From positions 128,001 through 192,000 of the forward strand of contig CAVYXA010000005.1 in assembly GCA_963772365.1 (NCBI GenBank): a DNA stretch of 64,000 nucleotides. The letters are read 5' to 3'. The position numbers and the translations under genes were made by a program. Shown here in pieces: positions 1 to 64,000 of this stretch. How positions within the stretch are numbered: the first letter of the stretch is position 1; each line of letters begins with the position of its first letter. The notes under the pieces are model-generated. The model made no database searches, was not told the origin of the DNA, and worked only from the letters and a program-made list of their open reading frames with translations. Source of the DNA: an uncultured Verrucomicrobiae bacterium. Lineage in GTDB: Bacteria > Verrucomicrobiota > Verrucomicrobiia > Chthoniobacterales > UBA10450.

Positions 1-1557
1 TGGCCCATGATCGTCCTTAAGTCACCCAAAGGCTGGACCGGACCGAAAGTCGTCGATGGCCTGCAAGTCGAAGGCACCTTTCGGGCGCACCAGGTACCGA
101 TCCTAGTAGACGCTGAGCATCCCAATCACGTCGCGCTGCTCGAAAGCTGGATGAAGAGCTACAAAGCCGAAGAGCTATTCGATAAAAATGGCCGACTCAT
201 CCCGGAACTAGCAGAGCTGGCGCCGAAAGGCGACCGACGAATGGGAGCCAACCCGCACGCGAACGGCGGCATTTTACTTCACGATCTGCGAATGCCGGAC
301 TTCTGCGACCACGCAGTGCATGTGCCCTCACCTGGCGCCGTCGATGGCCAGGATACGATGGTGCTTGGTAAGTTTCTGCGTGACGTGGCCAGGCTAAATC
401 AAGATCAGCGCAATTTTCGCGTCTTTGGTCCCGATGAGACACTCTCGAATCTTTTGGGCGCGGTTTTCGAAGTCACCAACCGGCAATGGGACGCACGAGA
501 GGCGAAAAATGATGAGTTCCTCGCGCCTGCCGGACGCGTGCTCGACTCAATGCTGAGTGAGCATCAGTGCGAGGGTTGGCTGGAAGGGTATCTGCTGACC
601 GGCCGTCATGGGTTGTTCAACAGTTACGAAGCTTTCATTCGCATCGTCGACTCGATGTTCAGCCAGCACGCCAAATGGTTGAAGGTCACATCGGAGCTGC
701 CCTGGCGCCGGAAGATCGCGTCGCTGAACTATCTCCTCGCCTCCCACGTCTGGCAGCAGGACCACAACGGCTTTACGCACCAGGACCCCGGTTTCCTTGA
801 CCACGTCATCAACAAGAAGGCCGATATTGTGCGCGTTTATCTTCCGCCCGATGCCAACTGTCTGCTGTCGGTGTTTGATCATTGCCTGCGCAGTCGGCAC
901 TACGTGAACGTGGTGGTCGCGGGAAAACACGCGCTGCCCCAATGGTTGACCATGGATGCCGCCGTCGTGCATTGCACCGAAGGCATCGGCATCTGGCAAT
1001 GGGCCAGCAACGACCAAGGCACCGAGCCGGACGTGGTAATGGCCTGTTGCGGAGATACGCCCACGCTGGAGATTCTTGCCGCTGTTTCCATCCTTCGCGA
1101 GCATCTGCCCGCTTTGAAAATCCGGGTGATCAATGTCGTTGACCTGATGAAGCTGCAGTCTGCAAGCGAGCATCCGCACGGACTGAGCGAAACGGATTAC
1201 GACTCACTCTTCACTAAAGACAAGCACATCATCTTTGGCTTCCATGGATACCCCTGGCTGGTCCACCGGCTAACTTACCGCCGGACCAACCGCAACCTGC
1301 ACGTCCGCGGTTACAAAGAAGAGGGAACGATCACGACGGCCTTTGACATGAGAGTGCAGAACGACCTGGACCGGTTCCACTTGGTGCAAGACGTAGTCGA
1401 TCGCGTACCGCAGTTGGGCTCCAAAGGGGCTTATCTGAAGCAAATGGTGCAGGACAAACTTATCGAGCACAAGCATTACATTGATAAACATGGCGAGGAC
1501 ATGCCGGAAATTCGGAATTGGAAGTGGGGCGCTGGAAACGAAGGCAAAGCGGCGTAA
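1..1557 (+). CDS. xfp: Phosphoketolase (XFP family), 3' part; gene starts before the window
   Basis: Frame open from base 1 ([15 protein letters not shown]); motifs [52 protein letters not shown]. Confidence 0.95.
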
Positions 1558-1585
1558 AACCCATGCACCGGTCAAAGGAATAATT

Positions 1586-1696
1586 ATGAAACACAAAATG
1601 AAAGCGGCAGTGGTTATGCAGTTTGGAAAGCCTCTGGGGCTTCAGGAATGGGACATCCCGACTGATGGCGATTACAAAGCCGTGATGGAAATATAA
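1586..1696 (+). pseudogene. 5' stub of a zinc-dependent alcohol dehydrogenase (AdhP-like)
   Basis: RBS AAAGGA then MKHKMKAAVVMQFGKPLGLQEWDIPT, a typical AdhP N-terminus, followed by 10 unrelated residues and a stop. Confidence 0.7.
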
Positions 1697-1717
1697 AACA
1701 AATGAAAGGAATCCAGA

Positions 1718-2080
1718 ATGCCCATTCAACTCAAAGAAGAAAACGGCGGGAAGATTCTCGTCGTTCACGTCAGCGGAAAACTGGCCAAGGCGGACTACGC
1801 GCACTTTGTTCCCGAGTTCGAGCGGCTTGTTCGACTGCATGGAAAGCTGCGCCTGCTGTTCGATATGACCGATTTCCACGGTTGGGATGCCGGCGCGGCG
1901 TGGGAGGATTTCAAGCTCGGCATCAAACATTTCGCCGACATCGAACGGCTCGCGATGATCGGGGATAAGAAGTGGCAGCATGGCATGGCGATATTCTGCA
2001 AACCGTTCACGAAAGCGACCATCCGATACTTCGATCACGCCGACGCCACTGAGGCGCGAAAGTGGTTGGACGAAGCGTAG
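1718..2080 (+). CDS. STAS/SEC14 (SpoIIAA-like) domain protein
   Basis: 120 aa, RBS AAAGGA; pattern VSGKL..DY..GKLRLLFDMTDFHGW..WEDFK..ERLAMIGD..W..EARKWL. Confidence 0.85.
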   Translation: MPIQLKEENGGKILVVHVSGKLAKADYAHFVPEFERLVRLHGKLRLLFDMTDFHGWDAGAAWEDFKLGIKHFADIERLAMIGDKKWQHGMAIFCKPFTKATIRYFDHADATEARKWLDEA

Positions 2081-2104
2081 CCACACCGGCCGAGACCGAC
2101 ACAA

Positions 2105-3127
2105 ATGGATGCGCAACAGCTTAAAGACACCGCGAAGGCGCTGGTCGCCGACGATAAGGGACTACTGGCGATGGATGAAAGTAATCCAACCTGCAACAGA
2201 CGATTTGCCAAATTAGGCATCCCGCAAACGGTGGAGGCCCGGCGCGCTTATCGGGAATTGATTGTAACTAGTCCCGGTCTCGGTGAGTGCATCAGCGGCG
2301 CGATTCTTTACGACGAAACAATTCGCCAACAGAAGAAAGATGGCACTCCCTTTATTAAGATCATCACCGATGCGGGAATTATTCCCGGCATCAAAGTGGA
2401 CACAGGTGCCAAGGAGCTGGCGGGTCATCCCGGAGAGAAAATAACCGAAGGTCTGGACGGATTGCGCGAACGCTTGACAGAATACTTGCAAATGGGCGCG
2501 CGGTTTGCCAAGTGGCGCGCGGTCATTGCCATCGACAATAAAATTCCCAGCGGGAGTTGTATTGAGGCGAACGCGCAAGCGTTAGCTCGTTATGCCGCAT
2601 TGTGCCAGGAAGCCGGATTGGTTCCAATCGTAGAGCCGGAAGTGCTCATGGACGGCAATCATACTTTGGAGCGGTGCCGCGAGGTCACGGAGGAAGTACT
2701 GCGAACGGTTTTCAACCAGCTGAATTCTCAGCGCGTGATGCTGGAAGGCATAATTCTCAAACCCAACATGGTGCTGCCGGGATTGACCTCACCGAAGCAG
2801 AAATCGGTGGACGACGTGGCCGACGCCACGGTGACGTGTCTCCTGCGAGCCGTTCCCGCTGCCGTTCCGGCAATTGCATTCTTGTCGGGTGGCCAATCCG
2901 GTGAACTGGCCTCGGCCCGTTTGAATGCCATGAATGTTCGATTCAAATCGCGACTGCCTTGGGCGCTGGCGTTTTCGTTTGCTCGCGCCATCCAGCAACC
3001 GGCTTTGGAAATATGGTCGGGCCAGGACGCCAACGTGAAAGCGGCCCAGCAAGCCCTGCTTCATCGCGCCAGGTGCAACTGGGCTGCTCGTGGCGGCGAA
3101 TACACTGCCGCGATGGACAAGGCATGA
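2105..3127 (+). CDS. Fructose-bisphosphate aldolase class I
   Basis: KGLLAMDES, GIKVDTG, FAKWRAV, VPIVEPEVLMDG, LKPNMV, FLSGGQS. Confidence 0.95.
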   Translation: MDAQQLKDTAKALVADDKGLLAMDESNPTCNRRFAKLGIPQTVEARRAYRELIVTSPGLGECISGAILYDETIRQQKKDGTPFIKIITDAGIIPGIKVDTGAKELAGHPGEKITEGLDGLRERLTEYLQMGARFAKWRAVIAIDNKIPSGSCIEANAQALARYAALCQEAGLVPIVEPEVLMDGNHTLERCREVTEEVLRTVFNQLNSQRVMLEGIILKPNMVLPGLTSPKQKSVDDVADATVTCLLRAVPAAVPAIAFLSGGQSGELASARLNAMNVRFKSRLPWALAFSFARAIQQPALEIWSGQDANVKAAQQALLHRARCNWAARGGEYTAAMDKA

Positions 3128-3309
3128 GCAGGACAACAAGTATCCCGCAACTCACAAAACCTGCAGCGAAATCACCGCGCGTTGGCCGGACTTCGTTGTG
3201 GATCAAGAAGTTCAGCGAAATCAGAATCGAAGATATTCCGCAGGTCGGTTTACATGAAAGAAAGCGCGGGCACAGGTCATCATGTGCTCGTTCCAGTTGG
3301 AAGAGATGA
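3124..3309 (+). pseudogene. 5' stub of a PEP synthase (similarity ends near 3249)
   Basis: ATGA overlap with the aldolase stop; WIKKFSEIRIEDIPQVG aligns with HIKSFREIGIDDVWLVGGK of the ppsA at 14334, then diverges. Confidence 0.7.
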
Positions 3310-3312
3310 TTC

Positions 3313-6300
3313 TCAAGCCCGCGGTTCCGTTCCCATTACCACGCGCACCTCGTGAGGCGCACCGTCGTTATGCAAAGTCACGATCTTGTCGGCGATGGCC
3401 TTTCCATCCACTTCTACGAGGACGACCCCGCGGGAGCAGTGGTCGGGATTCTCGACCGCGATGCGATAAAGGGTGTTTTGGTAACGGTAACGCAATCGAA
3501 AGTCGGGCCAATCTTTCGGGATGACCGGGTTGATCGTGAGCTTGTCACCGCGGCGTTGGAAGCCCAGAACTTCCTCGAGCCAGACCCGATACGTCCAAGC
3601 CGCCGCGCCTGTGTACCAAGTCCAGCCGCCGCGTCCGACATGGTCGGCTAACGAGTAAACGTCGCCCGCCATGATGTAAGGTTCGACCTTGTACCGTTCG
3701 CGATCCTCGTCTTCCCGGGCACGCTCGACCGGATTCAGCATTCGCAAAAGTCGCACCGCCTTGTCGCCATCTCCCCTGCGGGCAAAAGCCATGGGAACCC
3801 AGGTGGCGGCATGAGTGTATTGCCCGCCGTTTTCTCGCACACCGGGTGGGTAACCCTTGATGTATCCAACATCGGCGGTGGTCTTGTCGAAGGGCGGAGT
3901 GAAGAGCAAGATCAGGTCGTCGGCTTCACGGATGAGATTTTCCTCGAGCGATCGCAGGGCGACCTCGACGCGGCCGGGGTCGCCGGCACCGGAAATCGCG
4001 GCCCAAGTTTGCGGGAGCGAATCGATGCGGGCTTCGAGATTTTCGCTCGATCCGAGAGGCGCGCCGTCATCGAAGTATGCGCGGCGATACCACGCTCCGT
4101 CCCACGCCTGAGCGTCGACTGCTTTTGCCAACTCGGCAGAGCGGGCGCGGCAGGCCTGCGCTTCCTCGCCCAGTTCGCGCAGGATGAGCAGTTCCGCGAA
4201 ATCGTCGAGCACACAAATCTCAAACCAGGCGAGCCAGACGCTCTCGCCTTTGCCGCGCAGTCCTACGCGGTTGAGACCGTCGTTCCAATCGCCACTTCCG
4301 ATCAGCGGCAATCCGTGCGGGCCAGCGGTGGCAGTGCGAGCGAGGGCGCGCCGGCAATGTTCGAGCAGCGAGTCTTGTGTATGAGAGATGGTCGGAACCG
4401 AAAGGCTCTCCGTTTCCTTCGGCTCAAGCTCTTTGCCTTCGAGAAATGGTATTGTTTCATCGAGAATGGCGACATCACCCGTGGTGCGGACGTAATGCGC
4501 CGTGACGAAGGGAAGCCAGAGAAGATCGTCACTGATCCGGGTCCGCACGCCAGCACCTGAATCGGGATGCCACCAATGCTGGACGTCGCCTTCCACGAAT
4601 TGTCGCGCGGCCGCGCGCAGGATCTGGTTACGTGCGATGTCGGGTGCGGCGTGCACGAGGGCCATGACATCTTGTAACTGGTCACGGAAGCCGTAAGCGC
4701 CGCTCGATTGATAAAGAGCCGTGCGGCCCCAGAGGCGACAACTGAGCGTCTGATAAACCAGCCAGCGGTTGAGCAGAAAAGTTGTCGAAAGTTCCGGCGT
4801 CTCCACTTCGATCGTGCTCAGGAGACGCTCCCACCAACGCTTGGTTTCCTGAAATGCGGCTTCGACGTTCACGGGATCACGGAATCGCTTCACAAGTGCG
4901 CGCGCTTTTTCCTCGTCGTCCGTCTGCCCGAGAAGAAAAGTTATCTCGGCGCTCTGTCCGGGTTCGATCTCGACCACGACCTCCACGGCGGCGCAAGGGT
5001 CGAGGCCGGCGCCAACGTCGCCAGTCAATCGTTCGTGCTCCATCGCGGCGGGATCGCGCAGCGAGCGGTTACGCCCGATGAACACGGCGCGATCACCGGT
5101 GAACGAAGCGGGTGTTGGCGTCGAAGTGGCGAAAGTGATGCAGTCGCAAAATTCCGGGTTGTAGGAGTTGCGGGCGAACAGGCTCTGGCTTTGCAAATCC
5201 CATTTCGTGACCACATGCATGCCGGTTTCCTCGGGATCGGATCCGAGAACGAGCGTGGCGTAGGAGGTGACGGTCAGCTTGCGCCGGCGCGACGATCTGT
5301 TGCGCAGGCGCAGCCGCTGGAGGCGCACCGGCTGGCCGTCGGCGTCATCGACAGGCACGAAGATGAGCAGCCGTTGTTCGATCGCGTGGCTGTTGTGTTC
5401 AAAGGTTGTGTAACCCTGGCCATGCCGCGCGCGATAAGCGTCCTTCTCCCGAATCGGTTGCGGCGTGGGCGACCAAACGACGCCCATGTCATCGTCTCTT
5501 ATATATATAGCGGTGCCGGGCGGATCGGAGATCGGGTCGTTGAACCACGGGGTGAGGCGATCGGTCTGGCTGTTGCGGCCCCAGACACATTCGGCGCCCG
5601 ACTCGGAAACAAACGCGCCGAATTTCGGATTGGCCATGATGTTGATCCAGGGAAGCGGCGTTTGGCGGCCGGGACCGAGATAGATGACAAATTCCTTTCC
5701 GTCCTCGGTAAAGCCGCCAAGGCCGTTAAAGTATTTCAGCTCCATGAAGGCCAGCGGTGCGGAGGGCTCTTCCTGGAATTTCCGGGCGGGCATTAGGTGC
5801 TGCGGTTTCACGATGACAGGTGTGGTTGCGGCAAGTTGCTGGCGGAGCGTGCCGCGGGCTGCGACCAGGACCATCCGCGCAGCAGCCTGAAGCACGATCA
5901 GCTCTTCCTTCGAAATCTTCGTCGCCGAGCGAAGATAAACGCCACCGGGCAGATCCACCCCGGTCAGGTGCACCTGCGCTTCGGTGAGCTGGCGCAGGCG
6001 AGTAGTCAACGGTTCGTCATAACTCGGCGGTTCCTCGCTCACGAGAACGAGATCGACCTTCAAGCCACGCAGGTTCCAAAAGGTATGCGCAGTCAACATT
6101 TCGCGCACAACTTCGATGTCGCGGAGGTGACCGATCATGATGACGACAATCGGCAGGTCGCCGGAAATGCCCAGCCGCCAGAGCGCACGCTGACCCTCGG
6201 CGCGACGACCGAGACGCGCGGGCGGTGGTCGCAGTTGGGCCTGCGGAAAGACAATGAGCGCCGCCAGTTGTTGAAAAGTTTGTACATCGCCTGGCCGGAC

Positions 6301-9300
6301 GTGGAGCCGGCGCATCTCGAGTTGGGAATGGGTCCACGCGGTTTCGAATGCGCGCGCGCAAGTGTGAAACTCCGAGTAGCGCTCGACCAGTGCGACAACC
6401 GCTTCGCGCGACTCCGCCACTACCGTTACGAGCGCAAATTGAAATCGCTCATCAGGCAGAATTGCGACGCGCCGGCGCAGGCTAAAGATCGGATCGAGGA
6501 CGGCGCCGACACTGTTCGTTAGGGTGGTGGTAATCGCTTCGGGATTTGCCGGCGTCCGCCCTCGGCCAAGGAATTGGGCGCGGTCGGTTTCGAACTCGGT
6601 CGAGTCGATAAAAGAGGAGGACTCGGAGACCATGAGGTGCGCGGCCCACATCGGCTGATCGTCGGGAGCGCGGAGGCGACGCCGGGCGACCAGCGCCTGG
6701 CAATGCGGCAGCCATTCGGTTTCGATGAAGAGTTTGTTGAAAGCAGGGTGCGCGCGATCGGTCCGGTGCGGCGCAAGCGCGAGCTCGAGGTAACTGGTCA
6801 GCTCCAGCCGGCACAATTTGCGTGATGTATTTACCAGGGTCACCCGCCGGACTTCCGCGTCGTCTTCCGCGGAGACCGCAATTTCCGTGATCGTCTCGCA
6901 CGGTCCGCTCCTGCGCCGGAACTCCGCTTTGTCCGGCGTGAAACTCCAGGTGTGACGGCGCTCGGGAGTTCGGAGCGGTTGATGGGTATTGCTCCAGGTC
7001 GTTCCACTTTCCAAATCCCGGATATAACAAGCCGGACCCGAGACGTCGCAGGTCGCATCGGCGTGCCAGCGGGTCACGTCCAGATCCAGCCAGCGTAGAT
7101 TGCCTCCGCCGGAGTTCGTTACCGTGACCGAGCAGGTTCCATTGGAGAGCAAGTGGATGCGCGGCGAGGAGATGTCCGGTGTTTGCGCCACGACTGCGGG
7201 GCCGGCGCTTGGAATTGGCCGGGACAGGGGTCGCTCTTCGTGCACCTCACCGGTGGTGGGCAAAATTTGTTCCGGAATGTGCTCGTGCAGGAGCGGCTCG
7301 GTGGCGCGAATGCGCAAGTCGGAATGGAACCGCCTCCGCATCGCATTGTCATTTAAAGCGTTGTCATAGGCGAGGAGCGACATCCCCTGGTGATGCACCA
7401 TATAACAATGGATGATGATCCCGGCCGCGCCCCCGGGTTCGGTCCGTCGCGAATAGTCGATCGCTTCGTAGTAGCCGTAATCGCCGAGCAGCGCAGAGTC
7501 GCCCAAAGTGGCGAGCCACCGCAAATTCTTCGTGGCGGCCACCGGTTCCACGGCGAGAGCAAGCGCTGCCGCATACGGCGCAACGACCAGGTCGCGTTCC
7601 TGTCCGCGCTGCAAGGCCAGCGCCGGCACGCCGAACGCGCGGTATTGATAGACGTTGTACCGGTCGAGCGCGCTGAAGGCGGATTCCGAGATGCCCCACG
7701 GCACGCTGCTTTGCCTGGCATATTCAATCTGACAGCGCACGGCGTCGTGACAGGCGCGATCGAGCAGCGAATTTTCGTGCGTCTGGTTGAACAAGAGCGG
7801 CATCAAATATTCAAACATTGTCCCGCTCCAGGAAAGAAGCGGCAGCCGTCCGTAGGCCGAGCCGAAGGGGCGGCTTAAAGCCCACCAATGTTCCATCGGC
7901 ACTTCGCCGCGCGCGATGGCCAGGAAACTCGTTAGGCGCGCCTCGCTCGCGAGCAGATCGTAAAACGAGTTGTCGAGCCGGCGCTCCGCCACCTGGTAGC
8001 CAATGGCAAAAATCCGCCGTTCCTCATCATAGAGAAATCGCAGCCCCATCCCGCCTTCCAATTGCTGGCTCTGGGCGATCAATTCGTCCAACTGCGCAAG
8101 CTGTTCGGAGGCGCTCCGGCGTGAATGCTCCACCTCGGTGACGAGAAGATCGAGCCACTCGCTCACCGCGGGAGGAATCTCCGGTTGGTCGCGTCGTCCG
8201 TGGAAAGCAAGCAGGGGCACGAGCCCCGGGATGCCTTCGGTGGCGATATTGCGCAGCGAAAAGGTGGACGCGAGCGCCTCGCGCCGGGATTCGTGCGTCG
8301 CTTCCCCTAACGACATCAACTGGGGCGGCGGCGCCATCAGGATTTCCACCGGTCGAAGATATTTATCGATGACGCCGTTCCAGGCCGCGACCTGCTTCGA
8401 GATTTGTTGCGCCCAATAAGTGCGCGGATCGGTTTCCTGCTCGCCGAAGTGCAGCAGAATATCCTGCGCCGGCTCTCGAGCCGCCCGGACGCGCTCGAGG
8501 ATTTCCTCAAGATTCGCCGGCTGGCCTGTCGTCAGTTCCGCCAAGCGAAGGAAGGCTGGAGGACATTCCGTTTCCTTCGTTGGAGCGGCGAATTGCCGGA
8601 GCACGCCCAGCGTGTCGGCTATTCCACGCAACGCGCTCGCATCCAGAAGAGGACGCGCGGCGAGTTCATCGCAGCTGCTTTCAAAAGTCCACAGGCTCGC
8701 GAGCAAATTGCCGCTATCCACGGTGGACACATAGCGTGGATGCAACGGCTCAAGCGTCTTCAGGTCGTACCAATTAAAGAGATGACCTTCGAACCGCTCG
8801 AGCCGGCCCACGGTTTCGAGCGTGCCGAGATTGCGCGCCACCAGGTCGTCGATCGTGATGTAACCAAAATCATTCGCCGCCACCGTCGCCAGCATCCAGA
8901 GCCCGATGTTCGTCGGTGAAGTGCGCAGGAAAATTTCCCGCTTTGGCGTTTCCTGCACATTGTCCGGCGGCAGCCAGGCGGTTTGCGGCCCGACAAACTC
9001 ATCAAAATATCTCCAGGTGCGTCGCGCGGTCGTGCGCAGGAATCGGCGGTCGTCTGCCGTTAGGATTCCGCCGCGCCAGCTCTTCGCGGGACGATCAATC
9101 AGCATCACCGCCACCGGAAAGAGCGCCGACAAAAGAAGGAACGGAGCCACGGCCACCATCGCCGTTGGCCCCCGCCAGGCCGCGCCGGCAAAAAGGAGAA
9201 CGCAGGCAGCCGGGATCCAGAGTCGGTTGAGGACAAACCGACGCTGCTGATTTTTTACGCGTTGGCGGGCATCTTGCGCTGTCTCCCATTCCAGCAGCAG

Positions 9301-12300
9301 CCGATGTGTTCTGATCCGCCGGTAGGCGACGCGAGCGATGGCATCGAGGGCCATGCGCGCGTAATCCGCCAGAAAAATCACCGCGAACACCGAGCGCAGC
9401 AGGCGATCGCGCGGTTCGCGCCAGAATCTCGTCCCGGGCGGCGGCGGGTGGAACAGAAGATTGAGGAGAGAATTCAGGACCGCCCACAACATGAGGCCCG
9501 CGATGAGCCCGCTCCACAACAGCGGCGCAGGCGTGAAAAGCCAGCCCGCCAGGAGAAGGGCCACGGTCGCCGGCGGCACCAGACTACGGCGCAGATTGTC
9601 GAAGATCTTCCACCGGTTGAAAGCCGACAGCGGGTTTGGTTCAACCTTGCCGCCGACCACAGGCACGCGCGGCTTCAGCCAATCAATGATTTGCCAGTCG
9701 CCGCGAATCCAGCGGTGCTGCCGATTCCACCATTCGATGTAACTGCTCGGAAAAACATCCAGCAGCTCGATGTCGGTCGCCAGCCCTACCCGGATGTAAC
9801 TGCCTTCCAACAGATCGTGACTGAGCAAATGCGCCGTCGGAAATCGTCCGGACAAGAGGCGATGAAACGTTTGCAAGTCGTAGATGCCTTTGCCGTGATA
9901 ACTGCCTTCGCCCACCAAATCCTGGTAAACATCGGAGACGGCGTGCGTGTAAGGATCGATCCCGCGCGGATCGGCAAAGATGCGCGAGAACCACGTCGCC
10001 CGCGCGCTCGGCAGCGATGCACTGACGCCCGGTTGAATGATCGTGTAGCCGCGAATCACCCGACGGCTATCCGGCGAAAGACGCGCCTGATTCAGCGGAT
10101 GCGCCAAGGTTTCGACCAATCTTCGGGCGGTGTCGCGCAACAGTTGGGTATCGGCATCCAGCGTGATAACAAATCGGATGCCCTCGAGCTGGGCGCGATC
10201 GCCCGCGCAGAGGAATCCTTCCAGCTCGGGCGCGGATTCGCCGATGAGGAATCGATTGAGCTGCTCAAGCTTGCCGCGCTTGCGTTCCCAGCCGATCCAG
10301 CGTTGCTCGCTCTCGCTCCAGGTGCGTCCGCGATGAAAAAGAAAGAAGCGCCCCGCTCCGTGTCGGCGATTCAATTCCTCAATCCCGCGGGCCACGATGT
10401 CGATATACTCTGCGTCCTCTGGCATGCTCTCCCGCAGTGCGTCAGCAAAATCCGTCACGAGCGAAAAGCGCAGATTCGCATCCGTATTTCCGAGGTAACG
10501 AATTTCGAGGCGATTGAGTTCGTTCTGGATTGCGGCCGGAGTGGTCAGCAATGTCGGCACCACCACGAGCGTCCGGCAATCATCGGGGATGCCTGTTTTT
10601 TTGAAGGACATTTTGGGCAAAACCTGCGGCGGGAGGAGCGAGGTAACGAAATAATTCACGGCCAGCACCGCCACCTCACTTGCGGGCACGAGCAGCAAAA
10701 CTCCCAGCAGCCCGAGTGTCAGTCCGTGAGTCGATTGAGCGACGAAAAGGAGAGGCGCTGCCACCAGCGCAACCGTGAACAGAAAAGTGGTTCCGAAATA
10801 TGCTCCCGCCGCGTGCGCGCGAAGCCATCGACGAGAGCGTTCGGCCAACCGAACTCGCGCGCCTGTCGCCCGCTCGAGCGCTGGCCGCCCCGCATCGATC
10901 AAATAATAACCAACGTGCCGTGCGACTTCGTCCTCCGCGGCCTTCGCGAGCAAGAGCGCCTGGTCGATGGTTTTTTGTTCCGAACAATTTGACCATCGGG
11001 CGATTTCCTCCACCGCGCTCCGGCATCGATCGCGCGTCTCAAAATTTTGGCGGGCATAAACGCCGGCGGGATCGGCCGCCAACTCGCTTTCCGCCCAGCT
11101 GGTCGATTCGAAAAGTTCCCGCCACTGGATTTGCGCAAGGCGGCGGCAACTATTGATCACATTGGCGAGCGCTGTCTGTTGCACCGCCTGGCGGCGATGT
11201 TCCTGCTGAATGACTTCGAGCAACGGCGCGCGAAGAGCGCGCTCCAGCCAGCCGCTCACCATCGGGAGCGCTGCCTCCTCGTCGTAGAGATGCGCCACCA
11301 ATTCGCTCGCAAAATGCGGCGCCGGCTCGGGATGATGTTCCACGAGTTCTTTCATCATCTCGAGCAATTGCGGAGAACCATGCCGGACCGCTGTAATCAG
11401 TCGATTCGCCCAAAAGTCTGCCTGCTCGCTCTGGCTTTGCTGTTGCTCGACCTGGATCGCGAGCGCGCGCAGACCTTCCAGCAACTGCAATCGCAGCATC
11501 AGTGGGAGGGCCCAGAGTTCTCCGATGTCCAGCGGCGCGATCGCCTGGAAAGCGACCAGAAATTTCCGGATGACCTCCGCCTCCAACGCGCCGCCGCTCT
11601 CGGCCACCATTTCCGAAGCCACCTGGTAAACCCTCGGCAAACCCGCCTCGGGTCCGCTGCCGATGAGAGGCAGCTTCCCATAATACGTTTGCGGGAGACT
11701 CTCCCGCAGATCGATGATCTGTTCCCGAATCAAATAGGCGTTATCGAGCAGCCACTCCGCCGAAAGCGTGAAGGCGTGATGCACCTCGGCCGACATCGTG
11801 AGACTCGCGTTCGTCCATTCCAGCGCCTGCTCGATCTCGCTCAACCGGCGCAGAAAGGATGGCCCGCGCGGCTTTGCTTCGCGGTCGACCGGGATTGTGT
11901 CGGCAAGGCGCGCCGCATTTTCTGCGAGCCGCTGACCCGACGGCAGTTCATGACCGAGCGGTCGCGTGGTTGATCCAAATGGGAAAGGCGGCGGCGAATG
12001 AAATGCAAACGTGACGGGCGCCTCTGCTTCCACGTCCCGCAAAATCGTGACCACGCTTGCTGTTTCGCTGGCTTTGACTTCAGCCAGCACCACCGTTTCA
12101 CCTGGCAGGATCGTGCTTGTGCAACGGGCGAGGCTCGCATCGTCAACGTGCCGCTCACGCAATCGAACAAGGAGCCACCCGGCCAAAGCGCCAACCAGCA
12201 TTAACGCAGTCAAGAGCAACGCAAGCTCGACTCTCCGGTAGAGGGCAACCATTCCGCGTTCCCACAAAATGATGGCGCCAACGGCCACGCTGAGGGCTGA

Positions 12301-12495
12301 AGCGGCGATCGCTGCGCCAATCGCCGACATGCCATGCTCCTCCACGCGCACACGACCCGCGGATGAAGAGTAGATTGCGGCTGCACGGTGAAACCCGGCC
12401 CCATGGAGATTTTTGCGCACGGTCCGCGCGGTCTTCGTGTCTTGGAAGATGCCGACCACCAAAACGCGGTCGCCTTGCCTCCGCCGAAATCTCAT
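3313..12495 (-). CDS. ndvB: Cyclic beta-1,2-glucan synthase (Cgs/NdvB; glycosyltransferase, TM segments, cyclisation region, C-terminal GH94). ORF open to 12591; start uncertain
   Basis: About 3060-3092 aa; EWLLDNAYL, WIGWERKRGKL, ITLDADT, SHDLLEG, RWIRGDWQ, YDLLASEARL, QSSGAYGFRDQLQD, GDWNDGL, RENGGQYTHAA. Confidence 0.93.
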   Translation of the reverse strand: MRFRRRQGDRVLVVGIFQDTKTARTVRKNLHGAGFHRAAAIYSSSAGRVRVEEHGMSAIGAAIAASALSVAVGAIILWERGMVALYRRVELALLLTALMLVGALAGWLLVRLRERHVDDASLARCTSTILPGETVVLAEVKASETASVVTILRDVEAEAPVTFAFHSPPPFPFGSTTRPLGHELPSGQRLAENAARLADTIPVDREAKPRGPSFLRRLSEIEQALEWTNASLTMSAEVHHAFTLSAEWLLDNAYLIREQIIDLRESLPQTYYGKLPLIGSGPEAGLPRVYQVASEMVAESGGALEAEVIRKFLVAFQAIAPLDIGELWALPLMLRLQLLEGLRALAIQVEQQQSQSEQADFWANRLITAVRHGSPQLLEMMKELVEHHPEPAPHFASELVAHLYDEEAALPMVSGWLERALRAPLLEVIQQEHRRQAVQQTALANVINSCRRLAQIQWRELFESTSWAESELAADPAGVYARQNFETRDRCRSAVEEIARWSNCSEQKTIDQALLLAKAAEDEVARHVGYYLIDAGRPALERATGARVRLAERSRRWLRAHAAGAYFGTTFLFTVALVAAPLLFVAQSTHGLTLGLLGVLLLVPASEVAVLAVNYFVTSLLPPQVLPKMSFKKTGIPDDCRTLVVVPTLLTTPAAIQNELNRLEIRYLGNTDANLRFSLVTDFADALRESMPEDAEYIDIVARGIEELNRRHGAGRFFLFHRGRTWSESEQRWIGWERKRGKLEQLNRFLIGESAPELEGFLCAGDRAQLEGIRFVITLDADTQLLRDTARRLVETLAHPLNQARLSPDSRRVIRGYTIIQPGVSASLPSARATWFSRIFADPRGIDPYTHAVSDVYQDLVGEGSYHGKGIYDLQTFHRLLSGRFPTAHLLSHDLLEGSYIRVGLATDIELLDVFPSSYIEWWNRQHRWIRGDWQIIDWLKPRVPVVGGKVEPNPLSAFNRWKIFDNLRRSLVPPATVALLLAGWLFTPAPLLWSGLIAGLMLWAVLNSLLNLLFHPPPPGTRFWREPRDRLLRSVFAVIFLADYARMALDAIARVAYRRIRTHRLLLEWETAQDARQRVKNQQRRFVLNRLWIPAACVLLFAGAAWRGPTAMVAVAPFLLLSALFPVAVMLIDRPAKSWRGGILTADDRRFLRTTARRTWRYFDEFVGPQTAWLPPDNVQETPKREIFLRTSPTNIGLWMLATVAANDFGYITIDDLVARNLGTLETVGRLERFEGHLFNWYDLKTLEPLHPRYVSTVDSGNLLASLWTFESSCDELAARPLLDASALRGIADTLGVLRQFAAPTKETECPPAFLRLAELTTGQPANLEEILERVRAAREPAQDILLHFGEQETDPRTYWAQQISKQVAAWNGVIDKYLRPVEILMAPPPQLMSLGEATHESRREALASTFSLRNIATEGIPGLVPLLAFHGRRDQPEIPPAVSEWLDLLVTEVEHSRRSASEQLAQLDELIAQSQQLEGGMGLRFLYDEERRIFAIGYQVAERRLDNSFYDLLASEARLTSFLAIARGEVPMEHWWALSRPFGSAYGRLPLLSWSGTMFEYLMPLLFNQTHENSLLDRACHDAVRCQIEYARQSSVPWGISESAFSALDRYNVYQYRAFGVPALALQRGQERDLVVAPYAAALALAVEPVAATKNLRWLATLGDSALLGDYGYYEAIDYSRRTEPGGAAGIIIHCYMVHHQGMSLLAYDNALNDNAMRRRFHSDLRIRATEPLLHEHIPEQILPTTGEVHEERPLSRPIPSAGPAVVAQTPDISSPRIHLLSNGTCSVTVTNSGGGNLRWLDLDVTRWHADATCDVSGPACYIRDLESGTTWSNTHQPLRTPERRHTWSFTPDKAEFRRRSGPCETITEIAVSAEDDAEVRRVTLVNTSRKLCRLELTSYLELALAPHRTDRAHPAFNKLFIETEWLPHCQALVARRRLRAPDDQPMWAAHLMVSESSSFIDSTEFETDRAQFLGRGRTPANPEAITTTLTNSVGAVLDPIFSLRRRVAILPDERFQFALVTVVAESREAVVALVERYSEFHTCARAFETAWTHSQLEMRRLHVRPGDVQTFQQLAALIVFPQAQLRPPPARLGRRAEGQRALWRLGISGDLPIVVIMIGHLRDIEVVREMLTAHTFWNLRGLKVDLVLVSEEPPSYDEPLTTRLRQLTEAQVHLTGVDLPGGVYLRSATKISKEELIVLQAAARMVLVAARGTLRQQLAATTPVIVKPQHLMPARKFQEEPSAPLAFMELKYFNGLGGFTEDGKEFVIYLGPGRQTPLPWINIMANPKFGAFVSESGAECVWGRNSQTDRLTPWFNDPISDPPGTAIYIRDDDMGVVWSPTPQPIREKDAYRARHGQGYTTFEHNSHAIEQRLLIFVPVDDADGQPVRLQRLRLRNRSSRRRKLTVTSYATLVLGSDPEETGMHVVTKWDLQSQSLFARNSYNPEFCDCITFATSTPTPASFTGDRAVFIGRNRSLRDPAAMEHERLTGDVGAGLDPCAAVEVVVEIEPGQSAEITFLLGQTDDEEKARALVKRFRDPVNVEAAFQETKRWWERLLSTIEVETPELSTTFLLNRWLVYQTLSCRLWGRTALYQSSGAYGFRDQLQDVMALVHAAPDIARNQILRAAARQFVEGDVQHWWHPDSGAGVRTRISDDLLWLPFVTAHYVRTTGDVAILDETIPFLEGKELEPKETESLSVPTISHTQDSLLEHCRRALARTATAGPHGLPLIGSGDWNDGLNRVGLRGKGESVWLAWFEICVLDDFAELLILRELGEEAQACRARSAELAKAVDAQAWDGAWYRRAYFDDGAPLGSSENLEARIDSLPQTWAAISGAGDPGRVEVALRSLEENLIREADDLILLFTPPFDKTTADVGYIKGYPPGVRENGGQYTHAATWVPMAFARRGDGDKAVRLLRMLNPVERAREDEDRERYKVEPYIMAGDVYSLADHVGRGGWTWYTGAAAWTYRVWLEEVLGFQRRGDKLTINPVIPKDWPDFRLRYRYQNTLYRIAVENPDHCSRGVVLVEVDGKAIADKIVTLHNDGAPHEVRVVMGTEPRA

Positions 12496-12869
12496 GTCAA
12501 ACCTTATGGTATAAATAGCCTTCCGACCATCGACGTGATTATTGAGGTCTGACCGCGACAGGCTATCTGCGGACATGGAATAGTGTGGCACCCTCCAGGG
12601 ATTGCGATCGCTAACGCGCGATCTCGCGTTCGAAGATCTTTTGACTGGAGCTTTGGGAAAAACGGTTCGGCCGTCCTAGTTACCCGAAATGTTGCTGAGG
12701 CACTTCGGATTATCTGCAGCCGAATCCGAGACCTGGATTTAGCGGCTGTTATCGGTAGTTCGGCGTCCGCTTTGGCGATTCGGATGCGGATGGCTCGTCC
12801 AGAGCGCAGGCGGGCGTGCTAATAATTTTACGGCTGGCCACGACGCGAATCTAAAATCATCGTCGCACT

Positions 12870-13871
12870 ATGTCGATGTGGACAACTTTGGCGATGTTTG
12901 CCGGGGCCGTGGGCATAATGTGCTGGGCAAGTGTCCTGCTCACCGCGGCTTTGGGACGCATCGGCGCTTTGCTGCGCTTCTCGGAAGGTTTGCTCGGCAT
13001 TGTCACAGCGCTTGGAGCCGATGCGCCGGAGATTTGCACCGCGTTCGCGGCGCTCTCATTCAAGCAGCACGACATCGGCCTTGGCGTCGTGCTGGGTTCG
13101 AACATCTTCAATCTCGCCGGCTTACTTGGCTTGAGCGCGCTGGTTGCCGGCAGAGTGCAAATTGGCCGGCAGGGGCTCTGGTTCACCGGCGGCACGAGTC
13201 TGGTAGTGAGCGCGATACTCGTCGCGTTAGTGCTGCGATGGATTCCGGCCTGGTCGAGCATGGCGTTATTGGCCCTCGTCCTGGCTCCGTACGTGGCGCT
13301 CACAGCGATGCACCCGGCGCAGATCGCGCGGCTCAAACTTCCCTCTTTGTCGAAGAAGTTCCTGGAAGTAGCCGTCGGCCACGTTCACCGCGACTCATCC
13401 AGGCGAAAGAAGACTCGGCGCGCCGCCTGGTACGATCCCATGTGGGTCGTCATAACAGTAGGGCTGATCGTCGGTTCGAGCATGGGCGCAGTGCGTTCGG
13501 TTGTGTCACTCGGCGCACGATGGGGAGTGAGCCAGGCTGTGATCGGCACGCTCATCCTGGCAGCGTTGACATCGATCCCGAACGTCATCGCCGCGGTGCA
13601 GCTCGCTCGCGACGGCCGTGGCGCGGCGGTGGTCAGCGAATCTCTGAACAGCAACACGCTGAACGTTATTGCCGGCATCGCCTTGCCGGCCCTGCTGATA
13701 GGCTTCACGGCGCCTTCGCCACAAATTGTCTTCGCCGCGCTGTGGTTGGTCGGAATGAAGGTGGTCGCGCTCATCGCGGCAAGCCGTCGGCATGGATTGC
13801 TTCGCGGCGGCGGCGCTCTGCTGGTCGCCCTTTACGCAATTTTCGCTGTTATTGTCTTCCTGTGGAAATGA
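12870..13871 (+). CDS. Na+/Ca2+ exchanger (CaCA) family membrane protein
   Basis: Two hydrophobic halves with alpha-repeat-like motifs ALGADAPE/GSNIFN and ALTSIPN/NSNTLN. Confidence 0.85.
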   Translation: MSMWTTLAMFAGAVGIMCWASVLLTAALGRIGALLRFSEGLLGIVTALGADAPEICTAFAALSFKQHDIGLGVVLGSNIFNLAGLLGLSALVAGRVQIGRQGLWFTGGTSLVVSAILVALVLRWIPAWSSMALLALVLAPYVALTAMHPAQIARLKLPSLSKKFLEVAVGHVHRDSSRRKKTRRAAWYDPMWVVITVGLIVGSSMGAVRSVVSLGARWGVSQAVIGTLILAALTSIPNVIAAVQLARDGRGAAVVSESLNSNTLNVIAGIALPALLIGFTAPSPQIVFAALWLVGMKVVALIAASRRHGLLRGGGALLVALYAIFAVIVFLWK

Positions 13872-14164
13872 ACGCATCTGGCGCGGCGACTGGTTCAGCA
13901 CAACCGTTCGATCCGGTCCACAAACGCACGGAAGCCGATAGGCAGGCTCCGGACGGCAAAACGTTCAAAAGTCAGCAAGGGCGCGCCACAAGTTTTTCTG
14001 GCGCTGGTCACGGACCGCAACGCGGTGCAAGCGAGCGTCGACAAAGCCGCAAAATGGTTTCTTGTTAATGATTGGATAAAGCTACACACATATCGCATTC
14101 TAGACTACCGCCCTCCCGGCTTTCCGGCAGAACGTCCTGCGAAATCCCAGCAAATCCAAAACGC

Positions 14165-14281
14165 ATGAATTACCGCAAGGAATTCCGGGTAAAGCCCGGG
14201 GAGAAAATCCGGCTAAAAAACTTCGGCTGGCAGTTTGCAGTGAAGGACGAGATTCGCAATTTGTGCCAAGAAAACGAGTGA
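14165..14281 (+). pseudogene. 5' stub of polyphosphate kinase 2 (similarity ends near 14224)
   Basis: MNYRKEFRVKPGEKIRLKNF matches MNYRKEFFVRLGSHLQLKDF of the PPK2 at 24552, then unrelated sequence. Confidence 0.75.
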
Positions 14282-14333
14282 CATTTTGCGACATTGATCA
14301 CTATGAAACCGTATCAGTTTTGGAGGGCCCAAA

Positions 14334-16761
14334 TTGAACGCTGAAAAAAAATCGATTGCCGAAAGAGAATCTTCCCATATCAAATCGTTCCGCGAAATTG
14401 GAATCGACGACGTTTGGTTAGTCGGCGGCAAGACAGCCTCGTTAGGCGAAATGTTCCGCGAACTTTCGGCGAAAGGCGTGACAGTGCCGGATGGATTCGC
14501 GATCACCGCCGGCGCGTATCGCGATTTCTTGGGCATAGCCGGGCTCGACCGAAAAATCGACGACCTACTGCGCGGGCTTAATACCCAAAACCTGGAGGCG
14601 CTACGCGACCGTGGATTAAAAATTCGCGAAGCGATTCTGGCCACGCCTTTCCCGGACGCTCTCAGCAACGAAATTCTGGGAGCTTACGATCGTTTGCGCC
14701 AAACCGGCAACGCGGACGCGGGCGTTGCGGTCAGGAGCAGCGCCACAGCGGAGGATTTACCGGATGCCAGTTTTGCCGGCCAGCAGGAAACGTATCTGAA
14801 CGTCCGCGGCCATCACGCCTTGATCGACGCCTGTCGCCGCTGTTTTGCTTCGCTCTTTACTGATCGCGCGATTTCCTATCGGGCCGACAAGGGGTTTAGC
14901 CACCGCAAGATCGCGCTTTCCATCGCGGTGCAACGAATGGTGCGCTCGGATCTCGGCGCGTCCGGCGTAATGTTTACCATCGACACCGAAACCGGCTTTC
15001 GCGACGCCGTATTGATCAACGCCGCTTACGGCCTCGGCGAAAACGTCGTTCAGGGATCGGTCACCCCGGACGAGTATTATGTTTTCAAACCGACCCTGAA
15101 AAACGGTTTCCGGCCCATTCTGCAGAAGACAATCGGCAGCAAGGAATTTAAGCTCATTTACGATGTCGGCGGTGGAAAGATGGTGAAGAATGTCCCGGTG
15201 CCGCCGGACGATCGGAACCGATTTGCGATTTCGGACGACGACATTCTAACACTGGCCCGCTGGGCGTGCGTGATCGAGGAACATTACAGCATGGTCAAAG
15301 GAAGGCCCACGCCCATGGATACAGAATGGGCCAAAGATGGGCGAAGTGGAGAGCTGTTCATTGTCCAGGCGCGGCCTGAAACCGTCGAATCGCGCCGCGA
15401 CCGCGATGTGCTCGAAACCTATGAACTCAAGAAACGTGGACGGGTTCTGGTTAGCGGCCGCAGTGTCGGGTCGAAAATCGCCACCGGGCCGGTGCGCGTC
15501 ATCAAAAGCGCCCAGTACCTCGGCGAATTTCAGGAGGGCGAAGTTCTTGTGACCGACAAGACCGACCCCGATTGGGAGCCAATCATGAAAAAAGCGGCTG
15601 GCGATCGTGACAAATCGCGGTGGGCGAACCTGTCATGCTGCGATCGTGAGCCGCGAGCTGGGAGTCGCGGCCATTGTCGGCACAGAACACGGAACGGAAT
15701 TGCTGCGAAATGGCCAGGCCGTCACCGTCTCATGCGCCGAAGGCGACATCGGTTTCGTTTACGAAGGCAAGTTGCCGTTCGAAGTGGAGCGGACCAACCT
15801 GAAAGGCCTGCCTCGGCCACGCACCAAAGTGATGATGAATGTGGCCAACCCGGAAGATGTATTCGCACTTTCGTTTATTCCCAATGATGGCGTTGGTCTG
15901 GCGCGCGAAGAGTTCATCATCAGCAACTACATCAAGGTGCACCCGCTCGCTTTGCTCGATTACGCGAAGATCGACGACGCGGAAGTGAAAGGGAAGATCG
16001 ACAAGCTGACTTTCGGCTACGACGACAAGGTGCAGTTCTTCGTCGATAAACTGGCGCAGGGCGTCGCCATGATCGCGGCGGCGTTTTATCCGAAAGACGT
16101 GATTCTGCGCCTGAGCGATTTTAAAACAAATGAATACGCCAACCTGATCGGCGGCCGCAAATACGAACCGGTTGAGGAAAATCCGATGCTCGGCTTTCGA
16201 GGGGCTTCGCGTTATTACAACCCGCGCTATCAAGCCGGTTTTGCGCTCGAATGCCGCGCTATGAAAAAAGTCCGCGACGAGATGGGCCTGAAAAATCTGA
16301 AGTTAATGGTTCCGTTCTGCCGCACAGTCGAAGAAGGCCGCAAAGTAATCGCGGAGATGGCCAAGCACGGGCTGAAACGCGACGAAGATAACTTGGAGAT
16401 TTATGTCATGTGCGAGATCCCGAGCAACGTGATCCTGGCCGATGAATTCGCGGAGATTTTCGATGGATTCTCGATCGGTTCAAACGATCTCACGCAACTC
16501 ATCCTCGGCGTAGATCGTGATTCCGAAATCGTGGCGCCGATTTTTGATGAAAGAAATCGAGCGGTGAAAAAGATGATTGCGCAAGTGATCGCAACGGCGC
16601 GCGCCAAAAATCGCAAGATCGGCATCTGCGGCCAGGCGCCGAGCGATTATCCGGAGTTCGCGCAATTTCTGGTGGGGCAAAAGATCGACAGCATCTCATT
16701 GAATTCCGATACTATTATCCAAACCACACGCGCGATCCTGGAAACCGAGAAGACGCCCTGA
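14334..16761 (+). pseudogene. ppsA: Phosphoenolpyruvate synthase split by a +1 frameshift at about 15600 (real or sequencing error)
   Basis: [31 protein letters not shown] in frame of ORF 14334; [34 protein letters not shown] in frame of ORF 15607; one extra G in GCT-G-GCG. Confidence 0.9.
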
Positions 16762-16808
16762 TTTAGAACGTTCGTCTTGAAATGGTCAGCCTCTTTGCCC
16801 GATCCTGA

Positions 16809-18865
<2,057 letters not shown>

Positions 18866-18873
<8 letters not shown>

Positions 18874-19198
18874 CGAGCCAGAGGAAACCTCGAAGAACGA
18901 GCCGACCTTCGCCGCGGAGATCGGCGCGAAGGCGGCGCGCAAGCTCAAGGCGCGTAAATCCACGCAGGGCGTCTGGTTCGGTCTGGGCATGATGGGCCTG
19001 ATCGGCTGGTCGGTAGCGGTGCCGACATTGCTCGGTGCCGCACTTGGTATCTGGTTGGATAAACATCATCCTGGCAAGCATCCCTGGACACTGGCCCTGC
19101 TGATGGCCGGACTCGTGATCGGTTGTTTGAATGCGTGGCATTGGGTCGCCAAGGAAGAGAAGGCGATGCAGGACGAACAGGAGGGTAACGATGAGTGA
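18866..19198 (+). CDS. atpQ: N-ATPase AtpQ (AtpZ/ATPase gene 1 family)
   Basis: GLGMMGLIGWSVAVPTLLGAALGIWLD, 2 TM segments, operon position. Confidence 0.88.
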
Positions 19199-19505
19199 AA
19201 CTCTGAGACTAGTGCTGGCCGGGGCGGCGGGCATGGCACTCGGTGCGGTTTTCTTCGGCGGCCTTTGGTGGACGGTGCGCAAAGGTCTTTCATCCCCACG
19301 GTCGGCGCTTTGGTTCTTCGGCAGCCTGGTGCTGCGAATGAGCATTGCCCTGGTTGGATTTTATTTTGTCGGGCGCGGACATTGGGAACGGTTGCTGGCG
19401 TGTCTGGTCGGATTTGTTGTCGCGCGTTTCATCGTGATGCTGCTGACCCGTCCGCCGATCGAACATCACAGCTCTCGAACATCGGAGGCTCGTCATGCGC
19501 CTTAG
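19191..19505 (+). CDS. atpR: N-ATPase AtpR membrane subunit
   Basis: FFGGLWWTVRK, GSLVLR, GFVVAR with intramembrane Arg residues; between atpQ and atpB. Confidence 0.88.
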   Translation: MSETLRLVLAGAAGMALGAVFFGGLWWTVRKGLSSPRSALWFFGSLVLRMSIALVGFYFVGRGHWERLLACLVGFVVARFIVMLLTRPPIEHHSSRTSEARHAP

Positions 19506-20190
19506 TCCCGACCAGATGATTTTCTGGCAACACGGATTTGTGAAACTCAACGCCACCATTGTGTTCACGTGGGGACTGATGCTCGTGCTGGCCGTCGGTT
19601 CGAAACTGATTACGCGCAAACTGTCCCTGGATCTAAAACGTTCCCGCTGGCAGAACCTTTTGGAAATCGTTGTCAGCGCGATCGAGAAACAAATCAAAGA
19701 CGTCGGCCTCAGCCGTCCGGAGAAGTATCTCGGCTTTCTGGGCACGCTGTTCTTGTTCATCGCGCTCTCCAATTTCTGTACTATTTTTCCCGGCTACGAG
19801 CCGCCGACGAGTTCGCTTTCGACCACGACGGCACTGGCGCTGTCCGTATTTTTAGCCGTGCCGCTGTTCGGCATCGAGGAGCAGGGACTGGGCGGCTACG
19901 TTAAGTCCTACGCGCAGCCAACGCTTCTCATGTTGCCGTTCAACATCATCAGCGAACTCTCGCGCACGCTGGCCCTGGCCGTCCGTCTGTTCGGCAACAT
20001 GATGAGCGGGGTGATGATCATTGGCATTCTGCTCACTATCACGCCCTTCATCTTCCCGATCGTCATGACGGTGCTCGGTCTGCTCACCGGCATGGTGCAG
20101 GCCTACATTTTCTTCATCCTGGCCGCGGTTTACATCGCAGCCGCCACGCGCGTGCGCAAAGCCAAGCCTGAGCCAGCGCCCCAAACTTGA
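19495..20190 (+). CDS. atpB: N-ATPase subunit a
   Basis: ELSRTLALAVRLFGNM, GMVQAYIF. Confidence 0.95.
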   Translation: MRLSPDQMIFWQHGFVKLNATIVFTWGLMLVLAVGSKLITRKLSLDLKRSRWQNLLEIVVSAIEKQIKDVGLSRPEKYLGFLGTLFLFIALSNFCTIFPGYEPPTSSLSTTTALALSVFLAVPLFGIEEQGLGGYVKSYAQPTLLMLPFNIISELSRTLALAVRLFGNMMSGVMIIGILLTITPFIFPIVMTVLGLLTGMVQAYIFFILAAVYIAAATRVRKAKPEPAPQT

Positions 20191-20223
20191 AACATCAACC
20201 ACGAAACAAACAAAGGACATAAC

Positions 20224-20505
20224 ATGGATAACATGACCCTCATTGCAGTTGCCTCAATCGTCACTGCCGGCCTGACGATCGCTCTCGGGAGTGTCGGACC
20301 TGCCCTCGGCGAAGGGCGTGCCGTTGCCACGGCGTTGAGTTCGCTGGCGCAGCAGCCCGATGCCGCAACCACCATCACACGCACCTTGTTTGTGGGCCTG
20401 GCCATGATCGAGTCCATCGCGATCTACTGCTTCGTGGTCTCGATGATCCTCATTTTCGCCAATCCGTTCTGGAACCACGCCATCGCCCAAACCGCTGGAA
20501 AGTAA
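20224..20505 (+). CDS. atpE: N-ATPase subunit c
   Basis: GPALGEGRA, QQPDA loop, MIESIAIY; RBS AAAGGA. Confidence 0.95.
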   Translation: MDNMTLIAVASIVTAGLTIALGSVGPALGEGRAVATALSSLAQQPDAATTITRTLFVGLAMIESIAIYCFVVSMILIFANPFWNHAIAQTAGK

Positions 20506-20508
20506 CCC

Positions 20509-21348
20509 ATGCTCATTGACTGGTTCACCGTCGGCGCGCAGGCGCTCAACTTCCTCATCCTAGTGTGGTTGATGAAGCGCTTTCTTTACAAGCCCATCCT
20601 CCACGCCATCGACGCGCGGGAGAAGCGGATCGCCGCAGAACTCGCGGACGCCGATGGGAAAAAGGCCGAGGCGCAAAAGGAGCGCGACGAGTTCCAGCAC
20701 AAGAACGAGGAGTTCGACCAGCAGCGCGCCGCCCTTTTGAGCAAAGCAACGGACGAGGCGAAAGCCGAACGTCAGCGGCTTCTCGACGAAGCGCGGAAAG
20801 CGGCCGACGCCTTAAGCGCGAAGCGAGGAGAAACGCTGAGGACCGATGCGCGCAACCTAAGTCAGGCCGTCAGTCGCCGAACGCAGGAGGAAGTGTTCGC
20901 CATCGCGCGAAAGGCGCTGACAGATCTCGCCACAACGAGTCTGGAAGAGCGGATGGGCGAAGTGTTCACTCGACGGCTGCGCGAGATGGATGGCAAGGCG
21001 AAAGCCAGCCTCGCCGGGGCCCTTAAGACGGCGTCCGAACCCGCGCTCGTGCGCAGTGCGTTTGACCTGCCGGCAGAACAGCGCGCGGCGATACAAAATG
21101 CGCTCAACGAAACCTTCTCGAGCGAAATAAAACTCCGGTTCGAGACCGCGCCAGACCTCGTCAGCGGGATCGAACTCACCACCAATGGACAAAAAGTAGC
21201 TTGGAGCATCGCGGATTATCTGGCGTCCCTGGAAAAGGGCGTCGGCGAACTTCTGAAAGAGAAGGACAAACCTGAAGCGAAAGCCGATTCAAAGCCCGAA
21301 GGTAAAGCTGAGCCAAAACCGGAGGCTAAACCCAAGCCCAAAGCCTGA
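20509..21348 (+). CDS. atpF: N-ATPase subunit b (long, b-delta type)
   Basis: MLIDWFTVGAQALNFLILVWLMKRFLYKPI, coiled coil, GIEL..WSIADYL. Confidence 0.93.
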   Translation: MLIDWFTVGAQALNFLILVWLMKRFLYKPILHAIDAREKRIAAELADADGKKAEAQKERDEFQHKNEEFDQQRAALLSKATDEAKAERQRLLDEARKAADALSAKRGETLRTDARNLSQAVSRRTQEEVFAIARKALTDLATTSLEERMGEVFTRRLREMDGKAKASLAGALKTASEPALVRSAFDLPAEQRAAIQNALNETFSSEIKLRFETAPDLVSGIELTTNGQKVAWSIADYLASLEKGVGELLKEKDKPEAKADSKPEGKAEPKPEAKPKPKA

Positions 21349-21431
21349 AGCCAAAACCGAACCTGGGCATCACAAAATCACAACACTTTCCCCTCCGAGT
21401 AACGGAGACGGAAAACCAGAAAGAAAAAACA

Positions 21432-21794
21432 ATGAAAACAAGAGTAATTCAATTCACGCTGTCTCTCGCCCTAGTCGCGGGGCTCGGCTTGTCCGTTGCA
21501 GTGGCCGCCGAGGAGTCTCAGGCTGCGCTCAAAGCGCAAGCGAAGATCACTCAGGAAGAGGCCGCAAAGACCGCTCTCGCCAAAGTTCCAAACGGAAAGA
21601 TTAAAGCAGCCGAACTCGAAAAAGAGCACGGCAAGCTCATTTGGTCGTTCGACATTGCCATGCCGAAATCCACAAACATCACCGAGGTTCAGGTGGACGC
21701 AAAGACCGGTAAGATCGTTTCCACTCAGGTCGAGACGCCGATAGACCAAGCAAAGCGGCCGCCGACAAGAAAGCGAAGAAGTAGCGAGTTATAG
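21432..21794 (+). CDS. Secreted PepSY-domain protein inserted in the atp operon; last codons probably frameshifted
   Basis: Signal peptide; AKITQEEAAKTALAKVPNGKIKAAELEKEHGKLIWSFDI..EVQVDAKTGKI. Confidence 0.85.
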   Translation: MKTRVIQFTLSLALVAGLGLSVAVAAEESQAALKAQAKITQEEAAKTALAKVPNGKIKAAELEKEHGKLIWSFDIAMPKSTNITEVQVDAKTGKIVSTQVETPIDQAKRPPTRKRRSSEL

Positions 21795-21881
21795 CCACTG
21801 GTGATTACTACACGAGCGGCTTTCAATTCAATTAGGACCTACCTGTGCGTAAACAAGCCGGTAAAACCGATTGGAACAACA

Positions 21882-21980
21882 ATGAGTCGAGCCGAGCATT
21901 CAATTAACTCAGACATCCGAAGCAAGGTTCCGGCTGTTACCTTGGCCTTCTGGCTCATCAAAATTTGTGCGACCAAATAA
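21882..21980 (+). pseudogene. 5' stub of a COG4705/DUF347 membrane-anchored protein
   Basis: Hand translation [32 protein letters not shown]; SKVPxVTxxFWxIKIxAT is the family N-terminus as I recall it. Confidence 0.7.
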
Positions 21981-21987
21981 AGAGCCA

Positions 21988-23625
21988 ATGAGCGCTGCGC
22001 CTGAGAGTTTGCAGAGCGTCTTCGATCGTACGTTCGCTGGAATCGATCAGGCGTGGGGAGCCTTCACACCGAAATTGACGCCGCGCGAAGTAGGCACGAT
22101 CAGCAGCGTCTCCACGGGGATCGCCCGGGTTTCCGGTCTTCCCGGCGCGGGCTTCGAGGAGCTGCTTAAATTTCCCGGGGCTGTGTTCGGCATCGCGTTC
22201 AATGTGGATGAGGACGAAATCGGCGTCGTGCTGCTCGGCGAATACTGGCATCTACACGCAGGCGATGAAGTCGAGCGCACGGGTCGGGTCATGGACGTGG
22301 CCGTGGGCGAGGGCTTACTTGGACGTGTGATTGATCCGCTCGGTCGACCACTCGATGGCAGGGGGCCCGTGACCGCCAGCGATCGCTTGCCCATCGAACG
22401 CCCCGCTACAGCGATCATGGATCGCGCGCCCGTCACTGTGCCACTTCAGACCGGACTCAAAGTCATCGATGCGCTCATTCCCATTGGGCACGGCCAGCGC
22501 GAGCTGATTTTGGGTGACCGCCGAACGGGCAAGACGGCCATTGCAATCGACACTATCCTCAACCAGCGCGGCCGGAATGTCGTGTGTGTCTATTGTGCCA
22601 TCGGCCAGCGCGCTTCCGCCGTCGCGAAGGCCGTGGCCGGCTTGCGGGAGAAGGGCGCGATGGATTACACCGTCGTGGTCGTGACCGAAGGCAACGACCC
22701 GCCCGGTCTGGCTTACATCGCTCCTTACGCCGCGACCAGCATCGCGGAGCATTTCATGGAAGCGGGCCGCGACGTGCTCATCGTTTATGACGACCTCACC
22801 CATCACGCGCGCGCCTATCGCGAGCTTTCTTTGCTACTGCGTCGGCCACCCGGTCGCGAAGCTTTCCCCGGAGACATCTTCTACATCCACTCGCGGCTGC
22901 TCGAACGCGCCACGCACTTGCGTAAGGGACTCGGCGGCGGCTCGCTCACCGCGCTGCCGATTATCGAAACCGAAGCGCAAAACATTTCTGCCTACATTCC
23001 GACCAATCTGATCTCCATCACCGATGGACAGATTTATCTCTCGCCGTCGCTATTCGAATTGGGCGTGTTGCCCGCGGTCGATGTCGGAAAATCTGTTTCA
23101 CGCGTCGGCGGCAAGGCGCAGCGGGCGGCCTACCGCGCGGTGGCAGGCGACCTGAAGCTTGCCTACGCACAATTTGAGGAACGCGAAGTCTTTTCCCGAT
23201 TCGGCGCCCGGCTGGATGAAGAAGCCCGCAAGATCATCGACCATGGACAGCGCATCCGCGCCTGTCTCGAGCAATCGGAATTCGCGCCGGTATCTGTGCC
23301 TGAGCAAATCGCCGTGCTGCTGGCGTTGACCATGGACCTGTTCGACGACGTGCCGCTTGAGCGGATGAAGGAGGCCGAGCAGGCATTGCGCGAGGCCGCC
23401 GCGAAAATTCCGGCGGACGTAGCCGAGAGATTGGATACCGCCGATAAGTTGAGCGATGACGATCGCAAAACGATCCTCGAAATTGCCCGCCAGGCGCTCG
23501 CCCGTTTCCATCCCAAACCGAAAGGAAAAGCCGAAGCCAAAGTTGGACCTGAACCTCAGCCCAAGCCGAAGGCCCAAACGGAGGTCAAACCAAAGCCCAA
23601 GGCGGTGGGCAAGGAGAAGACATGA
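21988..23625 (+). CDS. atpA: N-ATPase alpha subunit
   Basis: [47 protein letters not shown]. Confidence 0.95.
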
Positions 23626-24548
23626 GCAATACCACGGAGAGTCTGCGCCGAAAGATCGACAGCGCCGGCGATCTGCAATCCGTTGTCCGCACGATGAAAG
23701 CTTTGGCCGCTTCGAGCATCGGCCAGTACGAAAAATCGGTTCAATCGTTAGGCGACTACAATCGCACCGTGGAGTTGGGATTGGGCGTCTGTTTCCGCGC
23801 TGCCGGTTCAGCGGCGTTGATCACTGGAGAGACAAAACGCACGAATGCAACGGCGATCGGTGCCGTTGTGTTTGGCTCCGACCAGGGATTGGTAGGCCAG
23901 TTTAATGATGTCGTGACCGATCAGGCGGCCAAGACTCTGGGAGCTTTTACCGACAAACCGCAGATCTGGGCCGTCGGCGAGCGCGTTCATGCCCGGTTGC
24001 AGGACGCAGGGCTCCCTCCGGCCGGCCTCTTGGCCGTGCCAAATTCCGTCAAGGCCATCACCCCGCTCGTCGGCCAGATCCTCGTGGAAAGCGAGGCGCG
24101 CCGCGGGCAGGGCGAGGTCGGCGAACTCCACCTCTTCTACAACCGCCTCATCTCCGGAGCGGCCTATGAGCCCGTTAACCAGCGACTGCTGCCGCTGGAC
24201 GAAGCCTGGCGACGCAAGCTGGCGGAACTTCCCTGGCCGACCAAGAACCTGCCCGAAGTCATGGGCGGCAGCACCGCGACATTGCGGGCACTCATCCGCG
24301 AATATCTTTTCGTCTCGCTTTTCCGGGCGTGCGCCGAATCCCTCGCGAGCGAGAACGCGAGTCGCTTGGCGGCGATGCAGCGCGCCGACAAGAATATCGA
24401 CGAGCTACTGGAGGACCTTAACGGGACATTCCACCGTTTGCGCCAGACCGGCATCGACGAGGAACTATTCGACGTTATCTCCGGCTTTGAAGCGTTGTCG
24501 AACGGAGGGAAATCCAAGGAGCGAGGATTCACGGACAAGAGGAATTGA
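23622..24548 (+). CDS. atpG: N-ATPase gamma subunit
   Basis: [43 protein letters not shown]. Confidence 0.93.
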
Positions 24549-24551
24549 ACC

Positions 24552-25397
24552 ATGAACTATCGAAAAGAATTTTTCGTCAGGCTTGGGAGCCATCTCCAGC
24601 TCAAGGATTTCAATCCGTCATTCGCCGACAAGCGCGAAGATAAAAAATCGGCACGTTCGAAGATCAAGAAGCTGCAAAAGCAGATGGACGAGTTGCAGTT
24701 TCAACTCTACGCGGAACAGAAACGTTCACTGCTCATTTGCCTGCAGGCTCCCGATGCGGGTGGAAAGGACGGGGTTGTTAGGCACGTCATCGGCTCGATG
24801 AATCCGCAGGGTTGCCGCGTCGTTAGTTTCAAACAACCGTCGGCCGAGGAACGTGCGCACGATTTTTTGTGGCGCGTTGAATACCAGACTCCGAAGCGTG
24901 GCGAGGTCGTGATTTTCAACCGCTCGCATTACGAAGATGTGCTCATCGTGCGAGTGCATCATTTGGTTGCCAGAAGGATCTGGTCGAAGCGCTACGAGGA
25001 GATCAACAACTTCGAGCGACGCCTCGGCGCGGACGGCACGCACATTCTGAAATTCTTTCTGCATATCAGCAAGGAAGAGCAACTGCGCCGTTTCGAGAAG
25101 CGGCTCGATGATCCATTGCGGCGATGGAAAATCAGCGAAGATTACTCGGAAAGAGAATATTGGGGCGATTACGCGGCCGCCTACGAGGACGCGCTCAGCA
25201 AATGCAGCACCGACGACGCGCCATGGTTTGTGATTCCTTCCGATCACAAATGGTTCCGCGATTTGGCGATCTCGCGGATTATTGTTGAGACGATGGAAAA
25301 CCTCGGGATCGAGGTTCCGGAACCGACCGTGAACATTGCCGACATCCGCAGAAAATATCACGAGGCGGTTGAAGAGGTGGAAAAAAGCGGAAAGTGA
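24552..25397 (+). CDS. ppk2: Polyphosphate kinase 2 family protein
   Basis: QAPDAGGKDG, MNPQG, FKQPS, HDFLWR, FNRSHYEDVL, DHKWFR. Confidence 0.93.
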   Translation: MNYRKEFFVRLGSHLQLKDFNPSFADKREDKKSARSKIKKLQKQMDELQFQLYAEQKRSLLICLQAPDAGGKDGVVRHVIGSMNPQGCRVVSFKQPSAEERAHDFLWRVEYQTPKRGEVVIFNRSHYEDVLIVRVHHLVARRIWSKRYEEINNFERRLGADGTHILKFFLHISKEEQLRRFEKRLDDPLRRWKISEDYSEREYWGDYAAAYEDALSKCSTDDAPWFVIPSDHKWFRDLAISRIIVETMENLGIEVPEPTVNIADIRRKYHEAVEEVEKSGK

Positions 25398-25422
25398 ACT
25401 TGCGATCGCAGGCCCATTTGAA

Positions 25423-27177
25423 GTGAGAAGCAAGAACGTAAGTCCCGATGCGGGAAAACCGGCCGACCAATTCCACCTGGTCGATGTGCCGCGGCTTATC
25501 ACCGCTTATTACACCGACGTGCCGGACCCGGCGGTGCCGGCGCAGCGCGTGGCGTTTGGGACCTCAGGACATCGCGGCTCGTCATTCAAGCGGGCTTTCA
25601 ACGAATGGCACATCCTTGCGATCACGCAGGCGATTTGCCAGTATCGCGCGCAGCACAACATCAGCGGCCCGCTCTTTCTCGGCATCGATACGCATGCACT
25701 TTCGATCCCGGCCTGCGCCACTGCGCTCGAAGTGCTAGCAGCAAATGGAGTCGAGGTGATGCTTGCCGAAGGAGACGAATATACTCCAACCCCGGTTATT
25801 TCCCACGCGATTCTGACTTACAACCGCGGGCGGAAAACCGGCTTGGCCGACGGGATTGTCATCACGCCATCGCACAACCCGCCGCATGATGGCGGTTTCA
25901 AATATAACCCGCCTAACGGAGGGCCGGCGGACAACGCCGTGACCGATTGGATCGAGGCGCAGGCAAATGCGCTGCTGGAAGCTCGCCCCAAAGGAGTGAA
26001 GAGAATTCCCCAGGAACAGGCGTTGCGCGCCTCGACGACGCATCGACACGACTACCTCAATGTCTACATCAACGATCTTGGCAATGTCATCGACCTGGAT
26101 GTTGTTCGCGGCGCAAACCTGCGGCTCGGGGTCGATCCGCTCGGCGGCGCCGGCGTCCATTATTGGGCACGAATCGCCGAGCGCCACGGCTTGAACCTGA
26201 CCGTCGTGAACGCCGCGGTCGATCCCACCTTTCGTTTCATGACGGTGGATTGGGATGGACAGATTCGGATGGATCCATCCTCGCCTTATGCGATGGAGCG
26301 GCTTATCGGGATGAAGGATCACTTCGATCTCTCGTTCGCCTGTGATACCGACCACGATCGGCACGGAATTGTCACGAAAAGCGTTGGGCTTCTTCCGCCC
26401 AATCACTTTCTTGCGGTAGCTATTTCCCAGCTCTTTCAAAACCGTCCTAACTGGCATCCTGAAGCGGCCGTTGGAAAAACCGTAGTGAGCAGCGCGATGA
26501 TCGATCGCGTCACGGCAAAGCTAGGCCGAAGGCTCTTCGAGGTGCCGGTCGGCTTTAAATGGTTCGTCGATGGCTTGCTCGATGGATCGCTCGGTTTTGG
26601 CGGAGAAGAAAGCGCCGGAGCGACGTTTGTCCGTCTGGATGGCAGCGTTTGGACCACGGACAAGGATGGATTCGTTCCTTGTTTGCTCGCTGCGGAAATC
26701 ACCGCGCGGACGGGCCGCGATCCCGGCGAACTCTACCGCGAACTCACGCACGAGTTCGGTGAACTTATCTACGACCGGGTCGAGGCGCCAGCCACTCCGG
26801 AGCAAAAAGAACTGTTATCAAAACTCTCACCGCAGCAGGTGAAACTCAGCGAGCTGGCAGGCGAGAAGATCCAGACTGTCCTAACTCGCGCACCCGGCAA
26901 TAGCGCGCTCATCGGCGGACTAAAGGTGATAGCTGAGAGTGGATGGTTCGCGGCGCGTCCGTCAGGAACGGAAGACATCTACAAGATCTATGCGGAGAGC
27001 TTCCGCGGAGCTGATCATCTCCGCCGCATTCTGGAGGAAGCCCAAACAATCGTTAGCGAGGCTTTGGCCGTGCCGCCGGTACCAAAACGCGACCAAACCC
27101 GCTCGTTGTCCGACCGGCCTCAGATGACTGTCGCGCAAGCTGTAGAGGTTTGGCGCAACGAGGGAGATCCGAACTAG
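25423..27177 (+). CDS. pgm: Phosphoglucomutase (alpha-D-glucose-1,6-bisphosphate dependent), with C-terminal extension; start approximate
   Basis: FGTSGHRG, ITPSHNPP, DTDHDRH, GGEESAG, ARPSGTE. Confidence 0.95.
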   Translation: MRSKNVSPDAGKPADQFHLVDVPRLITAYYTDVPDPAVPAQRVAFGTSGHRGSSFKRAFNEWHILAITQAICQYRAQHNISGPLFLGIDTHALSIPACATALEVLAANGVEVMLAEGDEYTPTPVISHAILTYNRGRKTGLADGIVITPSHNPPHDGGFKYNPPNGGPADNAVTDWIEAQANALLEARPKGVKRIPQEQALRASTTHRHDYLNVYINDLGNVIDLDVVRGANLRLGVDPLGGAGVHYWARIAERHGLNLTVVNAAVDPTFRFMTVDWDGQIRMDPSSPYAMERLIGMKDHFDLSFACDTDHDRHGIVTKSVGLLPPNHFLAVAISQLFQNRPNWHPEAAVGKTVVSSAMIDRVTAKLGRRLFEVPVGFKWFVDGLLDGSLGFGGEESAGATFVRLDGSVWTTDKDGFVPCLLAAEITARTGRDPGELYRELTHEFGELIYDRVEAPATPEQKELLSKLSPQQVKLSELAGEKIQTVLTRAPGNSALIGGLKVIAESGWFAARPSGTEDIYKIYAESFRGADHLRRILEEAQTIVSEALAVPPVPKRDQTRSLSDRPQMTVAQAVEVWRNEGDPN

Positions 27178-27436
27178 TGCACGCAAAGAATTTCTCCGAA
27201 ACAGATCCCCTCGCGGTCAACGGCTCGACCCAGGAGAAATCACCTTCTTGGATTTTCCGTTTCGAGTATAGGAAAACCGCAAATAACAAAAAGGTACCGG
27301 ACCCCGTAGGCTCCGGTTCCTTTTCGACATCTCCTGGAAGTTCAGGAAGCGAAATTACCATGTCGCTCTCTCTGCGGCGCAGAACGACGCCGACTGCGGT
27401 TATTCTGAGGCGAAATTCTCAAGCCCGGTCGACCAT

Positions 27437-27649
27437 ATGAAATACTCACAGTTAAGGCGCGGTCTTTCACCGGAGGAAGCAGCCGCATATGTGGGCAGCA
27501 AAGAACTGTTGCGCCAATTTGAACTGGCGAAATGGCTAAAGCCGTTTATTCGTGGCAATCGGCTCACGAGGTTTGATATTCGAGATTTGGACGGTTGCAT
27601 TGATCGCCTTAAAGCGGGCGAACTGCTTCCAAACGCAAATGCGGCGTGA
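27437..27649 (+). CDS. Excisionase-like helix-turn-helix protein
   Basis: 70 aa; LSPEEAAAYVG...RFDIRDLD pattern; abuts the integrase. Confidence 0.7.
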   Translation: MKYSQLRRGLSPEEAAAYVGSKELLRQFELAKWLKPFIRGNRLTRFDIRDLDGCIDRLKAGELLPNANAA

Positions 27650-28666
27650 TCAGATCCGAAATGCCTTCATGATTTCGCGATCATCAGGTCGTAATTTCGC
27701 GTAATGCCGCTGCACGACGCGAACGTCGTCGCCAAGCCAGGTCGCAATTCTGTAAATGTCGATGCCCTTGCTCGCGCAGATAGAAGCAAACGAGTGGCGC
27801 ATTACATGTGGACTGATCCAAGGTACGCCCTGCGCTTTCATGTAGTCGGAAAACGCGCGTCGAAAATCGAATCGGTAGCGATGACTGCCCTGCACGACAC
27901 CCGGCTGCAAGACGTACGGGGAACGCAAGCCCCAGTGTTTGAGAAAGTCCGCAAATTGATCCGTTAGCGGTACGGTGCGCGCATCGCGGTCCTTGGGCCG
28001 AAAAGTTGCGGTTGCGCGAATCTCTACCGTTCGCGCTGAGAGATTAAACCACTCGGGGACAGCTTCGATGATTTCCAGCTTTCGCATCCCAGTGTGGAAG
28101 CCGCAGAACAGTACGTACCGCAGATCATCGTTAGGCGCATTTTCTATCAGTCGTTGCGCGAGATCAAAATCGGCAAAGAGAGTCCTGCCCTTTCGATCAA
28201 TCCGATCGAGCTGCACCTCGATTACAGGATTGCGTCGGCATAGATTTTCCTTCGCGCACCAATTGAAGAATGACCGCAGCGTGAACATGTAACTCTCTGC
28301 CGTGCTAGGAGCCACGCGCTTCTTCGCAGCATTGTAGAAAGCTTTGCAGTGATAGCCCGTGACGCTTAGCGGCGGAATGTCGTTCACGGCGTCGGCAAAC
28401 ATTTTCAGACACGAACGTTTACTCTCCGCGCTCATTTTGCTATAGCGATTCGTCTCATACTTGTGTTTCAGGAACCGATCGATCTCGGCGGTAAAAGATT
28501 GCGCCGGTTGCAGATCGGGACTTTCGCTGATTTCCCGCGCACGTTGCAGGGCCGCAACGTAGTCTCCCGTTTCGAGTGAAATGAAGCTCCGACGACCGTT
28601 CACCTGCTTGGCGAACCAATAGGTGCCGCCGCGCAAGTAGACGCCCTTAACTCTGCCTTTGAGCAC
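27650..28666 (-). CDS. Tyrosine recombinase/integrase
   Basis: HTGMRKLE (R), RPKD (K), HVMRHSFAS (HxxR), WLGD, QRHYA (Y); next to a tRNA fragment. Confidence 0.93.
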   Translation of the reverse strand: MLKGRVKGVYLRGGTYWFAKQVNGRRSFISLETGDYVAALQRAREISESPDLQPAQSFTAEIDRFLKHKYETNRYSKMSAESKRSCLKMFADAVNDIPPLSVTGYHCKAFYNAAKKRVAPSTAESYMFTLRSFFNWCAKENLCRRNPVIEVQLDRIDRKGRTLFADFDLAQRLIENAPNDDLRYVLFCGFHTGMRKLEIIEAVPEWFNLSARTVEIRATATFRPKDRDARTVPLTDQFADFLKHWGLRSPYVLQPGVVQGSHRYRFDFRRAFSDYMKAQGVPWISPHVMRHSFASICASKGIDIYRIATWLGDDVRVVQRHYAKLRPDDREIMKAFRI

Positions 28667-28851
28667 GCCGACATGCTCGCTTTTGAAAGAGATTCAGCGG
28701 CTCCAGCCAAGGAGCATTTCTTCGGTCTCGTCCAGCGTTCACGTCGTTACGCCGATTCTATGCTGCAACATTTACCTCAATTGCCTATCTTTGCAGACAG
28801 CTTAAATTTCAGCTTTAACAGACTCGTGAAGCGACATGCATTAATCCAGGT

Positions 28852-29000
28852 TGTCACACTTTCAGCCGTGACATTTTCGTCGCATTGTTGTTGAAAAACG
28901 TGACTCGTGCAAAGTACCCTACCGTAAATTACCGTGTTTTACTGTCACATTTTCCTGTCACATTTCGCGATTTTACATGGATTTGCATGGCCTCATATGG
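28852..29000. repeat. Putative integrase arm-type and Xis binding repeats
   Basis: CTGTCACATTT x2 (28942, 28955); TGTCACACTTT (28852); CGTGACATTTT (28867); TAC(C/T)GT at 28920/28930/28940; (C/T)ATGG ending at 28980/28990/29000. Confidence 0.6.
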
Positions 29001-29045
29001 AGTTGTCCACGAAGGAAAAGTTTTTTTCAAGAGGCTCCGGGCACG

Positions 29046-29090
29046 TTGACACGGTAGGGGTCAGAGGTTCGAAACCTCTACCGCGCACCA
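29046..29090 (+). mobile_element. att site: 3' half of tRNA-Val(GAC), from anticodon loop to CCA; not an intact tRNA
   Basis: TTGACAC GGTAG GGGTC AGAGG TTCGAAA CCTCT ACCGCGC A CCA; upstream lacks the CTACC anticodon stem, D-arm and GCGCGGT acceptor strand. Confidence 0.88.
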
Positions 29091-29105
29091 GCTCATTCTC
29101 TGTTC

Positions 29106-29678
29106 ATGCCTGATTCATCCGATGTTTTGAAAAGGTCGATTAGTGCGGCGACCAAGACATTTGAATCACTCCTGAACTTGGACGAACCGCTCCAAAAAGC
29201 GGCCGATCTAATTGAAAGATCTCTGCGAAGTGGCCGCAAGTTGCTCGTTTGCGGCAACGGCGGCAGCGCGGCGGATGCGGCTCATTTCGCCACCGAATTT
29301 GTTGTCCGTTTCATCAATGATCGTCCGGCTTATCCGGCAATTTGTCTCGCCGGCGATGGTGGATTGCTCACTGCCGCCGGGAATGATTATGGATTCGACG
29401 AAATCTTTGCTCGCCAGGTCGCAGCGTTAGGAGTTGAAAACGATCTGCTCATTTGCCTCAGCACGTCGGGGAATTCCAAGAATGTGAAGCGGGCGCTGGA
29501 GGAAGCGAAATCGCGCAAACTGAGAACGATCTGTTTTCTGGGCCGCGACGGTGGATCGACTGTCGGAATGTCCGATGTCGATCTTCTCGTCGCTAGTGAT
29601 TCCACTGCGCGAATCCAGGAGGCTCACACGTTTTTGCTACACGTTCTGTGCGAGACTGTCGAAGCTCGTCTGGCCTGA
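29106..29678 (+). CDS. gmhA: Phosphoheptose isomerase (SIS domain)
   Basis: CGNGGSAADAAHFATE, GNDYGFDEIFARQ, STSGNS, ARIQEAH. Confidence 0.92.
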   Translation: MPDSSDVLKRSISAATKTFESLLNLDEPLQKAADLIERSLRSGRKLLVCGNGGSAADAAHFATEFVVRFINDRPAYPAICLAGDGGLLTAAGNDYGFDEIFARQVAALGVENDLLICLSTSGNSKNVKRALEEAKSRKLRTICFLGRDGGSTVGMSDVDLLVASDSTARIQEAHTFLLHVLCETVEARLA

Positions 29679-29737
29679 TTGCGGCCCGACTGGAAGAGAA
29701 CAATCGCCTTCATCTTTAACTGGCGTATTCTAGACCA

Positions 29738-30400
29738 GTGCGATCGCAGATTTGTCTGTCCTTCATCGGGATTCTAGCGCTGGTCGCAACGAGCGTTTTA
29801 GCCGGCGAGGATTCCGGTTCGATCAATCCGAAGGAAGGCTGGAACCTCCTTGCCCGGGTTCGAAACATCGCCATCTACAGCCGCCCGCATCCGGGATCTT
29901 CCATCAAAGAATTTGCCGGCGTCGGCATGATCGAAGCTTCCACGCGCACTGTTCGCGCCGTCCTCGATGATTTTGATAATTATCCGAATTTCATGCCGTT
30001 CACGACCGAGTGCCATTTGGTTAAGCGCGAGGGGGAATCGGTCATTGGTTATCAGCGGATTTCACCAGGCATTATCGCCGATCGTGATTATACACTGCGG
30101 GTTTGGAATCAATCGTGGCCAACTTCAAACGGGCTCGTTTTTTTGAGCCAATGGACTTCTGCCAATGAGCTTGGACCGCCCGAAACAGAGGGTGTCGTGC
30201 GGGTTAAAATCTGCAACGGTCACTGGTTACTCGAACCAGACGGAAAAGATAAAACTCGCGCGACCTATTCGGTTTTTACCGACATTGGCGGAGTCATTCC
30301 GGCATTTCTAGCCAACCATGTCAGCAAGACGGGAATCGTGCGCGTGTTTCAAGCGGTCCGGACGCAGGCGAAAAATCCAAAATACATAGATGCAGATTGA
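29738..30400 (+). CDS. Secreted START/SRPBCC-domain protein
   Basis: Signal peptide; D..NYPNFMP, DRDYTL, GVVRV...GHWLLEP, DIGGVIPAFLAN. Confidence 0.75.
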   Translation: MRSQICLSFIGILALVATSVLAGEDSGSINPKEGWNLLARVRNIAIYSRPHPGSSIKEFAGVGMIEASTRTVRAVLDDFDNYPNFMPFTTECHLVKREGESVIGYQRISPGIIADRDYTLRVWNQSWPTSNGLVFLSQWTSANELGPPETEGVVRVKICNGHWLLEPDGKDKTRATYSVFTDIGGVIPAFLANHVSKTGIVRVFQAVRTQAKNPKYIDAD

Positions 30401-31191
30401 AAGCGGCAGATGACCCGATACAAAGCGGCGTGCAACAGCCGCCACCAGCCTCTGCTTCAACAAAGAAACTGCCGGTTAGCGCGGTTTTATTCGGCATTTT
30501 AGCCGGAATCGTCGGAGCTGCTGCCGGGCTCGCGATTGGGCTTGCGTTCGGCTCAATGCTGGCGTCGGCCCTGCATGTCTCGCCCATGGAAGGTGGCGCG
30601 GGCTATTTTGTTGTCAGCATCGCGTTACTCGTTTGCGTGATTGCGACGCCCATGTCGATCCTGCTGGTTCTCTACTGGGGAGGAGTGAGGAGGATTTGGC
30701 TCCTGGTTGGTTTATTTGTTGTTTGTGTTGGGATGATTGCAGTTGGCGGGAGTGGTTTTGGAGTCTGGTACATGGCGCAGCCGCATATTCCCAATACCAA
30801 CGGTCCAACGCCTCTGCTGGAATTCGAAGTAAGACCGCCCGATGGGCAATCCCTCGAGATGCTGACCAATGTCGAGGCCGAATTGGGCACCGATCGCAAC
30901 ACTATGCCTGCTTCCTGGCACGACCAGCCTGGTGAAGATCCGCGCGCAAAAGCGGGTTATGTAGAAATCTATTTCCGAACATCGCAGCGCTTGTTCATTT
31001 TGAAATTTCCAGGAAATGACGATCGGATCTACAAACTCCGGCTGCCGGCTAATCCGATGAAGGCGAAATATCGGGCGTGGTCGGCTTGGCAGAAGCCGGA
31101 CTTCGTCGCCAAAGGCAATGATCAACCATCTCGGGCCTCTGGCGGAGCCGATTACGAAATCCGCTACAAAATTGATTATCAGGATCGATAA
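30397..31191 (+). CDS. Hypothetical membrane protein (3 TM plus soluble domain)
   Basis: 264-aa ORF overlapping the previous stop; hydrophobic N-terminal half. Confidence 0.65.
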   Translation: MKAADDPIQSGVQQPPPASASTKKLPVSAVLFGILAGIVGAAAGLAIGLAFGSMLASALHVSPMEGGAGYFVVSIALLVCVIATPMSILLVLYWGGVRRIWLLVGLFVVCVGMIAVGGSGFGVWYMAQPHIPNTNGPTPLLEFEVRPPDGQSLEMLTNVEAELGTDRNTMPASWHDQPGEDPRAKAGYVEIYFRTSQRLFILKFPGNDDRIYKLRLPANPMKAKYRAWSAWQKPDFVAKGNDQPSRASGGADYEIRYKIDYQDR

Positions 31192-31239
31192 ATCATCACC
31201 GCGCGTTTTACGTCGGACTCTGCGCGCGTAGGTTTCTGC

Positions 31240-32283
31240 ATGTCTGTGTCCGAGGAAACGATACGGGAAGCGCTAAAATCGGTGAAATATCCCGGGTTTA
31301 GTCGGGACATCATTTCCTTCGGCCTGCTCAAGGGCGTTAACATCGACAATGGCGATGTAAGAGTACAACTCGCGCTGGCTACGAATGATCCGAGCGTGCC
31401 GGCAACCATCAAGAATGACGCGGAAAAGGTTTTGCGCGGAATCAACGGTGTTCGGGATGCAAAAGTTTTGATCGACATCCATGCGCCGCCTGCCGGCGCG
31501 GGCGCATCGGGAATGGTCACGACGCGGATCCCGGGAATTCGGCACGTTATCGCTGTGGCGAGCGGCAAAGGCGGGGTCGGCAAATCAACTATCGCAGCGA
31601 ATCTTGCAGTTGCTTTGCATGAAACGGAGTCACGGGTCGGGCTCTGCGATTGCGACATCTACGGTCCGAGCATTTCGCTCATGTTCGGTACGCGGGAACG
31701 ACCAATGGCCACAGAGGAAAATAAGATTGTCCCGATCGAGCAATATGGACTCCGGTTGATGTCGATGGGCTTTCTTCTGGACGATACATCCCCTGCGATT
31801 TTACGCGGGCCGATGGTCACTCGTTACACGCAGCAGTTTTTACGACAGGTGGAATGGGGTGAACTGGATTATCTGGTGCTCGATCTGCCACCGGGAACGG
31901 GCGATATCCAACTTACCATCGTGCAAACCGTCGCTCTCTCCGGCGCGATTATTGTCACCACGCCCCAGGAGGTCGCCCTCATCGACGCTCGAAAAGCTGC
32001 CACCATGTTCGAGAAAGTGAATGTCCCAGTCCTCGGTCTCATCGAAAACATGAGCTATTTCGTCTGCCCGAGTGACGGCAAACGCTACGATATTTTCGGC
32101 AGCGGCGGCGGGGAACGCGAAGCCAAACGCTTGCGGGTCCCGTTGCTCGGCCAAATCCCGATCGATATCGCCACTCGCGAAGCGGGTGATCGCGGAATGC
32201 CGATTGTTGGCGAAGATCGACAATCGCCTGTCAGTGCGGAATTCCTGAAGATTGCAAAACGAATTCGGGAAATGATCGACTAG
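31240..32283 (+). CDS. mrp: Mrp/NBP35 Fe-S cluster carrier ATPase
   Basis: SGKGGVGKST, DIYGPS, DLPPGTGD, VTTPQ, ENMS. Confidence 0.95.
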   Translation: MSVSEETIREALKSVKYPGFSRDIISFGLLKGVNIDNGDVRVQLALATNDPSVPATIKNDAEKVLRGINGVRDAKVLIDIHAPPAGAGASGMVTTRIPGIRHVIAVASGKGGVGKSTIAANLAVALHETESRVGLCDCDIYGPSISLMFGTRERPMATEENKIVPIEQYGLRLMSMGFLLDDTSPAILRGPMVTRYTQQFLRQVEWGELDYLVLDLPPGTGDIQLTIVQTVALSGAIIVTTPQEVALIDARKAATMFEKVNVPVLGLIENMSYFVCPSDGKRYDIFGSGGGEREAKRLRVPLLGQIPIDIATREAGDRGMPIVGEDRQSPVSAEFLKIAKRIREMID

Positions 32284-32438
32284 GGTGGAACGCGTTGTCC
32301 TCAACGCCTTGGTGAACCTATGCGGCGGAGCCGCCTCACTAGCGCCTGCGGCGATTGTTTATCATCGCCTTCGGGGAAGCCGATCCACCATTTTCCAAAA
32401 AAATCTTGCCGGGTGAAACGCGATCTCCGAGCGCGTTG
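32284..32438. repeat. REP-like palindromic cluster (GGTGGA...TCCACC) plus a related partial unit
   Basis: GGTGGA at 32284 and TCCACC at 32384-32389 enclose hairpins (GCGTTG/CAACGC, GGCGAT/ATCGCC); GGTGAAACGCG...CGCGTT at 32412. Confidence 0.65.
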
Positions 32439-32552
32439 CTACACCCTGCTTCGCCGAAAGCGACAAATCGATCAGACATCCATTTAAATAGGTATGCCCG
32501 ATGCTTCGTCATATACTGACAAGCTGGTTTTTGTTGACCGGTTATCAGTTTT

Positions 32553-32792
32553 ATGGAAAAAAATCCATCGATGCCCCAGATCAAGGAGGATAAGGCCGAG
32601 CTGGTTAAGAACTCCGTCCTGTACAAGGAGTTCCTGGCCGAACGCGAGGAGATCCTGAAACACAAATGGATCGAGAGCGAAAAAGCCGGGAAAGACATCG
32701 GCTTTGAAAAAGCTCTGCTCGATTGGATCGTGAAACATCGCTCCAATTGGCGAGATCGAAGAATGAAGGAGGCGCGCACCGAATCCCGATAG
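32553..32792 (+). CDS. Small conserved protein (DUF4032-like)
   Basis: SVLYKEFLAEREEILKHKWIESEKAGKDIGFEKALLDW. Confidence 0.7.
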   Translation: MEKNPSMPQIKEDKAELVKNSVLYKEFLAEREEILKHKWIESEKAGKDIGFEKALLDWIVKHRSNWRDRRMKEARTESR

Positions 32793-32812
32793 AGATCGGG
32801 CCTAATTTTTTG

Positions 32813-32848
32813 TTCCTTTAACGGCGATCCCGTGAGGTCGCCAAGGAG
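32813..32848 (+). promoter_or_regulatory. PyrR-binding RNA element overlapping the pyrR ribosome-binding site
   Basis: TCCTT-TAAC-GGCGA-TCCCGTGAGG-TCGCC-AAGGA fits the CUUUAA/ARUCCNGNGAGGYU type loop; directly upstream of pyrR. Confidence 0.85.
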
Positions 32849-32852
32849 CGCA

Positions 32853-33410
32853 ATGAAAAACCAACCAGAAAAACTTACCGGCGGCCCGATGATGGACGGC
32901 GCCGCCATCGAACGCGGCCTGCGGCGTGTCGCGCACGAAATCATCGAGCGCAATCCGGATTTGCGATCGGTCGTGCTGGCCGGGATACCTTCGCGTGGTG
33001 TCGAGATCGCGCGTCGCATCGCCGAATTCATTCACGGAATCGAGAAGATTGAGGTCGACTCCGGCATCATCGATGTCGCGATGCATCGCGACGATGTCGG
33101 GACGCGCGCCGAACTGCCGGTAGTGCACGAATCCAAACTGCCGGTGCCGCTGGAGGGACGGACAGTAATCATTGTCGATGATGTTCTCTTTACCGGACGC
33201 ACCGTGCGCGCCGCCATGGATGCGATCAGTTCGTTCGGACGCCCAGCGCGCATTCAATTGGCCGTTTTGATCGACCGCGGTCATCGCGAACTCCCGATCC
33301 GGCCCGATTACGTCGGTAAGAATTTGCCGACACGTCCCAATGAAAAAATCCATGTTCGGTTTCAGCAGACCGACAACGAACCCGATGCAGTTTTTCTAGT
33401 GCGAACATGA
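32853..33410 (+). CDS. pyrR: PyrR regulator/uracil phosphoribosyltransferase
   Basis: [43 protein letters not shown]. Confidence 0.96.
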
Positions 33411-34336
33411 ACCCGCGCTGGACACGAAAAGATCTGCTCGGCCTGCGCGAACTTTCGGCCGAGGAAATCAATTTCATTCTGGAAACAGCCGATGCTTTCA
33501 AACAGGTCGGGACTCGCGAGATCAAAAAAGTCCCCGCTTTGCGCGGCAAGACGCTGGTCAATTTCTTTGTCGAACCCAGCACGCGCACGCGCATTTCGTT
33601 CGAGCTGGCCGCGCTACGCTTGAGCGCGGATGTCATCAACATTTCTGCCGCCACCTCAAGTCTTACTAAAGGCGAATCGCTCAAAGACACTGCGCGAAAT
33701 CTCGAAGCGCTCCTCACCGACATCATTGTCTTGCGCCACAGCTCCGCAGGTGCGCCGCAATTTCTGGCAAGTCGCTTGAAAGCCAGCGTGATCAATGCCG
33801 GCGACGGCGCCCATGAGCATCCGACTCAAGCGCTGCTCGATCTTTACACCATCCGCGAGAAACGCGGAACCATCGCCGGACTGCACGTTCTAATCATCGG
33901 CGACATTCTCTTTAGCCGCGTCGCTCGCTCGAATATTTTCGGTCTCACTAAATTGGGCGCCCGCGTGACGCTGGTCGGGCCGACCACGATTGTCCCGCGT
34001 GAATTTGAAAAACTCGGGGTCGCGATTTCGCACAACATCGACAAGGTTCTGCCCAACGCTGACGTGGTGAATCTTTTGCGGATCCAGCATGAGCGTCAGC
34101 GCAAGGAATATTTCCCGGGGATTGGCGAGTATCGGACCCTGTTCGGACTGACCAAGGAACGAGCCAAGCTTCTGAAACCGGATTGCCTGATCATGCATCC
34201 GGGCCCGATCAATCGCGGTGTCGAGATCGACAGCGACATCGCCGATGGCCCACAAAGTGTAATCCTCGATCAGGTCACCAACGGCCTCGCTGTTCGCATG
34301 GCTGTTCTCTATTTGTGCGGAGGTATCGCGACATGA
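33407..34336 (+). CDS. pyrB: Aspartate carbamoyltransferase catalytic subunit
   Basis: [27 protein letters not shown]. Confidence 0.96.
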
Positions 34337-34358
34337 CAGATTTCCAAGTCAGCGATCT

Positions 34359-34516
34359 GGGTAGCGCACTCATTCTGAGTGCTGGTGATCGCATCCTGCG
34401 ATCACGAACTTTTCCCGAAAATCAACAAGCGCGTTTCGCGACTACAGCGACTACATTTAACAAAAGCTCTTCGCCGCAAAATGCGGCGACCAGCATGCTG
34501 CAAGCGTGCGCTCCCC
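34359..34516. repeat. REPIN-like element: two inverted double-hairpin arms
   Basis: Left GGGTAGCGCAC-hairpin-GCTGGT-hairpin-GAACTTT; right (reverse complement) GGGGAGCGCAC-hairpin-GCTGGT-hairpin-GAGCTTT. Confidence 0.75.
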
Positions 34517-34520
34517 TGCC

Positions 34521-35807
34521 ATGAACGCGACCGTTCTCCGCAACGGACGTATCATTGATCCCACGAACCAGCGTGATGAAGTTGGCGATGTTGGGATCGT
34601 CGATGGCCGAATTGTCGATCAATCCGAAGTCCGACGCACGAAAACCGAAACTGAAGAGATTGATGCCAGCGGATTGATCGTCGCGCCAGGGCTCATCGAC
34701 ATGCACGTGCATCTGCGCGAGCCGGGATTTTCTCACAAGGAAACGATCGAATCTGGTGCGCGTGCGGCAGCTGCGGGCGGATTCACCACGATCGTATGTA
34801 TGCCGAATACGTCGCCTGCCGCGGATAATCCAAGCACGATCGCCTGGATCAGAGATCGTGCGGCTCAAACTGCTTGCGTCAACGTGGTACCCACCGGCGC
34901 GATTTCTAAAAATATTGCCGGCGAAGAACTGGCGCCGATTGGATCCCTTGGCCGGGCCGGTGTGGTCGCAATCACTGACGATGGTCATTGCATTCAAAGC
35001 AATGAAGTGATGGGACGCGCGGTGGAATATGCGCGCATGGTTGGTCTGCCGGTCCTCGATCATTGCCAAGATTACAACCTGGTCGGCAATGGTGTCGTAA
35101 ATGAGGGCTTCTGGAGCACGCTCCTCGGGTTACCCGGCTGGCCGGCGGCCGGGGAGGAATCCATCGTGACTCGCAACGTCCTGCTCGCGGCAAATTACGA
35201 TCATCACATTCATTGTCAGCACATCAGCGCGGCCGGAAGCGTACGCTTGATCCGCGAAGCGCGAGCGCGCGGCGTTAAAGTCAGCGGCGAAGTTTGCCCG
35301 CATCACATTGCATTAACGGATGAAGCGATTCAGAATTTCGATACGAACTTTAAGATGAATCCGCCTCTGCGAACACAAGCGGATGTCGATGCAATTCTGG
35401 ACGGAATCGCCGATGGGACGCTATCGATCCTGTGTTCCGATCACGCGCCCCATGCCGGGTTTGAAAAGGAAGTAGAGTTCGATCAGGCGCCGTTTGGAAT
35501 CATCGGGCTCGAGACTGAACTCGCATTATTTATCGATCTGCTCGTCCACAAACATCGCAAGATCGACATCGTCCGCCTGATCGAGATATACACGGTTGAA
35601 CCGGCCAAATTATTGAAACTTGATGCCGGCACTTTGTCGGTCGGGGCGCGAGCCGATGTTACGCTGATTAATCCGGATCTGGAATGGACCGTTAGCATCG
35701 ACAATTTTCAATCTCTTTCGCGCAACTCGCCTTTCGATGGCTGGAAACTCAAAGGCCGCGCCGTGCGGACAATCGTGGGCGGAAAGACGGTGTGGCAGTT
35801 GCGTTAA
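34521..35807 (+). CDS. pyrC: Dihydroorotase
   Basis: DMHVHLREPG, MPNT, KMNPPLR, SDHAPH. Confidence 0.95.
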   Translation: MNATVLRNGRIIDPTNQRDEVGDVGIVDGRIVDQSEVRRTKTETEEIDASGLIVAPGLIDMHVHLREPGFSHKETIESGARAAAAGGFTTIVCMPNTSPAADNPSTIAWIRDRAAQTACVNVVPTGAISKNIAGEELAPIGSLGRAGVVAITDDGHCIQSNEVMGRAVEYARMVGLPVLDHCQDYNLVGNGVVNEGFWSTLLGLPGWPAAGEESIVTRNVLLAANYDHHIHCQHISAAGSVRLIREARARGVKVSGEVCPHHIALTDEAIQNFDTNFKMNPPLRTQADVDAILDGIADGTLSILCSDHAPHAGFEKEVEFDQAPFGIIGLETELALFIDLLVHKHRKIDIVRLIEIYTVEPAKLLKLDAGTLSVGARADVTLINPDLEWTVSIDNFQSLSRNSPFDGWKLKGRAVRTIVGGKTVWQLR

Positions 35808-35822
35808 TTAGCGCACCTACCT

Positions 35823-36272
35823 TCAGGCGACGTATCCGCCGTGGATGTAGCTCTCGAGATGCTCGATCGCCGCGCTCTGACAGGAAATGATGTGTTTGAC
35901 CAGGTCGCCGATTGAAATGACACCGACGACGGTATCACCGTCCACCACCGGCAAATGCCGGATGCGTTTGTCCGTCATCAGCCGCAGGCATTGGTCAACC
36001 CCTTCGCAAGGATGAGTCGTAGACACATCGGTAGACATGATCTCAGCGACTTTCGTTTGGCGCGATCGTTTCCCGCGCAGGAAAACCTTGCGGGTGTAGT
36101 CGCGTTCCGAGATGATTCCCACCAGTTTCTTTCCCTCCATCACCAGTAATGCTCCGACATTTTTTCCGTCCATCATTTCGATTGCCTCGAAGACGGTGGA
36201 ATCAGGCGAGATAGAAAAAACGTTACCGTCTTTCTGGTTCAGAATGGCACCGATATGTCCGCTCACGTCCAT
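35823..36272 (-). CDS. CBS-domain pair protein
   Basis: GIISERDY, RIRHLPV, SIGDLVK. Confidence 0.9.
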   Translation of the reverse strand: MDVSGHIGAILNQKDGNVFSISPDSTVFEAIEMMDGKNVGALLVMEGKKLVGIISERDYTRKVFLRGKRSRQTKVAEIMSTDVSTTHPCEGVDQCLRLMTDKRIRHLPVVDGDTVVGVISIGDLVKHIISCQSAAIEHLESYIHGGYVA

Positions 36273-36395
36273 ATCAAATTGGATAGCGTCAGAGAATACG
36301 TCCGAAGCATTGAGGGACGCAATCCAATTCTCGCGTCGGCTAATCTTGGGAGAACAGTGCTTCCGGAGGCAATCCCTTGAGCGGCAGTGCAGATT

Positions 36396-36829
36396 TTAAC
36401 AGGTCAAGCAGACTTCCTCGCACCACGCTTTAGTGCGCTCGCGAATCTGGTCTCGAATCTTCCGTGTGCCTTCCAGTCTCCGCGCCCGGGTTCCACTCAG
36501 CGCTGCCGGATCCGCAAAGTTCCAGTGTAAACGCATGGTTACGCCGGGAAATATCGGACAACGCTCCGCGTTGCTCTCGTCACATACGGTAATCACATAG
36601 GAAAAAAGTTCGCCCGATTTGAAGAGATCGAAAACCGATTGGGTCCGGTTTTTGGAAATGTCGATTCCAACTTCGGCCATGGCTTCAATAGCCAGGGGGT
36701 TAAGCGTTCCCGGTTCAAGGCCGGCGCTGTGTACTTCAAACTTGTCGCCACAGATCTGGTTCAGGAACGCCTCCGCCATTTGGCTGCGTGCGCTGTTCTG
36801 GACACAGATAAACAACACTTTTTTTTCAT
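36396..36829 (-). CDS. arsC: Arsenate reductase (LMW-PTP type); the ATG at 36829 is out of frame across an A8 run, in-frame GTG at 36818
   Basis: [34 protein letters not shown]. Confidence 0.85.
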
Positions 36830-37683
36830 GAGGTGATTAGTCTCGGGGAACAGGCAATTTTTGTCGGTGGTTCGCCATCAACGGACGTCGAAAATGGGTT
36901 GTAATGTACAAGCTCAACACGGCCGTCATAGTGCTCTACCAGAGTCGAGCAACTTTCCACCCAATCGCCACAATTGTAATAAATGACCTCGCCAAAGCGT
37001 CGAATGGCAGCGTTGTGAATATGACCGCAAAGAACGGCATCTACCGAAAATTGCCGGGCGTAACGGATGATTTCCTCCTCGAAGCGACCAATAAAACTTA
37101 CCGCGTCTTTCACCCGCTTTTTTGCATAAGCGCTGAGCGACCAGTAACCGAGACCAAAGCGTCTCCGGACAAGATTGATGAACGGGTTTAGCGAAAGCAA
37201 AAACTGATAGCCAATGTCGCCGAGAAATGCGAGCCACTTTGCGTTCTGGACGACAGTATCGAGCTCGTGGCCGTGAATAATCAGGATGCGCTCGCCTATT
37301 GCAGTCTCGTGAATCGTATTAGCGCTTATCTCGATATTGCCGTAGCTGCCTATGAAATCCGCAACCAGCTCGTCGTGATTTCCTGGAATGTAAACCACGC
37401 GCGTGCCTTTTCTGGCCTTGCGCAGGATTTTTTGAATTACATCGTTGTGCTGCTGTGGCCAGTAACGTCCGCGCCGCATCGACCAGATATCGATTAAATC
37501 GCCAACGACATACAGGTTGTCGAAATCGTAATCGCGGAGGAATTGGAGCAGCGCCATGGCATTGCTCGTTCGCGTGCCGAGATGAATGTCGGATATCCAG
37601 GCGGTTCGAACGCGTTTTGCCGGCCCGACTGGATCTGGCGGCGCTTCGAATGAAAAACGGGGCTCGACACTTAGGATCGACAT
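36826..37683 (-). CDS. UDP-2,3-diacylglucosamine diphosphatase-like metallophosphoesterase
   Basis: [31 protein letters not shown]. Confidence 0.85.
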
Positions 37684-37706
37684 GTTACCGAAGGAATTGT
37701 TGAATA

Positions 37707-37743
37707 GAAAGCCCGCCGAGGACGCGCTCCCCGGCGGGCTTTC
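37707..37743 (-). terminator. Intrinsic terminator downstream of the porin gene
   Basis: GAAAGCCCGCCG/CGGCGGGCTTTC perfect 12-bp stem with short T-rich tails. Confidence 0.7.
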
Positions 37744-37809
37744 GTTGACCTAACCCGTTAAGCTCTAGTAATCCGATCAGAATTTGAACTGGTTGAGAAT
37801 TAGTGGTGC

Positions 37810-39351
37810 CTAGAATTTCACGCTCAGATCGGCTTGGAATAACTGGTATTTATCCAGCGGATTGATGCCGATATCGCCCGCTCCACCGGTGCCAAGGGCT
37901 TCATCCACCCGCCACGCATAGGCGTAAGTGAGTTTGAATGTGATCGCATCGGCGAGGTTGTAAGCGGCCGAGGCGACCAGCCCTTCCATATTGACGCGAG
38001 CGTCGAACAGATCTGAGTCCACCAGGTTGGGATCGAGAGCGTATTGCTCGGTGTGCTGCCACCAACCTTTCAGTTCCCAGTCATTTTTTTTCTTCAACTG
38101 ACCGACGCCCACGCCTCCCAGATAGGCATAACGCTGATCTCCCTTGTCCGGATGGAAAGCCGCGGTGGCGCGATCGTCGCCGTCGAAATTCACCGCAAAA
38201 TCCCCAAAAACACGCATCGGCAATTTACCAAGCTTCCATCCGAATTCGCCCGGCACATCAAAGACCAAAAGGCTGTTTACCCCGGTTTGGTTGAATCCCG
38301 GATCACCCACGTAATGGGTATAGAACGTATCACCGGTTCCGGTGTAATTATAAATGGTAGGCGCAAGCTGGAAGTAAAACTTCTTCGGAAAATCAAACTT
38401 CGCTCCCACCTGCCAGCCGAGCAGGAACGCATCGGTATTCGGCACTCCGGACGGCCGCGGCCCGATCGGGTTTTCCGGATTTGAGTCGTCGTAAACGAAT
38501 TGCCCGAAATTGGCGAAGACGTCGATCTTAAGCATCGGTTCGGCCGGAGCAGGAGCAACGACACCCTTTCCATCCTTGCTATACGATTCCATCGGCACGG
38601 CCTCGCCGCCGATTGCGAAGGTGTGCTTCCATTGTTCCGCCAGACCTTCGGGGTTAATGTCGTCATCCCAAACCAGGTCAGTAAAGACAAACGGGATCGG
38701 CATTCGCCCGGCGGTCAGAGTGATGTCGCGAAATCCCTTGTAGCCGAGGTAGGCCTGACCAACGCTGATTCGATCGCTATCCTTCGAAAAAGGTCCGTTC
38801 ACCCCGGAATCATCGCCAAAGGTGATGTTCGTCGAACGTGGGCTGGTGCTCGTCTCCAGACGCAATCCAAAGAACCAGTCGTCCGTCAATTTGCCTCTCA
38901 GCCCAAGGCGGACGCGATAGCGTTCACGCTTGCGCTCCAGCCAATCACTTGGATTGAAGAAATCATCCGATGGCAGCCTGCCGCCACGATATTCGTAACG
39001 AACGCGAGCATCGCCATAAAGTTCCAGCTCGGTCAGCGGGGTTGAGAGTTTCCATTTCTCGGCACTGGTCTTTTCAACGGGAACGCTTTTTTCCACGTAT
39101 GTTTTTCCGTCATACGTCGTTTGCGTTTTCATCGGCCCTTCGGCGGGAGCGGCCGGGCCTGATACCGCGTGCTTTCTTAAGCTATGGACTTCCGCTTCCA
39201 ATTCGGCGTTCCGTTTTTGCAATTGATCGACCGCGCGCTCGAGCTTTTCGAGGCGCTCGGAATCGGATGGTGTCTCACCGTGTAATGGTTGCAGAGCCAG
39301 TAAGGCAATGGCGGCGAAAACGCCGCTTTTTAATACAAAGCATTTGTTCAT
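37810..39351 (-). CDS. Putative outer-membrane porin (Porin_5-like)
   Basis: Signal peptide, coiled coil, GDARVRYE, RERYRVRLG, LVWDDDINPEG, terminal Phe. Confidence 0.8.
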   Translation of the reverse strand: MNKCFVLKSGVFAAIALLALQPLHGETPSDSERLEKLERAVDQLQKRNAELEAEVHSLRKHAVSGPAAPAEGPMKTQTTYDGKTYVEKSVPVEKTSAEKWKLSTPLTELELYGDARVRYEYRGGRLPSDDFFNPSDWLERKRERYRVRLGLRGKLTDDWFFGLRLETSTSPRSTNITFGDDSGVNGPFSKDSDRISVGQAYLGYKGFRDITLTAGRMPIPFVFTDLVWDDDINPEGLAEQWKHTFAIGGEAVPMESYSKDGKGVVAPAPAEPMLKIDVFANFGQFVYDDSNPENPIGPRPSGVPNTDAFLLGWQVGAKFDFPKKFYFQLAPTIYNYTGTGDTFYTHYVGDPGFNQTGVNSLLVFDVPGEFGWKLGKLPMRVFGDFAVNFDGDDRATAAFHPDKGDQRYAYLGGVGVGQLKKKNDWELKGWWQHTEQYALDPNLVDSDLFDARVNMEGLVASAAYNLADAITFKLTYAYAWRVDEALGTGGAGDIGINPLDKYQLFQADLSVKF

Positions 39352-39548
39352 GGATCTGATTCTTTCTTCTTGGGTTGAGGTGATTAGGCTGATGCAATTG
39401 CCAGCTCGGGACGCCGTGCTCCCACGTCCCAAGCCAGTATGCGGGCGGAGCCTAGAATGCGATTGTTACAGTTTGATGACGCTCAGGTGACGATTCCGAA
39501 AATTTTTCCGGATGCCCGGCATCCAGAAAACTGAGACTATTCGAATCG

Positions 39549-39953
39549 TTAGGGCTGCGTGCCTGTCGGCGAAGCGGTCGCCGTTTCTGCTGGTGATTGC
39601 GAAGACTGTGGATTGCTCGCCGAAGGAGAAACTGCGGGAGCAGCAGGCGAAGGAGAAATGGACGGCGCGCCTTGAGTTTTTTCCAGCTCACGTCGAAGCG
39701 CTCTTTGCCCGACGCTTTTGTGAGCATACAGAATCGACAAGGCAAAGGTCAGCACGAAAAAGATCCCAGCCAGCCAGGCCGTGATTTTCGTGAGCACATT
39801 CGTCGTTTGCGCACCGAAGATGTTTTCCGTCACCGCTCCGCCAAATGCCGCCCCCAGGCCTTCGCTTTTCGGCCGCTGCATCAGGACCACAAGCACCAGG
39901 AGAAGGGAAACGAGAACAAAAATGGCGAGCAATAAATTCGTCAGAATCGACAT
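39549..39953 (-). CDS. secG: Preprotein translocase subunit SecG
   Basis: VLMQRPKSEGLGAAFGG, LTKIT. Confidence 0.92.
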   Translation of the reverse strand: MSILTNLLLAIFVLVSLLLVLVVLMQRPKSEGLGAAFGGAVTENIFGAQTTNVLTKITAWLAGIFFVLTFALSILYAHKSVGQRALRRELEKTQGAPSISPSPAAPAVSPSASNPQSSQSPAETATASPTGTQP

Positions 39954-39976
39954 CGGGACGGGCAATATGCCAAGTA

Positions 39977-40004
39977 AATGACGAATGTCGAATAACGAAT
40001 GCCG
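39977..40004. repeat. Four tandem 7-mers (AATGNCG-like)
   Basis: AATGACG AATGTCG AATAACG AATGCCG. Confidence 0.7.
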
Positions 40005-40041
40005 GAAGAGACAGCCGCTGGTTCCAGCTGATCATTTGCCA

Positions 40042-40812
40042 CTAAACTCTTCTCATTTTCACCTGATTCCAAATCGCGTCCAGCTCGGCAAGATCGACAT
40101 CGCCCAGCCGTTTGCCTCGTGCTTGAAGCTCATCCTCGAGGCGGTTGAAGCGGGCGACGAACTTGTCCGTAGCTTTTTGGAGCGCGGCCTCGGCATCGAT
40201 GTTGCATTTGCGGGAAAGATTCGTCACGGCGAACAGCAGATCGCCAATCTCGTCTTCCATTGCTTCCCGGATCTGTGAGTCAATGGCTGCTCGGGTCTCC
40301 TTCATTTCTTCCTCAACCTTTGCCTGCACGTCGCGAATTTCTTTCCAATCAAAATTCACCCGGGCGACTTTCTTTTGCGCTTTTTCTGCACGGACCAGCG
40401 CCGGCAATGCATCGGGAAGACTCGACAGATAATGCGTGTCGCTCTTTTTCTCCGAGCGCTTGATCGCTTCCCATTGCTTGATCACGGCGCTGCTGCCGCG
40501 CACATCGCTGGTCCCAAACACGTGCGGATGCCGGCGGATCAGTTTCTCCGTTACTTCCTCAATGACATTGTCGATGTTGAATTTTCCCTTTTCGCGGGCG
40601 ATCTCCGCATTCATAACGACGAGGAGAAGCAAATCGCCGAGCTCTTCTCGAAAATTTGCCGTGTCCTTTTTGCGAACAGCACCGGCTACCTCGTAAGCCT
40701 CCTCTATTAACGCCGGCAACAAAGATTCATGCGTCTGTTCCCGATCCCAGGGACAACCGCCCGGCGCGCGCAGCTTCGTCACGATCTCGCAGAGCTTCTC
40801 AAATGCAGTCAT
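40042..40812 (-). CDS. mazG: Nucleoside triphosphate pyrophosphohydrolase
   Basis: GCPWDREQT, EEAYE, EELGDLL, RRHPHVF, EIGDLLF. Confidence 0.95.
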   Translation of the reverse strand: MTAFEKLCEIVTKLRAPGGCPWDREQTHESLLPALIEEAYEVAGAVRKKDTANFREELGDLLLLVVMNAEIAREKGKFNIDNVIEEVTEKLIRRHPHVFGTSDVRGSSAVIKQWEAIKRSEKKSDTHYLSSLPDALPALVRAEKAQKKVARVNFDWKEIRDVQAKVEEEMKETRAAIDSQIREAMEDEIGDLLFAVTNLSRKCNIDAEAALQKATDKFVARFNRLEDELQARGKRLGDVDLAELDAIWNQVKMRRV

Positions 40813-40845
40813 TCGGACAGAATCCCGTTGCACTGACCATCGAAG

Positions 40846-41565
40846 TTAAATCCGCCACAGCGAACGGTGGGTGCCGAATTCGGAAATCTCACCGGACGTT
40901 CTCTTGCTTACGTAAATGGTAATGCCAATGACGACGGCGAATGTTGCGACGAACACAAAAGCCACCAGCCAGGATGGGATGTGACCAACGCTCAGCGCGT
41001 GGTAGAAATCGGGTAACCCCTCCATTGCATGCGGAGCATGCAGAAAAATCTTCGTGATCCAGGCGATCAAAATCAGGATGAAAATGAAAACGTAATTTCT
41101 TTTCAACCGGCGCCCGATCGCTTCCAATTTGGTGATTTTAAAACTGGGAAGAATCAGATCTTCGCACACCAATTTCTTCCATTCGCCCTGAAGCATGTCG
41201 CGGTTTTCCATTATCATCGGCACCAGGAAATGAGCTTCCAGCATCCGGACCCGGGCCCGGAATGCATCGTAGAATCGGTATCGGCGCGCTTCGATCCAGA
41301 GCATTACCCAGACAATGGCAAGATTGAAAAAGAAGATGATGTGAGGCACTTCGGGAGCGGAAAACGCAATGGTAATGATGGCTGTGCTGCTGGTAATGGC
41401 CCAATTGGTGGTGATGTCGAGCCGTTGCCGCCAGACCATGATGCGCCCCAATTCACCGCGATAGAAATGTGACATGGCATTGACATATCCCGGGTCGTAA
41501 ACGCTGCGTTGCCAGGAGACGGTCGCTTCGTTCGTCAGATGATCGGGAGTATTTTCAGCTGCCAC
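40846..41565 (-). CDS. DUF2270 membrane protein
   Basis: HFYRGE, WRQRLDITTNWA, IEARRYR, RRLKRNY. Confidence 0.85.
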   Translation of the reverse strand: MAAENTPDHLTNEATVSWQRSVYDPGYVNAMSHFYRGELGRIMVWRQRLDITTNWAITSSTAIITIAFSAPEVPHIIFFFNLAIVWVMLWIEARRYRFYDAFRARVRMLEAHFLVPMIMENRDMLQGEWKKLVCEDLILPSFKITKLEAIGRRLKRNYVFIFILILIAWITKIFLHAPHAMEGLPDFYHALSVGHIPSWLVAFVFVATFAVVIGITIYVSKRTSGEISEFGTHRSLWRI

Positions 41566-41628
41566 GGTTCTCCGCTAATTGAATACCTACCTTTGCCCTG
41601 ATAATGCAATAAATCTCATCGTTCGAAA

Positions 41629-42855
41629 TCAGCGCCCCGGCATCATTTCCAGTAGGACGCCTTTGAAATATTCAGTTTCCGGAATTGTTGGCAGCACCGG
41701 ATGATCCTGTGCCTGTTCGAACCGGCGCAGCCGGCGAGCGGAACGCCGCGCATCGACAAGCGCATCGGCAATCGTTTGCGAAAAAGCCGCATCACTCACG
41801 TGATGCGAGCAGGAAAACGTCGCCAGCAATCCGTCCTTCGATAACAGCTTGAAAGCGCGCATGTGCAATTCGCGATAGCCTCGCAACGCATCTCGTAAAC
41901 CGCCTTTCGTTTTGGTGAACGATGGCGGATCCAGCACGATCAAATCGTATTGCGTGTCCGATTTAGCCGCTGCCCGAAGAAACTGAAACACATCCTGCTC
42001 GATCCATTGAACGCCGAGTCCATTCCGCTGCGCATTTGCTTTCGCAGCAGCGATATTCTCGGCGCTCTCCTCCACACCAGTCACTTCTGCAGCTCCGGCG
42101 CGCGCGCAGGTTAAGGCGAAAGCGCCCTGATTCGTAAAACAATCAAGCACGCGGCGATCACGGGCGTATCCGGCCACAACAGAATAGTTCTCCTTCTGAT
42201 CGAGGTAGAATCCCGTCTTTTGTCCGTGGAGAAGATCCACATCGAATTTTACTCCAGCGATTTCGATTTCGGTTTTCGCGGCATCCCCGTGCATCATGCC
42301 GTTGCGCAGCTCAAGTCCTTCCATCCGGCGCACTGCGACATCATTTCGCTCGATAACGCAGAAGGGTTGTAGGGCAGGCGCCTCGCCTGCCAGATGTTCG
42401 CCCCCGGCAACCGGAGCGGTTGCCTTACAAAAAACATGTTCCAGCGCTTGCACAATCAAATCTCGCCGCAGATCCATCGCCAGCGTGACCGTCTGTAAAA
42501 CGAAATGATCGCCATACCGATCGAGAATCAATCCCGGTAATCCATCACTCTCGCTCCAAACCACCCGCCGCAATTTTGGATCTACGGCGCGCCGGTCGCG
42601 ATATTCATTGGCCTGCGCGATCCGGCGTTTGAAGAAGTCGAGATCGAGATCCTGTTTCCGCCGCGAGAATCTCCGGGCCACGATTTGCGACTTCGAATTG
42701 TAAATCGCGCTGCCGATCAAATGATCCCGGCCGTCCCGGAGCGAAATCACATCGCCATCAGCCGGTTTTCCGAACAGCTTCAGGACCTCGCTGGAAAAAA
42801 CCCAGTCGTGTCCATGCAAAATTCGCGCCCGCGGTTTGACGACCAGTCCAGCCAT
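41629..42855 (-). CDS. RlmI-like class I SAM-dependent rRNA methyltransferase with an in-frame REP insertion
   Basis: GHDWVF, ESDGLPGL, GQKTGFYLDQ, VLDPPSF, FSCS, DHP, YFKG. Confidence 0.9.
   Translation of the reverse strand: MAGLVVKPRARILHGHDWVFSSEVLKLFGKPADGDVISLRDGRDHLIGSAIYNSKSQIVARRFSRRKQDLDLDFFKRRIAQANEYRDRRAVDPKLRRVVWSESDGLPGLILDRYGDHFVLQTVTLAMDLRRDLIVQALEHVFCKATAPVAGGEHLAGEAPALQPFCVIERNDVAVRRMEGLELRNGMMHGDAAKTEIEIAGVKFDVDLLHGQKTGFYLDQKENYSVVAGYARDRRVLDCFTNQGAFALTCARAGAAEVTGVEESAENIAAAKANAQRNGLGVQWIEQDVFQFLRAAAKSDTQYDLIVLDPPSFTKTKGGLRDALRGYRELHMRAFKLLSKDGLLATFSCSHHVSDAAFSQTIADALVDARRSARRLRRFEQAQDHPVLPTIPETEYFKGVLLEMMPGR
42367..42430. repeat. GTAG-type REP doublet inside a coding sequence
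   Basis: TTGTAG-GGCAGGCG-CCT-CGCCTGCC, 14 nt, GGCAACCG-GAG-CGGTTGCC-TTACAA. Confidence 0.85.
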
Positions 42856-42870
42856 GACGAACAATCCTAG

Positions 42871-43803
42871 ATGCAAACCACTCCACAATCGATTGTCGAT
42901 CTTCCCGGAATCAAAAAGCTGCGCAGCGGCAAGGTCAGAGAAGTATTTGATCTTGGCGATACACTCCTATTCGTGGTGACCGATCGGTTGTCGGCGTTCG
43001 ATGTCGTTTTGCCCGACCCGATTCCGCACAAAGGCGCGGTCTTGAATCAGCTCTCAGCTTTCTGGTTTAGAAGATTCGCCGACAAGATCGGGAAGCCCGA
43101 GAGGGGCGGCGATCCGGGAGGCGAGCTGCTCAACCACTTCGTCACCGCAGATTTCGAGAAGTTTCCGAACGAGCTGAAAAAATTTCGCGATCAACTTGCG
43201 GGCCGTTCGATGATCGTGAAGAAAACAAAGCCGCTCACGGTCGAGTGCGTGGTGCGCGGTTATCTGGCCGGTTCCGGATGGAAGGAATATCAAAAATCGC
43301 AGAGCGTATGTGGAATCAAATTGCCGGCCGGATTGCAGCTCGCCTCCCAGTTGCCCGAGCCGATCTTTACGCCGTCAACCAAAGCCGAACAAGGCCATGA
43401 CGAAAACATCGACATGGCTACATGCGCGAAAATGCTGGGCAACGAAATGGCGGAACGCGTCAGGAGCTTGAGTCTGGAAATTTATTCAAAAGGACGTGAC
43501 CACGCCGCCGCGCGCGGAATCATCGTGGCCGACACGAAGTTTGAGTTCGGGACTGTCGATGGGAAACTTCTATTGATCGATGAATGTCTCACCCCGGATT
43601 CGTCGCGGTTCTGGCCGGCCGATCAATACGTTGTCGGTCAAAGCCCGCCCAGTTTCGATAAACAATTCGTGCGCGATTATCTCGAGACGTTGGATTGGGA
43701 CAAGACGCCGCCTGCGCCCAGATTGCCGGCTGATGTGATTGAGAAGACCTCGGCCAAATACATCGAGGCATTTGAGCGGATCACGGGCGAGAAGCTCCTA
43801 TAG
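42871..43803 (+). CDS. purC: SAICAR synthase
   Basis: [47 protein letters not shown]. Confidence 0.96.
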
Positions 43804-43816
43804 CGCTTCTAAGAAA

Positions 43817-43915
43817 CTGTCATCCCGAGCGAAGTCGAGGGATCCCGTTGTCGAACCCAACGGCCATGCCACGGGATTCTTCGACCCCGAATATCTTTGG
43901 GGCTCAGAATGACAG
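43817..43915. repeat. TGTCATCC-type palindromic element between convergent purC and mdh
   Basis: CTGTCATCCCGAGCGAAGTCGAGGGATCCCG and inverted CGGGATTCTTCGAC...GCTCAGAATGACAG. Confidence 0.8.
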
Positions 43916-43923
43916 CGGGCGGC

Positions 43924-44910
43924 TCAACCGCCCAGCAATTCCGCCACCAGCGATTTCTCTTCCCTCAGCTCGGCGATCGATTTGTCGATCTTGTTCCGGC
44001 TGAAATCGTTGAGCGGGAGTTTCTGGACGATCTCCCATTTGCCGCCCTCAACTCGAACCGGAAATGATGAGATCAGGTCTTTTTCCACGTTGTAACTGCC
44101 ATCCGAGCAAACCGCGACGCTGTGCCAATTGTTTGATTCCGTGTCGTTAGTCAAAAAACGAACCGTATCGACAATGGCATTCGCGGCCGAGGCGGCTGAG
44201 GAAAGGCCACGCGCTTTGATGATCGCGGCGCCACGTTGTTGCACTGTGGCGATGAAGTCATTTTTCAGCCAGTTCTCATCGCCAATCACTTCGTTGGCCG
44301 GGCGATTGTCGATCTTCGCGTTGTAAAAATCGGGATACTGCGTTGAAGAATGGTTGCCCCAGATTGTCATGTTCGTGACGCGGTTGATCTCGACGCCAGC
44401 TTTATGTGCAAGTTGGGCCCGCGCGCGGTTCTCATCCAGCCGGGTCATCGCGAACCACCGGTCGCGCGGAATTTCCTTCGCGTTGTTCATCGCGATCAGA
44501 CAATTGGTATTGCACGGATTCCCGATCACCAGCACGCGGACATTGGCAGCGGCGTTTTTCTCAATCGCTTCCCCTTGGCCGATAAAAATTTTCCCGTTAA
44601 TGCCGAGCAGATCTTTGCGTTCCATTCCGGCCTTGCGCGGAACGCTTCCGACCAGCAACGCCCAGTTTACATCGCGGAATCCTTCATCGAGATCGGCCGT
44701 GGGCACGATCGATTGCACCAGTGGAAACGCACAATCGCGCAATTCCATCACCACGCCTTCCAGCGCGTTCAGAACAGCCGGAATCTCGATCAGATGCAGG
44801 GCCACCGGCTGATCCCTGCCGAACATTTCGCCGGAGGCGATTCGAAACAAAAGCGCGTATCCAATCTGCCCGGCCGCGCCGGTGACAGCGACTTTAATCG
44901 GTGATTTCAT
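43924..44910 (-). CDS. mdh: Malate dehydrogenase
   Basis: [44 protein letters not shown]. Confidence 0.96.
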
Positions 44911-44917
44911 GATTCAA

Positions 44918-45032
44918 TTAGCCACAGATGAACACCAGCCTTCGTCTGAAACTACGGCTTGGCAAGTGGATGAAACACGGATTTCCAGAACAGAATTCTC
45001 ATCCGTGAATATCCGTGTTAATCCGTGGCTAA
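44918..45032. repeat. Gene-less CACGGAT inverted-repeat element (MITE-like)
   Basis: TTAGCCACAGATGAACAC[32 nt]GGATGAAACACGGAT...ATCCGTGAATATCCGTGTTAATCCGTGGCTAA. Confidence 0.85.
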
Positions 45033-46720
45033 GTTCTTTCGCTCTTCTCCAGCAATTCCCGAATCAATTTCATTCGCTTTCGTTCTTTCGGACTGCGCGC
45101 GATCTGCGCGATCGTACGGTTCATTCGACGGCTCCAATTTCCACTCGCCGCCGTTCCAGGAATGTTGAATCGATATTTGCGCGCCAGCAGATCTGTAATC
45201 ATGACCACCGCGATCCACGATTCGCTCTGGAAAAGCGCCTTCATGATCGCCGAATAAAAATCGTTCTCGTAGCTGATCGGTTCTTCCCGTGCCGAAACCC
45301 CGGCGAATTCGGCAATCTTGTTCAACGCGTCTCGCGCCTGGTCCGAAGTCGATGTGGTCCGCTCGACCGCTTCTTCCCACAACTTTCGCAACGGTTTGTG
45401 ATCGTGCGTGGCATACGTCGCAACGGAAAGCCGGTCGTACTCCGAACCGGGAGTAACACGTCCGCCATAGACTTCCCATTGCGGGATCTTGAAACCGGCG
45501 ATGCCGAGAGAGCGCAAACTTGGTCGCACATAATCGGGCACCGTCCCCAGATCTTCGCCGATCACCCGCTCATTGCCGGATTCCTCAAGAACGACGCGCA
45601 AGTATTTCTCTCCCTCCTGCCGGTTTGCTTCGCACTCCCGCGGATTCGAATCGTCTCGCGGAACAAAATGGGGCGCGCGGCCGCCGGTGCGTTCGAGCAT
45701 GTCATTCCACTCCAGATCTAAAAATTCCTTGTTCCGCGATGGTCGCCACGGGAACGCATAGATCCGATAAAATCCAAGCACATGATCGATCCGGAAAAGA
45801 TGAAAGATACGCCGGACGCCACGCACGCGCAGACGCCACCAATCGAAGTTGCGCGACCGCATCACATCCCAGCGATAGAGTGGGATCCCCCAGTTTTGTC
45901 CCCATTTTTGGGTAAACTCGTCGTCCTTGAAATATTGTTCCGGTGGCGCGCCTCCCGACCAGTCGAGCGCAAATTCGTCAGGCCGGGCAAAAACATCCGC
46001 GCTGTAATAACTGACCCCGAATGGGATGTCGCCCATCAAGGCCACTCCGCGTTCGTCGGCAAAATTTTTGATGTCGCGCCATTGCTCGTGCGCGATCCAT
46101 TGCACGTATCGAAACAAATTCTGTCGTTGTTCGAATCTTCGTCGTCGATCTTTCGGCAAACCGCGAAACCAGTCGTGTGCGGCAGCCGTGGTAGAAGTGT
46201 TCCATTGGTCCCAATTTTCTCGTTCGCCGTTCTCCTCCATCAGGGTGCGAAATAACGCATAGCCATCGAGCCAGTCGGTCTCCTCGCGGCAAAAGTCGCG
46301 GAACGCCGATTGTCGATCCTCGCCCGCTCCATCGCAAAACCGAGTAAAGGCTTTCTCCAGCAAGCGCCGCTTCAATTTCTTGACCGGCGCATATTTTACC
46401 GGGCAGCGCCGCAGTTTCGTTAGATCGACATCAGCGATAGCCGCCGAGAAATCCTCCGAAGTCAATTCCTTCGGGCTGCCCGGCGCGAGGTGAATCGTCG
46501 TCGGCTCGATCGCCATTGCACTGATCGCGTTGTAAGGACTATCATCGCCGCCGATTTCGTTAATCGGCAACAGTTGGATCAACTTGAATCCGCTCTCCGA
46601 GACCCAATCAATCAGTTGCCGCAACGTTTCCACGTCGCCAATCCCGAGATCGTCTTCCCGCCGCAGAGCGAATAATGGCGCCAGGACTCCCGCGATTTTT
46701 TTCTCCGGAGAAAGATTCAT
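45029..46720 (-). CDS. malQ: 4-alpha-glucanotransferase (GH77)
   Basis: QLLPINE, SPY, MGDIP, GAPP, GQNWGIP, RIDHVLG, GEDLG, ATHD. Confidence 0.93.
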   Translation of the reverse strand: MNLSPEKKIAGVLAPLFALRREDDLGIGDVETLRQLIDWVSESGFKLIQLLPINEIGGDDSPYNAISAMAIEPTTIHLAPGSPKELTSEDFSAAIADVDLTKLRRCPVKYAPVKKLKRRLLEKAFTRFCDGAGEDRQSAFRDFCREETDWLDGYALFRTLMEENGERENWDQWNTSTTAAAHDWFRGLPKDRRRRFEQRQNLFRYVQWIAHEQWRDIKNFADERGVALMGDIPFGVSYYSADVFARPDEFALDWSGGAPPEQYFKDDEFTQKWGQNWGIPLYRWDVMRSRNFDWWRLRVRGVRRIFHLFRIDHVLGFYRIYAFPWRPSRNKEFLDLEWNDMLERTGGRAPHFVPRDDSNPRECEANRQEGEKYLRVVLEESGNERVIGEDLGTVPDYVRPSLRSLGIAGFKIPQWEVYGGRVTPGSEYDRLSVATYATHDHKPLRKLWEEAVERTTSTSDQARDALNKIAEFAGVSAREEPISYENDFYSAIMKALFQSESWIAVVMITDLLARKYRFNIPGTAASGNWSRRMNRTIAQIARSPKERKRMKLIRELLEKSERT

Positions 46721-46723
46721 TCC

Positions 46724-47190
46724 TTAGCCACGGATGAACACGGACGAAACACGGATTAAAAGATCAGGCGTTTGTACTCAACTTTGAGTCGGCCGAAGTT
46801 GATTAGCAGACCAACCTTGAGCCCGGTTGCTTTTAGCTCGTTCAGCAATTGCGCCTCGTCCCGCTTGTCGTACTGCGGATTTACTTTGATTTCGACAGCA
46901 ACGGAATCGACGACTATCAAGTCGGCATCATAATCTCCAACGACGACGCCTTTGTATTGGACTTGAATGCGTTTTTCAATTTCTGCAGCGACACCGCGAT
47001 TGATCAATTCCACTTGCAATGCTCGCTGGTAGACTCGTTCCAGAAATCCATATCCAAGTTGCTGGTGAACTTCGAATGCAGCTCCGATGATCGCTTCGGT
47101 AGTAGCCCGGTGTAGCAGTTTGTCCGGGTGTTCGTCCTGGATTTCTAACATTCCGTTATCCGTGTTTCATCCGTGTTCATCCGTGGCAAA
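46724..47190. mobile_element. GxxExxY gene bounded by 33-bp inverted repeats (putative mobile unit)
   Basis: Left arm 46724-46756; right arm 47158-47190; 31 of 33 positions match. Confidence 0.6.
46756..47151 (-). CDS. GxxExxY protein (PD-(D/E)XK nuclease family)
   Basis: 131 aa; GFLERVY, ADLIV...VEIK, AQLLN, GLLINFG. Confidence 0.92.
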   Translation of the reverse strand: MLEIQDEHPDKLLHRATTEAIIGAAFEVHQQLGYGFLERVYQRALQVELINRGVAAEIEKRIQVQYKGVVVGDYDADLIVVDSVAVEIKVNPQYDKRDEAQLLNELKATGLKVGLLINFGRLKVEYKRLIF

Positions 47191-47192
47191 AA

Positions 47193-49193
47193 TCAAGATC
47201 GGCTTACCTGCCAATCTTCGACGAGATTGTTTGGAATTTCTTTGAGGAACCGGGATGGCCTTTGGAAGACGTCGCCATAGCCGGCATTCAATCGCATGTG
47301 CGGATACGTGAGATACAGCTCGTCTTTCGCGCGGGTGATTGCCACATAGAACAACCGCCGCTCTTCTTCGAGCGCTTCACGAGTATCGAGCGAACGGCTG
47401 CTGGGAAACATTCCGTCGGTGAGCCAAATGACGAATACCGAATGGAATTCCAATCCTTTGGCCTGATGGACCGTGGAAAGATTCACCGCTTCTTTCTCCG
47501 CGGTCTGGTTCGGCGCAGCCTCAGCATCGACATTGCTGATGAGCGCGAGCTGGGCCAGAAATTCGTTTACATTCTTGAACTGACGCGAGAAAGCCGCCAG
47601 CTGGTTCAAATCTTCCTTGCGCAGCTCGTAATTGGTGAAGTTCACTTTCGCATAGTCATCGTAGATCGCTTCGACAACAGAGGTGATCATTTCCGAGGGA
47701 GGAATCGGCTGACCGCCCGGCGCGATCTCATTCAGGGTGTGCGCCAGTTGCGTCCAGGATTTCTTCGATTTCGCCGGCACATTCATCGCCAGAAATTCCT
47801 GTCCGAAGTTCTGGCCAGAATCGCGTATTCCGCTCTCCCATGTATTCCATAAATTCTCGGCGGTTCGATTTCCGATTCCGGGGAGCAACTTGACCATTCG
47901 CTTAAACGCAACTTCATCCCGAGGATTCGCCACGAATCGAATGAACGCCGTTACATCCTTGATGTGGGCCTGCTCGAAAAATCGGATCCCACTTGTGATC
48001 TGATAGGGAATGCCACGGCGGGAAAGCTCGAGCTGCAACTCGAGCGCGTGATAATGCGCCCGATATAACACCGCGATCTCGTTAAGATCGACATTCTCAT
48101 CGCGCAACTCGAGAATCCGTTGAGCCACGAATTGCGCCTGCTCACTCCCGTCGTTTAAGGCAACGACCGCAGGCTTGACCTCACTTGATTCCCGCGTCGG
48201 TGAAAGATTTTTCCGGAACTGCTCGACATTCGCAGCAATCGCCGCGTTTGCGACCTCCAGCACCTCTGGCACGCTCCGGTAATTCATCTCAATCTTGAAC
48301 ACCTGTGCGCCCGGATAGCGTTTCGGAAATTCGAGAATGTTCTTAAAGTTCGCGCCTCGCCAGGAATAGATCGACTGCGCGTCGTCGCCGACAACCATTA
48401 CGTTGCGATGTTCCGCTGCGAGCGTGTCGATGAAGTCGGCCTGGATCTTGTTCGTGTCCTGATATTCATCAACGAGGATGAATTGAAATTGCCGCCGATA
48501 AATCTCCGTGATCCGCTCGTGCTGTTTTAACATCGACAATGTCTTCTCCAGCAGGTCGTCGAAATCGACCGAGTTAGTGGCCTTTTTCTTCTTCTCGTAA
48601 CGCGCCTGGATATCTTTGATCTTGTCCAGTAGCGGGAGGAAATACGGAAATTTCTCGGCGAGCAATTCCTCGATTGGCGTTTCCGTGTTTACGACGAAGC
48701 TGAAAATTTCGGCCAGCACATCGCCTTTCGGGAACCGGATTTCCCTGGGATCAATTCCAGCGCTGGCCACTACAGTGTTGATCAAATCTTTTTGATCTTC
48801 ACGGTCCATGATGGTGAAGCCGCTGGAATAACCGAGCGCGCTGCCATGACGTCGCAGCATGCGATTCCCGATCGAGTGGAACGTCCCGCCCCAGATTCCA
48901 CTCGCATCAAAGGGCAGCAGATTCGCCACGCGATCGAGCATTTGGCGCGCGGCCTTGTTCGTAAAAGTGAGCAGCAAAATATTTCGCGGATCGATTCCGT
49001 TCTCGAGGAGATACGCCACGCGATATGTCAGCGTCCGTGTTTTGCCCGATCCCGCGCCAGCGATGACGAGCAGTGGCCCTGGCGGCGCGGTCACGGCCGC
49101 GTGCTGTTGCTCATTCAATTCCGCCGCATAATCGATATGGATCCCGCCGTCGCGGGATGCTGGTGCGTGTTGGAGCGTGTATTGGCGAGACAT
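47193..49193 (-). CDS. UvrD/PcrA-family ATP-dependent DNA helicase
   Basis: AGAGSGKT, LTFTNKAA, VDEYQD, VGDDAQSIY, TVHQAKGLE, EERRLFYVAITRA. Confidence 0.95.
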   Translation of the reverse strand: MSRQYTLQHAPASRDGGIHIDYAAELNEQQHAAVTAPPGPLLVIAGAGSGKTRTLTYRVAYLLENGIDPRNILLLTFTNKAARQMLDRVANLLPFDASGIWGGTFHSIGNRMLRRHGSALGYSSGFTIMDREDQKDLINTVVASAGIDPREIRFPKGDVLAEIFSFVVNTETPIEELLAEKFPYFLPLLDKIKDIQARYEKKKKATNSVDFDDLLEKTLSMLKQHERITEIYRRQFQFILVDEYQDTNKIQADFIDTLAAEHRNVMVVGDDAQSIYSWRGANFKNILEFPKRYPGAQVFKIEMNYRSVPEVLEVANAAIAANVEQFRKNLSPTRESSEVKPAVVALNDGSEQAQFVAQRILELRDENVDLNEIAVLYRAHYHALELQLELSRRGIPYQITSGIRFFEQAHIKDVTAFIRFVANPRDEVAFKRMVKLLPGIGNRTAENLWNTWESGIRDSGQNFGQEFLAMNVPAKSKKSWTQLAHTLNEIAPGGQPIPPSEMITSVVEAIYDDYAKVNFTNYELRKEDLNQLAAFSRQFKNVNEFLAQLALISNVDAEAAPNQTAEKEAVNLSTVHQAKGLEFHSVFVIWLTDGMFPSSRSLDTREALEEERRLFYVAITRAKDELYLTYPHMRLNAGYGDVFQRPSRFLKEIPNNLVEDWQVSRS

Positions 49194-49236
49194 TTGGCGG
49201 TTCTGCAACGAACCGCAGCAACCGGTTCGACGCAAC

Positions 49237-51510
49237 TCAACGGACCGCGACGCGAGACGAAGCCGCCCGTCCGTGATCGTCGAGAGCGGTGATCTCATAA
49301 TCGCCAGTGCCCGGCTTCCATAAACACACGTCACCGCACGCCGCCGTTCCGATCAAAGTTTTGCCCGCAAACCAGTAAATTTCGCGAACATCGCCGTCCG
49401 TTTTCGCTTTTAACGGAATGCTTTTCGAGGATGTGAGTACAATTCGTTGTCCCTCGGCCGGCGAAATGATTCGCGGAGGAGTTCCATCGCGAGCCGCGAG
49501 TTCAACTGACGAGCCGGGCAGAAATGGCGGCGGCAATTTCCGAGGCAATCCGGCGCTGGCAAAGAGCGTCATAAATTCGCTGGACCAGAATTCGTAGATT
49601 TCATGGCGCAAAACGTGTCTGCCGTCATCAACCGGCAGGCGCAATCCGGTGGCTACATCGACGAGCACTTCGCGATGAACATCGCAGGTTTTAATCGGCG
49701 AAACTCCGGGAATGAACCAGCCCTCGACGCGCTGCGTGCAGAACGGCCCGGGCAAATCGCCCGAGACAGCGCAAAATTCCACGCGTTTCAGATTTGCACC
49801 GGCCAGCGGCAAATGCGGTTCGTTAGGCTGTGGCCAGGTCGCGCGCAGACTATCGATGATCCGGAACAGCAGCGGAGCGGCTGCGCTTCGCCCGATGAAG
49901 TTTGGATTGGCGCGGCCATCGAAGTTCCCGATCCAAACAGCAAGCACATAATGATCGAAGATCGCCACCGACCAGGCATCGCGAAAACCGTGCGATGTTC
50001 CAGTTTTCCAAAAGACCGGCGCCATTCGTGTCGAATCCGCGCAGGCCATTTCCGGTCTGGGCTGATCCAGCATTTCAATGGTAAGAAAAACAGCTTCGGG
50101 TGAAATGAGGCGCGACGCGTTCGCGGCAATCGGATCGCTGCGAACGCGGCGGAGTGGACGAAGTTCTCCTTCATTCGCCAAAGCGGCGTAGAGTCGAACC
50201 AGGTTCTCCATCGAAATTTCTGCCCCGCCAAGCGGAAGCGTTAGGCCATAGGTCGATTCCGAACCTGCCAACGGAACACCGGCGCGGCGGAGAAATTCGT
50301 AGAAGGTCGGGTGCGACAGTTTCGAGGCCAGTTCGATTGCGGGGAGATTTCGGCTGCGGGCGAGCGCGTCGGTTGCGCGAATCGGGCCGAGAAACTCGCG
50401 ATCGAAATTCTCCGGATTATAATCGCCGAAACTTCGCGGCGCATCGGCCAGGATCGACAACGGATGAATCAAACCTTGATCGATCGCGAGCGCGTAAACA
50501 AACGGCTTTAGTGCCGAGCCCGGCGAGCGCGGACTGCGTGTTCCGTCGACCTGTCCCTGAATTGCCGCGTTGAAAAAATCGGCGGAACCGATTTGCGCGA
50601 GCACATCCATCGTGCGGGAGTCGATCAGCAATGCCGCAGCGTTCTGCATTCCGCGATTTCGATTCATCCGAATGTAACCGGCGACACGGCGCTCGATCAG
50701 TTGCTGTCGATCCAAATCGAGCGTGGTTACGATCGCTCGCTCGTTTCTGCGTGTTATCAGAACTTGCTGAACAAAATGTGGCGCTAAAAATTCAGGCTCT
50801 GTCTCTGCTCGCGGCCGGAACAAAATTGCCGCATCGCTGTTATGTCGGGTGCGCCGGGAGAGAACGGCATTCAGCGCGTGATTCTCGCGATCGACCAGCA
50901 GCGCGCGTCGCGAAGGACTTTGCGGAATCATGCTCAAAGCGATCGATTCAGGCCGGCTTAAACGCGCGGCAGGCTTCACGAAGTAGAATTCGCTCGCCGC
51001 GGCTGCGCCTTCGATGTTTCGCCCATACGGCGCGAGATTCAGATACGCTTCGAGAATTTCGTCTTTCGAGTAATGACGTTCGATTTCCAGAGCCAGCAGG
51101 ATTTGATTTAACTTTCCAGCGAATGTTCGCGTGTGCAGATGAAAACGGAGACGCGCCAGTTGCATCGTGATTGTCGATGCTCCCATGCGCGGAGCGCCAC
51201 GCAACAAACCAACTGTGGAGCGAAATAAGGCGACCGGATTCACGCCCGGATGACGCCAAAAATATTTATCTTCGTATCGCAGCGTCGCACCGATCAGTTC
51301 CGGGGAGATGTCACGCAGCGGTGTAAGGATTCGAAATTTCTGGTCGGAAGTGAGCGTGACTCTGAGCAATTTGCCATTTCGATCGCGAACAGATTGCGAG
51401 AACGAAACACCGTCGAGCAACTGTGGCTTTGGCAATGCGAGCCAGAATGCAACAGCTAATACGGCGAGAAATAAGAGCGACCGCAGCGTCTTCTTCAATC
51501 GCATGTTCAT
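49237..51510 (-). CDS. pbpC: Penicillin-binding protein 1C
   Basis: EDKYF, GASTITMQLAR, GSALKPF, KTGTS; follows the A2M gene. Confidence 0.93.
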   Translation of the reverse strand: MNMRLKKTLRSLLFLAVLAVAFWLALPKPQLLDGVSFSQSVRDRNGKLLRVTLTSDQKFRILTPLRDISPELIGATLRYEDKYFWRHPGVNPVALFRSTVGLLRGAPRMGASTITMQLARLRFHLHTRTFAGKLNQILLALEIERHYSKDEILEAYLNLAPYGRNIEGAAAASEFYFVKPAARLSRPESIALSMIPQSPSRRALLVDRENHALNAVLSRRTRHNSDAAILFRPRAETEPEFLAPHFVQQVLITRRNERAIVTTLDLDRQQLIERRVAGYIRMNRNRGMQNAAALLIDSRTMDVLAQIGSADFFNAAIQGQVDGTRSPRSPGSALKPFVYALAIDQGLIHPLSILADAPRSFGDYNPENFDREFLGPIRATDALARSRNLPAIELASKLSHPTFYEFLRRAGVPLAGSESTYGLTLPLGGAEISMENLVRLYAALANEGELRPLRRVRSDPIAANASRLISPEAVFLTIEMLDQPRPEMACADSTRMAPVFWKTGTSHGFRDAWSVAIFDHYVLAVWIGNFDGRANPNFIGRSAAAPLLFRIIDSLRATWPQPNEPHLPLAGANLKRVEFCAVSGDLPGPFCTQRVEGWFIPGVSPIKTCDVHREVLVDVATGLRLPVDDGRHVLRHEIYEFWSSEFMTLFASAGLPRKLPPPFLPGSSVELAARDGTPPRIISPAEGQRIVLTSSKSIPLKAKTDGDVREIYWFAGKTLIGTAACGDVCLWKPGTGDYEITALDDHGRAASSRVAVR

Positions 51511-54500
51511 TCCGTCACGCTGATCCGTCCGCCGACGCCCACTCCTTTGATATTGCGTTCGTACATCGAGCCCGCGAAAACCGGTGGAACGACAAACTCG
51601 CCGCGATTATCGGGCTTGATCTGATAATTGATCTCAAGCACTCGCTTGGACACGGTCGCGAAAAAAACGGCGCGATCTTCGCGAAGATCGACGTAATCGA
51701 CGCCCGCGATGGAGGAAATGCCCGGCTGCAACGATGTTGTTACGACTTCAAATCCGCCTGGCAGAAGATCGATGATGGCGACATTGCTGATCCATTCGCG
51801 ATTCACGCTCCGCACATGCAAGCGAACGTGAACCGGTTCGCCCAATTTCGTGCGCGTCACTGGCTTATCGTTTTTGTCGAGCAGCTCGCGATAAACTTCC
51901 AAGCCTTCCGTCACCGCCTTTTGCGGAACAGATCGATCGAACCCGGCTTCGATCACCTGGAAAAACGTACCCAGCGGATTCGTTGCTCCTGCGCTTTTGA
52001 AACGCAGCGCAGTCGCTTTTTCTGAAAATGCGGAGCGCAGCATCATCTTCGCGCCGGTGGCCAAAGTCGTCTCACGTTTGTCCGTACGGACGTCGGCGAT
52101 GGTGAGCGTCGGCAGATTTTGCGCGACAACATGCGAATATGTTTTTAACGCCTGCACCGCATATGCCGCCGAAAGCGTGTTGAAATCGCCTTCGCCGATC
52201 GGTTGCAGAATTTGTTCGAATTGCTGCGCTGAAAGTCTTTTCAGGCGCGACGGAAATTCACGCCCGAGCACGGCGACATATTGCGAGTTGGTCCCGAGAG
52301 GCTGGCAGAAATCATCGTAATCACGCGCGGCACGATTGTCGATCTTGAACTGGTCGATCAGACTCTCGGCATCGCTATCCTTGTGCAAGAGCTTGAGCGC
52401 TCCGGCGAGATAGACACCGGTGAGATCGTTCTCCCAGTTGTCTTCGTGATTCTTGTCGAGGTAATCGCGGAGATTGAGAATGTAATTTGTGGTGATGACC
52501 CCTTCGCGCGTGAGCACGTAAATCGCATAGGCAATCGTGCGCGCTTCCGCCAGATCCGATGGTTCGCTCGCGACCATTTTCCGGAGATAACGCAAACCGC
52601 TGGCGAACATCTCTGGAGGCGGCGGAAAACCGGCGACCTTTGCTTCGCTCAGAAAATGCATCCCGTAAGCGGAAACAAAGCTGATCTTTTCGCCGGTCTC
52701 CGGAGCCCAATAACCAAATGCGCCTTGATCGTTTTGTCTGCGCTGGAGCACTCCAAATGTGCGCTCGACCTGCTTGTTAATTTCCGCGCGGCTCAGTCCG
52801 AAATCGGCTTCGTCGGCCAGCAGCAGCCGGCAAAATGCGCCGCTAACGAGCTGCTCGGTACAACCGTGCGGGAAATTTTTTAGGTAAGCGTCGAGTCCGC
52901 GGGCCAGGCCAAGCGGCAGCGCGGAAGCAGTCGCGTCGCGTTTCGCAAACTCGGAATAAATCTGGCGCGTAATCGGAATTTCCGTGCTGCCCTTCTTAAG
53001 GTTTCCGCTACGGACGTCGGTCACGAATGGCGTAGCTGGCCGAATGCTGAGTGTCGCGCGTCGATGCGTTTCGATCCCGTTTCGGCTCGCAGTGAGGTTG
53101 ATCTCGCCCGAGCCGAGAACATCATTTACGCGAAATCGAAACGTTGCGCTTTGCTCCCGTCCTTCTGCAATTTTCATTTTCTGGCTGGCATTGCCGAGGA
53201 TCGACAAGTGCGGAGAAGTTTCCGCGCGTAGCGCGATCTCGGCATCCGCGCCTGAACCTTCGACGTTGTTCGCCACCGTCACGCCAACTTCAAATTCATC
53301 CCCCGGCGCCGCTAAAACCGGGGCGCTCGGCGTTATGACGAACGGCCCCCGAATCAACGTTTCGCGATCCGCTGATCCCGTCGTTTCGTTCGAAACGGCG
53401 ACGGCCATTATTTTTAAGGCGCCGTCAAAGAAATCAGGCACGTCATAGACGACTTCGCGTCGCGTTGTGTCGGCATCGACAATTCCAGACCAAAACACCA
53501 CCGGCTTTTCGGTGACGCGCTTGAATGGATTCAGCTTTTGGACTTCACCGCCGTCACCGCCGAAAGCCGAGAGCGATCGCAACAGGGAAAATTCGGGAAT
53601 GATAAGATCGACAATCTGCGCAGTCTCGACTCCGAGCGCGCATTTGCGGAAGAAGTAGGCGAGCGGATCGGGCGTTTTGTAATTCGTGACCTGTAAAATT
53701 CCCTGATCGACCGCGAAGATGACGATTTTGCCCGGCCGATCTGTCTTGTAGCCGATCCGTAGCGGCTCGCCCGGTTTTGATTTGGCAGCGGTATCGATGT
53801 CGATCTTGAGGCGGCGCTTCTCAACATTTGCCGTAAACGGAACAACGCCATAGCTCAGCGGGCTCACAAAAATCTCCTTCGAATCGAGCGCCCGGACAAA
53901 AGCCACATTGACATAACCACTTCCTTCGAAATCAGCTGGCAGCCGAATGTGCTGAACGCTGCTGGCGCTGCTCGTCTCGAACCAGGCAAACGCATAAACT
54001 TTTTCGCGCTCGATTGTGATGAGTCCACTCCCGGCGTAGGGCGCCGTCACGCTCACTGCAATCTCGTCACCGGCCCGGTATTCTTTTTGATCTAGCTTGA
54101 TTTCGAGCTCAGCGTTTTTCTCGAGCGCATGGGCGACGCCTTGGCCGACGACGGAGAAATGAACGTTCGCAAGCGCGCGATTGTGATCGTCGCGCAGGTC
54201 TAGGATGTAATTGCCCGGCTCATGGGTCGGCAGCGTATAATGCAAACCAGTCGCAGGAATCACGATCTTTTCCGTGGACGTCGGGCGTTCGCGCAGGACC
54301 GATTCGTAAACGTAATTTCCGTTCTCCTGTTTCTTGAGAACAGAAACGTACTCCTGGGCGATAACGTTGACCGTGACATTTTCGACGGCGATCCGATTGA
54401 GCTGCGCGTCGACGGCAATCAAATCCACCGCCCGCGGTTTGCTCATGTCGATGTAACGGAGATCGCCGCCGGTCTTGCAGCCGACGACATACGGCAGCGC

Positions 54501-57287
54501 CGAGACGAGCGCGCTAACATAGCTGGTCACGCTGCGGCCGCCTTCGCTTTCGAATCCCTCGGCGATAAAGCGGACCGAATAGGTCGCGTCAGCAAATCGT
54601 TCCAGTTTCAAATCGAACCCAGTGCTTCCCTGTTCGTTCGTCTTGGTTTCGCCAAGATCGACAGTTTGCTCTTCGCGATATTTCTTTTCGTCCAGCAATG
54701 GATCGAAAAATGTGTAGTCGCGAAATTCCGGAAACGAAAACGCGGCCGGGGCGAGCTCGATTTTTCCGGTGACACGGCGATCGGTTGCCGGTGTTCCGTA
54801 AAGGTTGGCCAAAAGAACCGACGCATGAACGTTATCCGGGCTGATCCAGCCGCGTGGGGCGCTTTTGGAAAGGCGCGCCTCGATCTTCATCCGATCGGGC
54901 AGAAACTCTTTTACGTTTGCAGTTGTCGATCCCAACAAGGTCGCACGCCTGTTGTTCTTGATGAGATAAACATTGATCGTGTAAAGGCCGGTGGGGGACT
55001 CGTTAGCCGTGAGATAACTTAGCTCGACAAAACCGCTGTCGGGCAGCGTGATCTTTTTGGTTTGGACGCGCAGATCGCGTGCATCGACAACCTCGGTTTC
55101 AACTGGCAGATCTTTCAGGTTTCCATGCCAATTGCGCTGTTTCACCACCGCGCCGATGTGGATCTCGTCGCCCGGCCGATAAACGCCGCGCTCAGTGAAA
55201 ACAAACGCGTCCAAACCGTCAGGGCCGATGTTCTCCGCGCCGTCGATATCGAATCGCGAAAAATTCAGGACGCGATCGTCGGTCGCAAATGGTAGGAAGG
55301 AGACGTCATCGCCGTAGCGCGCGACAAATGCGACCGGTGCTTTTTCCCGCTCAGATTTTTCCACCGATGGAAAAGAGCAATGTCCACCGGTGTCCGTTTG
55401 AGCCGACTGAATGGGGACACCATTCTTGCCCAGGATCTCAACGGTAGCGCCACCGATCGGCTTTCCGGTTTTGATCGAGATTAGGAAAACGTCGCTGCTG
55501 CCGCCGTTGTTTTTCTTACTCAGGATTCCGATATCGGTGATGAGGAGAAATCGACTGTCTCTCACCGATTGAATCGTTTTTTTTGTGACCGGGTCCCAAC
55601 CACGTGCAGTCAGGAAAAATAAACCACGCTCACTTCCGCCGTCCGCCGGCTTGGTCAAGTAGGCCGAGAAATTGAATGCGGAATAATTCGCTTTCCATTT
55701 GTCTGGGGCCGCGATCGGCTGCTGTTCCAGACCGATTCGTGAAATGTTTTCCTGGTTAAACAAACCGGGATCGCGAAATTCCGGCTCTTCAAATTTTCCT
55801 TCGGTCTGACTGACGAGATGATTGATCTGGGTCGTGGCTACGCGGGCGATTTCGTATTCGATCGCCGTCAGGCCGCGCGAGCGGATCGACAATTTTCGTT
55901 CGCCATTCAATGCCAGCAATCCACCCTGGCCTTCGATTTGAACCTCGCGCGGCAGCTCTGGAACATCGACAACTGCGTTGTGATCTTCCACCAGCGGGTA
56001 ATCGCCGAGCGCGCGCACTCCTTTTGCGATCCGGATGTAAAGCTCGCCATCAGTTTCCACCCGCACCCGAAATGCGTGTTGTCGATCCTGCGCTTTCTCC
56101 GACGGAATTGCGGTGATCTCAATTGATTTGGCTTGATCGAGGACTTGATCGGGAACATCTGATGCGCTCTTCCATTTCGAATTTTCGCTCACAGATTCCT
56201 CGTTAGATTCCTCCGATTCCTGCGAGTCAGTGTCGGCCGATTCGTCTTGGTCAGCAGCTTCCTCTGCTCGTTTTGGCAGCAGCCAAACTTTTACGGCTTT
56301 TGCCAGATCGCGCGTGGCAATGTCTGCCGTTGTTGTGACAATGAGGACTTGTTCCGGCTCGCCATTCTTGTTTCGAACGATTATGCCGGAAACGGAATCG
56401 ATCTGGAACGCCGTGGCGATGGACGGGATTCGCACTTTCTCCTCGACATCCTCATTTGTTTGCGCACCGCCTTGAGTTGTGCGAACGCCTTTGCTCAGCA
56501 CGAGCTTCATGAAATCCTCCCGCTCTGGCAGTGTGACTGGCGAACTGCGCAGGTAGGCCAGCCGGTTATGCAGTCCGTAGTTAATATTGAAATGGGGCGC
56601 GCTCTCCGATGGTGGAAACACATTTGAGCCACCGATCATTTCCAATTGAATGTGTCGATCCAACTCGCCGGGCTCGACTGCATGGGTGAGCTCCAGCGTC
56701 GCGGTTACTTCCCGCCGGGTTGGGTTGGTCGGGTCCTGATAGAGTTCGAGCTGTTTTATCGCGATCGTGAACGGCGGCGTCTGCGCCTCATATTCCAGCC
56801 GCTCCATCCGTATCTGGTTCGGAAAAAATTTCTTGTCGAAAATGATCCGGAATTTTTTGTCAGCAGGCCAATCCTGATTGGGTTTAAAGAAGAGATGTTT
56901 GTCACCCGCCCACATCCACTTGCCAGCCGTCGGCGGATCGAGCCGCACTCCTCGGAGATCGGTCTTTTTCAGATCTTCCAGACGCGCCACGGAGTCGCTG
57001 AATCGGATATCGAGCGTGGGAAATGTTAACTCTTTGTCCAACTTCGTTACCGGAATCGGTTCGACAGTTACCGTGACGTAACGCGGTTTTGGCCGATGCT
57101 CGTACCAATTCAAAGTCCAGGCTGCCCCGGAAAGGAACAGAAGAACGAGGACGACTACCGCAGCGACCATGCGCGGATGTCGCTCCAATGCCGCGCGGAC
57201 ACGATTGATCCAGTCGGGCGGACGCCACGCGATATTGCCGAAGATGTGAGCCGGAAGTTGCCGACAGAACACGAAAAAGTTTTTCAT
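51507..57287 (-). CDS. Bacterial alpha-2-macroglobulin
   Basis: 1926 aa; ERGVYRPG, AVDQGIL, thioester motif GCTEQ, DLLPGGFE, REDR. Confidence 0.93.
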   Translation of the reverse strand: MKNFFVFCRQLPAHIFGNIAWRPPDWINRVRAALERHPRMVAAVVVLVLLFLSGAAWTLNWYEHRPKPRYVTVTVEPIPVTKLDKELTFPTLDIRFSDSVARLEDLKKTDLRGVRLDPPTAGKWMWAGDKHLFFKPNQDWPADKKFRIIFDKKFFPNQIRMERLEYEAQTPPFTIAIKQLELYQDPTNPTRREVTATLELTHAVEPGELDRHIQLEMIGGSNVFPPSESAPHFNINYGLHNRLAYLRSSPVTLPEREDFMKLVLSKGVRTTQGGAQTNEDVEEKVRIPSIATAFQIDSVSGIIVRNKNGEPEQVLIVTTTADIATRDLAKAVKVWLLPKRAEEAADQDESADTDSQESEESNEESVSENSKWKSASDVPDQVLDQAKSIEITAIPSEKAQDRQHAFRVRVETDGELYIRIAKGVRALGDYPLVEDHNAVVDVPELPREVQIEGQGGLLALNGERKLSIRSRGLTAIEYEIARVATTQINHLVSQTEGKFEEPEFRDPGLFNQENISRIGLEQQPIAAPDKWKANYSAFNFSAYLTKPADGGSERGLFFLTARGWDPVTKKTIQSVRDSRFLLITDIGILSKKNNGGSSDVFLISIKTGKPIGGATVEILGKNGVPIQSAQTDTGGHCSFPSVEKSEREKAPVAFVARYGDDVSFLPFATDDRVLNFSRFDIDGAENIGPDGLDAFVFTERGVYRPGDEIHIGAVVKQRNWHGNLKDLPVETEVVDARDLRVQTKKITLPDSGFVELSYLTANESPTGLYTINVYLIKNNRRATLLGSTTANVKEFLPDRMKIEARLSKSAPRGWISPDNVHASVLLANLYGTPATDRRVTGKIELAPAAFSFPEFRDYTFFDPLLDEKKYREEQTVDLGETKTNEQGSTGFDLKLERFADATYSVRFIAEGFESEGGRSVTSYVSALVSALPYVVGCKTGGDLRYIDMSKPRAVDLIAVDAQLNRIAVENVTVNVIAQEYVSVLKKQENGNYVYESVLRERPTSTEKIVIPATGLHYTLPTHEPGNYILDLRDDHNRALANVHFSVVGQGVAHALEKNAELEIKLDQKEYRAGDEIAVSVTAPYAGSGLITIEREKVYAFAWFETSSASSVQHIRLPADFEGSGYVNVAFVRALDSKEIFVSPLSYGVVPFTANVEKRRLKIDIDTAAKSKPGEPLRIGYKTDRPGKIVIFAVDQGILQVTNYKTPDPLAYFFRKCALGVETAQIVDLIIPEFSLLRSLSAFGGDGGEVQKLNPFKRVTEKPVVFWSGIVDADTTRREVVYDVPDFFDGALKIMAVAVSNETTGSADRETLIRGPFVITPSAPVLAAPGDEFEVGVTVANNVEGSGADAEIALRAETSPHLSILGNASQKMKIAEGREQSATFRFRVNDVLGSGEINLTASRNGIETHRRATLSIRPATPFVTDVRSGNLKKGSTEIPITRQIYSEFAKRDATASALPLGLARGLDAYLKNFPHGCTEQLVSGAFCRLLLADEADFGLSRAEINKQVERTFGVLQRRQNDQGAFGYWAPETGEKISFVSAYGMHFLSEAKVAGFPPPPEMFASGLRYLRKMVASEPSDLAEARTIAYAIYVLTREGVITTNYILNLRDYLDKNHEDNWENDLTGVYLAGALKLLHKDSDAESLIDQFKIDNRAARDYDDFCQPLGTNSQYVAVLGREFPSRLKRLSAQQFEQILQPIGEGDFNTLSAAYAVQALKTYSHVVAQNLPTLTIADVRTDKRETTLATGAKMMLRSAFSEKATALRFKSAGATNPLGTFFQVIEAGFDRSVPQKAVTEGLEVYRELLDKNDKPVTRTKLGEPVHVRLHVRSVNREWISNVAIIDLLPGGFEVVTTSLQPGISSIAGVDYVDLREDRAVFFATVSKRVLEINYQIKPDNRGEFVVPPVFAGSMYERNIKGVGVGGRISVTE

Positions 57288-57376
57288 TTTGGTATAGATT
57301 CGTCAGTTCACTCAAAATCTTTCAAAAAATCGATACTATTTGTCTCTCGCACCGGAACCCGATAAGTAGGATCGGG

Positions 57377-57988
57377 ATGAAAACCGGCGGCCTGCTCGCT
57401 ACCCGGCGAAGTCTGATCGATCGATTGGCCAACTGGGACGATCAACGGCGCTGGCAGGAATTTTTCGATACCTATTGGAAATTGATTTACGGCGCAGCGC
57501 GTCGATCGGGTCTGACTGACGCCGAATCACAGGATGTGGTCCAGGAAACGATTATCACCGTTGCGCGACAGATTGAGAAACTGCATTACGATCCGGCGAT
57601 TGGTTCGTTTAAAGGCTGGCTTTTGCAGATCACGCGGTGGCGGATCGGGGACCAGCTTCGCAAACGGGATCGCGCGATAAAACTGCAGGCGAATGATGAT
57701 CAGCGAACGGCAACGATTGAGCGGCTGCCCGATCCGAACATTGTCGATCTTGAGACATTTTGGGAACGCGAATGGCAGGAGAATCTGTTGGCAGCAGCTA
57801 TCACGCGCGTGAAAAAGAAAGTCGATCCGAAACAGTTTCAGATTTTCGATTGCTATGTGCGCAAGGAATGGCCCGCGCAAGAAGTGGCGCGGAAATTACG
57901 GGTCAGCGTCGGCCAGGTTTATTTGGCGCGACACCGCGTCGGCGCGCTTTTGAAAAGGGAAATCAGGACGCTGAAAAAGACTGGCTGA
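57377..57988 (+). CDS. ECF sigma-70 factor (kinase-associated type)
   Basis: TRRSLIDRL..WQEFFDTY, QDVVQE, GSFKGWL, C-terminal HTH. Confidence 0.9.
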   Translation: MKTGGLLATRRSLIDRLANWDDQRRWQEFFDTYWKLIYGAARRSGLTDAESQDVVQETIITVARQIEKLHYDPAIGSFKGWLLQITRWRIGDQLRKRDRAIKLQANDDQRTATIERLPDPNIVDLETFWEREWQENLLAAAITRVKKKVDPKQFQIFDCYVRKEWPAQEVARKLRVSVGQVYLARHRVGALLKREIRTLKKTG

Positions 57989-58012
57989 TAGCAAAGACGA
58001 AGTTTCGTAGCG

Positions 58013-60328
58013 TTGCCACTCCGCCCGCCGTTGTGTAAAATCGCTTTTATCGCTAACGAGGTTTCCGCGAAAATTCCAATCATCCCCGATCACGAAGTGC
58101 TACGCGTGATTGGGCGAGGCGCGTATGGAGAAATCTGGCTGGCGCGCAGTCTCACCGGCACGCTTCGCGCCGTAAAAGTGGTGTATCGCAGCACATTTGA
58201 AAGCGAACCCGCTTTTCGGCGCGAATTTGAAGGAATGTGCGCCTTCGAGCCGATCTCGCGGGCTCATGCTGGCTTTGTCGATATTCTTCATGTCGGCCGG
58301 ACCCGCGATTATCTCTACTACATCATGGAATTGGCGGATGATCACCTGACTGGCCGCAAGATCGACATTGCCGATTACATTCCCCGCACTTTGAAGAGTG
58401 ATCTCGACCGGCAGAAGCATTTCTCCGCTGCAGAATCGATTAAGCTCGGCTTGTCGTTAACTGAGGCGGTCGACGCTTTGCATGCGCGCGGACTCAATCA
58501 TCGCGATATCAAGCCGTCGAACATCATCTTTGTCGATGGCGTTCCGAAATTGGCCGACATCGGATTAGTCGCTGCAACAGGGCAGCGTTCGTTCGTTGGC
58601 ACCGAAGGATACGTACCTCCGGAAGGGCCGGGGACGCCAGCGGCAGACATTTTCAGTTTGGGCAAGGTTCTCTACGAAACCTGCACTGGCAAAGATCGGC
58701 TCGATTTCCCGGAGCTGGATTCGCGCTTGAGCGATCGCGGCGACAAGGAGCAACTGCTGCAATTGAACGACGTCTTGATGACGGCGTGCGCGAACGAACC
58801 GGGGCGCCGTTATCCATCCGCCAAAGCAATGCACGACGATCTGGCAGTGCTCAGGCGGGGAGAACCGCTGCCTCGAAAAAGATCGCGCACCAAGTTTATA
58901 GCCGTCGCGGCTGCGGCTGCTCTGTTGATGTTGTTTGGGGTGGCGGTTTTGTATCGCGCGTTCCACGCGCAAAATCCGAACCAAGTCGATCTTCGCGTCG
59001 TGATAAACACGGAGCCAGGTAACGCGCTGGTCTTATTGGGCGATCATGCGAAACGGAGCCCGGCCACGTTCGAAAATGTGGAACCGCGAAACTACAAGCT
59101 TCGGATCATGCTGTCGTACTACGATCCAGTGGAAACGATCGTCGATGCTGAAAAATCAACGTCTCTGCCGGTTTTTCATTTGGTTCGCAGCAAGGGCGGC
59201 CTCGAAGTTCGATCCCAGCCAGCGGGAGCGACGGTTTCGATCCGAAGCAATGACGGCCAGGTATCGCGCAGCGGAATCGCACCGGCAAATTTTTCGGATT
59301 TGCCGGCAGGCAAATACATAGTGAGTGCGGCGCGCGGGGATTGGGAATTGCGCGATGAAATCGAGGTCCAGCGCAGTCAAACTACAGAGAAGAATTTTGT
59401 ATTCGCTAATGGAAGCGTAAAGATCACGAGCGCACCCAGCGGCGCGACCGTGATGCGGGGCGATCGCGAGCTTGGGCAGACGCCGTTGGTGATCGACGAG
59501 GTCAAACCCGGTCGCGTAGTTTACGATCTGCGATTGGCCGGCTACAAATCTGCATCGGTCGAAGGACGAGTCGAACCGCAGCAACAGGCGTTCCTAGCCG
59601 CGCGACTGGAAAGAAATTTGAGCCCGGAACCTGGACAGCCCTGGACGAACTCACTTGGAATGAAATTCGTCCCACTCGGCCAAATTCGGATGTCTGTCTG
59701 GGAAACGCGGGTTCAGGATTATGAAACATTTTGCCAAGCCACCGGCAGGCATTACGAACCTCCAGATTTCGAACAAGGTCCGACCCATCCGGTTGTAAAA
59801 GTGAATTGGTTTGACGCGATGGCATTTTGTAAATGGTTAACCGAAAAAGAACGCGACGAAGGTTTGCTGGAAGATCGACAGATGTACCGGCTCCCGACCG
59901 ATTTGGAATGGAGCGCCGCAGTGGGCCTACCGAATGAGAGCGGCGGGACGCCGGAGGCGCGAGATGGCAAGATTCGTAACGTATTCCCATGGGGAAAACA
60001 ATGGCCGCCGCCGCCTAGCGCGGGGAATTATTCCGTTGGAACAGGACAACGCAGCGGTACCAGCAGGCCGGTGGGAAGTTTCAGCCCCAATGCGCTTGGG
60101 ATCTACGATCTAGGCGGAAACGTGTGGGAATGGTGCATTGAAAGTTATAAAGGGAGCAGCGGCACAACGGGACGCGACTGGGGCGTCTTGCGCGGCGGTT
60201 CGTGGGCCACGAGCAATCGGCTGGAATTGCAATCGTCTTATCGCAATGTGGTCGATCGCAACGAGCGCGACGTGATTTACGGATTTCGTTGCGTTCTGGC
60301 CGCCGAAGGTAAGATCGACAATCAATAA
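58013..60328 (+). CDS. Ser/Thr kinase - TM - PEGA repeats - FGE-sulfatase domain protein; start uncertain
   Basis: GRGAYG, AVK, HRDIKPSN, DIG, GTEGYVPPE; TM; ITSAPSGATV; NSLGMKFV, RLPTDLEW, DLGGNVWEW, GFRCV. Confidence 0.9.
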   Translation: MPLRPPLCKIAFIANEVSAKIPIIPDHEVLRVIGRGAYGEIWLARSLTGTLRAVKVVYRSTFESEPAFRREFEGMCAFEPISRAHAGFVDILHVGRTRDYLYYIMELADDHLTGRKIDIADYIPRTLKSDLDRQKHFSAAESIKLGLSLTEAVDALHARGLNHRDIKPSNIIFVDGVPKLADIGLVAATGQRSFVGTEGYVPPEGPGTPAADIFSLGKVLYETCTGKDRLDFPELDSRLSDRGDKEQLLQLNDVLMTACANEPGRRYPSAKAMHDDLAVLRRGEPLPRKRSRTKFIAVAAAAALLMLFGVAVLYRAFHAQNPNQVDLRVVINTEPGNALVLLGDHAKRSPATFENVEPRNYKLRIMLSYYDPVETIVDAEKSTSLPVFHLVRSKGGLEVRSQPAGATVSIRSNDGQVSRSGIAPANFSDLPAGKYIVSAARGDWELRDEIEVQRSQTTEKNFVFANGSVKITSAPSGATVMRGDRELGQTPLVIDEVKPGRVVYDLRLAGYKSASVEGRVEPQQQAFLAARLERNLSPEPGQPWTNSLGMKFVPLGQIRMSVWETRVQDYETFCQATGRHYEPPDFEQGPTHPVVKVNWFDAMAFCKWLTEKERDEGLLEDRQMYRLPTDLEWSAAVGLPNESGGTPEARDGKIRNVFPWGKQWPPPPSAGNYSVGTGQRSGTSRPVGSFSPNALGIYDLGGNVWEWCIESYKGSSGTTGRDWGVLRGGSWATSNRLELQSSYRNVVDRNERDVIYGFRCVLAAEGKIDNQ

Positions 60329-60334
60329 GGCCAC

Positions 60335-62239
60335 GTGAAGATACAAATCGCAGCGCAGGACCCGTCTATTCGCGACCAGGTCGGAATTGATAAGCTGAAA
60401 GCGAGCCTGAAAAACCATTTCGGTTATTCCGAGTTTCGGCCGTTGCAGGAGGACATTATTCGCGATGCGCTAGCCGGGCGGGATGTTTTTGTGTTGATGC
60501 CGACGGGCGGTGGCAAGTCGCTTTGTTTCCAGTTGCCAGCGTTGATGCGCGATGGGCTGACGATTGTCGTGTCGCCGCTGATTTCGTTGATGAAAGATCA
60601 AGTCGATGCGCTGCAAACGAGCGGGATTGCTGCCACATTCCTGAACTCGACGCTGGATCGACAAGAAGCGACTGCGCGATGGCGTGCGCTGCATCGAGGC
60701 GAGTACCGGATGCTCTATGTCGCACCGGAGCGATTGATGCTCGATACGTTTCTGGAGCGGGCCTTGAATTGGAATATCGCGCAATTCGCCATCGACGAGG
60801 CGCATTGCATCAGCGAGTGGGGCCACGATTTTCGGCCGGAATATCGCGAGCTCAAAAAATTGCACCGACATTTTCCCGATGTGCCGGTGATGGCATTGAC
60901 AGCCACGGCAACCGAACGGGTCCGGGCCGATATCATCAAGCAACTGCAACTGCGCGAACCGCAATGTTACGTGGCCAGTTTCAACCGGGCTAACTTGTCC
61001 TATCGGGTCATTCCCAAATCGGCGCCTTACGAGCAGGTTCTCTCGTTCATACGCGCGCGGCCAAACGAAAGTGCGATTGTTTATTGCGCGAGCAGAAAAG
61101 GCGCCGAATCGCTGGCGCGGAATCTCAATGAAGATGGTGTGAGCACAAAGCCGTATCATGCCGGGCTCACCACAGTTGAACGTACCAAGCATCAGGAGCT
61201 TTTCCTGCGCGACGACGTGCGCGTGATCACGGCCACGATCGCGTTCGGCATGGGTATCAACAAACCGAATGTGCGTTTTGTTGTTCATTACGATCTGCCG
61301 AAAAATCTGGAGAGCTATTATCAGGAGACGGGCCGGGCCGGGCGGGATGGATTACCGAGCGAATGCGTTTTGCTCTTCAGCGCGGCCGACGTGGTGAAGC
61401 AAACGCGCTTTATCGAGGAGAAGAGCGAGAGCGAAGCGCGCATCGCACGGGAACAGCTTCGACAAATGGTGCATTATGCCGAGACGCGGGAATGCCGCCG
61501 GTCCGTGCTTTTGCGCTATTTCGGCGAGGATTACGGGAAGCCATCATGCGACGGATGCGATAATTGTTTAGCACCGCGGGAGACTTTCGACGGGACGATT
61601 CCGGCGCAGAAATTTCTCTCGTGCGTGCATCGGGTATGCGCGAAGAGCGGTTTTGGTTTTGGATTGAATCATGTTGTCGATGTTCTCCGCGGAGCGGACA
61701 CAGAAATGATTCGGCAACGAGAACACAATAAGGTTTCCACTTACGGCATCGGAGGTGATTTGAAGCGGGAAGCATGGCAGGCAATTGGGCGTGAACTGTT
61801 GCGGCTCGGGTTAATTGAGTGCGCGCCCGGCAAGTTCGCGACGTTAACGTTGAGCCAAGCCGGACACGCGGCATTACGCGACCGGACGCAGATTACACTG
61901 ACCAAGCCTGTCGATGTCGCATCGAAACGGGCTCGTGGAAGCGCGGGCTCAATTGAATGCGACGAAGCACTGCTCGAAAGATTACGCGCTTTGCGCCGAA
62001 AGCTTGCCGACGATCGCGATGTGCCGGCCTACCTAATTTTCTCCGACGCCTCGCTGCGGGAAATGGCCAGAAGTTATCCCACTACGAGCAGCGAATTCCG
62101 GCGGGTTCCCGGGGTAGGCGAGCAAAAATTGAGAGATTTTGCCGCGCCGTTTCTTGCTGAGATCGCTCATTACTTGCGAAGGAATCCGAGGCGCGATTTC
62201 AGTCGAGTGCCGGCCAGCGGGAAGCGCGGCATGCGATGA
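60335..62239 (+). CDS. recQ: ATP-dependent DNA helicase RecQ
   Basis: MPTGGGKSLC, DEAHCISEWGHDFR, QETGRAGRDG, CDGCDNC, HRDC domain. Confidence 0.96.
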   Translation: MKIQIAAQDPSIRDQVGIDKLKASLKNHFGYSEFRPLQEDIIRDALAGRDVFVLMPTGGGKSLCFQLPALMRDGLTIVVSPLISLMKDQVDALQTSGIAATFLNSTLDRQEATARWRALHRGEYRMLYVAPERLMLDTFLERALNWNIAQFAIDEAHCISEWGHDFRPEYRELKKLHRHFPDVPVMALTATATERVRADIIKQLQLREPQCYVASFNRANLSYRVIPKSAPYEQVLSFIRARPNESAIVYCASRKGAESLARNLNEDGVSTKPYHAGLTTVERTKHQELFLRDDVRVITATIAFGMGINKPNVRFVVHYDLPKNLESYYQETGRAGRDGLPSECVLLFSAADVVKQTRFIEEKSESEARIAREQLRQMVHYAETRECRRSVLLRYFGEDYGKPSCDGCDNCLAPRETFDGTIPAQKFLSCVHRVCAKSGFGFGLNHVVDVLRGADTEMIRQREHNKVSTYGIGGDLKREAWQAIGRELLRLGLIECAPGKFATLTLSQAGHAALRDRTQITLTKPVDVASKRARGSAGSIECDEALLERLRALRRKLADDRDVPAYLIFSDASLREMARSYPTTSSEFRRVPGVGEQKLRDFAAPFLAEIAHYLRRNPRRDFSRVPASGKRGMR

Positions 62240-62241
62240 TG

Positions 62242-62436
62242 TCAGCGCTTTTTCTTTCGGCTTCGGGTTGGTTTACCTTTGCGCTTCGTCTTGGCCATTT
62301 TGCGGAGTTCCTTTTTGTCCATCGATTTGTACATCGATTTTGAAGCGCCCCGAAGTGACGACTTGGATTTCTTCCCGCGCTTGGCGGCGAGCGCCGCACC
62401 GGCGGCCATTTGTTGTTTCTTGGATTTTGCAGGCAT
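62242..62436 (-). CDS. DUF3008 family small basic protein
   Basis: MPAKSKKQQMAAGAALAAKRG..LRGASKSMYKSM. Confidence 0.85.
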   Translation of the reverse strand: MPAKSKKQQMAAGAALAAKRGKKSKSSLRGASKSMYKSMDKKELRKMAKTKRKGKPTRSRKKKR

Positions 62437-62512
62437 ACCCCTGAATCGGATCGGATAGACAATTTGGTTTGCCTGCGATTTCGGCGGAATCGTCGCCGGG
62501 GATCTGCCGTTG

Positions 62513-62749
62513 CTAGCTGATATGAAAGCGGCGCATCAGGTCCTCGCGCGCTTCCATTGCGATCTCTGGATTTAGGCGGCTGAGAATTTTCTCGCGCCTG
62601 TCCGGATCCATGGCAGCGAGATCGCGTACCAACCTGTCGCGTGTTTTCCATTTGGCATAACGACTCCAGCCCACACCGATCGCCAGTAGCGCAGAGATCG
62701 TCCAGACAGCAATGTCAGTTCCAGTGACCGCCATTGTTGAAAGTTTCAC
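62513..62749 (-). CDS. Small single-TM hypothetical protein
   Basis: 78-aa ORF with a TM segment followed by an amphipathic helix. Confidence 0.5.
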   Translation of the reverse strand: MKLSTMAVTGTDIAVWTISALLAIGVGWSRYAKWKTRDRLVRDLAAMDPDRREKILSRLNPEIAMEAREDLMRRFHIS

Positions 62750-62821
62750 TCACGTTGCTGGTCCTTCAACTCCTTCAGAAGGCACGCAAATAATCGATCG
62801 GGCACGAATTCTCGTACAACT

Positions 62822-63745
62822 ATGAGTACTTACGGGAAAAATGGCGGCAGTAATCAACGGCTTGAAGGGAAAGTGGCGATCATCACGGGGGCCGGCACTG
62901 GGATCGGTGAAGCGATTGCACATAAGTTTGCCAAAGAAGGCGCAGCCGTGATGGTTTGTGGATTAAAGAGCGATCCGGTGGAGGATGTCGCGGAAGCGAT
63001 CCGCAAGAATGGAGGCGAAGCGGTTGCTTTTGGAGGCGATATTTCCGAAGAAGAAACAGCAAAGGAGTGCGTCGATCTTGCGATTCAGAAATTGAAACGG
63101 CTCGATGTGCTCGTAAATAATGCCGGCGTGTTCCTCGATAACGCAATGACCGAAGATTATCCGATCGAGGATTTTGATCTCACAGTGCGAATGAATATCC
63201 GTTCCGCCTTCATGATGACGCGGTTCGCCTTGCCTCATTTGCAAAAGACGCAGGGCAACATCGTTTCGGCCGGTTCGGAATCGGGCATGATCGGTCTTGC
63301 TCAAAACACAACTTACGGCGGAACGAAGGGATGGATGCATGCATTCATGCGCGGCGTGGCGGTTGAACAGGCCCAAAACGGAGTGCGGGCGAATTGTGTT
63401 TGCCCGGGACCGATCGATACCGCATGGACCCACAAGGAAACCGGACCGATGGACAAGCAAATGGAAAAGAGCCTGGTGCAGGCGACTCCATTAGCCCGTC
63501 GTGGCACGCCGGAGGAAGTGGCCAACATTTACGCTTTTCTCGCTTCCGATGAGGCGAGCTATGTGACCGGCGCGCTCTGGACTGTCGATGGTGGAACCAC
63601 CGTCGCCAAGGGTCCGGTAGGCGATCTCGTTCCGGAATCGCGGCGCAAGGAACCGAAAGGCAAGCTCCGGCTTGAACATTCCCTGGACGGTCTGCGCAAC
63701 AAAGAAACCCATCGGATAAAGCCGACCAAGAAAGAAGCTGCCTGA
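62822..63745 (+). CDS. SDR family oxidoreductase
   Basis: TGAGTGIG, NNAG, YGGTK, PGPIDT. Confidence 0.93.
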   Translation: MSTYGKNGGSNQRLEGKVAIITGAGTGIGEAIAHKFAKEGAAVMVCGLKSDPVEDVAEAIRKNGGEAVAFGGDISEEETAKECVDLAIQKLKRLDVLVNNAGVFLDNAMTEDYPIEDFDLTVRMNIRSAFMMTRFALPHLQKTQGNIVSAGSESGMIGLAQNTTYGGTKGWMHAFMRGVAVEQAQNGVRANCVCPGPIDTAWTHKETGPMDKQMEKSLVQATPLARRGTPEEVANIYAFLASDEASYVTGALWTVDGGTTVAKGPVGDLVPESRRKEPKGKLRLEHSLDGLRNKETHRIKPTKKEAA

Positions 63746-63761
63746 CAGCGCGGGCGAAACA

Positions 63762-64000
63762 TTAATGGCCGGACGGCTGCGAAATAGCGTCCGGATGATA
63801 TTTTCGCCAGTAGCGGATTGATGCGGCGACTGCCATGTAACTCGGGTCGGCGGCTTCGTAACCTTGTACATCACTCTCGCTCGCGCCGGCTGCACGCAGT
63901 TCCGAATGTTCGAGTTTGGCGAATGTCGATCCTAGTTTCGCTTCGTCATCGCCGTCGCGGATTCTCTGGCGGAACCATTCCGACCAGCGAATGACCCGCT
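63762..64000 (-). CDS. 3' end of a gene starting beyond the window (possibly MBL-fold hydrolase)
   Basis: Hand translation RVIRWSEWFRQR..GYEAADPSYMAVAASIRYWRKYHPDAISQPSGH*. Confidence 0.5.
   Translation of the reverse strand, partial: RVIRWSEWFRQRIRDGDDEAKLGSTFAKLEHSELRAAGASESDVQGYEAADPSYMAVAASIRYWRKYHPDAISQPSGH

Follow-up and report, generated by a model that had tools for sequence, protein, structure and literature searches.

In an uncultured soil bacterium of the Verrucomicrobiae, the genes for 4-alpha-glucanotransferase (malQ, 45029..46720, minus strand; PF02446, E 6.3e-113) and malate/lactate dehydrogenase (mdh, 43924..44910, minus strand; Ldh_1_N and Ldh_1_C) are separated by a hairpin that holds no gene, which raises the question of what this hairpin is and how it came to lie there. 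Positions refer to the window, the whole 64,000-nucleotide stretch that was analysed (C5:128001-192000 of the 3.35-Mb, 6-contig assembly G000). On the other side of malQ, 1.7 kb from the hairpin, similar arms enclose a gene. This cassette (46724..47190, minus strand) consists of a 3' arm (46724-46756), a gene (46756-47151) whose 131-aa product matches PF13366 (E 2.5e-35) and TIGR04256, "GxxExxY protein" (E 8.9e-37), and a 5' arm (47158-47190). The arms are 33 nt each and 94% complementary, and the cassette leaves 3 nt to the malQ start and 2 nt to the stop codon of a uvrD-type helicase gene that lies upstream on the same strand (47193..49334, minus strand). malQ is thus bracketed by a full element (46724-47190) and an empty one (44918-45032), as a preliminary description of this DNA had claimed.

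The hairpin itself (TTAGCCAC...GTGGCTAA, 44918..45032, 115 nt, assigned to neither strand) is 89% complementary over its outer 18 nt. The outer part of its left arm (44918..44935) reads TTA, GC, unit 1 (CACAGAT), a GAA spacer and the CAC of unit 2, and 44918-44935 is 94% identical to 46724-46741 of the gene-bearing cassette. A nested 32-nt insert (44936..44967), itself predicted to form a small hairpin, splits unit 2 between CAC and GGAT, and the arm resumes at 44968..44982 with the remaining GGAT, a GAAA spacer and unit 3 (CACGGAT). These 15 nt (44968-44982) are 100% complementary to the cassette's 47158-47172 and have the form that we call alpha, which in gene-bearing copies is that of the arm after the stop codon. 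An 18-nt loop without an ORF (44983..45000) leads to the uninterrupted right arm (45001..45032), ATCCGTG-AAT-ATCCGTG-TTA-ATCCGTGGC-TAA, with its three ATCCGTG units. Written in one orientation, the units are CACAGAT, the split CAC-GGAT and CACGGAT on the left and three times CACGGAT on the right, and both arms consist of three CACRGAT units once the insert is removed. The distance of 18 nt between the arms given in the preliminary description is correct for the inner ends. Its count of three units per arm is correct for the right arm; it had overlooked the insert, and because the insert splits unit 2, the left arm counts as three units only if the insert is taken out. The malQ stop codon indeed lies inside the outer end of the right arm, where the TAG (45029-45031) overlaps the arm and has the arm's last C as its first base, and the mdh start codon is 7 nt from the left arm. 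The hairpin is a gene-less member of the heptamer-repeat family that frames the GxxExxY gene across malQ, in agreement with the original observation of the same arms without a gene.

How common are such elements? The arm pattern GCCACRGATNNNCACRGAT, with at most one mismatch, has 24 matches in the 3.35-Mb genome, and the same pattern read backwards as a control has 0 in the same genome, so these matches are not due to chance. By unit chaining and inspection of the flanks, elements of this type, which we call A, comprise 11 gene-less hairpins, the malQ-mdh copy included, versus a single gene-bearing cassette. Both arms are clear in the gene-less copies at C1:315452, C1:784158, C3:374464, C3:407732, C4:127650, C4:153862, C5:172918 (the malQ-mdh copy), C5:219318 and C5:230331, and one arm is decayed in those at C1:1773890 and C6:32655; a few solo A-type arms are additionally present. 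The preliminary description had named the absence of further empty copies, together with conservation as an ordinary regulatory hairpin, as the observation that would speak against it; since 10 other gene-less A-type hairpins exist in this genome, that objection does not arise.

The A type is one of several. Of the six PF13366 genes in the genome, one carries a frameshift; inverted arms with about three tandem units flank every one of them, and each gene has arms of its own heptamer type: CACGGAT (A), CACAGAG/CACGGAG (B), CGCGAAT (C), CGCAGAT (D), ACAGAAT (E) and CAGGAAAG (F). Gene-less hairpins were found for five of these six types (A, B, C, D and F). The same arrangement holds in five other genera, where such arms flank 16/16 full-length PF13366 genes, and the arm types recur across genera as lineages, along with their proteins. 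We use "GxxExxY-associated heptamer-arm hairpins" as a working class for elements that have inverted arms of about three heptamers, the same heptamer around a PF13366 gene in the genome, and dispersed gene-less copies; the malQ-mdh hairpin has all three features. To our knowledge, no definition of such a class has been published, and the literature searched on the GxxExxY/PF13366 and PF05635 families yielded no description of a link between GxxExxY genes and repeats.

Several further observations concern the cassettes and their surroundings. A frameshift interrupts the F-type gene (C1:1337160-1337502), yet both arms around it are intact and the genome also has F-type hairpins without a gene. 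Several GxxExxY ORFs of relatives (L033, L034, L026, L029) extend into the 3' arm, whose units are then translated as C-terminal tails such as ..NPVNPVNPV, and extra tandem copies of one arm adjoin gene-bearing cassettes at L002 (G017), L004 (G011) and L092 (G001). The genome of G000 has about 110 inverted-repeat loci with arms of at least 20 nt, and further palindromic families are abundant in it, for example TGTAGCGGCGGTCTRTGACCGTCGC and TGTCATTCTGAGCGAAGCGAAGAATCTC (e.g. C1:402447-402519 and C1:1187375-1187477).

Five intact orthologous hairpins from the malQ-mdh junction were compared pairwise. At unit positions other than position 4 they differ at 6.7% (24/360), at position 4, an A/G switch, at 57% (34/60), and in the spacers at 40% (49/123, in the best register); their loops, 18-42 nt long, cannot be aligned, and the surrounding 1.4 kb is 72-74% identical among the orthologous junctions. 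The two arms of one element show a similar picture when compared with each other: in gene-less hairpins (22 of 28 parsed) the units are 91.8% identical, spacer 1 36% and spacer 2 21%, and in gene-bearing A-type cassettes of other species (29 of 32 parsed, from 35 loci fetched) the corresponding values are 95.6%, 48% and 75%. Since the units are far better kept than the spacers, the loop and the flanking genes, these comparisons indicate that the heptamer sequence itself is constrained, beyond pairing alone. Simple decay of CpG could account for the position-4 switch, which would weigh against the reading of the heptamers as protein recognition sites that is favoured below. Most gene-less copies are asymmetric, with an inner NAAA spacer (usually GAAA) in one arm and a 3-nt spacer, often TTT, in the other, and in 23/29 cassettes the GAAA arm follows the stop codon. 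In the malQ-mdh hairpin the GAAA arm adjoins mdh, which is the same orientation as in the neighbouring cassette.

The preliminary description had also proposed that presence or absence be compared between strains. The sequence that precedes the mdh start was compared across 22 members of the family, counting G000. Five of the 22 (G000, G006, G011, G017 and G021) carry an A-type hairpin with both arms intact, and G023 has a two-armed hairpin with mixed CGCAGAT/CACAGAT units. Remains are found in 15/22, ranging from a left arm of at least two units down to a 9-11-nt TTAGCCACA stub, those in G004 and G005 being doubtful; G014 has a decayed left arm, and in G024 no element can be recognised. In eight of the 15 genomes with remains, the spacer is now occupied by another repeat family, namely an ATGACGA-unit hairpin in G001, G009 and G022 and a TGTCAT...GAGCG repeat in G004, G005, G015, G016 and G018. 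The 32-nt insert lies at the same position in the G017 ortholog, and because of this identical placement the hairpin together with its insert predates the split of the G000 and G017 genera; the state in G001, a stub beside another hairpin type, is derived. Taken together, the alignments indicate that the malQ-mdh hairpin is old, not recent, and has been inherited at this junction across several genera. The copy is probably no longer mobile and survives as a tolerated resident that gives malQ its stop codon, just upstream of the mdh start.

The insert has a history beyond this junction. It also occurs at another locus of G021 (L147, G021:C1:1146232-1146323), at the same unit position and beside an uninterrupted twin hairpin, and at least six sequences related to its core (CCAGCCTTCG..CTACGGC.TGGCAAG) are found at other G000 sites, next to TGTCAT..GAGCGAAGCGAA repeats. 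Relatives were sought by BLAST and nhmmer; a strict insert pattern matched only G000 and G017 among 31 genomes and was too narrow, as it missed the diverged G021 copy. Possibly the insert is itself a very small mobile element.

How do hairpins of this kind arise and disappear? The junction of the C5:219318 hairpin is only 5-16 nt long in G011, G043 and G022, which lack the hairpin; the same junction holds an ATGACGA-type hairpin in G001, and in G017 it is occupied by a roughly 440-nt cassette whose arms are of the GTAAGAT type. At the junction of C3:407732, the same-genus G001 has a stop codon, 4 nt and a start codon, again without a hairpin. Such pairs of filled and empty sites indicate, from the aligned sequences, that the elements were inserted. 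Loss of the gene in place is shown at the neighbouring uvrD-malQ junction, because the arms are intact around a 152-nt gene remnant in G021 and around about 85 nt of the gene's 3' end in G045 (L158). Thus, operon junctions acquire elements of this kind, elements at such junctions lose the gene between their arms, and hairpins of other types take their place. The malQ-mdh copy itself may be a scar or a transposed miniature, each route being supported at other sites. Its loop has no significant likeness to the A-type cargo (score 16 against a shuffle mean of 13.7, p 0.19), and 0/24 loops of gene-less hairpins resemble that cargo at p<0.05. The loops of different gene-less copies are unrelated to each other, so no recent burst is visible in this genome.

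Replacement can be extensive. Between G000 and G001, which belong to one genus, A arms number 24 versus 2 and matches to the ATGACGA pattern 15 versus 158, and the ATGACGA arms of G001 flank weak PF05635-like genes. Two A-type junctions of G000 have ATGACGA-unit hairpins in G001 (L008, L076), a wholesale change of type within a genus. ATGACGA-type matches are also present in the window at 39977 and 47427 (C5:167977 and C5:175427), one of them inside the uvrD-type gene. No consistent target-site duplication or direct repeat was seen across copies; the outer ends of the hairpins are usually TTA...TAA, the flanks are often TTA/TAA or CTAA, and several upstream genes, malQ among them, end with a TAG formed at the arm end. 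The idea that a full and an empty element together moved malQ as a composite transposon was ruled out, since the uvrD-cassette-malQ-mdh synteny is kept throughout the family, genomes without the hairpin included.

The protein encoded in the cassettes offers a candidate for the factor that acts on the arms. Its AlphaFold model has a mean pLDDT of 90.3, and the top structural matches are all PD-(D/E)XK proteins: Cas4 SSO0001 (Z 8.3, rmsd 4.2, 100 residues aligned), AF1548 (Z 8.1), BpuSI (Z 8.1) and Hjc (Z 7.0), none of which stands clear of the others. G33, G35, E38, Y41, E48, D77, E87, K89, F119 and R128 are invariant in 23 sequences. The modelled fold and the E...D...ExK residues (E38, D77, E87 and K89) place the protein in the PD-(D/E)XK superfamily, and it is a putative active nuclease. 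No PDB relative was found by sequence at E up to 1, PADLOC contains no family that matches the protein, and the cassette gene matches no transposase family; its only Pfam match is PF13366, and NCBIfam assigns it to TIGR04256. The family is very large, with 7929 proteins at E <=1e-10 among 7999 candidates examined, and a 2012 survey of PD-(D/E)XK proteins (PMC3424549) gives the function of PF13366 as unknown.

Our judgement leans slightly towards a REPIN/RAYT-like system in which, as the sequence patterns suggest, each GxxExxY protein acts on DNA and recognises its cognate heptamers. The protein would read CACRGAT heptamers, three per arm and about one helical turn apart; it would act on these elements as DNA, cutting or copying them much as RAYT proteins are believed to treat REPINs, and could spread or maintain the gene-less copies in trans. 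According to Bertels and Rainey (2011, PMC3116915), the known system combines REP doublets that form hairpins with a REP-associated tyrosine transposase. The heptamer system resembles it in having one enzyme gene per repeat type with inverted copies of its own repeat around it, in gene-less hairpin doublets that populate extragenic space and are over-represented there, in several types per genome, each with its own repeat, and in an A-type gene whose locus is the same in related species (30-33 of 35). In contrast to REPIN-RAYT, the enzyme is a 131-aa protein with a PD-(D/E)XK fold (PF13366), where a RAYT is a Y1 HUH transposase, each arm strings together three heptamers whose spacers vary freely instead of forming a single imperfect palindrome, and the loops are unrelated between copies. 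The nuclease likely recognises the repeats, and the system would then be an undescribed counterpart of the REPIN elements found in other bacteria.

The number of arms gives a mixed picture of such an action in trans. An A-type ortholog (at least 66% identity) is present in 7 of 31 genomes, and the median number of A-type arms is 19 with the gene (n=7) versus 5 without it (n=24; Mann-Whitney p 0.024, kinship ignored). These counts include G003, which has the A-type gene, as well as G008 and G014, and the conclusions are unchanged without the three. However, G021 has 60 A-type arms and only the 152-nt gene remnant, G045 has 41 A-type arms and no PF13366 match in a 98% complete genome, and in G011 the cassette has CACGGAT units, whereas most of its gene-less copies have CACAGAT.

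Other mobile elements show parts of this layout. Like MITEs, the gene-less hairpins are short and dispersed, have terminal inverted repeats and have a longer, gene-bearing relative; in contrast to MITEs, no consistent target-site duplication was seen across copies, the malQ-mdh copy is ancient and syntenic, and the partner encodes a protein of PD-(D/E)XK fold and no known transposase. The ends of the transposons Mu, Tn7 and Ac/Ds have several short direct repeats each, inverted between the two ends, which constitute multiple protein binding sites. The heptamer arms are like these ends in layout only, since those elements are much larger and have known transposases.

The same cassette architecture also carries an unrelated gene. 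Another six cassettes, each about 400 nt long and with arms that repeat every 6-7 nt, contain PF05635, the family of 23S rRNA intervening-sequence proteins (C1:846048-846524, C1:1307302-1307795, C1:1469386-1469778, C5:68499-69001, C5:226793-227259 and C5:229333-229792). The arms may therefore serve something other than a nuclease. The PF05635 cassettes of G000 are mostly wedged between co-directional genes.

These cassettes are part of what speaks for a different, rather unlikely reading, drawn by analogy with rRNA intervening sequences (IVS), in which the element acts as RNA. In a transcript spanning uvrD, malQ and mdh, the arms would pair into a stem, RNase III or the nuclease-fold protein encoded by the element itself would cut this stem, and the insert would be released or silenced, with the upstream stop and the downstream start codon kept side by side; the gene-less hairpin would then be an ORF-less form, comparable to ORF-less 23S rRNA intervening sequences. 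In the IVS of Coxiella burnetii, which lies in helix 45 of the 23S rRNA and, according to PMC4990558, is excised by RNase III, a small ORF or none is likewise found within inverted repeats, oriented in the sense of the host transcript. Vertical inheritance and decay of the ORF are further points in common, as are the six PF05635 cassettes, whose family is that of ORF-bearing 23S rRNA intervening sequences. In contrast, the malQ-mdh hairpin lies between protein-coding genes and not in a 23S rRNA helix, the A-type cargo is PF13366, and the arms are tandem heptamers. The placement of the gene-bearing cassettes fits a life at the RNA level and counts against action on DNA: all six GxxExxY cassettes of this genome are co-oriented with each flanking ORF found (10/10 sides), with gaps of -2 to 20 nt and no space for a promoter. 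In species-representative genomes of Verrucomicrobia, Chthoniobacterales or Candidatus Udaeobacter, moreover, the start of malQ lies downstream on the same strand in 33 of 35 A-type cassettes (31 by script, with the shorter loci L098 and L110 added), the end of uvrD lies upstream in 31, and both lie within position limits in 30.

Folding predictions for the malQ-mdh hairpin are also compatible with an RNA element. Predicted folding energies are -45.9 kcal/mol (z -4.5) for the transcript strand and -38.9 kcal/mol (z -4.2) for the opposite strand. The long RNA hairpin between malQ and mdh foreseen in the preliminary description is thus matched by a strong predicted fold, although one with a three-way structure instead of a single hairpin: an outer stem, reaching from the malQ TAG to 7 nt before the mdh ATG, encloses an inner hairpin and the insert's own hairpin. 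However, the spacers of gene-less copies are not complementary, so pairing alone fails to explain the conservation. Nor do G-U mismatches clearly outnumber A-C mismatches on the transcribed strand in G000 (5 versus 3, counted by hand). The GAAA arm lies downstream with respect to transcription in 11 cases and upstream in 5 (5 versus 3 in relatives, 6 versus 2 in G000), a difference that is not significant. Among the 14 hairpins of relatives for which both flanks could be assigned, 6 lie between co-directional, 7 between divergent and 1 between convergent genes, two of the divergent cases, both in G012, being near-identical; flank directions come from tblastn of flank translations for relatives and from ORFs determined by hand for G000. 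The lack of a clear strand rule and the gene-less copies between divergent genes favour recognition of the heptamers on DNA.

It is quite improbable, in our view, that the hairpin is an inert scar co-opted by the host, that is, a former malQ-mdh cassette that lost its gene and whose arms were kept for the malQ stop codon and for a structure coupling or tuning mdh translation or mRNA stability. Such a history would fit the gene decay within intact arms at uvrD-malQ in G021 and G045, the TAG that the arm supplies to malQ, the remains in 15 of the 22 genomes, among which the left arm beside the mdh start is best kept, and the hairpins that persist in G045 without any GxxExxY gene. Against it speak the loop, which holds no significant gene remnant, and G007 and G024, which have no hairpin at the malQ-mdh junction; and conservation of these heptamers extends to many unrelated junctions and to intergenic regions between divergent genes, which a role specific to malQ-mdh does not explain. 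Recognition on DNA, the IVS-like reading and a co-opted scar are not mutually exclusive. Finally, it is very improbable that the spacer between malQ and mdh simply contains a regulatory hairpin or intrinsic terminator of the ordinary kind, unconnected to mobile DNA: such an element would be conserved at the same position in several genera, as is observed, but the same arms at 11 other genome sites and around a gene contradict it, a scan of 44600-47400 for terminators, which have a G+C-rich stem followed by a T run, found no site at the hairpin, and no Rfam family matches at E up to 1.

More broadly, we put forward as a tentative possibility that the large GxxExxY family consists of nucleases that read heptamers, with every lineage adapted to a repeat of its own, and that seed, maintain and overwrite hairpins at operon junctions; such a system would represent a second, independently evolved REPIN-like replicator, with a PD-(D/E)XK enzyme, or, if the enzyme acts on the RNA stem, a counterpart in bacteria of protein-cut intervening sequences. 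The tie between each gene, its own heptamer array and the gene-less hairpins provides a concrete, testable substrate for the very large PF13366/TIGR04256 family. In genome annotation, the same tie accounts for many conserved hairpins between genes of abundant soil Verrucomicrobia, hairpins that supply stop codons and reshape operon junctions. If true, REPIN-type replicators within genomes would be served by two classes of enzyme instead of one.

Follow-up and report, generated by a model that had tools for sequence, protein, structure and literature searches.

In homing, the alleles that already carry the endonuclease gene are immune. Insertion sequences and MITEs have terminal inverted repeats around one ORF and gene-less derivatives. 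The free-standing homing endonucleases of phage T4 (seg, mob) are described as carrying out intronless homing; their genes keep to a fixed intergenic position flanked by conserved genes, several of them have no promoter, and they spread by gene conversion with co-converted flanks (PMC2988022). RAYTs, which are associated with REPINs, are described as vertically inherited with a tree that matches the host tree (10.1101/2021.07.10.451892). Cargo can also be swapped by recombination at flanking core genes without any enzyme of the element, according to an account of chromosomal hotspots (PMC5635113). The locus examined here combines features of these systems around a gene of the GxxExxY family (PF13366), the function of which is listed as unknown and for which many transfers are noted (PMC3424549).

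The cassette lies between pcrA and malQ in a window of 64,000 nucleotides, the whole stretch of DNA analyzed, from an uncultured Verrucomicrobiae bacterium. Its features, in window coordinates, are as follows.

46756..47151, minus strand: GxxExxY gene, 131 aa, predicted minimal PD-(D/E)XK fold
47158..47190, minus strand: upstream arm, in which the CACGGAT unit occurs three times at spacings of 10 and 11 bp; the GCCAC at 47187 is the outer end, beyond which a T-rich pad runs to the pcrA stop
46724..46756, plus strand: downstream arm, inverted; outer tip at 46727; overlaps the stop of the gene
47193..47240, minus strand: last ~45 nt of pcrA/uvrD, which co-change with the cassette in swapped relatives (extent estimated from relatives)
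46666..46720, minus strand: first ~55 nt of malQ, which co-change in some swaps and not in others (extent estimated from relatives)
44921..45029, no strand assigned: gene-less hairpin with the same arms as the window element, between malQ and mdh

The sequence agrees in every detail with an initial annotation that had bounded the 131-aa gene by arms at 46724-46756 and 47158-47190, with three repeat units per arm at 10-11 bp spacing, the stop codon overlapping the left arm and the ATG 6 nt from the right arm. The arms are 33 nt each, 94% complementary and separated by 401 nt, and they constitute the longest inverted repeat within 45500-48500. Each contains the CAC(G/A)GA(T/C) unit three times (left-arm starts at 46729, 46739, and 46750), and a 16-nt arm core occurs three times in the window at up to two mismatches, against 0.05 expected. 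Profile matches identify the neighbors as a UvrD/PcrA helicase and malQ, the pair between which the unit had been said to be wedged, followed by mdh; beyond the downstream arm on the minus strand, an AAGGA stretch leads at once into the malQ start. A promoter and terminator scan gave chance-level hits only, and the cassette appears promoterless. By eye, we saw no target-site duplication at the window element, as annotated, or at the gene-less copies. The terminal GC was considered as such a duplication and rejected because it belongs to the inverted repeat, and the inverted bases at the ends differ in other clades. Upstream of pcrA (49237-57287, minus strand) are two long ORFs of 757 aa and 1926 aa, which by eye we take to be penicillin-binding-protein-1C-like and alpha-2-macroglobulin-like, respectively.

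The protein belongs to the GxxExxY family to which it had been assigned, scoring above the curated cut-offs of both TIGR04256 (E 9e-37, 126 bits; cut-off 35) and PF13366 (E 2.5e-35, 121.8 bits; cut-off 22). The family is large, with at least 7,982 matches among 8,000 candidates scored, and 106 of 121 genomes of the host's bacterial family contain a match. In a profile search, the window protein matched PF13366 only, with no known transposase domain; a search of the PDB by sequence returned nothing significant, and Atlas matches were confined to GxxExxY clusters. The predicted catalytic residues E38, D77, E87, and K89 are all present, the last three being invariant across 31 sequences, and Q101 is paired with E105 where Tyr is usual. 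The tyrosine of this QxxxY motif is replaced, mostly by glutamate, in both clades with CRCRGAT arms, a link that we regard as a lead only. The structure model is confident (pLDDT 89.7) and points to a PD-(D/E)XK core fold. Cas4 SSO0001 is the best match, at Z 8.7 and with an rmsd of 3.6 across 99 residues, but BpuSI, AF1548, and 3ijm tie with it, and Hjc and lambda-type exonucleases rank next; because the top Z values tie with restriction-enzyme folds, the modeled fold would be compatible with endonuclease, exonuclease, or resolvase alike and does not give the activity. Cas4 enzymes contain a four-cysteine Fe-S cluster. Membership in that family was rejected for the window protein, which has no Cys and no Cas4 profile match and resembles Cas4 in fold only. 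With Cas4, lambda exonuclease, and Hjc (PDB 4ic1, 3syy, 1gef) it shares the core fold and the E, D, ExK, and Q catalytic-type motifs; unlike them, it is much smaller and lacks a cysteine cluster, and identity is under about 22%.

Six GxxExxY genes, one of them frameshifted, are present in the window's genome. All have inverted arms of three units at 8-11-bp spacing, each gene with its own, different repeat unit, and all are positioned co-oriented and stop-to-start between genes; judging from translations, the other five presumably adjoin nuoK–nuoL, metK–ahcY, two ABC permeases, nuoF–nuoG, and cdsA–dxr. These five genes and the gene-less hairpin at 44921-45029, across malQ from the window element, had been overlooked in the annotation. 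A census of arm pairs in this genome yielded 17, against none in three block shuffles. All five long pairs enclose GxxExxY genes and no other cargo, and the remaining pairs are gene-less. Gene-less hairpins of the window type number about 11 (7 clean pairs and 4 with one worn end), and none were found in this genome for the two arm types that lack a gene in it. The nuoF–nuoG copy (G000:C1:1337148-1337505) is the frameshifted one, yet four gene-less hairpins of its arm type occur in the genome.

The arms themselves can be interrupted. In the hairpin at 44921-45029, an unrelated 32-nt repeat is inserted in unit 2 of one arm (44936-44967), and unrelated short repeats also lie inside arms at L024 (malQ–mdh), L193, L231, L257, and L168; those in the window, L024, and L193 are 30-32-nt repeats of one type, each in unit 2. 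Arms may be preferred targets or break sites. Just upstream of mdh at the malQ–mdh junction (L001-L030), the right arm's outer tip survives even at loci where the rest has given way to other repeats, as though it had been recruited for translation start.

Of 110 loci from the family, 3 lacked the pcrA end, and the pcrA junction was examined in 107 genomes. The gene is present at pcrA–malQ, as a full, broken, or fragmentary copy, in 29 of the 107. Sorting by regular expression gave 23 full genes including that of the window, 3 broken genes, and 3 fragments between arms; among gene-less junctions, 10 hairpins of related arms, 21 TGACGAA-type, 12 other REP-like, and 4 CACAAAG-like repeats; and, for the remainder, 14 empty or short junctions, 11 others, and 6 without malQ. 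Two loci were misfiled by these classes: L090 contains a two-gene insert, and L112 a gene copy that has decayed. Relatives include empty junctions, the comparison proposed at the outset, as well as gene-less hairpins. To account for where the gene is present, a host tree of 94 tips, which omits 13 rows with short flanks, needs 20 changes or more. Among the 23 full-length copies, 8 are truncated or have a conserved residue changed, and 6 more copies are broken or fragments. A fixed intergenic site between conserved genes together with patchy presence is thus found here as it is for homing endonuclease genes.

Unrelated occupants share the junction. Hairpins built of the 7-nt TGACGAA unit, found at pcrA–malQ in 21 of the 107 genomes, supply the pcrA stop codon in several of them, and one TGACGAA arm-like stretch lies within the window (39976-40001). 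At L090 (G098) and L131 (G122), the junction contains an insert of ~530 bp with two small genes that by eye resemble an addiction-module pair.

Close homologues were sampled from GTDB and metagenomes using the query's own peptides, giving at least 115. Among the matches listed, 106 of 115 adjoin pcrA or malQ (97 both, 9 one); another 6 lie between other genes, and the last 3 are too short or misplaced to judge. Arms are present on both sides in 108 of the 115. These neighbor and arm counts indicate that the window clade keeps a home site and sometimes moves, its arms moving along. New sites are occasional (L161, L174, L228, L252, L255, L267, L289), and each clade keeps a home site, so the unit is not mainly dispersed, which goes against spread in the form that the annotation had proposed. 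The gene is co-oriented with both neighbors in 69 of the 75 loci in which both were called. The window copy has no near-identical donor among the close homologues listed, the best being about 81% identical in nucleotides. Viral contigs contributed 1 weak match and 4 loci. At L179 (1240-1950), a site away from pcrA, a second copy of the upstream gene's final ~33 nt follows the cassette, which suggests that microhomology led the insertion. Two close homologues, P0013 and L175, are labeled Candidatus Binatus and Limnocylindria; mis-binning is likely, because L175 has Chthoniobacterales-like pcrA and malQ, and we claim no cross-phylum transfer. Terminal inverted repeats around an ORF, gene-less derivatives, and occasional new sites are shared with insertion sequences and MITEs. 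Unlike an insertion sequence, the cassette has no known transposase domain, no visible target duplication, and no multi-copy expansion of identical elements, and it is strongly faithful to its home site.

A comparison of 169 distinct junction loci revealed near-identical hosts with differing cassettes (L208/L147/L209 versus L238; L199 versus L234; L196 versus L175/L248; L221 versus L237 versus the gene-less L061) and, at looser host identity, L210 versus L243 and L171 versus L071. In the first two sets, 100-nt bins show flanks that are mostly 94-100% alike out to as far as 1.4 kb in either direction, against mostly 67-76% within the gene. The converse is seen in L178 versus L184, where the cassette is 99% alike and host flanks mostly 74-96%. 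On the pcrA side, divergence extends into the gene for about 30-45 nt, and on the malQ side for 0-55 nt. In the 30 nt that directly precede the E-D-W motif of pcrA, mismatch is 0.188 in 17 swapped pairs versus 0.048 in 35 unswapped pairs and 0.057 distally. Near malQ, it is 0.176 for swapped versus 0.121 for unswapped pairs in the wider set and 0.147 versus 0.010 in the closest pairs, where the averages still contain zeros from L188/L194, a coordinate artifact dropped as a swap. The cassette is thus transferred laterally into an allelic site with co-conversion of its flanks, clearly on the pcrA side and more weakly on the malQ side. Relative to the window copy itself, co-conversion is not visible in 60-150-nt bins because the relatives are saturated.

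Real swaps occur in 4 of 13 close host clusters, and several of the other clusters are near-duplicate deposits. Most of the pairs are metagenome contigs, which can be chimeric, and the pairs are not independent; chimeric assembly is a possible source of swaps, but it would have to place both crossovers directly beyond the arms and arrive at one identical allele in several samples. A crude count of junctions near pcrA, taken between relatives about 80-95% alike, found differences at 18 of the 25 that bear repeats and at 16 of the 43 that do not. Because junction turnover is general in the family, presence and absence alone are weak and unspecific, and a homing-like interpretation draws its weight from tight tract ends, nesting, direction, and the fidelity of clade, site, and arm.

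Nested copies were found in 6 of 144 loci. In each, an old arm and an FPH-type gene stub broken at codon 17-18 are followed by a whole newer cassette, always of the LLHRA subclade to which the window copy belongs. The stubs fall into two lengths and are 62-93% alike overall; between the length groups, they are 62-71% alike versus 80-92% for the inner genes, and this lower similarity suggests that the same codon was invaded independently two times or more. At eight loci (five distinct sequences), the last four codons of the older gene and its arm abut the new right-arm tip exactly, and L213 shows both the left stub and the right remnant. Nested copies join at the arm tip, with no homology in the flank, and always in the same direction. 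Nesting is the sole directional evidence and the hardest point for passive recombination. Gene-for-gene swaps and nested copies both indicate that gene-carrying alleles are not immune.

The median dN/dS at pcrA–malQ is 0.093 (20 full genes; 82 of 190 pairs unsaturated), and the gene is under purifying selection. Its non-synonymous distances correlate poorly with those of its neighbors (0.16 with pcrA and -0.12 with malQ, versus 0.64 between pcrA and malQ). In AU tests, the gene rejected all five tested host clades (p 6e-10 to 0.04), which were picked from 10 starred host branches after both trees had been seen, whereas none of the five was rejected on either 393-nt control slice, of malQ or pcrA. 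One host clade, L115+L116, is also present in the gene tree. Identity of the protein to that of the window is 66% in the host's sister, G032, and 91% in the more distant G084. Judged from these trees, descent of the gene at pcrA–malQ is not vertical; of the vertical conservation at this locus that the annotation had weighed, the part concerning the site stands and the part concerning descent does not. At other sites, AU tests rejected 5/5 clades at nuoK–nuoL versus 0/5 on the control, 3/4 at metK–ahcY versus 1/4 on the control, 1/2 at the ABC site, and 0/2 at cdsA–dxr. One genome flagged as unpublished (G003) is among the 23 full copies and the 20 tree rows and enters one metK clade test.

A further 95 distinct GxxExxY loci, almost all of them in the host's family (G008 contributes 2), were compared with shuffle controls, and 92 have arms above these; with the 108 of 115 listed close homologues, this bears out the arms anticipated around the genes of relatives. 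These 95 loci sort into site groups with one arm type per group. On a tree of 110 proteins with 6 arm classes, the class changes 7 times versus at least 57 times when shuffled, and arm type tracks protein clade, including at new sites, as expected from the co-variation of protein and arm that the annotation had suggested examining. Since linkage alone predicts such co-inheritance, the pattern reveals a stable unit and not binding. The sequence comparisons support gene and arms as one unit. Nine genomes have gene-less hairpins of the metK type at pcrA–malQ, and five of the nine also contain the gene of that clade, against 10 of 91 others (Fisher p 0.003, with kin not independent and L010 misfiled in the sorting); because they occupy this site, hairpins seem to move without a gene inside. 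Homologues were found in 7 of 72,556 plasmid records. Among these seven plasmid or chromid homologues from other phyla, two, both from Bacteroidota, have arms of the window kind; direct repeats are seen in two more, a single unit pair in another, and no significant inverted repeat in the remaining two. The concern that homologues generally lack arms does not hold for the loci sampled in the host family; beyond the phylum, arms are not universal. In L351 (a Fusobacteria plasmid) and L356 (Prevotella), GxxExxY genes with flanking direct repeats form a cassette-array-like layout.

We assign a probability of roughly 0.55 to the reading that this is a homing-like cassette, with its home site at pcrA–malQ kept and its occupants exchanged between lineages, likely driven by the putative nuclease. 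In such a mechanism, DNA bearing the cassette would enter a relative, where the protein would bind arms of its own type through their three phased units; cutting or resection would follow, either at the arm tips or at the recipient junction. The cassette would next be joined in by host repair, which would use short homology at the end of pcrA and the beginning of malQ, or a few arm-tip bases, and, unlike in classical homing, an occupied site would not be immune. Expression would come from the host transcript at little cost, because the cassette seems to have no promoter and lies within core operons in their orientation, stop-to-start. The gene-less hairpins would represent non-autonomous derivatives mobilized in trans; decay into both broken genes and gene-less hairpins is seen in the comparisons. 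We more tentatively propose that GxxExxY cassettes are their own class of chromosomal homing element, in which an arm-reading 131-aa nuclease uses one core-operon junction per clade, newer alleles cut and displace older ones at a fixed codon with less than 60 bp of homology, as an allele-against-allele drive, and hairpins are mobilized. The cassette resembles T4 seg and mob, as these are described in PMC2988022, in placing a nuclease gene at a fixed intergenic site with co-changing flanks. It differs in residing in a bacterial chromosome, in its 131-aa PD-(D/E)XK core in place of GIY-YIG or HNH, in its modular inverted arms, tracts of tens of bases, and gene-less hairpin derivatives, and in displacing occupied alleles of the same family; cleavage by the cassette protein is only predicted.

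A somewhat unlikely alternative is that the gene is cargo kept for a host benefit such as defense or repair, with the arms an operator or mere accompaniment. The low dN/dS would fit, as would the general turnover of junctions, the sharing of pcrA–malQ with unrelated repeats and two-gene inserts, and the existence of hotspots without mobile elements (PMC5635113). Like the hotspots of that account, the locus is a core-gene junction with fast content turnover and recombination at the flanks. However, its cargo is a single nuclease family with its own ends, and swaps end within about 55 nt of the cassette in flanks that are mostly 94-100% alike over 1.4 kb, with very short tracts. Directional nested invasions that meet at the arm tip without flank homology, frequent decay of copies, and several clades, each with its own core-operon site and arms, argue further against cargo kept for the host.

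The annotation had favored a RAYT-like element, which here would be a largely sedentary, domesticated enzyme that copies gene-less hairpins around the genome. We consider this doubtful. The dispersed hairpins linked to the gene are indeed REPIN-like, and their absence for arm types without a gene in this genome, the concentration of metK-type hairpins in genomes with that clade's gene, and the rarity on plasmids all agree with it. Inverted arms around a variable spacer, extragenic location, and a small nuclease gene at a fixed site are likewise shared with REPIN-RAYT systems as described (10.1101/2021.07.10.451892). Unlike the RAYTs of that account, the gene is exchanged between lineages and invades old copies, its tree conflicting with that of the host. 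The enzyme is not an HUH/Y1 tyrosine transposase (only PF13366 matches, with a PD-(D/E)XK fold), the gene lies inside the arms, the arms are tandem units and not palindromes, and several GxxExxY clades coexist per genome at low copy number, with hairpins in the tens and not hundreds, the 11 or so copies here being far below typical REPINs. The analogy holds for the unit of gene and arms and for the gene-less hairpins, and fails for descent and for dispersal as the main activity; hairpin copying may be a side activity of a homing-like cassette and not an alternative to it.

It is improbable that the arms are moved by another, unlinked enzyme and that GxxExxY is a passenger captured long ago. 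Linkage alone would account for co-inheritance, other repeats do insert into arms, and inverted arms are absent in 5 of the 7 distant homologues; against this, the long arm pairs of the window's genome enclose no cargo other than GxxExxY genes, arm class changes far less often on the protein tree than under shuffling, and purifying selection acts on the gene. Scarcely credible is an RNA-level element, on the model of ORF-bearing rRNA intervening sequences, whose arms would pair in mRNA with the loop processed out or stabilized: the sense strand does fold into a long stem (z -5.0) and the gene is mostly co-oriented with both neighbors, but selection on an RNA stem was rejected for want of strand bias (no sense-strand excess of G-U-compatible mismatches, 48 vs 55 in the window clade and 59 vs 91 in other clades), arm cores are fixed in sequence, no Rfam match was obtained, and DNA-level swaps would be left unexplained.

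By analogy, the homing-like cassette would be closest in working to a free-standing homing endonuclease with REPIN-like derivatives, and it misses a defining feature of each of these and of insertion sequences. No description of a GxxExxY gene-plus-arms element or of its homing was found in the literature searched (main texts, non-subscription), and the element is apparently real and undescribed. The GxxExxY family thereby gains a testable role and candidate substrates (the arms, the junction, and the codon-17 site of older alleles), for which natural before-and-after allele pairs are available. A very small nuclease that places a cassette via short homology could be of interest to genome engineers. 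If true, the homing-like reading would explain a class of intergenic hairpins in these genomes and, if the enzyme drives the swaps, would offer a case of homing in bacterial chromosomes without an intron or intein, in which occupied sites are re-invaded.
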